Both the position numbers and the translations under genes were made by a program. DNA of 63,821 nucleotides, filler included, from Reticulomyxa filosa (Eukaryota; Protista; Foraminifera): the NCBI GenBank assembly GCA_000512085.1. It is 19 parts of 19 records of this genome, joined end to end, with 100 filler letters (N's around TTAATTAATTAA, not from the genome) between each part and the next. Parts side by side here need not be neighbours in the genome. Positions count along the whole stretch, not along the records: positions 15,943 to 19,723 come from ASPP01022575.1; 18 more parts are not named here. One strand, written 5' to 3'. Shown here piece after piece: positions 1 through 63,821 of the stretch (positions are counted from its first letter, which is position 1; every line of letters starts with the position of its first letter). Below the pieces are notes generated by a model that saw only the letters and a program-made list of their open reading frames with translations, was not told where the DNA came from and ran no database searches.

Positions 1-956
1 TACATAAGATTGATTTTGTGATTTGGACTAATGGAGCACTAGCCTCTCCACTTAACACACAAACGACTTCTCCAAGAACAAGTCTGCAACGTAGAGACTC
101 GCTTTTCTCACGTCTTCATTCAAATAAAATCGTTGCAGCTTCTCAATCATGGGTCGATGTTGCGGCGCCTTCGTTCGTGCATGGACATGTTCCGTCGGCG
201 TTGTCACATTCTCTCCTTTTTGTAATCCGAGTCATTCCACCCTTTTTTTTTTTATTTTTTTTTTTTTTTTTTGATTTACTTTAAATATTTTTGTGGATTG
301 TTCTCGTCTTTGTTTGATTGACTCAAAACTTACAATGGTTGTGACACGACACACCGAATTCCACTTGTTATGACGAGTCCGTCGAAAATGTTGTTGTCTT
401 CGCACTTTCTCGGCCGTCTTTCCCAACACATGAATAACCATTGTCATGCCAACCAACACAAACACACAAATAATAAATAAAAAAAAAGAATTACCTGCCC
501 TTGCTTGAGTTTTGAGACCATGTTGTTATCGTCTCCACACAATGACTTTACTTCCTCCAATCGGAAAAAGTGGAAGATGATATCGGCCAATAAAGTGCTG
601 ATTTGCTTCATTTCTTCGCTGACATTGACTGACATTTCCATCACAATGTCCATAATCCCCTCCTGTCCACGAATTCACACACACACACACTCGCTTGTTC
701 AAACGCAAATAGACAAAGAAATAGACAAACAACAGCACTTGCACAAAGGCAAGGATTGCTCTGTCATGCAAATAAAACAGCAGATTCGACGGGTTTTCTA
801 TGCTTTGAATGGGAGGGTTGGGAATTGCCAGAATATTCTTGAACAGACACAAAAACAATTCCAATGTATCGTTTTGCAGCTCTGTTCGATCTCTAAATTG
901 TATTGGTATTTTGTTTCATACATATCAATTGAGATATTATAATATATTGGATGTAG

Positions 957-987
<31 letters not shown>

Positions 988-1871
988 AACACATTGCAAT
1001 CAACTCAATGTCCAAACACAAAGGCTCTTCGATCAATTGAATCAAAAACCGCAAGACGTCATTTTGAATAAGGACGTTCTTATATGTTTGTTGATAGAAG
1101 ACATGCTTGTTGTTAATGTTCGCCATCTCTTTTGGCAAAGGGAGTGTCAGACGCGTCAGGATTTTGACTTCCAAATACGTACATCACAAACAACCAAATT
1201 CACATTCGCTATTCTCATTATACAAAAAAAAAACACACACACACACACATACCCAATGTGATTGCCATCTTTATAAATAGTTTGCTTTTCTCTGCTTCAA
1301 TGCCGTGCTTCATTATTTCCTTTTGGCAATCCAACAGTGAGTGCACCAACGTGTTCGACACGATTTGGTATTCACCACACTTATCTGATAATACACGCTC
1401 ACTGCTACCTTGATCCCCTTTCAGCAAGTAGTCCAATCGCGCCAAGGACTCTGTAATTCCACCGTTTTCAAAAAAAAAAAAAAAAAAAAAAAAAATAGTG
1501 TTTTTTGCTTATGCAGCATATTTTTCTCCCACATTCATACAACACATGTTCATACCATAACAACGCTCGCCTCGCACGAATTTCCCACTTATTTGGTCAA
1601 TTGCTCCAATCGCTGAAATAAGAGAGGTAAATTCACTTTCAATTATATCAAAATAATCAAAATCTTCACTCTCTTCGTTCCCGTCATCTTCTTCCTTCCC
1701 GTCATCTTCTTCCTTCCCTTCTTCATTTTCGTCTTCACTATTTTCGGCTTTGCTGGGAACCTTAACCTCGGATTTTTTGTTAGTCTTAGCGACACTGCTG
1801 TCAGCTGCGAGTAAGTCTTCAAAAGATGAAGACTCTTTAGGATCTTCGACATTAGTTACTGTTTCAGCCAT
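1..1871 (-). CDS. TIMELESS: TIMELESS/Tof1/Swi1-family replication-fork protection protein, N-terminal exons (continues off the window)
   Basis: ATG at 1871. Joined exons follow the Timeless N-terminal domain in order: EFTSLISAIG..KFVRGERC..ESLARLDYLLKGD..CGEYQIVSNTLV, VKILTRLTLP, QQTYKNVL, ELFLCLFKNILAIPN, LHDRAILAF, RTRHNKW. Introns contain (CA)n/poly-T tracts. Confidence 0.72.
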
Positions 1872-2251
1872 CTTTTCTTTAATCCGCACCTATATGCTCC
1901 AAGTGCTACGGGAGTCGGAAGCCCAAAATTTAACACTTTTGAGTGGTCTAGTCTAACTGATAGACTACAGGAAAAAAGTTATATCAACAATTATTTTTTA
2001 AAATATGTCTAAATGAATTTAATTTTATATTTGAACTTAATTGATTGTAAAAAAAAAATAAAAAATGATACAGCATTAAAAAATTATAAATTGATCTTTA
2101 AGACCAGGGAACTGCCAATATTTCTTTCTATTAACTTGAATTGTCTAAAAGAAAAAAGACATTACAAATGAAGAACATGATGATAAAATGAACGTTTTGT
2201 TGTGAAGGAAAAAGACGAATGAAACAGTACAAAGGATTTGAAGTGTAGTGG

Positions 2252-3228
2252 TTATTCAAAATCAAAGTCATTCCAATTCACAGTTCTTGTTTTCCACCAA
2301 TATGACGAAGTACCCCCAAACAGTTATTGACGATATTGCCAGCTTCATTCTTATACCAACTGCTGCATCCAGTGTTCCATACACTCTGACGCAATTGTGC
2401 ATGTAAGTGTTCATTAAATTGGTCTTGCACTTTTAACTTTACATCCATGGATTTGATGTGAGGACCTTCCATAATAAGTTTTTCGATGCAGTTTATAATG
2501 TAATCGACTTGACATTCAGCCATAAAAATGACAGAGTGGTGTCCAATGTTGGTGTTGGGTCCATACACTATGAATAAGTTTGGGAAGCCATGAGTTACAA
2601 TTCCATAATATGCGCGAGGATCATCTCCTCGCCACATCTCCTTAAGATTGACACCATTTTTGCCGAAAATGTCAACTGATGACAAAAACAAGTTGCTGTG
2701 AAAGCCAGTTGCCAGTATGATACCATCTTTGAGATATAACATAAATTTATAAGTGTGTATGTGTATACAATGAATATTATTTATATTTCGTGAATAAGAA
2801 AAAAAAAAAAAAAAAATACCTAAAGGGATTTCTTCTTGTGATCCTTGATGTTTAATGCCCCCTTTGGTGAATTTTTCAATGGGATCAGTGATGACGTGGA
2901 CGTGGTCCATAGCAATGGTCGGATACCAATCGTCGCTGAACATGGCGCGCTTGCACCCGACTTTGAATGGTACATCGGTGTATTTGATGACTTTGTCTCT
3001 CTTCTCCTTTGACTTTAGTGACGACAAAAACCTCTCTTTTGGATGCTGCACGTATTTGTACAATGTCAGTCGATGCCCCAAGCGATCTTCGTCAGAGTCA
3101 AGCAATAAGGGCCAGAGGAGTTCCAATGTCCAATATAGCACATAGCGATTGGTCCAATTGATCCAAGGATTCCAATCACGAATCAGCCGCTCTGTCTTTG
3201 AAATTGTCTTATCGCCTCTAATGAACAA
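2252..3228 (-). CDS. Baeyer-Villiger / flavin-containing monooxygenase, C-terminal part (5' end cut by contig edge)
   Basis: Motifs GCKR..SDDWYP, D.IILATGF, AYYGIVTHGFPNLFIVYGPNT, SVWNTGCSSWY. A stop-free 93-nt GT-AG intron (2727-2819) gives EEIPL-DGIILATGF when spliced. A typical C-terminus (GTSSYWWKTR..DFDFE*, stop 2252-2254) lies one frame over at a G5 run (2313-2317). Confidence 0.88.
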
Positions 3229-3339
3229 ATGAGATATGCTTCTCTTTTCGACGTCACGTCACACGCGATGGGACCACGTTGCACACAAATACAAGAGCAC
3301 GTCAATCATATATGTACATATATATATATATATATATAT

Positions 3340-3439
3340 NNNNNNNNNNNNNNNNNNNNNNNNNNNNNNNNNNNNNNNNNNNNTTAATTAATTAANNNNN
3401 NNNNNNNNNNNNNNNNNNNNNNNNNNNNNNNNNNNNNNN
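3340..3439. other. Artificial contig-joining spacer (first of 18 identical copies)
   Basis: 44 N + TTAATTAATTAA (stops in all six frames) + 44 N. Copies at 3340-3439, 7024-7123, 12154-12253, 14163-14262, 15843-15942, 19724-19823, 21759-21858, 24326-24425, 26520-26619, 33264-33363, 36864-36963, 40761-40860, 42417-42516, 44567-44666, 48387-48486, 54820-54919, 57830-57929, 62691-62790. Confidence 0.97.
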
Positions 3440-3997
3440 GTGATGAAGAACAAATGACATTTTGACGATGGTTATGATAATGATATGGCGAAAATTTCGC
3501 ACAATACACAAGATTTGAATGTCCATTGAATGATTGAATTTGTTTGTTGTTATCAACATCCCATACACGAACTGTTTTATCATTTGATCCAGAACAAATG
3601 AATTGGCCATCACAAATGTTGAAAAATCAATACTCCACACGCGATCAGTATGTCCATGGAATGCTTTGAGCAATTTAGACGTTGAACTAAATACATTAAG
3701 CATGAAGATTGCGGTTGCCTATGTTAAATAGAAATATAACAATCAAATAAATAATGTCATTAAATAAAACAAATAAACGAAAAAAACATAACATAATTGA
3801 AAACGAGTTTATCAAAATCATGAATCCATCCAGATGTGATGTTTAATATTCGAATCCAATGTTGAATAATTATTTGGATTTCTTCTTCTTCTGACTAACT
3901 CAGTCACATACAAGCACAGTAAAAACAATGAAAATCTTAAGAGATTGATAATTCTTACCAATGACTGCGTTATTTTTTGTTTTTCAATAGTATTCAT
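3440..3997 (-). CDS. WD40-repeat protein of a lineage-expanded family, 5' part with one frameshift
   Basis: N-terminal family motif IQIIIQHWIRILNITSGWIHDFDKLV, two introns, then GHTDRVWSIDFS / ICSGSNDKTVRVWD / GHSNLVYCAKFS. Frameshift near 3612. Confidence 0.8.
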
Positions 3998-4691
3998 TCT
4001 TTTAACTTGCTTTGCTTGGATGATGTAAGAAAAAAAACCTGAACTATTTTATAAGGGGAAATTTAACAATTTCTCTTTCAACGAGAAGATTCATGTATTT
4101 AGTTTGTTCCATTATTTGGATAGAAATCAATATAGTAACCATTTTCAATATTATTTATTGGAGTGGAAAAAATTCTATCAAATTTGATATTTGATATGCT
4201 ATTTTTTTTAAGAATAACAGCTATCATTAATGAAAAACAACCTCAATTCAATATTGGTAAGTTTCATTTTAATCCTTGAAAAAGTCTAGTGTTTTTTAAA
4301 ATTTTAATGTTTTATTATATGCAATCTGTGATTAAATCAGTTAGAAAAGAAAAAATTAAAATTCTTCGTAGGATGAATAAATTTTACAAATAATGGATAT
4401 TATTTTGATTTGATTTTGGTTTTTTATTTATCTTTTCTAATTGTTTCAAAAATTTTAATCCTTTTTCATGACAGATTTTTTTTCAATACCACTGTTTAAA
4501 TTTTAATCAAATCACGCAAAATTAATTTGAAATAATTTCTAACAGTTATTAGTTCCAATCTAGTATTGCTTGATTACATTGAATCATCAACAATGTTTTC
4601 TTTGTAAAAAATTTGAAATTCTTGCACTCTTAAGCATATAAAAAAGATAAAATATATTTCGATGTACGCATTTATTTGAAAAAAATTTTTG

Positions 4692-5778
4692 TTATTCCCA
4701 TATTCTAATTGTTTTGTCATAAGAACATGATACTAATAAATTGCCATCGGATGAAATATCCATTCCCGTCACCATATGGCAATGTCCACTTAATTCATAT
4801 ATTTTCTGTCTTGTTTTTATATCCCATAAACAAAGAATCTTATCGCATGAAGATACAAACATTTGTCCATCTGGAAAATATTTTACATCCGCTACCTCAA
4901 AAGATTCCTTCAATACATTTATCGCTTTTACTGATTCTATATCCCATATTCGAATTGTTTTATCATGCGAACAAGATATAATATATTGACCACAAGGAGA
5001 AAATTTAGCACTTAATATTCTTTCAGAATGTCCTTTAAATTGTTTCAATTGTTTACCTGATTTTATATCCCATAAAATAATTGTTTTGTCATTAGAACTT
5101 GATAAAATCATTTGATTATTTGGTGAAAAATGTACATCCCATGCATAACCTAAATGACCTTCAAATGTTTTAATTTCTTTTCCAGAATTTGCATTCCATA
5201 ATCGTACTATATTATCAGACGAGCCTGATACAATATATTTCCCATCAGAAGAAAAGCTTACATACATTGGCGTATATAAATGTATTTCTAATTTCATTAT
5301 TTCCTTTCCTGATTTCATATTCCACAATCGAATAGTTCTATCATAAGAACATGAAACAATAGTATTTCCATCTAATGAAAATTCTGCATAATAGATAAAA
5401 TCATCATGTCCTCTGAAAGTTCGAATTTGTTTTCCAGATGCAACATCCCATATACGAATTGTTTTATCTTCTGACGTTGAAACAATTTTACTATCATCTG
5501 CAGAAAATCTAACGCTTCTTACTTCATCAGCATGTCCTTGTAATATTTTTGCTAAGGTAAATGTTTTAGCCTAAGGTTGAACATATTGAATGATTTGATT
5601 AAAAATGAATAGATATGTTTTTATTTAAATTTAAACAAAAACAAAAAAAAAACTTAACATATTTAAAAATAATTTTATCAAAATCATTAATCCATCCTCT
5701 TTTTATTGATGAAAACCGAATCCAGTTTTTCAATAATAAAGTTATTTTTTCAAATTTCTGTTGTTTTTATTTTGACAT
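4692..5778 (-). CDS. WD40-repeat protein (about 7 blades) of the same expanded family
   Basis: Repeated GH...S.S.DKTIR.WD units. The frame is open upstream of the listed ORF to about 5570, then an intron, then the family motif NWIRFSSIKRGWINDFDKII. An in-frame TAA follows the putative ATG at 5778 (error or pseudogene). Confidence 0.88.
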
Positions 5779-5810
5779 AAAGATATTTGATATTATATAT
5801 ACGTACATAT

Positions 5811-6760
5811 TTATATATTTTTTTGTCTAATTACCGAATACAGTCGCTTTTTATGGCTGCCATAAGTTCTTGTATCCCAATTCCGTTTTTTATTTTCTTG
5901 TTTCAAAAAACGATTACCACGTCCATGGAAACCACGATGCCCAGGCCTACTATAACCAGTACAATTATTATCATTTTTATTGTTTTTTTGCTTGGATTTG
6001 TTGGTGTGCGTTTGATAATATCGTTTATTCTGATTAAAATTGTTTTGACACTTGTAATTACTGGACTGATTTTCAGTTGAATTGGTGTCAAATTCAAATT
6101 TGTTATCATGACAGTTTTCTTGAGTTCCAGAGTTTCCATAACCAGAGGCACGAACTCCCCTTTTTCGATTACTATGCTTTGCTCGATAAAAATTACTAAA
6201 TTCTCTACCCCTCTGGCTTTCCATCTCCAAGGATTTGAATCACGATTGGTTTTTTGATCTTAGTTCCTTGTTTGATTGATTCTTTTTTAATTATTTTTGA
6301 TTGTTTCGGGGACAATCAGAATGAAGAAAAAGATCGACTCCTTTTTTGTCAACAAATGTAAAAGTATTTTTCTTGTAATATATTGAAAGTCGTATTGTTT
6401 AATATTTTGTTTTCACCATTTGTTTAGATATATCATATGTATCCATATTTTTTAAATAAACTGGAAAATTTTTATCTTAGCTACTTCCCTCTACTGCCCA
6501 AAAAGTAATTTCGTTTTTCAAACTCCATATTTTCTGGTACATCTTATTCATGATAACTTGAGACATAAATCCCTAAATCTGTCTGAAATTCAATGTATTG
6601 ACGCTTATTTATCGCAAATTTTGAAACTTTCTTGTTTGATATCTGCATTTTGTCTATGCACAACTTCAAGAAGAAATTTCAGAATATGATTGAACTTTTT
6701 CCTGTGAATTGAAAGAAGGCACGTTTACACGCGCATGAAAAGGATATGGCATATTTCATT
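5811..6760 (-). pseudogene. Decayed coding sequence, possibly a retroelement ORF1-like relic
   Basis: Protein-like segments (MPYPFHARV, RQYIEFQTD, FKKYGYI, PWRWKARG, RG-rich tail) broken by many stops and frameshifts. The family assignment is weak. Confidence 0.25.
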
Positions 6761-7123
6761 GACGATTTTTACATGAATTGAACAAAAAAACGATGAAAAA
6801 CAGGTGTTGATAAACACCGTATGTGCAACATAATATACGTCCACTGGATTGACCACATCGATATCCAAAAAAAAAAGCACAGCCAAAAACAATCAAAACA
6901 ACAAAGCTACAACAAAAGTTACAAGAACAACATCAGCAGCAAAAAAAGCAGCAACAAAAGAAGTACTTTCAAAGCGATTCAACAAAAAAAAAAAAAAAAA
7001 AAAAATGGTAAAAGTAGAGAAAANNNNNNNNNNNNNNNNNNNNNNNNNNNNNNNNNNNNNNNNNNNNTTAATTAATTAANNNNNNNNNNNNNNNNNNNNN
7101 NNNNNNNNNNNNNNNNNNNNNNN

Positions 7124-7563
7124 GTATCAGAGCGTCGACTTTCTAATCAAACATCGTCCAAGTATTTTACCAATGTATTGTTTCACAAAAAAATTAAAAG
7201 GGAAAGAAAGAAGTAAAAAAAAAAATGACCCAACTTTCAAACATCAAACCATCGTCCACTAACACTAATCTCCAATATCTGTTCATTCAACAAAAATTGA
7301 AAACTTAATTATTTCCAAAAAAAAAAAAAACACAAGCGTGAAAAGAAATTTCGCAAATAATTAACAATTTTTTACCGGAGTTTCCATGAAGATTTAAACG
7401 TAAAAATAGACTTTTTGTCATGATTGCTTATGTCGACATATCTTGTTTTGAGAAATCCATGCAACAAAATACCAAGGCTATTTTTAGTATCGTATTGCTT
7501 CTCTTCTGCACTCACCGAGTAGTCTTTCGTTGTGCTTTCTCTCGTGCCACGCTGACGGTCCAT
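7124..7563 (-). CDS. PH-domain protein, 5' exons (truncated by contig edge)
   Basis: LLHGFLK...KSSWKLR spliced across a GT-AG intron to YWRLVL gives the PH beta1 (xxGxLxK) and beta2 (WKxRYxxL) signature. Confidence 0.6.
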
Positions 7564-8131
7564 TTAACACAATTTAAAGCTGGATGTTTGTTTTTGCTGC
7601 TATTGTTGTTGTTGCTATTGTTATTGTTATTGTTATTTTTCTATTGAAAATGCTGAAATGCTATGCTTTTCGTTATTTGTTTATTTATTTATCACGGCTT
7701 TTTTTTGACTTCTGTCAAACTCGTTTACAGTACAAAAAAACTTTTTAGAGTTGGCGACATAACTATCGCTTAAGAACGGCATGAAAACGAAAAAACAAGT
7801 TTTAAAGCTTTTCCTGGGAGAGATTAGATAGGAAAAGCACCAAAAACAATTATGATAATAAATGCTATTTTGAAAATTGTTCGTTCCCCCAGTTACTTGT
7901 CCACTCGCTTGTTTTTCTAGTACTTATGAAAGAATCATTTTAAAATAAAATGAGCTTCTGAAAATAAAATACCGATATTTTTACTGCTTAAAATCGATCA
8001 GACTGTTGTTTTTTGCAACTAAGTTTTGCACTTTGAGCGTGAATTTCTTATTCTTATGTAAAGTTGTACATGCAAACAAAAAAACCAAAAAGAGATGAAA
8101 ATGAAAGCCAAAAAGGAAGAAGAGAAGAATG

Positions 8132-9055
8132 TCAGTCGTAAAACAGATCACATTGAACGTCAGTGTGCCATAAACTGACGATAGGATACCAATAGTAACA
8201 CCTAGCTTCTTCCTCTACCATTTCTTTGGTGGCAAATTTCATATCGAATGGGGATGATTCAGGACGTGTGGATAAGCGTATTCCATTTTTGAAAAAGGTT
8301 ATTTGTCTTTGACCAATATCCACATCAACAGTGATAGCATCACCAGCAGAAACAATAGCCGCTTCATTCCATTGATTATTAGTGTCGGAGAAATGATTGT
8401 ACAAAAAGTAGACTTTTTCTCGGCGAATTTCGACACCATAAATCTGTTGCAACCGATTTTTCTGGCGATTTTTGGCCACCAGTGATATATTGTAATTGGC
8501 AAGATTTTCACTTGACACGGACTCAGACACCTCTTCACTATTTTTTACTAACGCTTTTTTTCTTGGTTGGCTACTGCGAATTACGCCTACAAAATATCCC
8601 ATTTGTAAGTTCTTTCTCCAATCCGTTAATGGAAACCATATCTTTACCGAAAAACGAGCTACACCTGTGTTTGGTAGCGGATAACGGCCACGGATACTAT
8701 TTCCTATTATACATACATATACATATGTATACACATTTGTTACTGACAACAAAATTAGAAACTCATTATTACCTTCCCATTTGTGTCCACCAATATTTGT
8801 TGTTTGGGCGCAAAACGGATTGTCAAAAGGCAATGTTAAGTGTACACCATGATATTTATTTGACCATGGGCTTTGATATCCTCGATACATGCCAATAATT
8901 TGAATCAGCTCGATCAACAGTCGTACCTTTCCATACTTGTCAGTTTTTTGCCAGTTTGCAATGACTGCATATACATCATAAAACGGATTTTTTTTTGTCT
9001 CTTTGCTCTCTTCTTCGTCAATCTCTTGAAAAGTAGCTTCCGTCACCAAAGCCAT
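8132..9055 (-). CDS. SPRY-domain protein
   Basis: GVARFSVKI, YFVGV, GDAITVDVDIGQRQITFFKNG, WYPIVSL are SPRY strands. An in-frame 69-nt GT-AG intron lies at 8704-8772. Confidence 0.75.
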   Translation of the reverse strand: MALVTEATFQEIDEEESKETKKNPFYDVYAVIANWQKTDKYGKVRLLIELIQIIGMYRGYQSPWSNKYHGVHLTLPFDNPFCAQTTNIGGHKWEGNNEFLILLSVTNVYTYVYVCIIGNSIRGRYPLPNTGVARFSVKIWFPLTDWRKNLQMGYFVGVIRSSQPRKKALVKNSEEVSESVSSENLANYNISLVAKNRQKNRLQQIYGVEIRREKVYFLYNHFSDTNNQWNEAAIVSAGDAITVDVDIGQRQITFFKNGIRLSTRPESSPFDMKFATKEMVEEEARCYYWYPIVSLWHTDVQCDLFYD

Positions 9056-9282
9056 TTATATATTCGTATATGATCTGAAAAGATTCAGCAGCCAGGGAAA
9101 CCGCTCTAACAAACCCAAAACATTCCTTGCTATCACTTTTTAAGGATAAACGGCTACTAAAACTTCATAAATAACTCTGGCCTATCTCGTTCCGTTCCTT
9201 GCTCAAGTTTCACGAGTTTTTTTTTTGACGCTTGAAAGGTAAACTTCAAGTTCTGCAAATAATCCGTCATTAATACGCGAAC

Positions 9283-9869
9283 ATGTCGTATATGTTACCT
9301 CATCTTAATTCTGGCTGGGTAAACACTTCTTGTTTTATTTTTGTTACAATAATTTCTGATAATATTTTCAGACTCGGGTTGTTTTTTTACGCTAGGATGT
9401 CGACCAAGCCATTTTGAATGAAGAAGAGCGAGTAGTTGTTATCCGATTCGGCCACGACTGGGACAGAGTTAACTCTTTTTTTTGTCCTCACTTTTTGGTG
9501 TGCAAAAAGACTGGTGAAAGAAGATAAATCAATAAAAAATCGTTATAGAGTTGCATGTTAATGGATGAAATTTTGTTTTCAATTGCGGAAGATATTAAAA
9601 ATTATGCAGTCGTATATTTGGTGGACATTACCAAAGTTCCTGATTTCAACACGATGTACGAATTGTATGACCCGTGCACCATAATGTTTTTCTTCAGAAA
9701 CAAACATATAATGGTCGACTTGGGAACAGGAAACAATAACAAAATCAATTTCATTATCAATGAAAAGCAAGAACTTGTTGACATCACTGAGTGCGTGTAT
9801 CGAGGAGCAAAAAAAGGTAGAGGTTTAGTTGTATCGCCGAAAGATTATTCCACAAAATACCGATACTAA
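9283..9869 (+). CDS. TXNL4A: U5 snRNP thioredoxin-like protein Dim1
   Basis: Exons 9283-9318, 9396-9467 and 9549-9869 give MSYMLPHLNSGW-DVDQAILNEEERVVVIRFGHDWDR-SCMLMDE...GRGLVVSPKDYSTKYRY, which is near-canonical Dim1. Confidence 0.97.
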
Positions 9870-10541
9870 AACACAGCCCACTGTTTTTATTTCATTTTTT
9901 TTTTTTTTGTGGAATAAGTCCACTTGATTAGATTTTCCAAAAAGAATGCTGGAAAATCATTTAACTAATGCCCTGTCGTTTACTTATCGTACACAAATGC
10001 ACCAAACTGGACAAATTTTGCGTTGTCATAATTTATTTCGCTTCTGTTGTTTTTGCACGTAATAAAATATTCAAGTAAGAAAATTCTTCGGAACAAAACA
10101 TTTTTCACACATATTATATCATTTTCGAAAAAAAATTGTCCGACACAAGTAACATTTTCTTTTTCGTGTGCGCGAATTTGCACAGCATGAAAACTTTCAC
10201 TGGATAAAATGTAAATCGTATACCCCCTTTTTTTTTCAATAAGATACGTAGATTTTTCAAAATCGGTTTGCGTCATTGCTCTGAAAAAGAAAAGAATATA
10301 TAACACAACACTCGTTGAACTAAAAAGATATTTTCCAAATTCAGAAAAACTCATAAAATACCTTTCACATAAAAATATTTGAAAGTAGATACTTTGTTGA
10401 TACGTTTATGAAAACAGACAAAAGAGTTGAAAATATATAACCACAAGATCATCAACGAAAGAAGGAAAAAAAGGGATGTAATGTTGAAGAAGTTGGAACA
10501 ATAATCGAAAGAATGGAGTTAGAAAAGAAGGAATTTTTGGT

Positions 10542-12120
10542 TTACAAAATGGTGTTCATTTGAGCTTTTTTTTGAGTATTTTTTTGAAAAAGCATTTTAA
10601 ATAGCCAACCAAATGGACCAAGCAAGTTTACGAGTTGTTGTCTTCGTTTCCCGGAAGAAAAAAACCAAATGAATACCAAAACGCACAATACGCTATAACT
10701 GAACGTACGGAGTGTTTGAAGCTTTTCGATGAGATCATTCCGAAGTTGTCGGAACTCTTTTCGAACCGTGTCTTTGATTTGGTCCATTTCGTCTTCCAAA
10801 ACATTTTGAACATTTTGTGGCAAGTTGGGATTGACCTGGCGTTCGTTTTCGATTTCGTCCATCGTTTTATGTTCTTCAATGGTGCCAAGAAACTCCTCGT
10901 TCGCATGCCTTGGAATAGTGGTGGTGGCCGGTGACGAAAAGGTGCTCATTAGTACATTTTGAGAGTTTTCACGATGATGATCTTTATAGAATTCGAACCA
11001 TTCTTGATTTGTTAGTTGTTGCTAAAACAAAACACAAAAGAGGTTATCTTATTTTTTTTTTTTGGAAAAAAAAAAAACTAAACAGAATGACCGCTATGAT
11101 TGCTTCCCAATTCAAGCGAATGAAAAGCATTTCCGTGGTGAGCAGCGGAAGGACTCCGAGCTTTGTAGAACCCCATGGAAGATTCATAGCCAGGCATCAG
11201 TTCACTATTTTGATCGGGCTTGTTCACAAACACCACAAGCCATTATAACTTTGGTAGTTTGTTCATTTGCATTGTTCAACGTCCCCCCAAAAAAAGATAT
11301 CAAAAAAAAAAAAAAAAAGGAACAAAAAAGAAAGGTACCTCAGTCACCATAAAGGTAATGGTGCGATGATGTGGAATGTTATCGTTCATATAAAAATTAG
11401 AACTAGCGTTGGCAATTTGCGTATCTAATTGTTGTTTTTGCAATTGCATCTATTCTCCAAACAAACAAACAAACAAACAAACAAATGAACAGTTATTTTT
11501 TTAATTGGATTTACAAAAACATATTAATTACACTATGCATATTATATATATGTATATGCATATGTACATATGCATATGTGCAATAGTAACTTGTTGATCG
11601 TACGCCTGCTGCATTTCGCTAATTTGTAACAACGTTTGATTATACTTTTCGCACGTGTCCTCGAATTTGTTTTGAATGGAAGCGAGCTTGATTTCGAGTC
11701 TTTTGGACTGTTGGATCAGATCTTGCTTTTGATTGAGTAGCGCGCGGTGCTCTTCCATTTGCTTCTTTTTAAAGTCTTTCCATTGCTCGAGCTGTTGTTT
11801 GTACTGTTGGGTCAGTTGGTTGGCTTGCTCCAATTCCTCGTGCACGCGACGCGCATCATCTTTTATCTCCACCATTTGCTCCGTCAGCAAATTCTGATCT
11901 TCCGTCGCTTTGTAGTGCTCCAGCTCCAAGCTGCGCAGCTTGCCCAGTTCCGACTCCAACTCCTTGTGGTCTTGGCGCACTTGCTCGTTCGCTTCCTGCA
12001 ATCTTTTCAGTTGATTTTCCAATGTGCTTTTCTCGGTTAACCACTCCAATTCTTTGTCTTTCCATACTTGTTTCAATGTGTCATATTTTTGTTGCAATGC
12101 TTCGATTGTCTCATCACCTT
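10542..12120 (-). CDS. Coiled-coil protein with a C-terminal transmembrane segment (golgin-like architecture), 3' exons
   Basis: E/Q/K/L heptad-rich exon at about 11590-12120, further exons between poly-T introns, last exon with hydrophobic FSYSVLCVLVFIWFF near the C-terminus. Confidence 0.6.
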
Positions 12121-12868
12121 GTTCCTAATTTTATTATTATTATTATTATTATTANNNNNNNNNNNNNNNNNNNNNNNNNNNNNNNNNNNNNNNNNNNNTT
12201 AATTAATTAANNNNNNNNNNNNNNNNNNNNNNNNNNNNNNNNNNNNNNNNNNNNTTTTTTAAAAAAAAGAACAATAATTTGACAAACAAACAAAACTACT
12301 AGGAGCAGCTGTCGTGATTCAAACACTATCATTATTCGCACGCAGTGCATTGGCAGAAAAATATGCACGTGGATGATCATTATAACGTAGATTTTTATCA
12401 CGTCATCAAAGATATTATATGTATCATTCACAATATGGATTGCCATCACAATGATCCATCTACCTTTCTTCGTGTTGACAGCACTCAATTACAATCACCA
12501 ATTGTGTCTTTGCCCCCAACATGTCATTATCATCACGATTATTTGGTATCAAAAGAATGTCACTGTTTAAAAACATTTGGGTACATGCAATTTTTTGCAT
12601 GTCTTTTGCATTAGTAGTTGTCAAAATATTGTTTGAAAGGCAACAAAGATATTTTTTTAATCAAAAATTTTTTTGAGTTTTGAGTATCAGCCATGTTAGA
12701 CCGCTCTTTTTGTATTTATTAAAAATTTACAATGTCGAATTATCTTTATAATCAGACAATATCAAGAGAAAAACAAGAATAATAATTTCTGGCGAAGCTG
12801 TTTTGCTGAGTAATTGTATTTAACAAAAACCTTAAAAAAGGATTTCTATTTACACAAGTAAAAAAACA

Positions 12869-14162
12869 TCAAATTATTCCGCCACGCTGTTTCACAAGCA
12901 TTTTTTGTTCATCTTCCAAACCCTTTGTATCCTTCCAAATACTTCCTTTCATTGATAAACCACTTTGAGTGCCTATTTTCCAAATATAATCCACAACACT
13001 AGTCTCAGTTACATCAACAATTTTACCATTTTCACTACCCCATAATCGAATTGTTTTATCTTCGGAACATGACACTAGTTTTGAGCCATCAGGAGATAAG
13101 TCAATGCAATTAATATAACCATTATGTCCTTCTAACACTTGAATTTGTTTTCCTAAAGAAGTATCCCATATTCGAATCGTTTTATCTCTTGAATATGAAA
13201 TAATTTTGGAACCATCCAATAAATATTTTATTCTGGGTATAAAATCAGAATGCCCATTTAATATTTGAATTTGTTTTCCAGTCAATACATCACATAATTC
13301 AATCGTTTTATTTAAGCAAATCGCAATTGTAGTACCATCCGGAGAAAATATTGCTTCAGTCGCACATTCACTTACTTCGTATGAAAAAAGCTGTCTTCCA
13401 GATGATATATCCCACACTCGAATCGTTTTATCCCATGAACACGATACAAGTTTGGAATCATCTGGTGAAATGTGTATCATATGTGCGGAATCTTGATGTC
13501 CTTCAAATATCTGAATTTGTTCATTAGATAGAAAATCACACAATTTGATTGTATTAGCTGAACAAAATATAATTCTACGTCCATCTGACAAGAATTGTGC
13601 ATATACAGCTCTCCCTAATTGATTTTGTGTTCCTGATGATATATCCCATATTCTAATTCCATTAAATGAACATATTACAAGTTTGGAACCATCTGGCGAA
13701 AATTGCACTTTACTCACCAAATTTAAACGCTCGTCCAATAATTGAAGTTGTTTTCCTGATAATACATCCCATATTCGGATTGTTTTATCAGATGAATACG
13801 ATGCAATTTTAGAACCGTCTGGAGAAAATAATACTCCACTTATACTATCTGAATGACCTTCAAATACTTGAGTTTGTCTCCCTGATTGTGCATCCCACAA
13901 TCTAATTGTTTTATCCCCTGAACTTGATACAATTTTTGAACCATCAGGAGAAAATTTTACTGCTGTTATAGTGTCTATATACCCTTCTGTTAACTGAATT
14001 TTTCTTTCTAAAGAAATATCCCATATTCGAATAGTACAATCACCTGAACATGACAAAATTTTGGATTCATTTGGAAAAAATGTCACACTGGATATATACG
14101 ATAAATGTCCTTCTAATGCTTGAATTTGTTTTCCAGATGATACATCCCATAGTCGAATTGTA
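12869..14162 (-). CDS. High-identity WD40-repeat array with a pentapeptide-like C-terminal tail, 3' part
   Basis: About 9 repeats of the form (F/L)EGH...V.FSPDGSKIVS.S.DKTIRIWD..SGKQ.Q; tail GLSMKGSIWKDTKGLEDEQKMLVKQRGG. The frame is open to the contig edge. Confidence 0.92.
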
Positions 14163-14837
14163 NNNNNNNNNNNNNNNNNNNNNNNNNNNNNNNNNNNNNN
14201 NNNNNNTTAATTAATTAANNNNNNNNNNNNNNNNNNNNNNNNNNNNNNNNNNNNNNNNNNNNTTTCTTTTTCGAAAAACGTTACAGTCTTTTTCACAGTT
14301 TTGCTAGCAATTCATACAATGTTATTTGCTTGCTAAGAGTCTGTTTTGTACTAATACCAACGTTTTTTTTGTCCTTCTTTTTTGTGCACATTTTAAATAA
14401 GTTTTTTTCATTATTTTTGGGATAGATTGTTTATGGAAAACAATCAATATAACATTGACATATCTCAAATGTTGAAATAATTCTAAATTTTATTCAAGCA
14501 AGTTTTACCATTTTTTTTTCAACTTTCAAAAAAAATTACATTTCTTCGATTTACACCCTAACAAACTCCTCTTTTTATTTTCAATAATTAATTTTTCACC
14601 AAGCTTGAAATTTGTTGCAAACGAATTTGAAGAATTAAAAAGGTTGTTGGATTGCACATAAGTTCATCGATCCAAGTATCCATAAAAAAATCCCCAGAAT
14701 CTCAAAAAGTAGTTTTCCCTTCAGTCACCTCCCTCACATCCAAGAAACAGTAAAAAATCCGTCAAAAAAGGAATATTGCAATTTTACTTGAAACATTTTT
14801 TTTCTGACTTTTATATGGCCAAAAAAAAGGCTATTAT

Positions 14838-15257
14838 TTAAAGTATAATACAATCTTCTTTTTTTGGCGAATTGTGGTTGTGCCCAATGCGTATATTTCC
14901 ACACAACTTTTGCAATTCCTGATAAGACTCGTCAAACGTTGTAATAAAGCCTTCTTTGTCTGGAATTGCGTCAAATCCTCGTTCGTGAATTAGCTTGTTT
15001 CGAATTGTGGCTAATCGGCGCATGTTTCTTTCCAATTGTCGCGGAAAAGGGGAGCCACGGTTACGAGAGTTGTATTTTTCAATCCCAGATGTTATTTTTT
15101 CGTGGAGTCCTTTTCCCTCTGCCTGAAAATATTCTGTCAATACACCTTCCAGCTCTTTTGACAAGCGAATAGCTAATTCGTAATCATTGTTTATTTTATA
15201 TACCCAACGTAACGCATGTGTGTCTTGCGTGGATTGTGTAGATTGTTCTCCACCCAT
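14838..15257 (-). CDS. Small HEPN-domain (DUF4145-like) protein with N-myristoylation and CaaX signals
   Basis: Intronless, 139 aa. LE..L...F.AEGKGLHEKI...L..IRNKLIH carries the HEPN R-x4-H motif. N-terminus MGGEQS fits MGxxxS; C-terminus is CIIL. Confidence 0.75.
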   Translation of the reverse strand: MGGEQSTQSTQDTHALRWVYKINNDYELAIRLSKELEGVLTEYFQAEGKGLHEKITSGIEKYNSRNRGSPFPRQLERNMRRLATIRNKLIHERGFDAIPDKEGFITTFDESYQELQKLCGNIRIGHNHNSPKKEDCIIL

Positions 15258-16194
15258 TATTTTTTATGATACAAGCAAACTACAAAAAAAGATTGAATGA
15301 AAAGTTCTGTGATACCTTTTAAAGTCTCAACAGCTACAGCACTTTAAACATAGTCACTTAATTAGAGTTTAAGAAATTGATATTCGCTGTTTGCTATTTT
15401 TTAGCCGTTGAAACGTTTGCATGTGATATCAACAAATACTACTAAACAACAATAAATATTCTTTTTCGTATTGACCAGTGCTTTATATTTTGATAGAAGT
15501 TATAAAAATAAATTTTGACAATGTTACCAGAATTCAAAAATTTTATCTTTTGAACACAACAAAAGATTTCCAAAATTGAGTTTCTATCTCAAGATATAAT
15601 ATGTCAGACAAAATATTGCAAGAGATGAAACTTTTATTGGAAAATAAACTTCAGAAAAGTAAATTTATAACTTTTGTTTGGTTGGTTTTTCTATGAAAAT
15701 TAGTTAAAAAGAATATAAAGTGCAATTTTTATTGTCATATATGTAGCAACAAATGCCATAAAATATCTTATGTGTACACTGTCCAAAAATTTGGATAGTC
15801 GTATTTGATATTTACAAATTTTTAATCATAATATAAACTTGANNNNNNNNNNNNNNNNNNNNNNNNNNNNNNNNNNNNNNNNNNNNTTAATTAATTAANN
15901 NNNNNNNNNNNNNNNNNNNNNNNNNNNNNNNNNNNNNNNNNNTAAATATCCATCAAACAACAAAAAAAATGATCAACGAATATTTTTTTCTACATTTTTG
16001 TCAACTATAAAAATTTTTATCGACAATTTTATTTTGTTTTATTTTTTGAGTTTGTGGAGAGCTTGGAGCAGAAGTTGGTAAGTGCAATCCGACAGACGCT
16101 CTTATTGAAAGCAGTTTTCAATAAAGCAAAAGTAAATTAATAAAAGAACAACAACAAAAGGAAAGAAAGCAACGAAAAAAGTGAAGATAGTTTT

Positions 16195-16267
16195 GGAGAA
16201 GTTCAGTCCACGGGGGACTCTTCAGACCCTTCAGAGTTTCTCCCTCTGTAGTAGAGTCTTGCCCTAC
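16195..16267 (-). repeat. Dispersed structured element with a hammerhead-like core, copy 1
   Basis: Minus strand reads GTAGGGC-AAG-ACTCTAC hairpin ... GGAGAA ACTC-TGAA-GGGT CTGAAGA GTCC-CCCGT-GGAC TGAAC TTCTCC. Aligns with 60430-60500 (+). Confidence 0.55.
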
Positions 16268-16883
16268 AAGTTTTTAAGAGTTGTTTTTTGTAATTTGTTT
16301 TGTTTATTTGGAATGTTTCATTATGAGGTATTTTTTAGTGTTCGGTTTTTTCTCCTTCAAAATTTTTGTTTTAAAAATAAAACGTTTTCAAACTCTGTCA
16401 AATACAGATCCATTGATAACCTTTGAAATGGAGAAAATTGTTGCATAATTTCAATATACAAGCGAAATCAGCAAAAAAGTGTACGAATTGACGGGAGTTT
16501 CTTGTTTGTACGTACACTTTAGTGCACTTGACTTCACACACGCTTTTTTAGTTGTTCGTGGCCATGAAATAGCTTTCGCAAATCGAACTATTAGCACGAA
16601 TTACACAAAGCAAGTTTTGTTGAAGAGTAATCCACAGTTTCATTTTGCAATCTTTCTGGGGAAAAACAAACCAATACCAACAATTAAACGCTGTTGTTTG
16701 GAGGATGAATATAACGAAAGTACAGATAATGGCAAACTATTCATGAAAAGTTGAAATTGATTCACTGTTTAACGTTTGAAAGGGTAAACATGGACAAACA
16801 TTTTGAATAGCAAAAAATTCCCAAAAAAATTTAGATTGAGAAATAAAGTAATTAATGTTCTTTTAAAAATGCATTTCATATCA

Positions 16884-18599
16884 TTATTCTTTTGCTTTTT
16901 GCTCCAATTCTCGACTTTGAGCTTGAACTTGAAGATTGACCAATATACCGATACTGGTATTTATACTAGTCAAAGTTTCCTCCATTCTATTTAATGTTTC
17001 CAATTTTTTTAAATTTTCTAATTGATCCAGTTTTTTGGACATATCTTTCACGTCAGTAGTAATTTTTTTTGTATCGGAAGAAAGTTGATCCATAGTCTTT
17101 TTGAGACATAAAGCGACAATTAATCCATATTGTTGATCAAATGTAAAATATAGAGCACGCGATCCATACGTATGTAATGTATTTTTAAGGAACTCGAGTT
17201 CTAAAGCTAAATCAGCACATTTCGTGAAATCGCGTTCTACTACTGGAATGAATTGTGAATAAAAAGCTGTTTACATAAATAATAAATTATATAGCAAAAA
17301 GATTTATTCAATTGTTTATGTTTGTATTTATATGCAATGAAAAACTGTTTGTTAAAGATTGATCAATAATAAATACTGTTTGCTCAGTGTGCATTTTGTT
17401 CATTTCTCTAATCAACGTATTGTGTTGAGCTTTAACTAAGTCATTTCTCTTGTACTCGATGTAGTTTGAAAGTTGATCGATTTCGAACATTCCTTCTACT
17501 GTGACAACGATTTCTTCTTTCTTTGAACCAAAGCTAATCATTACTCCGAGAACCTCTTCAAGTAACTGACAATTAATCTTATTCTTCATTACTTTTTGTT
17601 TCTTTATTACTTTTTAGTTATTTTTTTTTCTCTTGTATTATGAACACACGAGACTATTATCTCCAAAGAGTAGCTCTTTGGAAGCTTATCAAATTTTTTA
17701 CCTTTTCTTTCGTACAACATCTTTTTAAGGAAAATTACAGCACTTTTGCAGATAGGCGGTAACTACATGATACATTTCACCTATTTTTTCATGTTACATA
17801 TTTACATATACAAACAATACAAAAAATCTAGTTTAAACAATGTACTACTGATAAAATTGAATTCCAATTGCCAAGTTGACTTGGACAATTTTTTAGTTGT
17901 CAAATCCGATTTATCGATACGATTCAGGATTTCACAGTAAGTTTGTTGAGATTTTGGTTCGTTCAATTGCTTGGCAATGTCGTCAATATTGTTTCCCAAA
18001 TCTTAATGTCCCATAATGTTAATTGCGATGATATACAATGGAACGCAACCAAGACATCAAATTGGATATTTTTCATACAATTAAAATTTAAGGCGTTTTG
18101 CATTGTGTATACTCACGTTCGACAATGTATCCTCATCCTTGGATATCATTTGCTGTCTGTTTAATCAACGTAGCCAAGCGCGAAAAAAACGGACGATATA
18201 CAATTTCTTCAATAATGCCATGATGTGCTGTTCTAAGCACACTTTGTGGAATATCCAGCAAAAACACTAAATCTCCATCGTATGAATCGGCAATGGCTGT
18301 TCCTTTTTGAACACTCCCTCCCAACACTGCCCCAAAAAATTTCGCACCCGACCAATCTTCTTTTTCCTTGTCAAATATACTGAATACATTTTTCTCGATC
18401 ATTTCATTACATAAATTTTGCGCACCTCCACCACTGCTCGGGTTTGATAATCACGGATTTTATAATGCCTTATTGCGCTTTTTACATTCGAAAAAGCGCC
18501 CAAGCTTGATGGCATGTCATCGTCGTCTTTCTCTTGATCCTTTTCGTGTTGCTCATGGATATCAATAAAGCGTATTTTATCAAGAGGTTTGTCTTCCAT
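16884..18599 (-). CDS. 2'-5'-oligoadenylate synthetase (OAS)-like nucleotidyltransferase with an OAS1_C-like domain and a C-terminal coiled coil; reading frame broken several times (errors, tiny introns or pseudogene)
   Basis: Collinear OAS motifs: GGSVQKGTAIADSYDGDLVFLL (about 18260-18321), IQFDVLVAF (about 18040-18066), PKSQQTYCEIL, EFNFISSTLFKLDFL, LPPICKSAVIFLK, LPKSYSLEIIV (about 17652-17684), TVFIIDQSLTN. Confidence 0.8.
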
Positions 18600-19160
18600 T
18601 GGAAAATTCAATCTTTCACAATCTAGCCAAAAGAAAAAAGTAGTTCAAAGTGAAAAACTAAAAAAGTCAACTCCAACAACTTGAACTTTTCGGTCAGCTA
18701 CTTAAAAAAAAGTGGAGAATATCCAATGCATAATAGATTGTTTCGTGTTCTTTGTAATTACTTTATAGAATTAGAAACACTTATCATAGTCCACTAATAA
18801 ATATATTTGGACACAATGAAATTTGTCATAATATCTTCATCGTTGTAATCGAGTAATGCATAATACTTTTGCAATGTAAGATTTGTTATTTGAAGGATTG
18901 CATCGTCAGTGTTATACCCATTCGAAATAGATGGGAAAAACTAAATAAAAAATATGTAGCATAATGTAATATTTTTGAAGACATTCAACAATAAAGACAC
19001 ATTTCACTGTTTTATATTTAATTTTAAAATTGAGCATTAAATAAAAATGTGTAAATGTGCACTTATATTAATATTTATTTCAAACTTTTTGATTATGTTT
19101 AGTGATCAAGTTAAAGCAAAATGGAATATATTTGCGCTGAAAAAGAAAAAAGTTTGAGAT

Positions 19161-19723
19161 TTATGAAAAAGTAGCATTTGCTAAAGATGTACAAGTCAAA
19201 GGACCTTTAGAAGTCATAAAACGAATTCCGTTAAAACAAGCTTCACAACGATCATTAGTTTTTAAAAAAGGAACAACATCATCCCATGGAGTCGGTCCTT
19301 TCTTTTTTTTGGTTTTAAATCAATTTCAGAATCAGGAGTATATCTAGTTAAATCATCATTTTCAAGAATAATACGTTCACCTATTGAACAATCTTTAGGA
19401 GGACGAATTAATTCAATTTTAGATTTGTCAGAATTACTTGCTGCAAATATCATACCATTTGACATTACACCTCTTAAATCTGTTGGTTTTAAATTTTTAA
19501 ATACAATAACAAGTGAATCTCGCACTTCATTTATTGGTACGTGTAATCGCACTGCACTTGCTATTGTGCGTGGTCCAGTTGCTTCTCCTAAATCTATTTC
19601 TTCTACATACATTTTATCTGCATTTTGATGATTTTCACATTTTAATACTTTACCAACAACAAATTCACATCTACCAATAGAAGGAATATTATTATTATTA
19701 TTATCATTTTCATTTGTAGCATT
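19161..19723 (-). CDS. EMAP-II/Myf-like tRNA-binding OB domain (C-terminus of an AIMP1/Arc1p-like protein or a tRNA synthetase)
   Basis: FVVGKVLKCENHQNADKMYVEEIDLGEATGPRTIAS..NLKPTDLRGVMSNGMIFAAS..IELIRPP...IGERI. A frameshift in the A8 run (19303-19310) restores PWDDVVPFLKTNDRCEACFNG..TSKGPLTCTSLANATFS*. Confidence 0.9.
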
Positions 19724-20130
19724 NNNNNNNNNNNNNNNNNNNNNNNNNNNNNNNNNNNNNNNNNNNNTTAATTAATTAANNNNNNNNNNNNNNNNNNNNN
19801 NNNNNNNNNNNNNNNNNNNNNNNTTTTCCTGTTAGACAAAGTAACTTACATGTATTTGCGTTGAAAATGAGCCTTTTCCTATTATTGATGACTATACGCG
19901 CGCATATTGCACAAACCTGCTTTTTTTCACACAAAAAAACGGTCAATAAAATTTCCTTTGATATTACTTGTTAACTTTGCATGGTTTTTGTTTTTGGATG
20001 TACTTTTCTAAAAAATACGGATTGCTTATGTTTACGCACGTCAAGTTCTGGAGCTCCTTCTTTTTAGAAAATTTTCTTTCGTTCTCTTTTGTTTTTTATC
20101 TTAAGTTTAAGAATTCCAACCCTCTTGGAC

Positions 20131-21758
20131 ATGGCCTCAGATATTGAGTTACAATATCAGAATGAAGGAGATAGAATTGGTCAAAATTGTGTTTATCTTG
20201 TTTTATTTTTTTCTTTCTTTCTTTTTGCTCTAAGTTACGTATGGAAAAAATACTGCATTGTGCCAGAGCGATCAAAATCTCAGTCCCCAATGAAAGTGGA
20301 CGTTAATAATGATAAAGAAGAAACAGAGGCTGCGGATAGCAATGACGAAAATGATGACCAAACGCAGTTGAATCCTACAAACAAAGACGTACATAACTTC
20401 AACTGTCCGCTCATAGAAAGGAAACTGTTGCCGTGGGAAGGTATTCCCATAAGATGTTGGACCGTCAATCAATTTACTGGTATTTATTTCCACACCTTTT
20501 GTTTTGAGTGTTTTGTACGTACATATATGTGTATGAGAAAAGAAGCTTGATAAGACAAGTTTAAAAAAAATTTATTTTTTTTTTTTACAAATCCAAAGGA
20601 ACACATAAAACAAAAAAAACCCAGAGTTTGTGAGGTTCATTCTTTCAGACCCCAAAGAACAAAGTGCTATTGAGACTGTTATTTCCAATGCCGACCCCCA
20701 GTGGACTGGGAAACATGTTTTTAACGCACTGAATAATTTCCCAGACACATTTGAAACAATTAAACGTAAAATATTTGGTGAAAATGAACATGCTGCAAAG
20801 ATTTTTTCAGGTGAGGAAAAAAAACGAGGCCTTTGTGTACGAATTAGTTAAAGTCCTTTACTGGATTTTGCAAAAAAAACAACCAGAAAAAGTGCAGAAA
20901 TTGAGTCAATCAAAATTCAAAGGAATGATAGGTCTAAAGAATGTAGGAAACTCTTGTTTTCTTAATGCTGCTGTTCAAGTTTATTATTATTATTTTTTTT
21001 TTTTTACGAATAAAAAGTTTAGAGTGTGCATGTATGTATGGACGTGGGCGTTTTTTTTTAAATTGTTGTTACCAAAAAAAAAAAAAAGTGTTTACTTCAA
21101 GTAAAAGCACTTGTAGATCAGGACAAAGAATTTCATTGTTGCTTTTATAGTGATTGTAATTCCATGGACTGTTTATGGGGAAACCTGATAGCAAATGTTT
21201 ACCGTCGAAATGGAAATGACGATCAGCCACCGCCGTCCGTCTCTTTAAAAAATCTAATGAAAAAAGTGGGAGAAATTGACAGCAGGTGAAATAAGATAAC
21301 TCATTTTTCCATCAACTTAGTCTCTCTTCCTTTTCCTTTCTCCGTCCCTCCTCCCTTCCTTCTTGCAAAAAAAAAAAAAATAGAGCGCACAATTTTATTT
21401 ATGTTTTGTTGAACCATAATCTGTTAATCGTATAGTTTCGCAAAAGGCGTGCAAGGGGACTCGTTTGCCGTGATGCACTGCATATTGAATGAATTGGAGC
21501 AAAGGACAACAAACAAGTTAATTACAATAGAGCGCAATGTCCACAAGAATAAAAATAAGCAAATGAGTACAGAAGATATTCAAAAAAGTGGAGTCGAGCT
21601 TTACAGTCAATTGATATCGAAGGACTCTATCGTCGCGCGAATATTCGACGGTATTGAGTGCAACAAGGTGTATATTCTACTTTTTTTTTTTGCGATTTAT
21701 CTCTATCTCTCCTCGTGGCTTTCTAAGAACGTCTGATTTGCAAAAAAAAAAAAAAAAA
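20131..21758 (+). CDS. Ubiquitin-specific protease (USP, peptidase C19), 5' exons
   Basis: Cys box GMIGLKNVGNSCFLNAAVQ-CL, Q.D box (QGDS..VMHCILNEL), SIVARIFDG. Several poly-T/poly-A introns; truncated at the contig edge. Confidence 0.85.
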
Positions 21759-23227
21759 NNNNNNNNNNNNNNNNNNNNNNNNNNNNNNNNNNNNNNNNNN
21801 NNTTAATTAATTAANNNNNNNNNNNNNNNNNNNNNNNNNNNNNNNNNNNNNNNNNNNNTATCGTTTTATGCGTTCAGTTTTCTTTGCAACATACTGTAGT
21901 TTAAAATTTAACACTTCTACATTTAGACAATCACACGAGAAATATAGCATGAGTACGTGACGAACGCTTGCATAGAAATTTCGTTTTTGGAAAACAGCGC
22001 TGATGATAAGATAAAAAATGTATTGCCAAAACGGTGTGCAGCCAATAAAAACGACCCTTTTCGTTTGTTTTTATGTATTGCGATCCGAGTTTTAAAATTT
22101 CGCTTTCTTAATGAATTATTGATAGTTTTATATAAGAAATGCTTTATCATTGATAACAAAATTATCCTTGAAATATGCAAGGATTTGGTTTTAGGAAAGA
22201 TTTTTCTTCTACATAAAATTTTCAAAAAACGCTAAAATAATAATTGCAGACGCCCTGGTTGTCGCCATTATCTTACAAATGACTTCTTTATTCATGATTA
22301 TATGATATTGAAGAAAGAATTTCAACAATAATAAATGGAAAAAAAAAGAATGACAAGAATGAATAAGCATTGTTGAATTATATCAATAAATTAGTTTCTA
22401 AATATTTTGAGTAAATGAACGGGATGTGAATTTTTTATCTTCACACAAAGTTAGTGTCGAGAATTGAATTGCGTGTCACTCAAATGTATTTGAGTCATAG
22501 AATATCAAAAAGAACAAGTAGACGTTCTTAATTGCAAAAAATTTGAATAAATTATTTCTGCAGCCACACTACTGGAGATGAAAGCATCATTTAGATGAAC
22601 CAACACCAGATGAAGAAATCATTAGTTCATGAAAATGAAAAATTTTGATTTTCACATAGTGAGTTGATGTTAGTACTTTTCTTCAAGTCTTCTCCACTTT
22701 TGCATTTTTTGTTTTTTTTATTTTTTATTGCTCCTGAAGACGTCCTCATGTAGTTAGTAAAGTAAATTTTGACTTTAAAAAAATTTTTTTCATATCAGTA
22801 TGAAAGTCCTTTTAACAAGAAACAGTAAAATACTTTCAAAGTTAAAAAAACGTCATTAATGTCTTGTACACTTTCAACCACTTTCATGAATGGCTCTATT
22901 CTACAACCGGAAACGTAAAATTTATTATTCTTAACTTGAAAATAACGAACGAATGATGCGCAGACTTAATGTTTGTCTTTGCTGACTATCAATTGACGGG
23001 CACAAAGTGTAATACAAATCTCACTCTAGAGATGCTCCAATAAAAACAAGTAAATTTAAATCAACGAAAATGGAAATGATAACAAAAGCAAAAGAAAAGA
23101 CAATAAGTAATAGAGGAGCTTTGGTAAAAGTGATTTCAAGATTCACTTGACTGAATAGTGGAGCCTTGCCCTACAAAAATAACGTAACAATAAATCTTTA
23201 CAAACACCTCTACTTTTTTTATTAAAA

Positions 23228-24290
23228 TCAGGCTTTGATTGTCAAAAGTTTGTCAATTAAATTGTCAACAGCATTTGCTGACTCATTTAAAGACATTTTG
23301 TGAGATTTTAAATTGCTTCTTGTATCACGCAATAGCTTTTTGATGCCGCGAGCGTTTTTAAATTCATTTCCAAGGTTCTTCATTTGCTTGAGCACTTCAT
23401 TTTCTACCTTTTTCTGTGTTTTGTTTGTATTTGTCCAAGTTTTTTTAAGTATCCACCCAAACGAAGATGATTTTGAAACATACAAAAATAATCCTGGACA
23501 TCCTGGACATCCTGGACAGTACTCTTGCTAGCGCTTGTTTTCAATTTTTCTTACTTCCTGTTGCATTTTAGTGACTGCATCCATTCTCTCTTTGGCACTA
23601 TTTGCAGCCTTGTCAACGTTTTCTTCTTGTGCTTTGGTCTTTGCTTCTAATTCTGATAGTTCGTAATCCTGCACTTCAATGCTTGTCAAAACCGCTTCTG
23701 ACTTTAACAAAGCGGCACTTTGACGCGCTTCAAGTTTTGCAATTTTGTCTTTGGCGTCCTCCAAACACTCATCTATCGCATTTTTGTTACTCAAATCAGC
23801 AATTTCATCAACTTCTTGCTCAAGGCTCTTAATCTCTTCTTTCAATTTGGCTGCTGTTTCTCCGATAGAAGTGACACCCTTTTGGATGATATCCGCTTGC
23901 TTTCGGGATTGATCTAAGCAGTGTCTTGCCTCTGAGGATTGCTTATCAAAATTTTCAGTGGTGTTTGTAATCAACTCCAAATCTGATAAAAATAAAAAAA
24001 AGCACTCCATTTTTTGTTTAAAGAGAGAATAGAGGGATGTGAAGTTAAAATATCACCTTCATCATATTTTGAGAAAATGTCAGCTGTTTCACTGATCTTT
24101 TTCATTATTTCTCCAACTTGATTTGCGCTTACCAAATTTGTGGTCCCAAACACTTTTTTAATTTCAGCTGCACACGAACTCGATCCTTGACCTATAAATA
24201 CTGAGTTTGCGATCACGTATCCCCTATTTCTTTTGTGATATTCTTTACACTGCTCCCATGCACGCTTCAGTTCATTTACGTCGGATATGG
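23228..24290 (-). CDS. Coiled-coil protein fragment with one in-frame TAG
   Basis: Heptad-rich ORFs 23528-24010 and 23228-23485 are in the same frame and separated by a single TAG. An upstream exon lies at about 24050-24290. Confidence 0.5.
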
Positions 24291-24425
24291 CTATATGTGT
24301 GCAATATATATTAAGTAAAATAGGTNNNNNNNNNNNNNNNNNNNNNNNNNNNNNNNNNNNNNNNNNNNNTTAATTAATTAANNNNNNNNNNNNNNNNNNN
24401 NNNNNNNNNNNNNNNNNNNNNNNNN

Positions 24426-26240
24426 TTTGCACAATTGGATAATGATGATGTTTGAATGCATGCAAAATGCTCGCTTTGTGTTTTTCGACTTGTAAATCAA
24501 CAGCTGATGTGGATTTTTCTGTGAGAAAAGAGTGAAACACTTTACTTGGATCTTTCAATGAAGTTTCGTGGATCTGCCAACTTCTTCAACAATTCTTGGG
24601 GAGGATCGTTCAATAAATCGGGTGCAAGTGCATCCTTCGCAGTTTTTTCTGCAATATCTGCCAATAATGCTCTATATCCTTCATCCTTTTCCCCTTCTTC
24701 AATACTTTCATATGTATCTAGTACCGTAGCATGGATCGATTGTTTTTGATCATCTGGGAATTTGGTAAACACATATGCAAATGCACTGAGATAATCTTGG
24801 ATTGATGGGATAATTCTCACCAAAGTTCGAACCAACTCGCGAACACAAGCCATTCGATTTCCCAAAGCCGTATAACTGACCAACACCACAGGTTTGACAT
24901 TTTTGCAAGTTTGCAATGCTTTGATAATTCCCATGCCATTGGCAACATCGACTTCAGGTCCATTAGTATCTTCAAAGCCAGGGGTATCACAAAGTACAAC
25001 ATTGTTTAATTTTATTGATAGTACACCTAATTTCTTCAAGTCGATTGGAACTGCAGTGATATATTTCGTCTCCGATTTTGCACCTGCCCTGCATATCACA
25101 TTGGTCAAAGCCTTATTTATAATCTTGGTCGGTGCAATATGAGGCTTACCATCCACCACTTGTTTTTCCATTGTCGATCCCGCCAAATAATGAATTAACG
25201 TAGACTTGCCCGTCCCTGTGCCTCCAAGAAACAATATCACATGTTTATCCTTTATTTCATTCGCTGCTTTCTCTGCTTTTTTCATCAACTCTAACATCAG
25301 GCGTATGTCAAAATCTTCTTTTTCTTTCACAACCACTGGACTCATCTTGGAGGATTTTTCATGAGATATTTTCGCTTCTTCTTTTTTTTCATCGTCATTA
25401 AATTCATGCATGTTCCCTGCTTTTTTCTGCTTGTATTCCATCATGGGGACTTTAATCTTGCCTTCTTCTCCCTCTCCTTCTATCATTTTATCTGCGTTAA
25501 ATTTGTCGCCGCTTTGATTTCGAGTTCCAGTTTGCTCTTCTTCCCACTCTCCTTCTTTTGTTCGTGCATTCATGTACATCCGTTCCTTGTTCTCTCCATT
25601 TTCGCTGATGTTGTCACTAATTACTTTCAATCGCAAGCAGCATGTGTCACTGTCTTTATATCGCTCTGCCCAAATCACTTTCAAATCTTCACCACTTTGT
25701 ATTTTCTTATTTTGATCACTTTCGCTTAACCATTCATCATTTGTTGATATTCCCACAAATTGTCTCAAATTCTCAAAGTGTTGACTCCAATCCTCTTTTT
25801 CCATTTCGTGATGGAAATTCGGATCATCCGAATTTTTTGGACACCATGTCATGAGTTTGTCTTCTTTCATTATTAGTAAGCATCTCTTTTTTTGTAGAGC
25901 CACATGCATACATACACATATTTTATTTTATTTAATAATTAAAAAAAAATTAGTCTAACCATTTTTAGCGTGTAATACATTGCTGTTTTATTTTTATTGA
26001 ATTCATTCCAAAGATCCATTAGATCATCCTCATTGTTAATTTGATCATCTGGGTTGTCTTTCTTTACAAAAAGGAGTGTGGATGTATCTGTTAATTTTAG
26101 ATTATCTTTAATTATTTGCAATAATTGTTTCCAATTTGCCTCTTTTGATCTTTCCATTCGTCCTTTGTCGCTTAGATCGATTGCTTTGAAAATTACTTTT
26201 TCATTGCCATAAGGTTCAATTGCAAAATGTTTTTCCTTTT
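24426..26240 (-). CDS. TRAFAC-class P-loop GTPase (AIG1/MMR_HSR1-like) with two N-terminal PB1-like repeats; 3' end cut
   Basis: G1 VILFLGGTGTGKST, G2 SET, G3 VLCDTPGFED, G4-like FTK. Upstream repeats W..L...I...L......I....DL...W. Frameshift in an AAA run near 24553. Confidence 0.85.
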
Positions 26241-27165
26241 ATTTTTTGTTTGCTATTATTTGCAGGTTAAAAGATTTGCATGTTTTTTAAAATACGAAAC
26301 CGTTGACTCCAAAATGTTTTTCCACTTCCCCCTCTTCTTTTTTACACATGTCATAAAAGATAAAAATAACAACCTGTTTTGACATGTGCTTGTTTCTTTA
26401 TTAGAGGAAACGGAAGCCAACTTCAAAGCAAAACTTAAAAAGAAGACTCCTTTTTTTCAGAAAGTTTTTCATCAACTATTTTCAGATTTAAACGCTTTAC
26501 TTCCTTTTTGTATTTTGCANNNNNNNNNNNNNNNNNNNNNNNNNNNNNNNNNNNNNNNNNNNNTTAATTAATTAANNNNNNNNNNNNNNNNNNNNNNNNN
26601 NNNNNNNNNNNNNNNNNNNTAAACGATATACATATATGCACGCTGAAGAATCAAAAGTATTTAGTTTTTAATAAAAGTAGAAAATAGTATATTTTTCATT
26701 TTTTGAAAATTTTCAAGCAAGTTAATGATCCGTTTCAGTATTAAAAGCTAAAAACATTACAAGTTTTATTTTGTTTTTTCTGTTATATTAGTTTTTTAAA
26801 AAGAGTTTTGAAAAAGATTATTTTTCATGAATAAATTCAAATATGTTTAGATATTCATTTTAAACACTGACATGAAAAATCAATTAATATCGCAACAAAA
26901 TAGAGGCTATACTATATTGCAACTCAATGAATTATTTTAACTCTGAAGCCATTTATACTTTTAATGTTTTTGAACCTTTCAAATGCAACTTTCATTGAAA
27001 AAAATTATTCCAAAAAATCTGTGTTTTTATAAAACCAATGCTAAAAGTGAGAGAGCAAACATTACCTACATTGTTTAAAATCCAACAAAGTATCGAGTGA
27101 AAAAAGGAAGGCTATTTTATGTATCTCAAAAAAGTTTCCATGACAATTCCAAACTTTGATTAGTC

Positions 27166-28476
27166 TTATTTTTTTGGTGGTACCCCTGGTTGAGTGAAAT
27201 CGACACCAAATTTTGACTCTGCGGACTCTACTTTTACATCTTGCAAAATGGTTTCTATGTCTTTCAGACTACGTGACTGTGAGCCTCTTTCCAATGGTTT
27301 TTGTTGGGAAGTATGTGGTTTCCAAGCAATAAAGAATGCTACTTGAAAGGAGGAGTTGATGACAATGTTAGTGTTGTCTATGCGCAGACCTTTGTGATCG
27401 TCTGTATCGTTATTTGTAGTATCTGAAGCGCGATACATGGCATCGTAAATAGCAGCTGCTGCAATGAAGACATCTTTTGAAACAAATTTTTCACGATTCA
27501 ATCCGCAATGGCTGTCACCACTTCCATGCAAATGCTCCAACAGTACAAACATATTTGGGTATGGGATTTCCATTACCTCACTATCCACAGTCACCAATGC
27601 AAACCCGCATTTGCTGAGCAAATCTCCAACGTCACTGATTCGTACCATTGGACTCAAATGATTTCCAATTCCGCCCAATCTTTCCTTTTTTTATATGATT
27701 TGTGTTTTGTAAATATCAAAAGAAGTCTTAAAATGAATAAATAAAAACTTGCTCGGCCAAGACAAAGGAGCTTCTCAGTTCTTGCAATGTACCCCCAGCG
27801 GCCATGGATCCAATGAAACATCCATCAGGTTTCAGTACCCTCAATATTTCTGTCAACAAGTTGGGTATGTCATTTACCCATTGCAAATTCATGTTGGAAA
27901 ATACAATATCAAACTCGTTGTCTTGAAACGGCAGGGGCTGTCTCGGCACTTGATCTTCGTCGTATTCTTGGCGACGACATGGGATCATGGACTGCCAATC
28001 AAATGGAATCGGGTCTCGATTTAGCATTTCTTGACACATATCCAATTGACATAATTGTTTGATGCCACCTTTTTATTTTATGTTTTTTTTTCATTGCACG
28101 TTATTCCTAAGCAAAGTCTGTCATGGAAATAAAACAATGAATTGACAACCATTGCTGAACCTGGTCGTTTGTCGTTAGGATACATGCGCACATAATTTAT
28201 CAGCTCTTTGTACACTTGACCAGAATTTGCGCCGATTTCTAATGCCTTTGGAAATTCCCGATCAACGTCTTGCAGACGAGAAATCAATCGATTTGCTGTT
28301 TCCAAACGAAAGTAATCATATTCGGGGCTATTTGACAACTCGGCCGCATAGCGCTTTTGGGCTTGTTTCATTTTTCTATTAAACACTATTGTCCCTGCTG
28401 GTGGGGTCGTCGTGCTCATCCTGCGCGGCTGTGTATCGGTGTAACATTTTTTACAAATTTTGAGGAATGAGGCCAT
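27166..28476 (-). CDS. NDUFAF5: Mitochondrial complex I assembly factor NDUFAF5 (SAM-binding arginine hydroxylase)
   Basis: VFNRKMKQAQK..A, YDYFR.E.A.RL..RL.DV.REFP.ALEIG, LPF..NEFDIV.SNM.LQWVNDIP..L..I.RVLKPDG.FIGSM..GGTLQELR.SFVLAEQER.GGI..HLSP. Two introns. Confidence 0.93.
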
Positions 28477-28770
28477 ATTCTCGACATGCACACTAAATTA
28501 TAACGCAGAAAACCCGTCATCTCAAGAGTACAAATATATAATAAGTTCACTTGAACTTACTAAATTTTGTCTAGTTTGGACATTTGAACACAAAGTGTTG
28601 TAATTAATTTGTTCAAGTAACAATAAAAGGAAATTGATTAAGCAGCCTGCAAAAAGAATAAACTTGGATACACATCTTACAACGTATTTTTCTTCCTTGA
28701 GAGCGTGCAGTTGAACAAAACAAAAAAAACGGGAGCTCCCAAACATATACCATTGATAGGCTAAAAGCAA

Positions 28771-30667
28771 ATGTCAACGTCAAAAAAGAAAAGTTTCCTA
28801 AATACACGTTTGTATGTGACAGCAGCGTCGATCTTAGATCAAGTTCTGCAAGGCAGGGGCAGCTTGAAGAGCGTGCTTTACAACAGAGCAGATTCGAACG
28901 ACGGAATGAACCAGTCCATTTATGCGTTGTGCTGTGAAACAATAAAATGTGAGTTGAGTTGTCTTTTATTCGACAAGAAAATAAATAAGGAAGAGATAAA
29001 TCAAACGAACAGACAAGCCTGTCCTCGAAGAAGTGTTGAAGAAACTCGGATCTCAATTGGTGAAAAAACAAAAAAAGGAAGAAAACAAAAAAAGGACGAA
29101 GCATTGCTGTTGATTTTATTGTTTGAGTTATTGTTGAGTTCGAAGAAAGACGAATTCAATAAGAAGCTGAAAAGCGGAAAGCCGAAAAAGACGCAGCACA
29201 AGTTATTTCAGATGTTGTCCACACAATGCAATGCATTGCACTCGCAACTGGTGCGGTTGAAGATCCAACATCACGCCACGTCCAATGAACAGTTGTTGCA
29301 CTGTCTGAGTCCACACACGCCTTCGAGCTCCCACGCAGATTCGGCTTCCGTGATTTACAGATACGCCCGAGTCAACACCGTGCGTCTTTCGTTGTCCGAA
29401 TGCATCCACGTGTTGGAATCCAAATACGGTTTCACCTTTTGCAAGTGTCCCCGTCAAATGAACGTGCTGACTGCTGAGTTCGTTACATCATTACATATGC
29501 GTGTATGTGTGTATGTGTGCGTGTGTATCTTGCACGACGGATGTATCTTTTGTGATTGCGACAGATGCAAATGTGCCAAAAGTGAGGACAAACTGTTTTG
29601 GTGCGATGAACATATCCCAAACTTGTTGGTGTTCCATCATGATGCCAGTCAGGAGTTGGCCATGTCCAACATTGTGACAAAGGACAATGAGTTGATTTTG
29701 CAGGACAAAGCGTCTTGCTTTTCGGCTCATTGTCTGCTGCAGGACGGCGCATTGGGCACAGAGTTCTTTCGGCGCTGTCGTATCGTACTCGACGCGTGCG
29801 CTGCACCAGGCAATAAGACCTCACATTTGTATTGCATTTTGCACGACCAAAACAACACGTCGACTCGGATCCTCGCTTTGGACAGAGACAAAAAAGAGAC
29901 ATGCCTTACTGACGAAGCGACTAAGCGGCTTTTTCCCTGGCGAGGTTGCTTCTACTTGGACGCATGGATACGATGATGCAACGTCCAAACACAGGATTGT
30001 CACCAAGTGCGCTGACTTCTTAACAATCGATCCCGCGAAGGACCCTTTGGCTACACAAATCAAGTACTTCAGTGCTCCTTTTTGTATCTGTTCGTGTTGT
30101 GTCACTTTGTCATTGTTTTTGCCTGTCGATCAAACAAATAGCGCTATCTTGTTGGATCCGACGTGTTCTGGCTCGGGGCTCTTACGTCATCAAACGGGCC
30201 ACTATTTGGATAACGATAACACTAATGCCAAGGAAACAAAAATTCAACTTATTTGCCAATCTCAATTCGAACTACTTAGTCACGCTTGTCAATTCCCAAA
30301 TGTCGACAAAATCGTGTATTCAACATGTTCAATTGACGAAAGGGAAAACGAACAGGTCGTTGACAAGGTGTTATCAAAGTTTGGAAATATATTTCACTGT
30401 GTCAATATTTTACCCAAATGGAAAACCAGGGGGTTGACTCATTATTCATTTGGCCAAAAATGCGTAAGATGTGATCCATACAAAGATGGATTACATGGGT
30501 TTTTTGTCAGTTGTTTGATTCGCAAAAAAGAGCTTTGTGAGGAGACTGACAATGACTTATATACTATTGCAAAATTTTTGGAAGAAGATGAAGAAGAAAT
30601 TGCATCTGATAGTAAAAAACGTACGTATTCCAAAATGATCAGTACTGACATTAAATCTGATATTTAG
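28771..30667 (+). CDS. NSUN5: 25S/28S rRNA m5C methyltransferase NSUN5/Rcm1
   Basis: YARVNT, DEHIPNLLVF, ILQDKASCF, VLDACAAPGNKTSHL, ILLDPTCSGSG, IVYSTCSIDERENEQVV, GFFVS. Includes in-frame introns and a homopolymer frameshift near 29895. Confidence 0.92.
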
Positions 30668-31829
30668 GAAAATATCACTTGATGTTGGTACATGAAATGA
30701 ATAGAAATAATTGTTGCAAAATGTTAAATATTATTATCAATTCTCTATTTATTGAAATTAACATTCTTTATTCAGGTTAATAAAAAACTTTGTAATGACA
30801 GTACAAAGTCAATTTGTTTTTGCTTAACAAACTTAAATTACTATATTTTTTACATGACATGTAAATGTGAATGAGTCAATAAATTAGAATATAAAAACTG
30901 GAAATATAAATAGCTTAATTTGATTATACACGCAACAAATGTTTGAAAAAATAATAGATGCATATTATGTATTAATTTTGGAGATAAAACGTATATTTGT
31001 TATTGATAGTCAATGTGTAATTTATTATTTATATGTTGTGCTGTGAATATAATCTAATAAAAAATAGTATTAATAAATAAAACAAAAAGGTATTTTACAA
31101 ATATAAGAAACAAAACATATATATAGTAAAAACATATATTTATAAATATTATTTTTTTTATTGTGCAGTAATTTGCAAGCAAAACAAAATGTTTTTTTAT
31201 TACATACAATAAGACAACAGAAAGTCATTAATTCAACTACTAAAGCAAAATGTATTTATTAATTGGAAAAATTTAATTAATAATTAATAGAAAATATAAA
31301 GAAACAACATTATATATATTAAAAATGACAGAAAATAATATTATAATACAGTATAATGCAAAGTAAAGTTAACAAATAAAAAAGCACATTATTAATTTTC
31401 TTAATGAAAAAACAACATTCAGACATAATTTTTAAAAAAATATGTACAAATAGTGTAGTTTTAAATATCATTTTGTAATGATTAAATTGTTTGAGTTATA
31501 AACGATAATTTCTGAATTGTTGCTTGTAATACTGTAATTTCATTTTCAATTTTTTTATTTATCAAATTAATCTTTATTTTGACTTTAATTCTTATTATTC
31601 ACTTGCTCAGTTGTTTGGATTTTATTTTTTGGTTGATATAAAGTTTTTTAATAGTAGTTTGATTTTGTAATGTTGTGAGTAGATTGCAATTTCTTTCTTT
31701 TTATTACAGTTTTTGCAACATTTTTTGTTGTAATTTATTTTAGGAGGTTGTCGGTTTAGTATCTGGTGTGTGACTGTGAGATGTGGAAGCGCTTGTTTAA
31801 CTACATGGGTATCTTGTCTTAAGTTGCGT

Positions 31830-32700
31830 TAGAGTACCGAGGTATGGCAGTTTTTTCTGCAATCTACTGTATTTGGAAGGAAAGCAAGAAGATATGTAGA
31901 ACAAGTCCTTCGCACCTAATATCGAAAAAAGATATTGTGTAATGCTTAATTCAAATCCAAAAGAGAAATTCAAAGCCCCAAATCGTATCATATTACAACG
32001 CACAAACAAAAACAAGACAAAGGAAAATATTTTTAAAGCTTTTGTACGGGAGGGCGTGAAGGTGTCCGATTCATTCACTTATCACTGTTATTCGGTTGCA
32101 ACAATAAACTTTGCAAGTTCCTTGATAACTTTCGTTCTTGTTTCCAATCACCAAACAACAAATAATTGATGAAGTCACATTTGAAAACTTGTGGAAGAAA
32201 AATATTTATGACGACAATTTCTGTGTACAAATACGCCAATGATTATTGTCACTCTAATCATTCAAATCAGCAACGTCAGTGATCAAGTTCATTTGCTCAA
32301 ACATTTTCTGAATAACTTCAATGATGACAAGAAAAAATTAAAAAAAAAAAAATATCTACATTCATCATCATTGGCTAGCTAAAAGCCAACAGGGAGTAAC
32401 AGCCTAGCGAAAGGGAGTGGCAAGAATCCTCATAGCGACCCGGCATTATTAAGATGCGAGGAAAGCACTCGCGCCAGAAACGTGCGAGGAACAGCATGCT
32501 CCGAGCAAGAAAAGGCCACTGAAGGCAATAAAACCAAAGAAAAGACCGAAGGCAAGATCTGTAAACTAAAGAAAAGGCACCGAAAGCCCGGAAACCAAAG
32601 AAAAATCCCCGAAGACCCGAAAACCAAGAAAAAGGCTTCCGAAGGACAGGAAATCAAAGAAAAGGCATCCGAATGTCGGAAACCAACGACTTGAAATCTG
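31830..32700 (+). mobile_element. Decayed retroelement-like relic with a degenerate ~30-nt tandem repeat
   Basis: Broken ORF with RIILQRT..KTKENIFKAFVREGVKV and QIRQ*, reminiscent of LINE ORF1. Followed by a GC-richer block and about 6 copies of aaccaaagaaaaggc..ccgaagg (32505-32685). Confidence 0.3.
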
Positions 32701-34430
32701 CAACAATTTTTATGTTTTGTTTTTTGATTGCAATAGTTTTATTCAATTTTGTAAGTAGTGATAGCGGAGAGTGTTGAATTTTATACATTTTAACTTGATT
32801 GAGATTTACCTTCGAAGCATACGTCACTTGCCAAAGTCTCGTAAAGTCTGAGCGTAGTCCCAAAGGGACCCTTGGATTCCCTCTGAGCTGCACAGAAATG
32901 AGGCAAGGCAATCAGCTATGTGATGAAAGTTTTGGGGGTAAAATTGAAATCTTTTTGAAATGATATAAAAGGGGCATTTTCTATCTTCACCAGACAAATT
33001 TAAATTAAAATTATTGCTTCAATGTTAAAGTTTGAATGCTATTGTTGGTTACTTTTTGTAACGTATTATATTATCTAGTACTTTTTTTTTAGCAATAATG
33101 AAATCTTACCCAAGTTAAAATGAGCACTCGTCCCAAAAGGAACACAGTACTATAATAAAAACAAACAAAAAGGAAAAGATTAATAAAGCATATAAAAAAA
33201 ACAAATAAAATCTCAAAGGTTGTACGGCGAGATCAATCAACGGTTGTAAAAACAAATTTGGCTNNNNNNNNNNNNNNNNNNNNNNNNNNNNNNNNNNNNN
33301 NNNNNNNTTAATTAATTAANNNNNNNNNNNNNNNNNNNNNNNNNNNNNNNNNNNNNNNNNNNNATTTACTTATTTATTTATTTATTCCCCTTCTCTTTCT
33401 CCTTCTCCTTCTTACAAAAAAAATAAAAATAAAATAAAAATAAAAATACCACTGAAGGTAACAGGCACTTTTTTTGGTGTCGAACATCGAACAAGAATGA
33501 GAGAAACAGAGAGAGAGAGAGAGAGAGAGAAAAACCCAGACAAAACAACAACAATGATAGTATGTGGATTTAGGAAATTCAAAGAATGTGTGCTGTTATT
33601 TGACGGTGGACTAACTTGCACTTCTTCAATGGAGAGCTTTAGCTTGGCGCAAGAACATGGCTTTTCATGAAAGCAAAAGTCACTTACCTATGTTTATGTC
33701 CACATTTTGCTAGTTGTCAAGTGCTCCATTGTCATTTGTGACACAATGTTGGCAGATTGATAGTTGATCATTTGTTTCACACAAAAATATGCATCTTAAC
33801 ATCCAAATCGCATGCTATCGTCTTGCTGTGCTTCTTGCTTAACACAAACGAGTACCGGCTCAACTCCTCACTATTCGGCGCATTTTCGTCATATTTGTCG
33901 TACCATGCGTCGTGAAAATCTTCTTTGCTCAAGCTCATCCATTTCTTGTTTTGCTTCAGCAACAGAGAAGCAAACAATAACACAAATTTCTCGCCCGCAT
34001 CCATTGGACGTTCAAAGCTGCTTAATGTATGTGGATACATGCGATATCAATTTACATAGGAGCCACCTTTGGAGTGTGCGAGGCCGGGAATAGTCTCTAA
34101 TACCAAAAATTATTGTGGTGTGCTTCTTGGACAATGCTGCTAGAGACAATCGAAATCCTTCACGCTAAAAAATTTTCATTTTCAGACCTAGTATTTATGA
34201 CTTGTTCCAACTTTTCTTGAACAATCTTTTTTTTTTTTTGTAATAGTAAGTAACAATTATCTCATTCTAGCTCCAAGTATTGCAAAATATATGCTTTTTA
34301 ATTCAAATTGCGCTATCCTTTAGTAGCCTCTGTGACATTTTTATAAAATCCAATCAGACTGAAGACAAGAGAGTTCCCGTCGGGAAGAGGGGAGAAGACG
34401 GGACGGGGGCTATTTTAAAACTTTTGTTAA

Positions 34431-35526
34431 ATGAAACGTCGTACAGTGGAACTATTGGAAGAAGTATTAGAATTTGTCATACAAAAATCGGAATCCATGT
34501 CTCAGCCCTCAAAATCGTCTTCCTCCTCGAGTAATCGTGCCTCGTTTTCGAACATCCCAAAGCACAAATGCTGGTACTTGCCCAAGGACGAGACGCAAAT
34601 TACGAACTTGCGTCTGAAGAATCAATCGTTCCCCAATAGTGCCAACCACAAGGTGATCCAAGAAGTGTCTTGGGCCTACCTAAGCAAGCTGGGGATTAAG
34701 TACTTCCACATCGAAGTGGAGCGACACGAGGAATTCAACACATTGCAAATGGTGTCCAGCATTTTGAACATAGCAACGACGACGACGACGACAACGGCAA
34801 CAGCAACGGCGACAACGACGTCCACATCAGCAAAAAAAGCGCATTTTCTGGAAAAGTTTGACTCAACGCATAAGCATTTCAAGAATGGTTTCGAGTTCAA
34901 TGAGAAACTGTTACGTGATTACTTACTTATCTTTGCATTTTTTTTAAAATAAATAAAAAAAAAAAAAAAAAAAAATATGTACACATAAACATATATAAAA
35001 GGTATACCCCCTTTTTTTTTTTTTTAAAAAAAAAAACAAAAAAAACTACGTCCAGACACGTGCACAAAGGTACAGAGGTACGGTACATAACGGAAGGGGA
35101 AGTGTATTACGACATAAGCGACGCGATAATGGAGCAACAGTTGATTCGCATGCACTTATGCAAAGGGGACCTGGTATTGATCCCCAAAGGCCTTTCGCAC
35201 CGCATGTTGTTGCCATTGGCGACACAAGAAGGCGGCAGTGGGCAGCAAGGGAATGGAGGAGGGGACGTCGTGAAATTCAAGCAGTTTGTGACAAAGGACT
35301 GGCAAGACGAAATGCTGACGGCATATCCGTGCAATCCATCGTCGCTGAAGCAGGAGGACGCCACAGCGCAGTCGTTGTTCAAGTCGTATCTCGTATATTA
35401 CATCGTCATGTCCGAAAAAGCGAATCACCGACGGAGTGACTCGATCAAGCACAAAGAAACGACAACCTTGGCCTATTTGCAAGAGAAGAGTTACGATGAC
35501 AAAGGCAAGGACAAAGACAACACCCG

Positions 35527-35563
<37 letters not shown>

Positions 35564-36205
35564 TGACGATGATGATGGTGATGATGATGATGATGACGAT
35601 GAAGACTCTGAACTCAAAACAGATTCCACTCAAACGCAAACATCCTCGGCAATGGCCACGGCCACGTATCAGGACTCCAAAAAGGAGTTCCACAGCTTCA
35701 ATGGAAAGGGCTACGTTCTTGGGGGACGCGCCGGCGCGCTAGCCAACTATCCGCACATGCGCGAGTGCAACGGCATGCTTCACATCAGCGGCACTTCCTC
35801 ACGTCGTCCCGACAATACACACATTGGCGCTGTCAAAGACTCCTCTACCGGAGAGTGGAAGTATGATATTCGTCTTCAGACCCAAGCCGTCTTGGAAAAT
35901 ATCAAAGTCATGATGAGTCAGGCCGGTGTTGGGCTTGAGCATTTGTTACAAGTCACAGTTAATTATTATTTATTATTGTTGTTGGTGTTAATCTTTTTTT
36001 TTTTTTAACTTACTCCAAACTTTTTTTTTTGGGGGGGATATGAAAGGTCTTTTTAGTTGATTTTCAAGACTACCAGGGGATGAATGAAATCTATAATCAA
36101 TACTTTGATGCCTTTAGCGGACCTACACGCACCACGGTTGCAGTGGCCCAATTGCCTCATCCTAACTTACTCATTGAAATACAAGCTGTAGCTGTCAAAC
36201 CCTAA
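34431..36205 (+). CDS. Acireductone-dioxygenase-like cupin apparently fused to a RidA-family 2-aminomuconate-deaminase-like domain
   Basis: ARD part: CWYL, VS..YLSKLGIKYF, HVH.GTEVRYITEGEVYYDISD, IRMHLCKGDLVLIPKGLSHR. RidA part: ANYPH..SGTSSRRPDNT..DIRLQTQAVLENIK, intron 35958-36046, VFLVDFQDYQGMNEIYNQYF..GPTRTTVAVAQLPHPNLLIEIQAVA*. The two frames join if one C is removed at 35523-35525. Confidence 0.8.
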
Positions 36206-37039
36206 GACACTTTTCATCTTTGTGTTGTCTGCTTCTTGCTTTTTTTTCTTCTTGAATTAATTATTTGGTGGCTGTTGATGGGCTGTGTTCCCTGGAAACA
36301 CCAAGTAATTTGTTGTTGTTAACATGTTCAGGTTGATTGAAAAATCGTCTCCTTGTGTTTACGACGTGATATGTATTTGGTTGACTTGGAAAATGACTTT
36401 GTATTTTTGATAAATAGTAGAAAATAACTGCCTCATTTACTCCAAATTTTTAAACATTTAAGCAAAAGAGTAGACAAAATTTGCATTTGCTCTTAAGAAA
36501 ATTAATTAAACAGATGAATTGAGACTGCAGAAAAAAAAGGTGCGACTTCATCGCAACATTTGATAGGATATTACCACCAGGGGGTAATAGATAATCCATT
36601 CGAATCAATGTTTTTCAAGACATTGTTAAGAAAATTAACATACATCCTTAAAGAAGTTTATCACATGATCAATTACAAGTTAAACATTTTCTGCTTAATG
36701 TTTCTTTTTTTGAATTTTCATGCAAAGTTCTATGTTACATTTACAATCGACTGCAAAAAAAAGATCACTCTAAAAGAACACATACTAATATTTGCAAGTA
36801 TGTTCTGAAAAATGTTTATTTTTGAAAGATATTTTTTAATGAAATACATCTGAACATTTGAACNNNNNNNNNNNNNNNNNNNNNNNNNNNNNNNNNNNNN
36901 NNNNNNNTTAATTAATTAANNNNNNNNNNNNNNNNNNNNNNNNNNNNNNNNNNNNNNNNNNNNTTTTTTTTTTTTGTCAAAAATCAAGTTTTCAAAGCAA
37001 GACAATAAAAAGGGAAAAAGAAAAAAAAAAACCAGGAAG

Positions 37040-37675
37040 ATGTCGACAAGACGGCAGTCAATAAAACAAATAGGAGAAAGTGATTCATTCAAAGCAATAT
37101 ATCATCCTGGGATACTTGTGAAAGGTCGTTCTACGAAGCGAACGCCGTCTGTTATTTTAGGTGCAGAAGAGATCCCAACACCAACCAATTACAACTGCGA
37201 GTTGGGTGTTGTCAATGGTGACAACAAAAACTGGATGAGTTGAAATGGTGTTTTTTTTCCCTGAGAAAGGAAGAAGCTTGGCGATAATGGAAGGAGTAGA
37301 AAACAGGGGACGTGTTTGTTTGTGTGACTGCAGAAGAAAGCAAACAACTCGACAAAGTAGCAAGAAAGCAGCCGGTAAAAGTGATGAATGATGAAGTGAG
37401 CCCAGTACCCAACAAATTAAGCTGCAAACCCAAAGGGAGGATAACAGTGGAGAAGATAGGACGATATCACAAAGAAGACGACAAGACGATAACTAAGATC
37501 GATGGACTGAATAACTTGAGTTTCAAAATAGACAAACAATACAATTCGATTCTTCAAAAGACAGAGTGTGGTCAATTTGGTACGCAAGGCATGTGCATCA
37601 CGCGAAGAAATAGACCCAAGGAAAGAGAAAAAGAAAGAGATAAAGCTAAAGGTAGTCATGATTATAGCAATAATG

Positions 37676-37709
<34 letters not shown>

Positions 37710-38103
37710 TAATAAGAATGACAATGACAATGTGGTGGATTGGAGTGGTGAAAATAGTGATTGGACTGCCCTGGATTCATTATCAGCACAACTGTCAAAT
37801 CCATTTCACCCCAACAATTTCGTCAAAGCCGTGTTTGCGCCGGGTGAAAACAACCCGAGCACAGCAGCGACAGTGGACGAATTGGATATATTGCCAGACA
37901 TGCAAGGGTTGCACCACTACGACAAGCACAAAGAACTCGGCATTGGCACCGACGCCTATGTCTACGAAGTGATTGACAAAAGAGACAAGTCACATGTGGC
38001 CATGAAATTGACCAAAAGAAAATCAGGTGTATTTTCAATATTTTGTTTCGGAGGAGAGTGTGACAAGGAGAAGCAGAGGTGCTTGCACTTTTGCATATAT
38101 GTA

Positions 38104-38141
<38 letters not shown>

Positions 38142-39426
38142 AGGACGCTATCGCACAGAGATCAATTTGTTGTATGCATTACGCATGTGCTCACACGTGG
38201 TGAAATTAATCCAAGTGTTGGAAAACGAATCAGTATACGTACTAATATTGGAACAGGCGCCAATGACATTGGAGAATCTGTTACACGACCGTTGTTGTGA
38301 GCTACCAATGCAAGAGAAAGTGGGTAAATGTATTATATCGGATGTGTTGAAAGGGGTCAAGACCGTGCACAACTTGGGATTTGTCCACAAAGACATCAAA
38401 CCCGAAAATGTCCTCATTTTCGCCGATCACGCGAACCGAAAGCTGCTTGCCAAAATTGCCGACTTTGGATTTGCCACGCGCGTCAAGTCGAGCAACGACA
38501 TGCTTGCCCTTGTGCACACCATGGCATCTGTCGATTTGGACAAAGTGGAAAGCGATTGTTTTGCTATAGAATCTTCAGGTTGATTTTTTTTTTTTTTTTG
38601 CATTTGCGATATATATATTTTGTACATATATACATAAATATATTTATGATATGTACGTACATTATTATTATTTTTTTTTGCACTCCTTTTTATATACACA
38701 TATACATATATAATATAAATGATATACACACATATATATATATGTACATATATCGAAACAAATGGAAATATGGATGGGAACAGATGAGACATTGCCGTGT
38801 TTGATACAGCAATTGCCACAGTGGACATTGAAAGAGTTCACTGAACGGGTGTCCGACAAATGTGGCACTCCCGGGTTTTGGGCGCCTGAGCTGGTGACCA
38901 ACACCGTGGAGTTGAAACATGCATTCAAAATGGATGTTTTTTCCGTTGGGGTTACACTGTACCGTATGCTATGCAATGAAATGCCCTTTGGCTTGTTCGA
39001 AACATGGGACGTCAAGGAATTGGTCGACGGAAGCAAGAAGCTCAATAAAATGAAGCCCAACTTTCAAATCGTTTCCTGGCTTAAAACAAAGCCACATCTT
39101 TTGTTTCGTTTCTCTTTGTCTGTGTCGATGTATTTTTTTGTGTTTTCTTTTCATTGTTGAAAAAGAAAGAGAAAGACAAACTTAACATTTTTTTTTTTAA
39201 AAAAACAAAAAGAGATGGAAATGGAGATGCTGTCAATGAAAATGATGACTCTACTTCCACTGCAACCGGCAACAAACCTAAATTTTGTTACATTCGCAAA
39301 CTTGTTCCGCGCAAATTGTCCGATCATTGTGTTGATTTATTGCGTGGAATGCTGAGGATTAGGCCTTCTCGTAGGGACAGTATTGACCAATGCTTAAAAC
39401 ATCCATGGATTGTTGATATGCCATAA
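37040..39426 (+). CDS. Ser/Thr protein kinase (CAMK-like), multi-exon
   Basis: LGIGTDAYVY, VAMK, FVHKDIKPENVL, KIADFGFA, CGTPGFWAPE, DVFSVGVTLY, DLLRGML...PSRR.SIDQCLKHPWI. Confidence 0.92.
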
Positions 39427-40072
39427 TTAATTAATTATTACGTGGACACTTGTTGTTGTTTTTTTTTTTGTGTGCTGTTGTAGATTTGAGTTTGGCTCTA
39501 ATTCTTTTTTTTTTTTTTTATAGTTCTTTTTTAAATTGTGTCTTTGTGTTTTGACTTTGTGTAAGTTTTTAATGTCTCTTCTTTTTATATTCACAAAATA
39601 GCGCCTTTGTTGCGTTGCATTGGAGGTTGTTACGTTTTCTTTTGTTTGTCTTCTGTTTGTATTGGTTTGTTTCTTATTTTCATTATTTTTACTTTATTTG
39701 AAGTTTCACTATAAAAGCCAACTGATGCACACTGATCATGATCGAGCAGCACGTTTCAATTTAAGTTCGACGAAGAAGAATTTTACACGCTTGTCCATAA
39801 ATTAAAATATTCTTTAGTCTGTTATGTGTTGTAAGATTGGAATTAACACTTTCTTCCACGATGTACATAAGCGAGTAATGTTAAAATTCCAAAGTAAGTA
39901 GTTGTTTATCATAAACTTTGTGTGAACCGATCTAAAAAGACATACACGTAAAAAAAAAAAAAAAAAAGAACAAAAGGAAGGGGCTCAAAGATTGTACTTT
40001 TGAACCGTGGAACATTAAACTTAGTGGAGCGAGAGCAGCATTTTGCTTTTGTTGGCTATCCTTGATAGTTGA

Positions 40073-40760
40073 ATGTTTTCTCCTCCAGTAAGCTCAGTAT
40101 CAGTAGCACAAACGTTTAATCAGATCCACAACGGGTCGCCTCACTACCTGGATGACGAGGAATTTCCATTGACGGAAGAGGACGAAACAGGCAAACATGG
40201 GCACACGAACACGCAGGAGCTGGACACTCCAGAATTTGAGCGCAATCTGCATAAAAAGAGAGAAGATGGGATAATGCAATTGATAACATCCGAGAAGCAA
40301 TATGTGTCAGAGTTGGGACAATTGAATGACAACTTCATACGTCCATTTGAAACGGTATATCAAACAGCAGGCCAAGTCAACCCAAGCGCAACTGCAAGTG
40401 TAAGTGCAAGTGCAAGTGCAAGTAGTAACAATGTTGAAATTAATGCAAGTGTTTTGAGTGAGGCATATTATCACATATTGTTTGACAGCATATTGGCCAT
40501 TTATGATGTCAACCTCAAGTTGTATCGGTCTTTGGAAGAGCGATTTTCCAAATGGGATCAACAAACTTCACTCATTGGGGATGTTTTTTTGCCGTTTATC
40601 CCACTTTTTACCTGTTATCAAAAGTTAATTTTTATATGGTGTATATACATATATATAAAAAGGGGGGGGGGATAATAATTTATAAACACCTCACTATGTA
40701 TTTTTTTGTTTGTTATAAAAAAAAAAAAAATAGTTATGTGCAAAATTATGAAAAAGCACA
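40073..40760 (+). CDS. RhoGEF (DH-domain) protein, 5' part
   Basis: KREDGIMQLITSEKQYVSEL..L..NFIRP, ILFDSI.AIY..N..LY.SLEER, IGDVFL, Y.-YVQNYEKA. Confidence 0.88.
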
Positions 40761-43700
40761 NNNNNNNNNNNNNNNNNNNNNNNNNNNNNNNNNNNNNNNN
40801 NNNNTTAATTAATTAANNNNNNNNNNNNNNNNNNNNNNNNNNNNNNNNNNNNNNNNNNNNATTCAGTCGGCAAAATATGCCTTTCAGTTCGACCAACTTG
40901 CTGAAAATATCTAGCTCTTCAAATAACTGTCTCAGTCGAACAAGGTTATCATCCTTAATAAATTTGTGGAAGTGATAAAGAGAGAGACTTATTACTTTGA
41001 ACATGCCAATACAAATCGATAGCAATAGCTACAACAAACTGATACAATAATTTCATAATCATGGCTGACATGATTTGTAATATTACTCGAACGCTTAAAA
41101 TAATATAGCATCTTTTCTCTTGAAGAGATAGATTGTGAAATTAATTCAAAAAACATGTATAAAGAGCATTTTCTAGCATGTGGGTAACTGTAATACGAGA
41201 GGTGTTTTCGTAAAACGAAAGTAGTTTAAATAAAAAAAAGAAAGTGAGAAGTAGGTTTATTGAAAAAGTTTAACCTATTGTGGATTCCTCCATTCACTTG
41301 ATAATTTTGATAGCCAGATAAATAATTCTGTTGAATGCTGATGTATGTATTTTAATAATTTTACTAAATACATAACAAATATTTTGGCAATTAATAACCT
41401 TTGATTAATTTTGTATTGTTAATATTTAAATTATAAACATGTGAACTGTCTACTGTAGAGAATTACTCTAAATGTAATACTGGAAAAGGTTTTACTCGAA
41501 TTGAGAGTGGCTTTTAGTAAAATAAAGTAAATAATCAAATAAGTAAAAAAGAAAGACAAAACAAGAAGTGAAGTTTAACTCAATTCTATAAGAGTTCAGC
41601 CATGTGTAATTATGTATGTACTTAAATATTTTTTAATTAAAATGAAATCAATGAAAGGATTTTGAAAATTAAACTATCAGTAAATTACAATACATTTATA
41701 TCATCAACTCAAGTTTTTTTATTTGACAAAGATCTTGGTTTGTATATATATCTATCATTTCATTGAATGAATTATTCAAAAGGATCCAAAAAAATGGAAA
41801 TGTGTCAATATATAAAAATTATTCTATTACTTTAAAAATGATTAAAAAATATGACTCTAAATTTCTTTTTTTTTAAAAGAGTCTATATAATATATGTGGG
41901 ACTCCAAAAAAAAAATAAAAGAATTGTTTTTTTTATATTTTCCTTAAATAGATGTGATGTTGATGCAATACGTTTGATTTATTTATTCAAATTTTGGTTT
42001 GTTGAGATCCATAAAAAAAAATAGTTCAAATATTCATTTAATTTTCCATCAAATGAAATTTTTAATAAATCCAAATTACATTGTTTATTATAAATAGATA
42101 TCAGGAACATTATAGATAACAAAAAAAAACGCCCAGAAACACCAGCAACAATCAGAGTCATAATGGACTCAAAATCGTTTTCATAAATTTTTTGATTTGT
42201 TTTTATAACATCTAATAAAATCTTGCTTACTGTTGTAATAATTATCACAATGACATGCGATGATCGCAACGAGATATATCTAATAAATGATTGTTATTGT
42301 GAATGGAAAAGAAGTAAGAACAGAAGTGAGAATGGAGAGGAGGGAAATAAAGGCGTTGAGAGGTAATGAATATAGATTTGCAAAGATGTGCATATCCTAA
42401 CCATTATGTGTCTCAGNNNNNNNNNNNNNNNNNNNNNNNNNNNNNNNNNNNNNNNNNNNNTTAATTAATTAANNNNNNNNNNNNNNNNNNNNNNNNNNNN
42501 NNNNNNNNNNNNNNNNAAAAAATTCAGATATTCAGTGTTACAAATGCAAATCCATTTTGTTTTGTCATGGTTCTGATGTTATTATTGCGTATATTCTTGT
42601 AATGCAACTATGATGTTTCTCAGATAAAAAAGTTTTTTGAGTTATGTAAAAACATCACGCTTAAAAAACATAAAAAAAGCTGCAGTGCAAAAGAGATTGT
42701 GCAGTTTGTTTTGATTGTTTATTTTGTTGTTTTTGTTTTTATCGATTTACTAAAATTTGGAGTGTTTCATGTAACGGGAATTTTAAAACACGATACGTAA
42801 CAAAGAAAAAATCTCGTCCTTAAAAAAAGACTTGATAACTTTTTTAGAGCCGACAATTTTGGATTACTTTGCAAAGCGAAATGTTAATATAAAGGTATTG
42901 ACATTGTCAATTACTCTATTGACTTATGTTTGTTAATTTATTTTAATTATAAAATCTAAGTAAATTATTAAGCGATTTTAGTTTTTTGTTTTATTACTTG
43001 TCTTTACCTTATTAAGTTCATAGAGACAAGTCGTTCAGGCATCTTTTTTTACTGGAACAAAGACTTTTTTTGAAACTTCTTTTCCACTCTCGCTTTTTTC
43101 TTTGGAAAAAATTGCAACAAAACTTTGTGTGCTTCAAAAAATTATTGTCACTAAAAGAGTGATAATAGAATGATTTATGCTCAAATCTCGCTTTTTAAAA
43201 GAAATCAGCAATGTGATTTACGGTTGCAAATTTAGAATATGAGAGAAATAGAGCATTGTAATTAATCAGAATTATCATTTTTCAAATTTACAACTAATTC
43301 ACTCCAGTTTTGGTAATAGGTTAAGCATATCAAATTTGCGTTTGAAAAGAGATTGAGAGTTGTTTGAAAATGTAATATCATTCGTTGAGAGTGTCCTTTT
43401 AGATAATCATCAAGAGATTGAGTTTTGCTAAAGAATTATTTCTAGTGTTCATATCTAATACTTTTAATGCGATTATCCATATTTTAAAGAGAATATGAAA
43501 CGGCTCTTTTTTTGTTTTTCGGTTCAATTCTGAGATGTCGTTTTATGAAACGATTTCAATTCAATATTTTATAAACTACAAAATGCTTTGTTTTCATTGA
43601 TAACACTAATCATTTTTGACTTGTCCTACGATCCTACCGTGAACATATTTATTTTTTGCATAATCTTATTTAACTTAACAATGTCAAATGACACAAAAAC

Positions 43701-44227
43701 GGGAACAATAATTTTTCTTTTCGTTGTCGAAGCTTAACAACTTTCGTCGTGTGTCATTAAATTGCTTTCATTTTTTTATAAACAAACTAATGAGTGGTCT
43801 CGGTTTTTTAGCGAAATACGGAACAACCCGAAAACATTTTTTGTAAAATCTCACTCCACAGATTTTTCCTTTCTAAACTCAAACAAAATGATTTTTAAGT
43901 TAATCCGCTTTGTTTTCGGAAAAAGGATACAAAATTGCAATTATATGTGAATGTTTATCTCAAGAATGTATTATAACAAATAACCAAATTTCAATGTTTC
44001 AAAGACTTCTTTATTGTATTAAAAACATTCTTTTTAAAAAAGTCTTGTCGACTATAGCCATACCATTGTGTGACATGATCAATAATGTAATCTTGAAAGG
44101 AAGTCATATCTTTGTTTTTTTTAGTCTGTTACTCCAAAAAATTTGGATTTTTTACTTCAAAAGGGTCTTTTCATATTTTTCCCTTTTTAAAATCTAAACT
44201 ACTTCATAGTTCTTCAGCATTAACAAC

Positions 44228-44566
44228 ATGCGTAATCAAGCCTTTCAAACTTTGAAGGAGTTGCCCATTCCACTTTATAAGTCTCAATGTGTGCTACACA
44301 AACACGAACTCCTCATTTGTGGAGGTTATAAAGAAAGAACTTGTTATTCTTATCATACGCTCAAAAACGAATACAAGTTTATCTGTGAGTATCCAAGTGA
44401 TGTTAAATTACGTGGACACTGTGTAGTGAAACTGGTAGATAACAACAAAGACGATAATCAAATCACTTTGCTGTCTTTTGGTGGGGCAATTAAACATACA
44501 TCGGTGATGAAATATGTAAGTGTTTGGGATAGTGACAGCAATAATAATAATAATAATAATAATAAT
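44228..44566 (+). CDS. Kelch-like beta-propeller protein of a lineage-expanded family, 5' part
   Basis: FQTLKELPIPL..SQCVLHKHELLICGG...RTCYSYHTLKNEYKFICEYP..VKL.GHCVVKLVD..ITLLSFGG. Confidence 0.8.
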
Positions 44567-44666
44567 NNNNNNNNNNNNNNNNNNNNNNNNNNNNNNNNNN
44601 NNNNNNNNNNTTAATTAATTAANNNNNNNNNNNNNNNNNNNNNNNNNNNNNNNNNNNNNNNNNNNN

Positions 44667-45960
44667 AAAAAACAAAACTCCACAAAACCCCAAAAATTTT
44701 CGTGCAATCGACAGATTTTTGAAACAAATGAAATCAAGAGAATAGGTTTTTCATGCTTCACGGGATTTTGGGCAAAGACAAGACTTTGGCAGCGCTGCAG
44801 CGAGGCGGGGGATGCGGCGCTGTACTGTTTGATCAGTGCACCGCATCGTCGCAACAAAGCGCGGTTGGTTTCGAACGTGGCCACGCCGTTGAATCTAATC
44901 ATTTGAAAGTCGTCTTTGGCGTCGGCGAGTTTGGTTTGCAATTCGTCCAGTCCTTTGTTCGTGACAAATGCATCGTTTGGCCACATTTCTTGGTATTGGC
45001 TTTGGAATTGTTCAAATGTTTGTTGTTGTTGTTGTTGTTGTTGTTCCTTGTCATTTGTAATCGCTTGCTCTTGGGACTGTGATTGCTTCTTTTCATCTTT
45101 TCCTGTCATCTCTTTCCCTTCTGGCCACAGGTCCTTTGCATCGTATGCACTCATTAGTTTACTTATTTTTTCGTCCAAATATTCGTTTAATTTTTTTTGA
45201 GATGTTAACTTTCATTTGTTTATTTGTTTGTTTGTTTGTTTTTTTTTGTTTGTTTGTTTGTTTGATTTTGTCTTGTTTTGTTTTGTTTTGTTTTGTTTCG
45301 ATGGGATGCAAATAAAAAAAAAAAAAAAAAATACACAAACTTCCATATATGTTTGATGCGGAATCCATGGAATACCACTTTTTATCCATTTGTTCACGTC
45401 GAACCCATTGTCCAACAGAAAGTCCAGCGCTTGTGCTTGCACTACAAAGCGTCCATTCAACTCGTGCCAATTTGAAAATCCATCTCCAAAGTTTGGATAC
45501 AATGTAAATGTAAATGGATAACAATATAAATTTGTATCTTTTTTTTTTTTTTTTTTCCCCATTCCCACACACACACACACACACTTGTTTACAACCAATG
45601 CTTAATTGAATTTTTTCTTTTTGTAAATACATCCCTCTCCATAACTCTTTTTAGAACACAAAAATATCGCTATTCCCAATTGCGAAATCGAAAATTCACT
45701 CGCTCTTTGCAATGAAAGCTGCAATTCCTCTGATGGACTGTGCTTCTCTGACAACACCGGCTCTTTTTTGCATTCAACCCTGTAAACTCACAATCAAGCG
45801 CTATATATGCAATATCTTTCGGATTTTGCAGAAAGCTATTCAATTTTTTGCTTGCTGCTGCAAAGTTTTTTGTTGTGACGTCCAGATTTACTTTTACTTT
45901 GCTTGATGATGATTATTATTGGTGCCCTTTTTTTTACCACAAATTTTGAACTTGTAACAT
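44667..45960 (-). CDS. PARN: Poly(A)-specific ribonuclease PARN / CAF1-family DEDD nuclease, 5' exons
   Basis: LDVTTKNF...IAYIALDCEFTGL, FSISQLGIAIF, YPFTFTLYP, RFVVQAQALDFLLDNGFDVNKWIKSGIPWI. Confidence 0.8.
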
Positions 45961-46533
45961 TACATTATTGACACTATCTTCTTAAAGTTAACAAGATAAT
46001 GCATTTTGGAACGAATCTTTATTATCGCTGTTAAAAAAAACATTGTTAATGAAATGAAATTTATCTTTTGTTTTGTTTACCTGGTGTCCATCCATTAAAA
46101 TAACTACGAATTCTGTTTTCATTTAGAAAATATAATATTGCTTACATGTCCTTACGTAAATATCGTGTTACAATTCTCATTGCATTCAAAGAGTATATCA
46201 GCGAAGTCAAGAAAAAGTGACAATTGAATTAAGATAATCGAGTTTAAATTAAATAAATTAAAATTTTGTTATTAATAAAAAAATCAAACAGCGCTGTGTG
46301 CACTCGGAAAAAGTATGTAAAAAGGATAACTCAAATTTGCGATTAAAGATTTTCATTTTATTTTACATATGAACTATCATCAAAATAAATGTACAGTTTC
46401 AATAAACGGCAACAAAAATTTGTGTAAATTACCAAATTCTCATAAACATGCTGACATAAAGTAAGTACAATGCGAATCGTGAAACGAGGTTCTGTCTAAA
46501 ACAGAAATTAAGGGATTATTTTCAAAGTCTTGA

Positions 46534-47481
46534 TGGATGATTTTAATAGAAGACTTGCTGCTTTGAAAGCGGATGGAGCAAATAAAGCCCCACAAAGCCA
46601 AGAACCTGATTTACAAGATCGTCTAAAGAAACTAAAGGGGACCAATGACGACGTAACAGAGGAAGAGCTAACAGCTAGATTGCAAACGTTGCAAGGACAA
46701 AGTGCACCACAAGACAAGAACATAAAAAAAACTCAAATCAAGTCATCTGAAGATCAATTAATGGAACAGATGGCAGATGAAATCAAATTAGATAAAAAAA
46801 CAAGCCAGCAGAAGTTTCACTGGACGATTTCGAAGGTGTTGACATAATTTGAGAGAGAGAGAGAGGAGAGCAAAAGAGAAATGAATTTTTAGATTTTTGA
46901 CAACGTTGATGAATATATTGTATCATCCACAAGCCAATTACATCATGAACTGTTCATTTATTGAAATGACTAATATTTATAAAATTAAAAAAAAAAAAGT
47001 GTGATGAATGCGCACTTTTCATAAAATAAAATCGACAAACAAATATTGACAGATGAATTGGATGAAATGGGGGACGATCTAGAATTGACTGATTTTATCG
47101 CTAAAACGGCAGCAACCATACAAAAAGAGAAGATAGAAAACGTAGACAAAGAAATAAAAAACATTTATGATCAGATACCTGCCAATGTCCGCGAAAATAT
47201 TAAAAAAGAAAGCATGGCACAACACAATACAAAAAAAACAAATTTATGAAAAAACAAAAAGATGAAGAGGAAGATAGTGAAGATGATGACGTTGACGATC
47301 CTAGAGTCAACGCATTAATTAACCAAGTCATGGATGAACATAAACTTGGAATGGAACCGGACATAAAGCCAAGCCAAATGTCAATCCAACTACAAATGCA
47401 AACACAAACAAAGCAGAGGAAGAGGACTATTGGGACAATTACAAAGATTCAGATGATGAATATGATAGTGATGATAACAAA
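46534..47481 (+). CDS. Acidic helical protein with three RLxxLKG-type repeats; function unknown
   Basis: FNRRLAALK, LQDRLKKLKG, ELTARLQTLQG; a second exon is D/E-rich with apparent frameshifts. The motifs resemble ESCRT-associated MIT-interacting helices. Confidence 0.45.
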
Positions 47482-47740
47482 AAGCGTCAAAAAACGAAGC
47501 AAGGCTTTCGGTTTTGAAAGGAGAGGACAACATACCTTTATCTTCTTCCGTTTAGTTGCATTTCTTGCGAAAATTTGTGACACAGAAGACGAAGCAATTT
47601 TTTGATTTTTTAAAAATTGATTTCAATGCAAAAATCGTGTAAAAAATGTTTAAAATTTTAAGAATCGATGTTTAATGATTCCACAACAAAAGGGGCAAAA
47701 AGGACTCTAAAATTGAAATCGGTCTTTCAGACATAAAACA

Positions 47741-48386
47741 ATGCGTATTTGCATATTACATTTAGATCTTGGCCAAGGTGGAGCCGAGCGTCAGACGGTT
47801 GATGAAGCATTAGCATTGAAATCCCTGGGTCACGATGTGACATTAATAACGTCACATCACGACCCGAAGCGTTGTTTTGAAGAAACTATCGATCCAAGTA
47901 AATTTTTTTTTTGAATAATGCAATGCCAAAAAAAAAAAAGAATAAAGTGGTAAAGGTAAAGCAAAGCGAAACCAAATTAAACCAAAAAAAAACTCAGCAA
48001 AGTTGGGTGATAAGATAGAAGTGTATGGCAACTGGATCCCAATGGATCTGTTTGGAAGATGTCATTTGCTGATGTCGATATTTCGCATGTTGTGGTGCAT
48101 ATTACGAATGATTTGGAAGCGTCGCAAGTATGACGTAATCTTTGTGGACCAAGTGCCACACATCATCCCATTTCTAAGAGGATTGTATGTGAACGGAATC
48201 AATCCAGATTGCAAAATAATCTTTTACTGTCATTTCCCAGACTTGTTGTTGGTGCCCAATCGAGCCAAAATGGGCCGATGGAAGAAGATATATCGATCGT
48301 TGTTCGACTGGACCGAGCAGATTACCACGGCATGTTGTGATCAGCTGTTGGTCAATAGTGAGTTTACAAGATGGGCTGTCATAGAC
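47741..48386 (+). CDS. ALG2: Alpha-1,3/1,6-mannosyltransferase ALG2, 5' part
   Basis: MRICILHLDLGQGGAER..VD.ALAL...GHDV...TSHHDPKRCFEET, VYGNWIP..LFGR.H, IFYCHFPDLLL, LLVNSEFT. Intron at about 47899-48002. Confidence 0.93.
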
Positions 48387-48498
48387 NNNNNNNNNNNNNN
48401 NNNNNNNNNNNNNNNNNNNNNNNNNNNNNNTTAATTAATTAANNNNNNNNNNNNNNNNNNNNNNNNNNNNNNNNNNNNNNNNNNNNATAATTAGTCTA

Positions 48499-50570
48499 TC
48501 ACTCAAAACTTTTGAAATTTAGGATTTGGCTTTTTTCCACAAACAAGCAACAACTGTCTTGTTTCCATTCTCGAGCAATCACTGGAGTTTTCCACGATTT
48601 CATTTCATTCAAGATAGTTTGCATCAACATGATTGAAGTGGCAGGATCTGTCGAACTTGTTTGGCGATGGACACCACGCCCACACAAAAGCAACATCCCA
48701 GTTTTTGCATTCTCTTGGTTTGGAGAAGTATCTCCATTTTCATTCCACTCACAAGACTCCAAAAGTGCACTTTTGCAATTGCCAAACAAATATCTGGTCA
48801 CAAAAACGGCTCCTCGATGAGAGTAATTATGTAGATCAAAGACCAATTTTTTAGAAGTATCAAATTCGTTCATTAAGCCTAAATATCTTTCCTTTAAACA
48901 TGTTTCAAACCATTTCACACTTTTACTTTCATGGATAGCATTTGGAAATAATAGAGTGAGTATTTCATCATACAAGATACTGCATTCCAATTGAATCTGA
49001 GCCAAGCGTGGATGAATTTTTGTTATCTTACTCAAAGCAGATCTTCCTTCAGGGATATTTATCATTACAGTGTTGTAGATATTATCAATTGACTTTAAGT
49101 ATCCAGCTTTGTCGTTTGGCAAGCGCTCGTGTAACAAACGGTTTTTTTGTTTCTCCAATAATTTAATGTGCAATGCGGCAAATGAATTCCATAATCTATC
49201 ATTTGGTACTTGTTGATGATCTATGGAAACTAGCAATTCACTCCATAATGCCAACGCTTTTTGAATGCAGTCCGATTTCAAATAGGCATTGAACAATATC
49301 CCATAATGAATAATATTCAAAGGAATGTCATGAAATTCCAACATAGTTTTTATGGACTCGAGTTTGCTAATATCACCCTGTTTTCCAAATCGGCTCATCA
49401 TTACTCCACAAATAGCTGGTGTAAGTATGCATTTATTTAGATGTTTGTTTGTGTGACCCAACATCAGTTCCTTCAGCCCTGGAATGTGCTCTGAGCATTC
49501 CATGATATGTCTTGCAGTTTGATAGGTCGGTTTGCCACTTTTGATATAACATTATAATTTTTGCCAACAATAAAGACAAACAATGTGTATTTCTGTTTGT
49601 AGGAAGAAAAATAATTTTTGTTTGTTTTCGTTTTCAATGGTCAAAACTTATTCAAGGCCTCAGCAGTATTCAGCGTTAAAGTCATGAAAGTTTTAGCAAC
49701 TTTTTGTGATAGTTGCTTACAAAGTAACTCCTTCTGGTTTTTTTCATCACTTGCAGCTGCAGCTGTGGAGGCTGTTTGTAAAGTGTCAGCAATGCTCCGT
49801 TCCATATTGGAAAAAAACTGCAATAATTCCACATAACACGGTTCATGTGGAGACACATTACGATCTTTAACAAAAAAATCCCAGAGCTTTTCGACATAAT
49901 CAATTTGCTGTACTAGTGTGTTGCTATCACTGCAATCAAAATAGGAGTTGCTGAACCCATGCAAGATGCTTGATAATGTCGAACGATCGGGGTTGATCCT
50001 ATCCTCCATTATCATTTTTTGTAAATACTTGTCAAATACCTTGCTAATGTCCTTTCTATTGTCTGCGCTGACAAGTTTGTATTGTCTCGTAAGATCACTG
50101 CTCTTTATTTTGCTTGGATAGGTTTTGCTGATCGCATTGAACAATACATTGTACATATGCGTGTCTCGAGGAATATTTTGACTGTACATTATATTGATTA
50201 GGTAGTCCACTAGGGACTTCGAATTTAGAGATACTGCACGCTTCATCCCTACACAAAGTGCAGTGGCAGAGACGGGAATTGTTCGATTTTCGAAAATTCT
50301 GTAAATTTCTGGTATCGACTTTGTCGATATCAACTGCTTGTGCAATTCATCCTCTGGCTGATCACAGTCCTTGTATCGCATATTACCCCATCTACGCTCT
50401 TTCATTGCCGTCTTCAAGCGTTGTTCATGTTCACGGCGCAAAGGATTTTTTACCTTAATTCGTTCCATTGTGTATCCCGTTTCCTGTGACAACTTTCTTG
50501 ACTGAAACACAACGACGTTTCGCGGAAACACATGTCCGGAGATCAACGTATGCAACCACTTTCTTGGCAT
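48499..50570 (-). CDS. PPR-repeat protein with a C-terminal SMR (small MutS-related) domain, probably mitochondrial
   Basis: Basic N-terminal presequence. PPR-like helices (IPRDTHMYNVLFNAI, INPDRSTLSSILHG, VSPHEPCYVELL, IPLNIIHYGILFNAY, VPNDRLWNSF). SMR motifs FDLHNYS and LLLCGRGVH. Intron 49538-49647 joins the two ORFs in frame. Confidence 0.8.
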
Positions 50571-50864
50571 ATTAAGATATTATACTTGTGTTTTAGTTAT
50601 TGCATATCAGGAAATACAAATTAATTCAGGTTAGATATTCTTAATTCATTAAAGAAAGGGCACCACTTTTCTTCTATAAAAATCTCAAAATAAAAAAGAA
50701 TAATTGTTATTTTCTATAGTGCTATAATTTTAATTTTTAAAATTTATTTAATCACTGCCAATAAGAGGCTGGCGCTCGAGTCATTTGTTTTCTTGTTAGT
50801 AACAGAGCGCGTTTCCCTTGTAAAATTTCCGTTTTTGTTGCAATATTGTCAGATCACAACAATT

Positions 50865-52530
50865 ATGTCGTATTTTGAAAGTGATTTCAACGCTGATACT
50901 ACTCGTAATTTTGTGGAAGGACCTACAGAAGAATTCCGGTCTAAAAAACTCGGAGCGTGTATTCCGGAACACATACTAAAGAAATTGCAAAAATCGAAAA
51001 AAAAGAAACGCAATGCGCATACATTTGATTTGAATTTGGATAATCTGGGGAATTTATTGTCGCTGTCTACAAATGGAAAAGATAATGGCGATGCTTATTC
51101 ATTAAACCCAATCATTCTATTGGATTATTTGGTGTTAGTCGTTCAAGGATATCTCGGCACAAATCAATCTATTCGTTTAAGCAACATGGCCGGAAATGAT
51201 TGTGAACAAACAGATACACCCATGGCTCTGTCTCATATTGGTAACTTGTGCTTTTTTTAATATTTTTGATTAAGAAAACGTTATTTTTCGCCAAATCAGC
51301 AAAATTCGAACTTTTTATTTGTTCTGAAAACACATTTTATTTGCACACAAGGTATGTTAATTCCAACTTATACCAATATCTCTTGTCAATACAACCGAAA
51401 CGGAGATAACTACTGGAACTCGAAAAACATGGAAAAATGTTTAAGTGTGGTTTATGATGTGGCTTGTCTTGGTCCGCAAAAATTAAGCGAGCCCTGGCAA
51501 CAATACAATCCAGTGTTGCTGGACGATCACTTTCAATGGTTTATTGCTCATGACTTATGCGCATGTCCACGTACAATTAAAGGTGATAAGATATTTCAAC
51601 CACTTGTGAATGTAAAAGAAAAGATTTGTGGTGCAATCCTTATTAGCAACAGCCATGGACGTATATGTTTATTTGGAACCCCGTATGGACTCTTTTACAA
51701 TAAGACCAAAACTGACTCCGATCGCTCATCACCTGCTTGCATTTTATCAGGCTGCGTCTTGCATCTGTGGCGACAAGACGACTGGATTTTGTGTCTTTGT
51801 AACGGTCCAAAAGTATGTAAGACGATTTTTTTTAATATTATTTATTTGCAACCAATCAAATTTTTTTTCTCTTTTGTACTTTTCTGTTTCCTCAAAGTTG
51901 TATCAAATTACGATCACGGACGATGGAAAACAAAACGGTTCAATTGAAGCCGACATCAGCTGCACTTTGATAACGGATTGGTTTGGCGGTGTGAAATCAT
52001 TTCGTTATCCCCAAACAGTTATTGGATGTTACTATGAACCAAAGGAAGGCACGTTATACGCTGGGGCGTGCAATCAGAATGATGCTACCGTGTATTGGTT
52101 TACATCGAATCGTGACAAAACGACCAATGGCCAGCTTCGTACAAGCATTTCATATGACAATACTCAAAACAGACCAAAGTTTATGTATGCTGATGTTGAT
52201 CGCCGTCGATTTGTTATCATTGGCAGTTATTCACCTTTCTTTTTACACTTATAATTCTTTTCTTTGTTTGTTTTTGTTTAAACTTCTCGCAATCGAATAT
52301 GAAAAATAGCACAATTCACTGAAACAATCCCTTTCCTGGAAAATGTGAATCAGTGTCAAAACAAAATATTCCGAACAAAAGACATTTTACCTCAAGTAGG
52401 ATATAACTGCCAGCTATTTTTATATTCCTATCATCAAGCATGTTTAGTTGTGCTTGCTAAATTAGGCTCGTCGGTGAAGTATCCTTATGAAATGTTGGTA
52501 TTCACCAACGACAGTCTTAATTTTAACTAA
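50865..52530 (+). CDS. Hypothetical multi-exon protein, beta-strand-rich C-terminal part
   Basis: Successive coding-like ORFs separated by GT-AG introns (about 51242-51351, 51814-51897, 52227-52309). No family recognised. Confidence 0.55.
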
Positions 52531-52752
52531 ATTAAGGGAAGGCATTATTTAATACAATTTTTTTTTAACTGTTTATTCTTAATTCACAACTCCTTATCAT
52601 CGTGCATTTTTCAATTCCATGTATTTGAATGTAGTCCGAAAATCTATAGTTCTTTTCTCTATAACGGTTCATTTTCATCATACAAAGCTTCCATCACAAA
52701 AAAAAAAGCTTAGTGGTGTGGTCACACCCTAGTAGAAAAGGCTCACAAAAGG

Positions 52753-54760
52753 ATGTCTTGGACAAAATGGCATACCGTTGTGATTGCTTGGTTTGGCTTG
52801 ACATATTTATTTTTGCTTCCTCTGTGTTATCGTGAGTTAAAGCGCTACTGGAACTTGAAACATGAATATTATGTACAAGGACGAAAGCCACACCTGACGA
52901 TGGCATTATTTATTTCTTTGCTATTCAACAGCACAGGTATATTAAGAACAGCCCAAAACATACTCGCGTCTGCGTATACGTATATATGTATATGCAACCT
53001 AAATTTTGTTTTGGTGCCAAAAACAGTAACATTGATGCTTCGTTTGTGGCTGAACATCTTTGCCGAATGGCACACAACGAACTTGTTGATACCAGAGTTA
53101 CTGAATATGATAGTGATGTTGTTATTGGAGACACTACGTCTGTGGCATATAATGTTTGATAATCAATACCAAAGAGACGAAATTGAAAGGCAATGGTTAA
53201 TGAGACCAAACCAAAAAGGGTCATTTTTTGCCGAGTATAAGCGAACACTAGGAAATACATTCTATACATCAAGATTGACTGTAGGCTTATTTCTTTTTGT
53301 TGGAATTGTTTGTGTGTTAAGTAGCTCAATCAAAAAAACAAAACAATAACAATAACATATATATGTACAACATATATACGAATATACCAATAAGCGTATG
53401 TATAACCCTTGTAATGACCCCTTTTTTTTTTTTTTTTTTTGTTACCCTTTGTGCGCACGCACATCATGCTATGCGTAATATGCGTGCACCTTTACATAAA
53501 AACTCTAAAAAAAAAAAAAATGGTAATGAAAAGCGTCTTGGTAATATTTGATAAACTTTGGATTGTTCAGCTGCTATTGTCGGCCATTGTCGCATTGGTG
53601 ATCGTGTTGGTATTGAGCATAACTCTTGAGATTTCACATATCGAGGACGTGATCTATGTACGTGAGGAGATCTTCTTGCAGGTGCTGTGTTTGTTAAGTG
53701 TATTTGTGATGTACGTGCTCATCATCGTGCTCACGATGAGATGGAATGGAAATATCTCCGATCAATTGAGCGACTTTGCCGTATTGCGCAATGTGCTATC
53801 GGCAATTCTTCCATGTATCTCGTATTATGGAATCATATTGGTCGGTACCACGTGGGTGTTGTACCATAATCGACAAATTCAAAACTCGACAATTTTGCAA
53901 CGAAAAGTATTTAAGCTTGTTATTGGCCAAAATTATTCCAACCAACACTCCCGCTGCTACTACTACTGCTCCTCCTCTTTCTTCTTCTTCTTCTCCTCCT
54001 CTTCCTACGACAGTGGCCACCAAAGTCATACAAAAACCCTCAAGTAAGCCTTCCTTCTTTCATCGCAAAAATCCCTATCAGGAACTGCAGGAATCCACGC
54101 CAACGCTAGGAGCGACCCCTGTTCATACAGTCACTATAATTAAATCCACTCCCGATCATCTTGACAATGAAATGGAACCCGTTCGGCTCTCTTTGCCACC
54201 GTCGTCCTCCAATCCACTTGTTTCCACTTCCGCCACTACCACCTATAACAACTCTGCTGACCCATCCACCATTTCCAACCACCCAAATGCGACCAACGCC
54301 ACAAATGCTAATGCAAGTACAAATCCCAGTACCAATGCTAGCTATGTTGCTATGTCGGATACAATTGCGTCGGCAAATCTAATGTTAAACTCAAGTTCAA
54401 ACGCAAACGCAAAAGCAAATGCAAATACAAATACAATTGCCAATGTCAATGAAAACACACAGCTCAATGATGACGAGAAAAACGAAGCCATGAACGAAAG
54501 CAATTTAACCTTTAAAGAAAGGTTTCGCTTCACTTTTCGGCCTCGTACGACAAATGCTCAGTCTTACACTATTATCCGAATCATTCAGGATTACATGGGT
54601 TTTAAAATATTTATGAATTATTTGGTGCAGTTATTCCTTTTTTTTTAAAAAAGAAAAAAATTAAATAGAATAACGAGAAGGAAAAAAAAAAACAAACTGC
54701 CAACAACAAACAGTGAGTACGCAGCAGAAAATTTATCGTTTGCAATGGAGTTTAAACTTT
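52753..54760 (+). CDS. Multi-pass membrane (7TM-like) protein with a C-terminal RGS domain
   Basis: Several hydrophobic helices, a low-complexity S/T/N/A linker, then IIQDYMGFKIFMNYLV spliced to SEYAAENLSFAME, matching the RGS G..F..FL..E...ENL.F signature. Truncated at the contig edge. Confidence 0.8.
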
Positions 54761-54919
54761 TTCATATTTTTATTTTTCAAAAAAAAAAAAAAATATATAT
54801 ACAACAAATAAAAACAAATNNNNNNNNNNNNNNNNNNNNNNNNNNNNNNNNNNNNNNNNNNNNTTAATTAATTAANNNNNNNNNNNNNNNNNNNNNNNNN
54901 NNNNNNNNNNNNNNNNNNN

Positions 54920-56412
54920 GAGGAAGAGAAGGAGGAAGAGAAGGAGGAAGAGGAGGAGTAGTTGGTTGCATCTGTGCCAACGAATAGGAAGAGTTTGTGG
55001 GCAAAGCACTAGTTTGTAGGTAACTAATTTGATGATATTTCAAGAAAGATACGCTGGAGAATTTAGCCAATTCTGCAGGAGCGCTCGATCGCATACCGGA
55101 GAGATACTCCATAAAATTAAGGTAATCATTGTTATGGCAATGGCAAGAGTTTGTGTTAAGATTGTTACACTCCATCTTTTCCTCTTTGATGAGATCATCG
55201 AACGAATTGGTCTGCAGCTTTTTCAGTGTGTGCCAAAAAATGGTGTTGTTGGAGAATAAGAAGAAGATTTCGCACGTCAATTGATACAGTGACTGCCAAT
55301 CGAACAACTGGTATTTCCTATAGGGATACTTGAGTCTTCCATCTATTTTCTGACGACCGACCCGAATTTCATCCTCTTTCCATTTCACCAGCCAATAGCA
55401 TAAGAAGCATAAATGCACGATTTCATTGGACCAAATTCGGGCCTGCGAGGAGGTATGATCAGTACCTTTCTGATCATCTTTACTTGTCACTTGCAACAAA
55501 CATCTGCGCTTGAGATCTTCCAATAAATGAATCAATGCAAAGGCATTCAAATCAAAAAAATTGACCAATGTGAATTTCTTGTTCAACCCAATCTCCATAT
55601 CCAATGAGTTGATAGAGATTTGCAAGGCCACATTGTGGAACGACAGGAAGTTGCCCCCAAAGGCCATGCTGTCCACAGGAGTATACACGCTGTGGATATA
55701 TCCACACGGCAGAAACAACGTCTGACCTGCTACCACTTTGACTAGCTTACATTTCGTTTTTGCAAACTCTGGCAAAAATGAAAGGTCCTTCTTTTTATTC
55801 TCGTCCGTTGATGAGAATATTTGATTGATTGCTATCATGCCTCTACAATCCAAGTTCCATTCCAAATACGCTTGCAGATTTTCTTTCGTGGGCTCCATCA
55901 CAAAAAACCACTTTTCGCCAAACACCACATGATACCACACGCTGCTCCCCCCAAAGTCAATGTGCCAATTCGTGTACGAATTCGCGCAGCTGATCAAACA
56001 ATACTTTTGCACTTGCGGGTACTCCTTATATCTCGCGTTAGAGCTCTTGCTCAGATCGCGAATGCTGTCCAATACTCTCTTCTCCGCTTCCGACAGCTGC
56101 TCATACGTTTTGCAATACAGCTGCATGTACATGATATTTTGATTGGCCGCGCGCACTAATTTCAAATCATATTTTTTGTGTTGTCGAACTCGGAGTTTTA
56201 TTTGTCTATCGTCATTACTGGCTATTATTGTTGAAACATTGGCAGCATTGGTATTATTATAATTACTATTATGGTTATTGTTATTATTATTGTCATTGTT
56301 ATTATTGTTATTATTGTTATTATTGTTATTATTGTTATTATTATTATTATTGTTATTATTGTTATTGTTGTTATTATGATTACTATTTTCATTGTTATGA
56401 TTATTACTATTT

Positions 56413-56455
<43 letters not shown>

Positions 56456-57590
56456 CATTGTTATCATCGATGACATTACATGGCCACACGTGGTCAATCC
56501 AATCAATATCACATACTACCTTTGGTCGGATTAATTCTTTGTCCAAAGGGGTGCCGGTAAACTCAAGAGACAGCAGATTACGTATGTTTTGCCTTTGCTC
56601 TTCTTTAGTTTGTAAGATCCAGTCTACGTAGGCTCCCAAGCTGAGGTTGCTTTGGTTTTCGCGCTGTTCCACAACGTCGATATGGTCCAGCATGACATTT
56701 CGTCCAATCTTTTCCGCGACGTATTGCAGACATTCGGTCTTGTCACGGGATTTGCATTTGATGGGTAACTCAAGTCCGATTTCATTTGCTTCGTTGCAAA
56801 TGAAGGGTGCATTGAACCCGTATCTGTCGAACATTTCTTTGGTCACCTGCGTGCCGTCCACAATCGGTAGACTCCAATACTCGACCCAAGAATTAAAACA
56901 AAATTGCTGATATTTCTGAATAATGAGATTGCCATTGACTGGTCGGTGTTCGGTTTGAACGCTCTGCAGTTGCGTGGGTATTGGACTTGGAAAGTGAATG
57001 CCAAATTCGTCCTTGTTGTTGTATTTGCGTGCCGCGAATTTGATGAATTGACGCGGTAATTGATATCCTTTCGATAACGAGTGCATGCTTATGTCGTATT
57101 CATTTTTGTCAATTCTTGCTTCCTTCTCCAATTCCTTTCGGATTTCCTTTAGTTTTTCTGTCACTGTCAACCATTTGTTCTTTATGATTTCGGGACCGGT
57201 TTTTTTTTTTTTCTTCTTGTTTCTTTCCCTTTCTTGTTCCTCCTTTTCTTTTTCTTCTTTTCTTTTTTTCGCTTCCGAGTTTTCTTTCATCATCTTCCTT
57301 CGCTTTGTTTCTCTCGGTGGTGTCTCTCTACCTTCCAATTTTCTTTTTTGAAGTCTTTCTTTTTCTTTGGCTTTGGCTTTTGCTCTTTCTTTTTCTTTTT
57401 CTTTTTCTCTTTCTTTTGCTCTTGCTCTTGCCTCTGCTTTTGTTTTTGCTTTTGCTTTTGCTCTTTCTGTGCTATTTTCTCTTTCTTGATGTTTCTTCTC
57501 TTTCTTCTTCTTCATTATCTCGTTTTCACTCTTTTTGTCATACACGTCCAAATCTGGAAGCGCTAGATTGCACCGATTGCTTTCTTCCAT
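54920..57590 (-). CDS. JmjC histone demethylase, KDM2/KDM7 (JHDM1) type
   Basis: NLLSLEFTGT.L...IRPKVV..IDWID.VWP, YPQVQKYCLIS..NSYTNWHIDFGGSSVWYHV..GEK.F, GQTLFLP.GYIHSVYTPVDS.AFGGNFL. The HxD..H iron ligands are intact. Confidence 0.93.
56250..56467 (-). repeat. (AAT/AAC)n microsatellite encoding a poly-Asn tract inside the JmjC gene
   Basis: About 70 codons, mostly Asn, in frame. Confidence 0.9.
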
Positions 57591-60429
57591 TCTCTTTTCT
57601 TCGTTTTTTGCTCTACTGCCCTTTTTTAATGTCTATTTTTTTGTTGGTTTTTTTTTATCATCGTTCTTGTTCTCTTTTTTTTTTTTCCTTCTTTTTTGGG
57701 AGGAAAAAAAACAGTTACGTAACTTCGGTAGAGTATACTTTTAGTTTTGGTTCAGGTTTTTTGATACACTGTTTCTTCCATTCCACTTTTTTTTTTTTTT
57801 TTTTTTTTTTTTGTGTTTTTTTTTTTTTTNNNNNNNNNNNNNNNNNNNNNNNNNNNNNNNNNNNNNNNNNNNNTTAATTAATTAANNNNNNNNNNNNNNN
57901 NNNNNNNNNNNNNNNNNNNNNNNNNNNNNAATAATAATAATAATAATAATAATACTAGTAATAATAATGAGACGGAAGAATCGTCGGTCTTTTATTTTGC
58001 GAGCCATCACTGTTTGATGGAAAACATGAAAGAGCAATTGAATATCCATTCCTTCGATCATGTCCAAGGAGACACCACTGTTTCCGATTGGCTTGCCATT
58101 GATTGGTGGTATATCATTTTCTTGCGACTTGGATTAATTCCATCAACGTTTTATTCCTTCTTTTGCTTTTATTTTCATCAAAGGTTACACGGACAATTGG
58201 ATCAGTATGCCTTGTTGCAGCTTTCATCTTAATTTTTTTTTTTTTTTATGTCTCTGATCTACCTCTCTTATATCCTTATTCTCTATTCCATATCCCTTCT
58301 CTCTCGTCTGTGTATCTACCTTGTGTCTATTTCATTCCTCGCGCTTTCATTGTTTGCCTTTGTGTTGGTCCGTTGTTCTTGTGCTGTTGGATCGCGTGTG
58401 TATTTGTGCAATCAAAACAAAGACAGTCCAACAATTTACAATCGAGCCAACCAACAAACATAACATAACATTAACGCTACCAATTTTTTTCCACTTAACT
58501 TCACAGGACACAAACAAATGAGAGCTGTTTGGGTTTACAATTTTTTTCATTTTTCAATAAATAAAAGGTGCTTTGTTTTGCCGTCAATCTATTGCTTTGC
58601 GCAATATGTTTCAGGATACAAACACTTTGGAGGTGACTCCTTTTTTTTTGTTTATTTGTTTATTTTATTTCTTTGTTTGGAGGGTTTGGGCATGTGCATT
58701 TGATTTTTGGTGGTTTGTCAAAGTTGGATCTTGGGTTTGGTTTGGCTTTGCTTCCTTTCTTTCTTTTTTGTTTTTTTTCCGTTTTTTTTTTCCCATAAAT
58801 GTGCTGATAAGATATCCTCTTTTTTTTGGAAAACGATGTAATTATCGCATCCATCAATTTTTTTTTGGTTTTTGTCAAAGTCAGCTAAAGTTCGGAGATG
58901 ACAATACAAACTTTGCAGATTGTTTTTGACATTGTTTATTGCTTTTTGTTTTGTTGTGTTTGTCACTTTTTGTGTGTCGAAATTGTAAATGGTTGACAGG
59001 TTGATTTAAGCAAATTGTTTCATAAAAATTCCAAAATGCTGTCTTGTACCTCCAAAAAATGGGTGCTTGTTGCTCGCATTTTACAACCAGAAAAATTTTA
59101 ACTTGCTCTAATATCAAGGAAAAGGACATCATTAAACTTGGTTAAAATTGTTCAAGTACAATGTAATATTTGACATATTTACGTCAACTTGTGCGTCAAC
59201 ACTAATTTAAGAAAAAAGAGCCACCAAAAAAGAGAAAACACAGAAATTACAAATAATTCAAATGACACTATAATTCATGACGTTGCACTGGCGCTGCGAT
59301 TGTTATATCTTTTGTTCCTCCCTGTACGAAATGACAACCAAAGAAGTTTTGGTGGTACTGAACCAGACCAAAAACGTAACTGGTTTTGCACCTATTGTTA
59401 CATAAAATATTTAAATGTTACATCATACGTTAATTTAAAGATATTACTCTTTTTTCTTTAAATATACAATAAATGTAAAAAAGACTTTAGTTTTTTTTTG
59501 CATTGGCACGAGTGATAAATCCGTACATTCGAAAAGATTCAATTCAGAGTTCTTTCAATAACGTCAATCAATGGGTATTTCAAAGACAATATGTTGATCA
59601 TTGGAAACTGATCGACTTCGAATCTGAAGATGACACAATTACATCAAATGCGAGTGATATGTCAATATCTTCGTCCAGTGTGTTGCAGCCTTCAATCTAA
59701 TCAATACAAATGGGTGTCACACTCAACGATGGTCTCATTTGTGCAAGTATATTGAATATTGCTTGCTTGATTCGCAATATCTTACTTTTTCAATATTTTC
59801 TTTTGAATCGTTATAAGTTTTCATTTGGTGATAAGCATGTATTTCTATTAAAATTCAAATAAAAAAAAGACAAACAAGCAAGAGCTCCATATCAGAAGAG
59901 ATGTTAAATATAAAATAAAAAATATGTAAGTTGGTATGTAGTGAGCTGACATTAACTTCTATATTGAAAAGCAGATGAAATAATTCAACTGACAATGCTT
60001 TTACATTCATCAAAGCCGTTTTTGATTATATCACAAATGTTTCTAACAATATATGAAATGTTGCTCTTGTGCATATTGCAATTTAGTAAGCACAAACGAA
60101 TACATTGCTAATTTTCTACATACTGAATAATTCTGGATATTGTATTAGCTAAAATTTTGATCTGTCTCATTCGACGGTTAACATGTTTTTATATTTACAA
60201 TTTTTTAATTATAGAATGACAACAATATTGATGTTGATATAAGCAACGATTATATCTTGCACATTGTAGAATCTCAAACATATTTGCGCTTTCTTCTTCG
60301 TTAATATTTTATAAAAACAACTTGATTGTCGGAAACACGTTACTAAAAAACAGTCATGTAAGTGATATAATGTCAGAAACTCTGACTACCTCTATAATTT
60401 CCACTTATCATTTTTCCTTTTTTATATGT

Positions 60430-60500
60430 GTAGGAGAAGCTCCTACTATATATAGAGAATCGTTAAAGGGGCTGATGAGCTCCCGTGGGTTAAACTTTTA
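60430..60500 (+). repeat. Dispersed structured element with a hammerhead-like core, copy 2
   Basis: Perfect hairpin GTAGGAG-AAG-CTCCTAC, then ..GAGAA..GGGG CTGATGA GCTC-CCGT-GGGT TAAAC. Homologous to 16195-16267 (-). Confidence 0.55.
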
Positions 60501-61678
60501 ATAACACTTTTCACTCACCAGTGTTTTCTTTTCTTGTTTTAATCTGGTGTTTCGGTGTACTCATTTCCACACATTTGTTTTCCTTTTCTTTATTTAATCT
60601 TTTTTCGTTGATACTTGCTCAAAAGAGCTAATTAACATTTCGTATTACATTTAGTGTAATATTTCATCGTCAGCATACTACCACATACGCTTACATACGT
60701 GCGCATAGCAAACTCCAGTCAAATTAAATTAAATTTTCGAAATATTAGTGACAATCTTTTTTATTATAACACGAACAGTCATTTTATTCGAGTTTTTTGG
60801 ACATCAACGTAATTTTTAACTTTTTCGTGATTTCCGACATATATTTTTTTTTATTATCGTAATGTATTTATCACATACGTGTTAATGTATATTTTTTTAC
60901 CAATAATTTTTTCATCTTTCTGGCATTTATCAATCGCATAAGTCAGCTGCAATAAGTAAAGCTTTTTCGTCAGTAACAAGAGTAAATTCTGGACTTTAAT
61001 ATGTTAGTAAATTTTTTTAGCTTATAACAAAACATTTTACTTCAATTTGATTGAAGACTAAGGAATATGAAACAAAAACTAAAAAAACGGACAAAAAGTA
61101 ATTAAGTTTATCTGAATCTTTTGTTGGAAAAAAAAGGTTTACAGTTTTTTAACACATGAAACATTTCATAATTTTGAAATTTTTTCAATTGCATTCAATA
61201 CAAATTGGTGTACTACTTCTAAAATTATACTGCAGTTATTCAATGATCTAAAACTACATTAAATTTTAAATTGATTGAACCAAATTTTTTCAATGTTTGG
61301 CAAAACTTGATAAACTGCTGGAAGTTTGTCAATTCAATTGTTTAAGTTGTATTCACAAATATGGTAATACTTCGTTCTTCCCGATCATTTATAATCTTTT
61401 CAAAAACAAAATAAAATTAAAAAAGAAAGTGAGATTTTTCAACAAGAGATGACTTGGTTTGCTTTGAACGAAGTGTAAAAAGTTCATTGTATGTAATATG
61501 ATTTTGTTTTTTAATAATCTTATGCATCAAAAGGTGAATATTAATTTTTAGGGAGAAAAAAGTAATTTTTTTCTCCTTCCAATGTAATTCTGTCAGATAT
61601 GTTACATCCAACCACAATTTAAAAAAGGAGCAATTTCTGGACACAAAAGCAACGTCCAAAAAGAAAATACAATAGAAT

Positions 61679-62656
61679 TCACAACATTTCGGACAATGGC
61701 ATGGGGTTACTGTGCCTGCCGTCATTTTCTTGACTGCCATCTTTTTCCTGCTGAGTGTGGCTCGCTTCGGCTCCGGATTTCAAAAGTGTGCGTGTATTTG
61801 AGGGTCGACGTGCTGGATCGAACTGATCTTTGTTTGTTGCCAATGTTTCATTTTCTGTGATACTTCCATTGCTTTGTCCTGAAAATCCACGAAATCGAGT
61901 TTCCACAGCATTGATCGGTTGATTATTCAAAGAGAATGTTTGGAACGTTCCTCCGATTCCCGGAGTGGTTACAGTAGTGGCTCCGACATTTGCTGTACCA
62001 TCATCACTTGCAACTGAAATGGCGCGCAAATCACGCGTGGATAGATCTAGTATGTGTTGAATATCCGTTGTAAATCACACCGATTCATTATATATGTACA
62101 TATACACACATATATATATACATATATATATATATATGTATATAACTCTCAATGACAAATGTGCCACTTTGTTGGATTGGATGTGCTTGTATTTTCTCCA
62201 TGGTAACACCCCCACCCATTTGTGCCTCGGATTTTTCAGCAGGCGGATTGGTGGCATTGATGAATGCGCCATAACTAAACACAGACTGCGTCATGGTGGT
62301 GCTGGGTTCGATGGGCTCGTGCAAGAAGCGAGTACTATCGGACAAGGGCCCCATCTGTTGTGGAGGTGCCTCGTTTGAGCCGGTGGTAACAGGAGTGCCG
62401 GCGGTAACAGGTGTGCCACCGGCACGATGGTTATCCACAGGAGGCTCCGTGTCGGTGGGTCGTTTGAATAGAATGGAGTGGTCTGTCACCGACAGAGACG
62501 TGTTGCCATCATTGACCATGTTGCTGATATCCGTTTCGGCATGTGTGACAATTCGAGGAACATTGATTTGGGGATAGTTTGGTTTGGCATTCTTCTCGTA
62601 CTCTTCAGGTTCATGTTCTTTGTCTTCTTGAATGGCATTGCGCTTGGATTTTTCTA

Positions 62657-62660
<4 letters not shown>
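61679..62660 (-). CDS. Low-complexity C-terminal exons of an unknown protein
   Basis: GC-richer coding-like ORFs separated by a (TA)n intron at about 62080-62160. No family recognised. Confidence 0.55.
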
Positions 62661-62690
<30 letters not shown>

Positions 62691-62790
62691 NNNNNNNNNN
62701 NNNNNNNNNNNNNNNNNNNNNNNNNNNNNNNNNNTTAATTAATTAANNNNNNNNNNNNNNNNNNNNNNNNNNNNNNNNNNNNNNNNNNNN

Positions 62791-62976
62791 ATTCGTTTTT
62801 GGGATATTCGATCAAATAAGAAAGAATTGTATGCAATTGAAGGAAATGGAATGCATTGTCTTAAATTTATAGAATTGAAAAAGAAATTAAATAAAAACGA
62901 ACAAAAATCAAATGGTGATTGTTGTGTTAATTTATGTTATGGCTCAAACAAAGGCTCAATTTGTGTTTGGGGATGA
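62791..62976 (+). CDS. C-terminal fragment of an expanded-family WD40 protein
   Basis: IRFWDIRSNKKELY.IEG..G..CLKF..LKKK...CVNLCYGS.KG.I.VWG*. Confidence 0.75.
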   Translation: MRFWDIRSNKKELYAIEGNGMHCLKFIELKKKLNKNEQKSNGDCCVNLCYGSNKGSICVWG

Positions 62977-63821
62977 ACATTTGTGAATGAAATTTTTTGA
63001 TTTATCACTTTTTTTAAGTAAAAAGACGTTGACAAAAATTTGTTTTGATTTTCCTATCAATTCATTCAATCTAAAATTTGGGTCTTAATTGTAAAGTACT
63101 AAAGGAATGTATTTGCTTTGCAAAATTTCGATAATAAAATTGATTGAATTGGGACACTTCAATTTTGTGTTGATGCTGTCCATCAAATTTAATTTGATAT
63201 GAAGAAGTTGTCTAATGAGAACACAATGAACGAGGTTTCAGATTGGCCCTTATTCAATGCTATCTGTCTAAGATTAGTTGTAATAATACCCAGTTTTTCA
63301 TGTTTTTAAAAAAAACATTGATTAAAATTATTCTCAACAAAATGCAAATTTAAGATATTTAAAGGTTAATTTAATGTTGTGTATAATTTATACTTTGCAA
63401 TTCACTTTGGAATCGGACATATATGTCAGTAGATTGCAATAGCTGAAAAAATATTTAGTGATAAGTCAAAGCAATGAATGCTTTAGTAAATGTTGTGGAC
63501 TATTTGTATTGAACTCTAGCTCATTTGCATTGCTGCTGGCAAAAAAAAAGTTCATTCGAATTTATCATTGCGCCATAAATACCAGCATTCACACTCTCAC
63601 TATTGCTATGTATTATCAGCGCCTTGTGATTTGCTACAAGAGCCAATCATTTATTCACACATCAAGCTGAAAATAAATTCTCATTGACATTATTTCGATT
63701 AATTACATTGCAATTCAACAATTTTCTCTAAATCAACAGCAATAAGTTTGATTTTTTGATGTATTTATGTATATATAAGGTCCCGAAAAATCACACATGC
63801 ATGACACTTTTTATAATAATT

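What the first reader, a model, noticed from the sequence alone, without database searches (positions are those of the whole stretch)
16884..18599. Hidden OAS-like (2'-5' oligoadenylate synthetase) immune nucleotidyltransferase in a rhizarian-type genome
Seen in sequence: five small minus-strand ORFs plus unlisted pieces line up in OAS order. GGSVQKGT..SYDGDLVFLL matches OAS GGSxxKGT..SDADLVVFL (two catalytic Asp), IQFDVLVAF matches VEFDVLPAF (third Asp), PKSQQTYCEIL matches PNPQIYVKLI, KLDFL..LPPICKSAVIFLK matches QRDFL..RPTKLKSLIRLVK, LPKSYSLEIIV matches LPPQYALELLT, and FIIDQS matches VILDPA. An extra coiled coil follows. Established knowledge: OAS enzymes belong to the cGAS/CD-NTase superfamily and are best known as animal dsRNA sensors that make 2-5A to activate RNase L. 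Inference: a foraminiferan-type protist may have an antiviral nucleotide second-messenger pathway. Caveat: the frame breaks at about 18400, 18135, 18080, 17765 and 17600, mostly in homopolymers, so this copy could be a pseudogene.
Basis: partly seen in the sequence, partly recalled or inferred. Interest (0 to 1): 0.85.

Follow-up and report, generated by a model that had tools for sequence, protein, structure and literature searches.

The report
Broken OAS-like gene copy in Reticulomyxa
The window holds a decayed, non-functional copy of a divergent OAS-type nucleotidyltransferase gene of the foraminiferan Reticulomyxa filosa; a 2023 survey of eukaryotic immune enzymes had already catalogued this gene family in this species, so the locus is real but fairly ordinary.

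Summary
The piece is a 3781-nt Reticulomyxa filosa contig. On its minus strand, 18599-16884, lies a three-exon gene with introns of 86 and 79 nt.

**Family.** Exon 1 encodes a Pol-beta-type nucleotidyltransferase core with the G-S loop, the D-x-D strand and the third Asp. The closest relatives outside the species are true OAS proteins:
- whole-library phmmer: E 2e-6 and 6e-6
- family profile against an OAS profile: 92.7 %, E 4e-7, 204 columns
- ESM Atlas: OAS is the best hit by features and by structure

Pfam's OAS1_C model is not reached, and the last ~115 aligned residues before the coiled-coil tail show no OAS similarity.

**State of this copy.** It is a pseudogene. Against a paralogue with an unbroken exon 1 (L005) it has two nonsense substitutions and five 1-nt deletions in exon 1, plus a further frame change in exon 2. 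Four of these lesions are shared with a second decayed copy (L001). dN/dS between the two is about 0.8.

The break at "17765" is really an intron, and the "KLDFL" motif lies inside it.

**Novelty.** Low. Culbertson & Levin 2023 already score R. filosa as OAS-positive, and their tree includes close paralogues.

The parts
17849..18599 (-). Exon 1 of the OAS-like gene: N-terminal helix and nucleotidyltransferase core. Read in three different frames because of the lesions.
   Evidence: ATG at 18599. Collinear with the unbroken 253-codon exon of paralogue L005/P0009. tblastn with P0003/P0004/P0005.
18298..18321 (-). G-G-S...K-G-T loop (the G-S motif of Pol-beta-type NTases)
   Evidence: Aligned to the OAS G-G-S-x-G-K-G-T loop.
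18256..18285 (-). D-x-D strand carrying the first two catalytic Asp
   Evidence: Aligned to the OAS D-A-D-L-V strand.
18041..18067 (-). Strand with the third catalytic Asp (F-D-V). Now in a different frame from the D-x-D strand.
   Evidence: OAS HMM positions 137-153.
18425..18426 (-). 1-nt deletion (a C is missing between these bases), specific to this copy and not in a homopolymer. It causes the first frame break.
   Evidence: L001 and L005 both carry the C. P0001 reads straight through.
18133..18135 (-). In-frame TGA where the intact paralogue has GGA (Gly). Shared with copy L001.
18088..18090 (-). In-frame TAA where the intact paralogue has TAC (Tyr). Shared with L001.
18073..18075 (-). 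1-nt deletion inside a TGG (Trp) codon, giving TGA plus a frameshift. Shared with L001.
17992..17997 (-). 1-nt deletion in an A run (AAA against AAAA in L005), a frameshift. Shared with L001.
17872..17886 (-). Two separate 1-nt deletions, at 17886 and 17872, specific to this copy.
17763..17848 (-). Intron 1: 86 nt, GT...AG, phase 0.
   Evidence: One search corrected. The frame arithmetic fits (0 + 86 gives frame 2). The mean R. filosa intron is 87 bp (PMC13746701).
17346..17762 (-). Exon 2: helices of the OAS C-terminal lobe, including L-P-K-S-Y-S-L-E-I-I (17684-17652), then a K/E-rich spacer and a region with no detectable OAS similarity.
   Evidence: tblastn with P0004. hhalign reaches as far as this helix. 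The remainder gives no hit.
17570..17630 (-). Net -1 frame change inside the K/E-rich spacer. It aligns to L001 as two 2-nt gaps at about 17625 and 17575.
   Evidence: L001 reads this stretch in one frame.
17267..17345 (-). Intron 2: 79 nt, GT...AG, phase 1.
   Evidence: One search corrected by hand from the sequence. The junction restores the F-Y-S-Q-F-I-P reading seen in P0004.
16884..17266 (-). Exon 3 with the stop codon (16886-16884): a conserved block, then a K/E/L/N-rich tail that is probably coiled coil.
   Evidence: Only weak Pfam hits to coiled-coil-type families. In-frame 42-, 6- and 3-nt indels against L001.

Best explanation
The locus is a pseudogene copy of a lineage-specific, highly divergent OAS-superfamily nucleotidyltransferase gene of Reticulomyxa filosa.

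The ancestral gene had three exons. It encoded a Pol-beta-type NTase core (G-S loop, D-x-D, third Asp), the first helices of an OAS-type C-terminal lobe, and a species-specific C-terminal region ending in a probable coiled coil.

By homology, an intact member would bind NTP-Mg2+ at the three acidic residues. It would most likely make 2'-5'-linked oligonucleotide or related nucleotide signals after activation by a nucleic-acid ligand. This step is inferred and was not shown.

The window copy cannot do this. Two nonsense substitutions and at least six frameshifts split the catalytic residues over different frames. The longest open piece has 89 codons counted from its first ATG (105 from stop to stop) and lacks the third Asp.

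The copy, together with its sister copy L001, descends from an already inactivated gene and has since drifted almost neutrally.
For: **Organism and copies**
- The piece is the R. filosa contig carrying RFI_26061.
- Sister contig L001 is 95 % identical overall.
- Third copy L005 has an unbroken 253-codon exon 1.

**OAS affinity**
- phmmer of the 92-aa catalytic piece against 1.84 billion representatives finds only four R. filosa proteins (the sister copy P0001 and three paralogues). Below them come one repeat-rich bacterial protein that looks compositional, and two proteins with strong Pfam OAS1_C matches, at E 2.4e-6 and 6.3e-6.
- hhalign of the family profile against an OAS profile gives 92.7 % probability, E 4.4e-7, over 204 collinear columns.
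- The ESM Atlas puts OAS3 first by features (0.95). The four best structural rows are all OAS, TM 0.56-0.57.
- An OAS HMM hits only the catalytic piece among the 165 pieces of the contig.
- VIA-align ranks OAS1 first (Z 7.7), and all 50 rows shown are nucleotidyltransferase-fold proteins, most of them Pol-beta-type NTases.
- The Foldseek list is almost entirely cGAS and OAS.
- The literature scores R. filosa as OAS = 1 and places its paralogues in the OAS clade.

**Pseudogene status**
- The two stop substitutions and two of the deletions are shared by two independently assembled contigs that differ by 12-17 % in exons 2-3.
- L001 has three further stops of its own.
- dN/dS between W and L001 is 0.80 over 241 codons. 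It is 0.48 against the intact L005.
Against: - No raw reads or RNA data could be laid on the locus. The only holders were contigs of a 'synthetic metagenome', identical to the assembly over 187 nt and probably derived from it. The lesions therefore rest on the public assembly.
- That assembly does show at least one likely homopolymer miscount nearby: A8 against A9 at 19311, within an otherwise 100 % identical 1.1-kb stretch.
- Three of the deletions lie in short runs of identical bases.
- Pfam does not recognise OAS1_C or NTP_transf_2 above threshold in any piece or paralogue.
- The family profile and P0004 found no OAS chain in the PDB by sequence.
- The AlphaFold models are of low confidence, pLDDT 40-47. 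By structure alone, OAS ties with TENT/TUTase and cGAS.
Confidence: 0.8

Rival explanations
1. The gene is functional, and the breaks are sequencing or assembly errors in a fragmented draft genome.
For: - The neighbouring tRNA-binding-domain gene is broken in the window only by an A8/A9 run difference against L001.
- Three of the deletions are in short runs of identical bases.
- All three catalytic acidic residues and the G-S loop are still encoded.
Against: - Two lesions are base substitutions to stop codons, and two deletions are not in homopolymers.
- Four lesions recur in a second contig that is clearly a different sequence, 83-88 % identical in exons 2-3.
- dN/dS is about 0.8.
- Eight or more errors in 1.7 kb would far exceed the one difference seen in the adjacent 1.1 kb.
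Confidence: 0.08
2. The gene family is a Pol-beta-fold nucleotidyltransferase of another kind (terminal uridylyl/adenylyl transferase, DZF/NF45-like, Mab21/cGLR). The OAS resemblance would then reflect only the shared fold.
For: - By structure, OAS1 (Z 7.7) ties with GLD-2, URT1, Tailor and cGAS at Z 7.0-7.6.
- cGAS tops the Foldseek list.
- DZF, Nrap and Mab-21 clusters appear at 0.88-0.90 in the Atlas feature search.
- Pfam OAS1_C is not matched.
Against: - In an all-against-library sequence search, the significant hits outside the species were two OAS proteins and one repeat-rich bacterial protein that looks compositional. There were no TENT, PAP, DZF or Mab21 proteins.
- The profile alignment to OAS runs beyond the NTase core into OAS-specific C-lobe helices.
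- OAS is first in both Atlas searches.
- The published phylogeny places the paralogues with OAS-like proteins next to bacterial clade C CD-NTases.
Confidence: 0.08
3. The motif matches are chance, and the ORF pieces are not a gene.
Against: - Five further related copies exist in the same genome at four other loci. Three of them have long open exons.
- The splice sites and intron sizes are typical of the species.
- The profile E-values are about 1e-7.
Confidence: 0.01

Closest known systems
Vertebrate 2'-5'-oligoadenylate synthetases (OAS1/2/3, OASL; Pfam NTP_transf_2 + OAS1_C)
   Same: - N-terminal helix, G-S loop, D-x-D strand and third-Asp strand.
- The following helices up to the L-P-x-x-Y-x-L-E-L-L motif, all in the same order.
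- OAS is the best hit outside the species by sequence, by profile and by language-model features.
   Different: - About 18 % identity at profile level.
- Below the Pfam thresholds for OAS1_C.
- The distal C-lobe, including the region of the OAS P-loop-like I-L-D-P-A-D-P motif, is not detectably similar.
- There is a K/E-rich insert and an extra coiled-coil-like tail.
- This copy is a pseudogene.
- No dsRNA activation or RNase L partner is known in Foraminifera.
Protist OAS-like proteins of the OAS superfamily of Culbertson & Levin 2023 (dinoflagellates, Chlamydomonadales, and five R. filosa proteins EP00480_P006249, P007837, P025644, P024262, P021013)
   Same: - It is the same gene family.
- P006249 matches P0009 over the stretch of sequence shown (about 125 residues), and P0009's exon 1 differs from the window's at only a few per cent of sites.
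- P007837 matches P0004 in its Pfam hit pattern.
   Different: - The window copy (annotated RFI_26061, a 140-aa 'hypothetical protein') is not one of the five R. filosa proteins named in that dataset.
- It is a decayed copy.
Bacterial clade C CD-NTases (CdnC, CBASS)
   Same: The published tree places the OAS superfamily, including the R. filosa clade, next to subclades C02-C03 (main text). The fold is shared (CdnC Z 5.0, CdnD 6.9).
   Different: There is no direct sequence hit here. This is a eukaryotic gene structure with introns, and no Cap effector genes lie beside it.

Membership tests
OAS superfamily (cGAS/OAS-type CD-NTases) | Pol-beta NTase core with a G-[GS] loop and the acidic triad (D/E-x-D/E on strand 2, third D/E on strand 5) | tested here: met
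   All are encoded at 18321-18298, 18285-18256 and 18067-18041. They now lie in different reading frames, separated by stops.
OAS superfamily (cGAS/OAS-type CD-NTases) | Significant sequence or profile similarity to OAS that exceeds the similarity to other NTase families | tested here: met
   - Whole-library phmmer finds two OAS proteins plus one repeat-rich bacterial protein outside the species, at E 1e-6 to 1e-8.
- hhalign gives 92.7 %, E 4.4e-7.
- OAS is first in the Atlas searches.
- No profile comparison against TENT, DZF or Mab21 alignments was run, because no such sequences were in hand.
OAS superfamily (cGAS/OAS-type CD-NTases) | Pfam OAS1_C (PF10421) at its gathering score | tested here: not met
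   None of the pieces or of P0001, P0003, P0004, P0005 and P0009 shows OAS1_C at E <= 1. Only the first helices of that domain align by hhalign. The distal part does not.
OAS superfamily (cGAS/OAS-type CD-NTases) | Phylogenetic placement inside the OAS clade | not tested
   No tree was built here. The published tree (S2 File of PMC10732462) places the paralogues with protist and animal OAS-like sequences with supports of 98-100, and the species catalogue gives OAS = 1.
OAS superfamily (cGAS/OAS-type CD-NTases) | cGAS/OAS-type bilobed fold | tested here: inconclusive
   The AlphaFold models are poor, pLDDT 40-47. The N-lobe matches OAS1 at Z 7.7 but ties with other NTases. Foldseek returns cGAS and OAS at TM about 0.25. 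The Atlas model has TM 0.57 to OAS.
OAS superfamily (cGAS/OAS-type CD-NTases) | Synthesis of 2'-5'-linked oligonucleotides on activation by dsRNA | not testable with these tools
   This needs a biochemical assay of an intact paralogue.
Processed or unprocessed pseudogene (non-functional gene copy) | Disabling lesions relative to an intact paralogue: premature stops and frameshifts | tested here: met
   Two nonsense codons and five 1-nt deletions in exon 1, plus a net -1 frame change in exon 2. The introns are retained, so it is an unprocessed duplicate.
Processed or unprocessed pseudogene (non-functional gene copy) | Relaxed selection | tested here: met
   dN/dS is 0.80 between the two decayed copies and 0.47-0.48 against the intact one.
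Processed or unprocessed pseudogene (non-functional gene copy) | Lesions verified in raw reads, and no full-length transcript | tested here: inconclusive
   No usable runs were found.

The most novel reading that the evidence does not exclude
The R. filosa OAS-like genes could form a fast-evolving, birth-and-death immune gene family.
- Six related copies were seen here, at five loci.
- Three are decayed (the window, L001 and the P0004 locus).
- Two have open exons but substituted catalytic residues (P0003 N-x-N; P0005 S-x-D plus Asn).
- One (L005/P0009) has an intact catalytic exon.
- Exons 2-3 are more divergent between sister copies than the flanking DNA, which suggests gene conversion or diversifying selection.

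If an intact member makes a nucleotide second messenger on infection, Foraminifera would have a working OAS-type sensor with a new C-terminal coiled-coil module and an unknown effector.
Probability: 0.25. Interest if true: 0.55.

Novelty: new member of a known kind. Interest (0 to 1): 0.22.

Why it matters
It confirms, independently and from raw sequence, that Foraminifera carry divergent OAS-superfamily genes. That agrees with the published view that OAS-like CD-NTases are old and widespread in eukaryotes.

The added value is modest:
- The window locus and its sister contig are dead copies.
- Several public R. filosa gene models (RFI_26061, RFI_32460) bridge frameshifts with artificial mini-introns.
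- The family shows a mix of decayed copies, copies with lost catalytic residues and possibly active copies, which is typical of rapidly turning-over defence genes.

Anyone wishing to test protist OAS function should start from the L005-type copy, not from this one.

Tried and rejected
- **Short-intron readings.** I first read the breaks near 18400 and 18000 as 17-nt and 35-nt introns, and the break near 17600 as a 45-nt intron. I rejected this because paralogues L005 and L001 read straight through these places.
- **Reads.** The run search found only two 'synthetic metagenome' contig sets. They carry a single 187-nt identical piece plus short pieces that match parts of other contigs. This gives no independent support.
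- **Word-index searches.** These found only R. filosa proteins.
- **PDB sequence searches.** The family profile and P0004 found no OAS chain. Only the single 105-aa piece hit OAS2, weakly.
- **Pfam.** Nothing above threshold.
- **AlphaFold2.** Both jobs gave low-confidence models, so the fold searches are only indicative.
- **Distal C-terminal region.** hhalign against OAS gave nothing.
- **RNA genes.** No tRNA or Rfam family lies in the piece.
- **R. filosa genome paper.** It is not held in the library.
- **Joined protein.** All searches used single pieces by reference, or natural paralogues.

Full report
**What the piece is.** The 3781-nt piece (window 15943-19723, 31 % G+C) is a whole contig of the Reticulomyxa filosa draft genome. 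The longest open piece of the finding retrieves two NCBI proteins:
- RFI_26061 (P0002), on a contig of exactly 3781 nt
- RFI_38289 (P0001), 96 % identical

P0001's contig ASPP01044644.1 was fetched as L001.

**Gene structure.** Six-frame reading, tblastn with paralogues and DNA alignment of three close copies give a minus-strand gene:

| Part | Window coordinates | Notes |
|---|---|---|
| Exon 1 | 18599-17849 | NTase core |
| Intron 1 | 17848-17763 | 86 nt, GT..AG, phase 0 |
| Exon 2 | 17762-17346 | start of the OAS C-lobe, K/E spacer, unassigned region |
| Intron 2 | 17345-17267 | 79 nt, GT..AG, phase 1 |
| Exon 3 | 17266-16887 | conserved block and tail |
| Stop | 16886-16884 | |

The frame arithmetic fits both introns. 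Their sizes match the species averages of 87 bp and two introns per gene (PMC13746701).

The 'KLDFL' motif (17834-17820) is intron sequence read in a wrong frame. The real exon end is the N-W-N-S-I-L-S stretch at 17869-17849, as in P0003, P0005 and P0009.

**Is it OAS-like?** By sequence, yes, though distantly.
- phmmer with the 92-aa catalytic piece against 1.84 billion cluster representatives found seven proteins:
  - Four are R. filosa proteins: the sister copy P0001 and the paralogues P0003, P0004 and P0005.
  - One is a repeat-rich bacterial protein hit in nine short stretches, which looks compositional.
  - Two are P0007 (E 2.4e-6) and P0008 (E 6.3e-6), which Pfam scores as OAS1_C at 9e-225 and 8e-266.
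  - No TENT, PAP, DZF or Mab21 protein appeared.
- A profile of the R. filosa family (A7) against a profile of seven OAS domains (A6) gives 92.7 % probability and E 4.4e-7 over 204 columns. The alignment runs collinearly through the N-terminal helix, the G-S loop, D-x-D, the third Asp, the P-x-x-Q-x-Y region, the K-x-L-I-R-L-V-K-type helix and L-P-x-x-Y-x-L-E-L-L.
- An HMM of the OAS domains, scanned over all 165 stop-to-stop pieces of both strands, hits only the catalytic piece (E 7.8e-8). It places the third-Asp piece and the L-P-K-S-Y piece at the right model positions, but these are not significant on their own.
- The ESM Atlas puts an OAS3 cluster first by features (0.95, 184 shared features). 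Its four best structural rows are all OAS clusters, TM 0.56-0.57.
- Against the PDB, the single piece finds OAS2 first (E 0.008).

**Limits of the assignment.**
- Pfam does not reach threshold for any family in any piece or paralogue.
- The family profile and P0004 find no OAS chain in the PDB by sequence.
- The two AlphaFold models are poor, pLDDT 40 and 47.
- With the better model, the all-against-representatives aligner ranks OAS1 first (Z 7.7, 113 residues, rmsd 3.7). GLD-2, URT1, Tailor and cGAS follow within one Z unit. All 50 rows shown are nucleotidyltransferase-fold proteins, most of them Pol-beta-type NTases.
- Foldseek lists almost only cGAS and OAS chains, at TM about 0.25.

Structure therefore supports the fold class, and sequence supports OAS within it.

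**It is already in the literature.** Culbertson & Levin 2023 (PLoS Biol, PMC10732462) searched EukProt with iterative HMMs. They report OAS-like proteins in 8 of 12 eukaryotic supergroups.
- Their species catalogue has the columns cGLRs, OAS, eSMODS, STING and Viperin. It gives R. filosa (EP00480) as 0 1 0 0 0 in one table and 0 1 0 1 0 in another.
- Their main tree holds five R. filosa proteins in one clade (support 100). That clade sits beside a Tetrabaena sequence and dinoflagellate OAS-like proteins, and next to a group with animal sequences. All of this lies adjacent to bacterial clade C02-C03 CD-NTases.
- One of the five, P006249, matches P0009 over the stretch of sequence shown, about 125 residues.
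- Another, P007837, shows the same odd PEX11 and Connexin Pfam hits as P0004.

The family is thus catalogued. The window's own copy is not one of the five named there.

**State of this copy.** L005 (ASPP01033577.1) has an unbroken exon 1 of 253 codons. Against it, the window has these lesions:

| Position | Lesion | Shared with L001? |
|---|---|---|
| 18425 | a missing C, not in a homopolymer | no |
| 18135-18133 | TGA for GGA | yes |
| 18090-18088 | TAA for TAC | yes |
| 18075 | one G lost from a TGG codon | yes |
| ~17995 | one A lost from an A4 run | yes |
| 17886 | single-base loss | no |
| 17872 | single-base loss | no |

In exon 2 the frame changes by -1 between about 17630 and 17570. 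This aligns to L001 as two 2-nt gaps.

The sister contig L001 shares the four lesions marked above. It has a deletion of its own at the position of 17951, three further stop codons in exons 2-3 and a Gly-to-Trp change in the G-S loop.

The two contigs are clearly different sequences:

| Region | Identity, window vs L001 |
|---|---|
| Upstream | 100 % |
| Exon 1 | 98.3 % |
| Exon 2 | 87.8 % |
| Exon 3 | 83.3 % |
| Downstream | 96.4 % |

The shared lesions are therefore inherited and are not errors of a single assembly event. dN/dS is 0.80 between the window and L001 over 241 codons. It is 0.47-0.48 between either of them and L005. That is what two drifting copies and one constrained copy would give.

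The public gene model RFI_26061 hides the first frameshift with an artificial splice (compare P0002 with P0001).

**The rest of the family.**
- The P0004 locus (L002) also needs at least two frame corrections, which its gene model bridges, one of them with a 26-nt 'intron'.
- P0003 has an open exon but N-x-N in place of D-x-D.
- P0005 has S-x-D, Asn in place of the third Asp and an altered G-S loop.
- Only L005/P0009 combines an open exon 1 with all catalytic residues. Its contig ends just after that exon.

**Mechanism.** Shown:
- the homology of the core
- the presence of the catalytic motifs
- the disabling lesions

Inferred:
- An intact ancestor or paralogue binds NTP-Mg2+ at the triad. Like OAS, it makes 2'-5'-linked oligonucleotides after binding a nucleic acid.
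- The added tail mediates oligomerisation.

The window copy itself can at best give short N-terminal fragments without the third Asp.

**What was not possible.**
- No raw reads or RNA data could be laid on the locus.
- All searches used single pieces by reference, or natural paralogues.

Noticed in passing
window 19723-19164 (minus strand): This is the 3' part of a gene for a tRNA-binding (EMAP-II/Arc1p-type) domain protein: Pfam tRNA_bind, E 1.6e-25. It is cut by the contig end. In the window it is frameshifted in an A8 run at about 19311. L001 has A9 there and an open 187-residue product. This is the only difference between the two contigs over 1.1 kb, so it is probably an assembly miscount.
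   Followed up: partly
window 17762-16884 versus L001: Identity between the two sister contigs is a mosaic. Exons 2-3 are 83-88 % identical, while the flanks are 96-100 % and the introns 91-95 %. A gene-conversion patch from another paralogue, past diversifying selection or a chimeric assembly could each explain this.
   Followed up: no
L002 (ASPP01028742.1) 145-1327 and 2257-3839: Two paralogues (P0003, P0004) sit head to head on one contig. The P0004 gene model bridges frameshifts with a 26-nt pseudo-intron and skips the segment before the exon 1 end.
   Followed up: partly
P0003 residues 1-110 and P0005 residues 1-170: These two paralogues share an N-terminal extension that the window-type copies lack. 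Pfam finds nothing in it at E <= 1.
   Followed up: no
window 17064 and 17000-16886 versus L001: The K/E/L/N-rich tail differs from L001 by in-frame indels of 42, 6 and 3 nt, as expected of a repetitive coiled-coil-like segment.
   Followed up: no
window 18268-18454: A 187-nt contig identical to the window occurs in two runs labelled 'synthetic metagenome'. It was probably simulated or pooled from reference genomes, so it is not independent evidence.
   Followed up: no
PMC10732462, S1 File: One table of the catalogue also scores R. filosa positive for STING. The paper reports bacteria-like STINGs in Rhizaria, so the species may hold other nucleotide-signalling immune parts.
   Followed up: no
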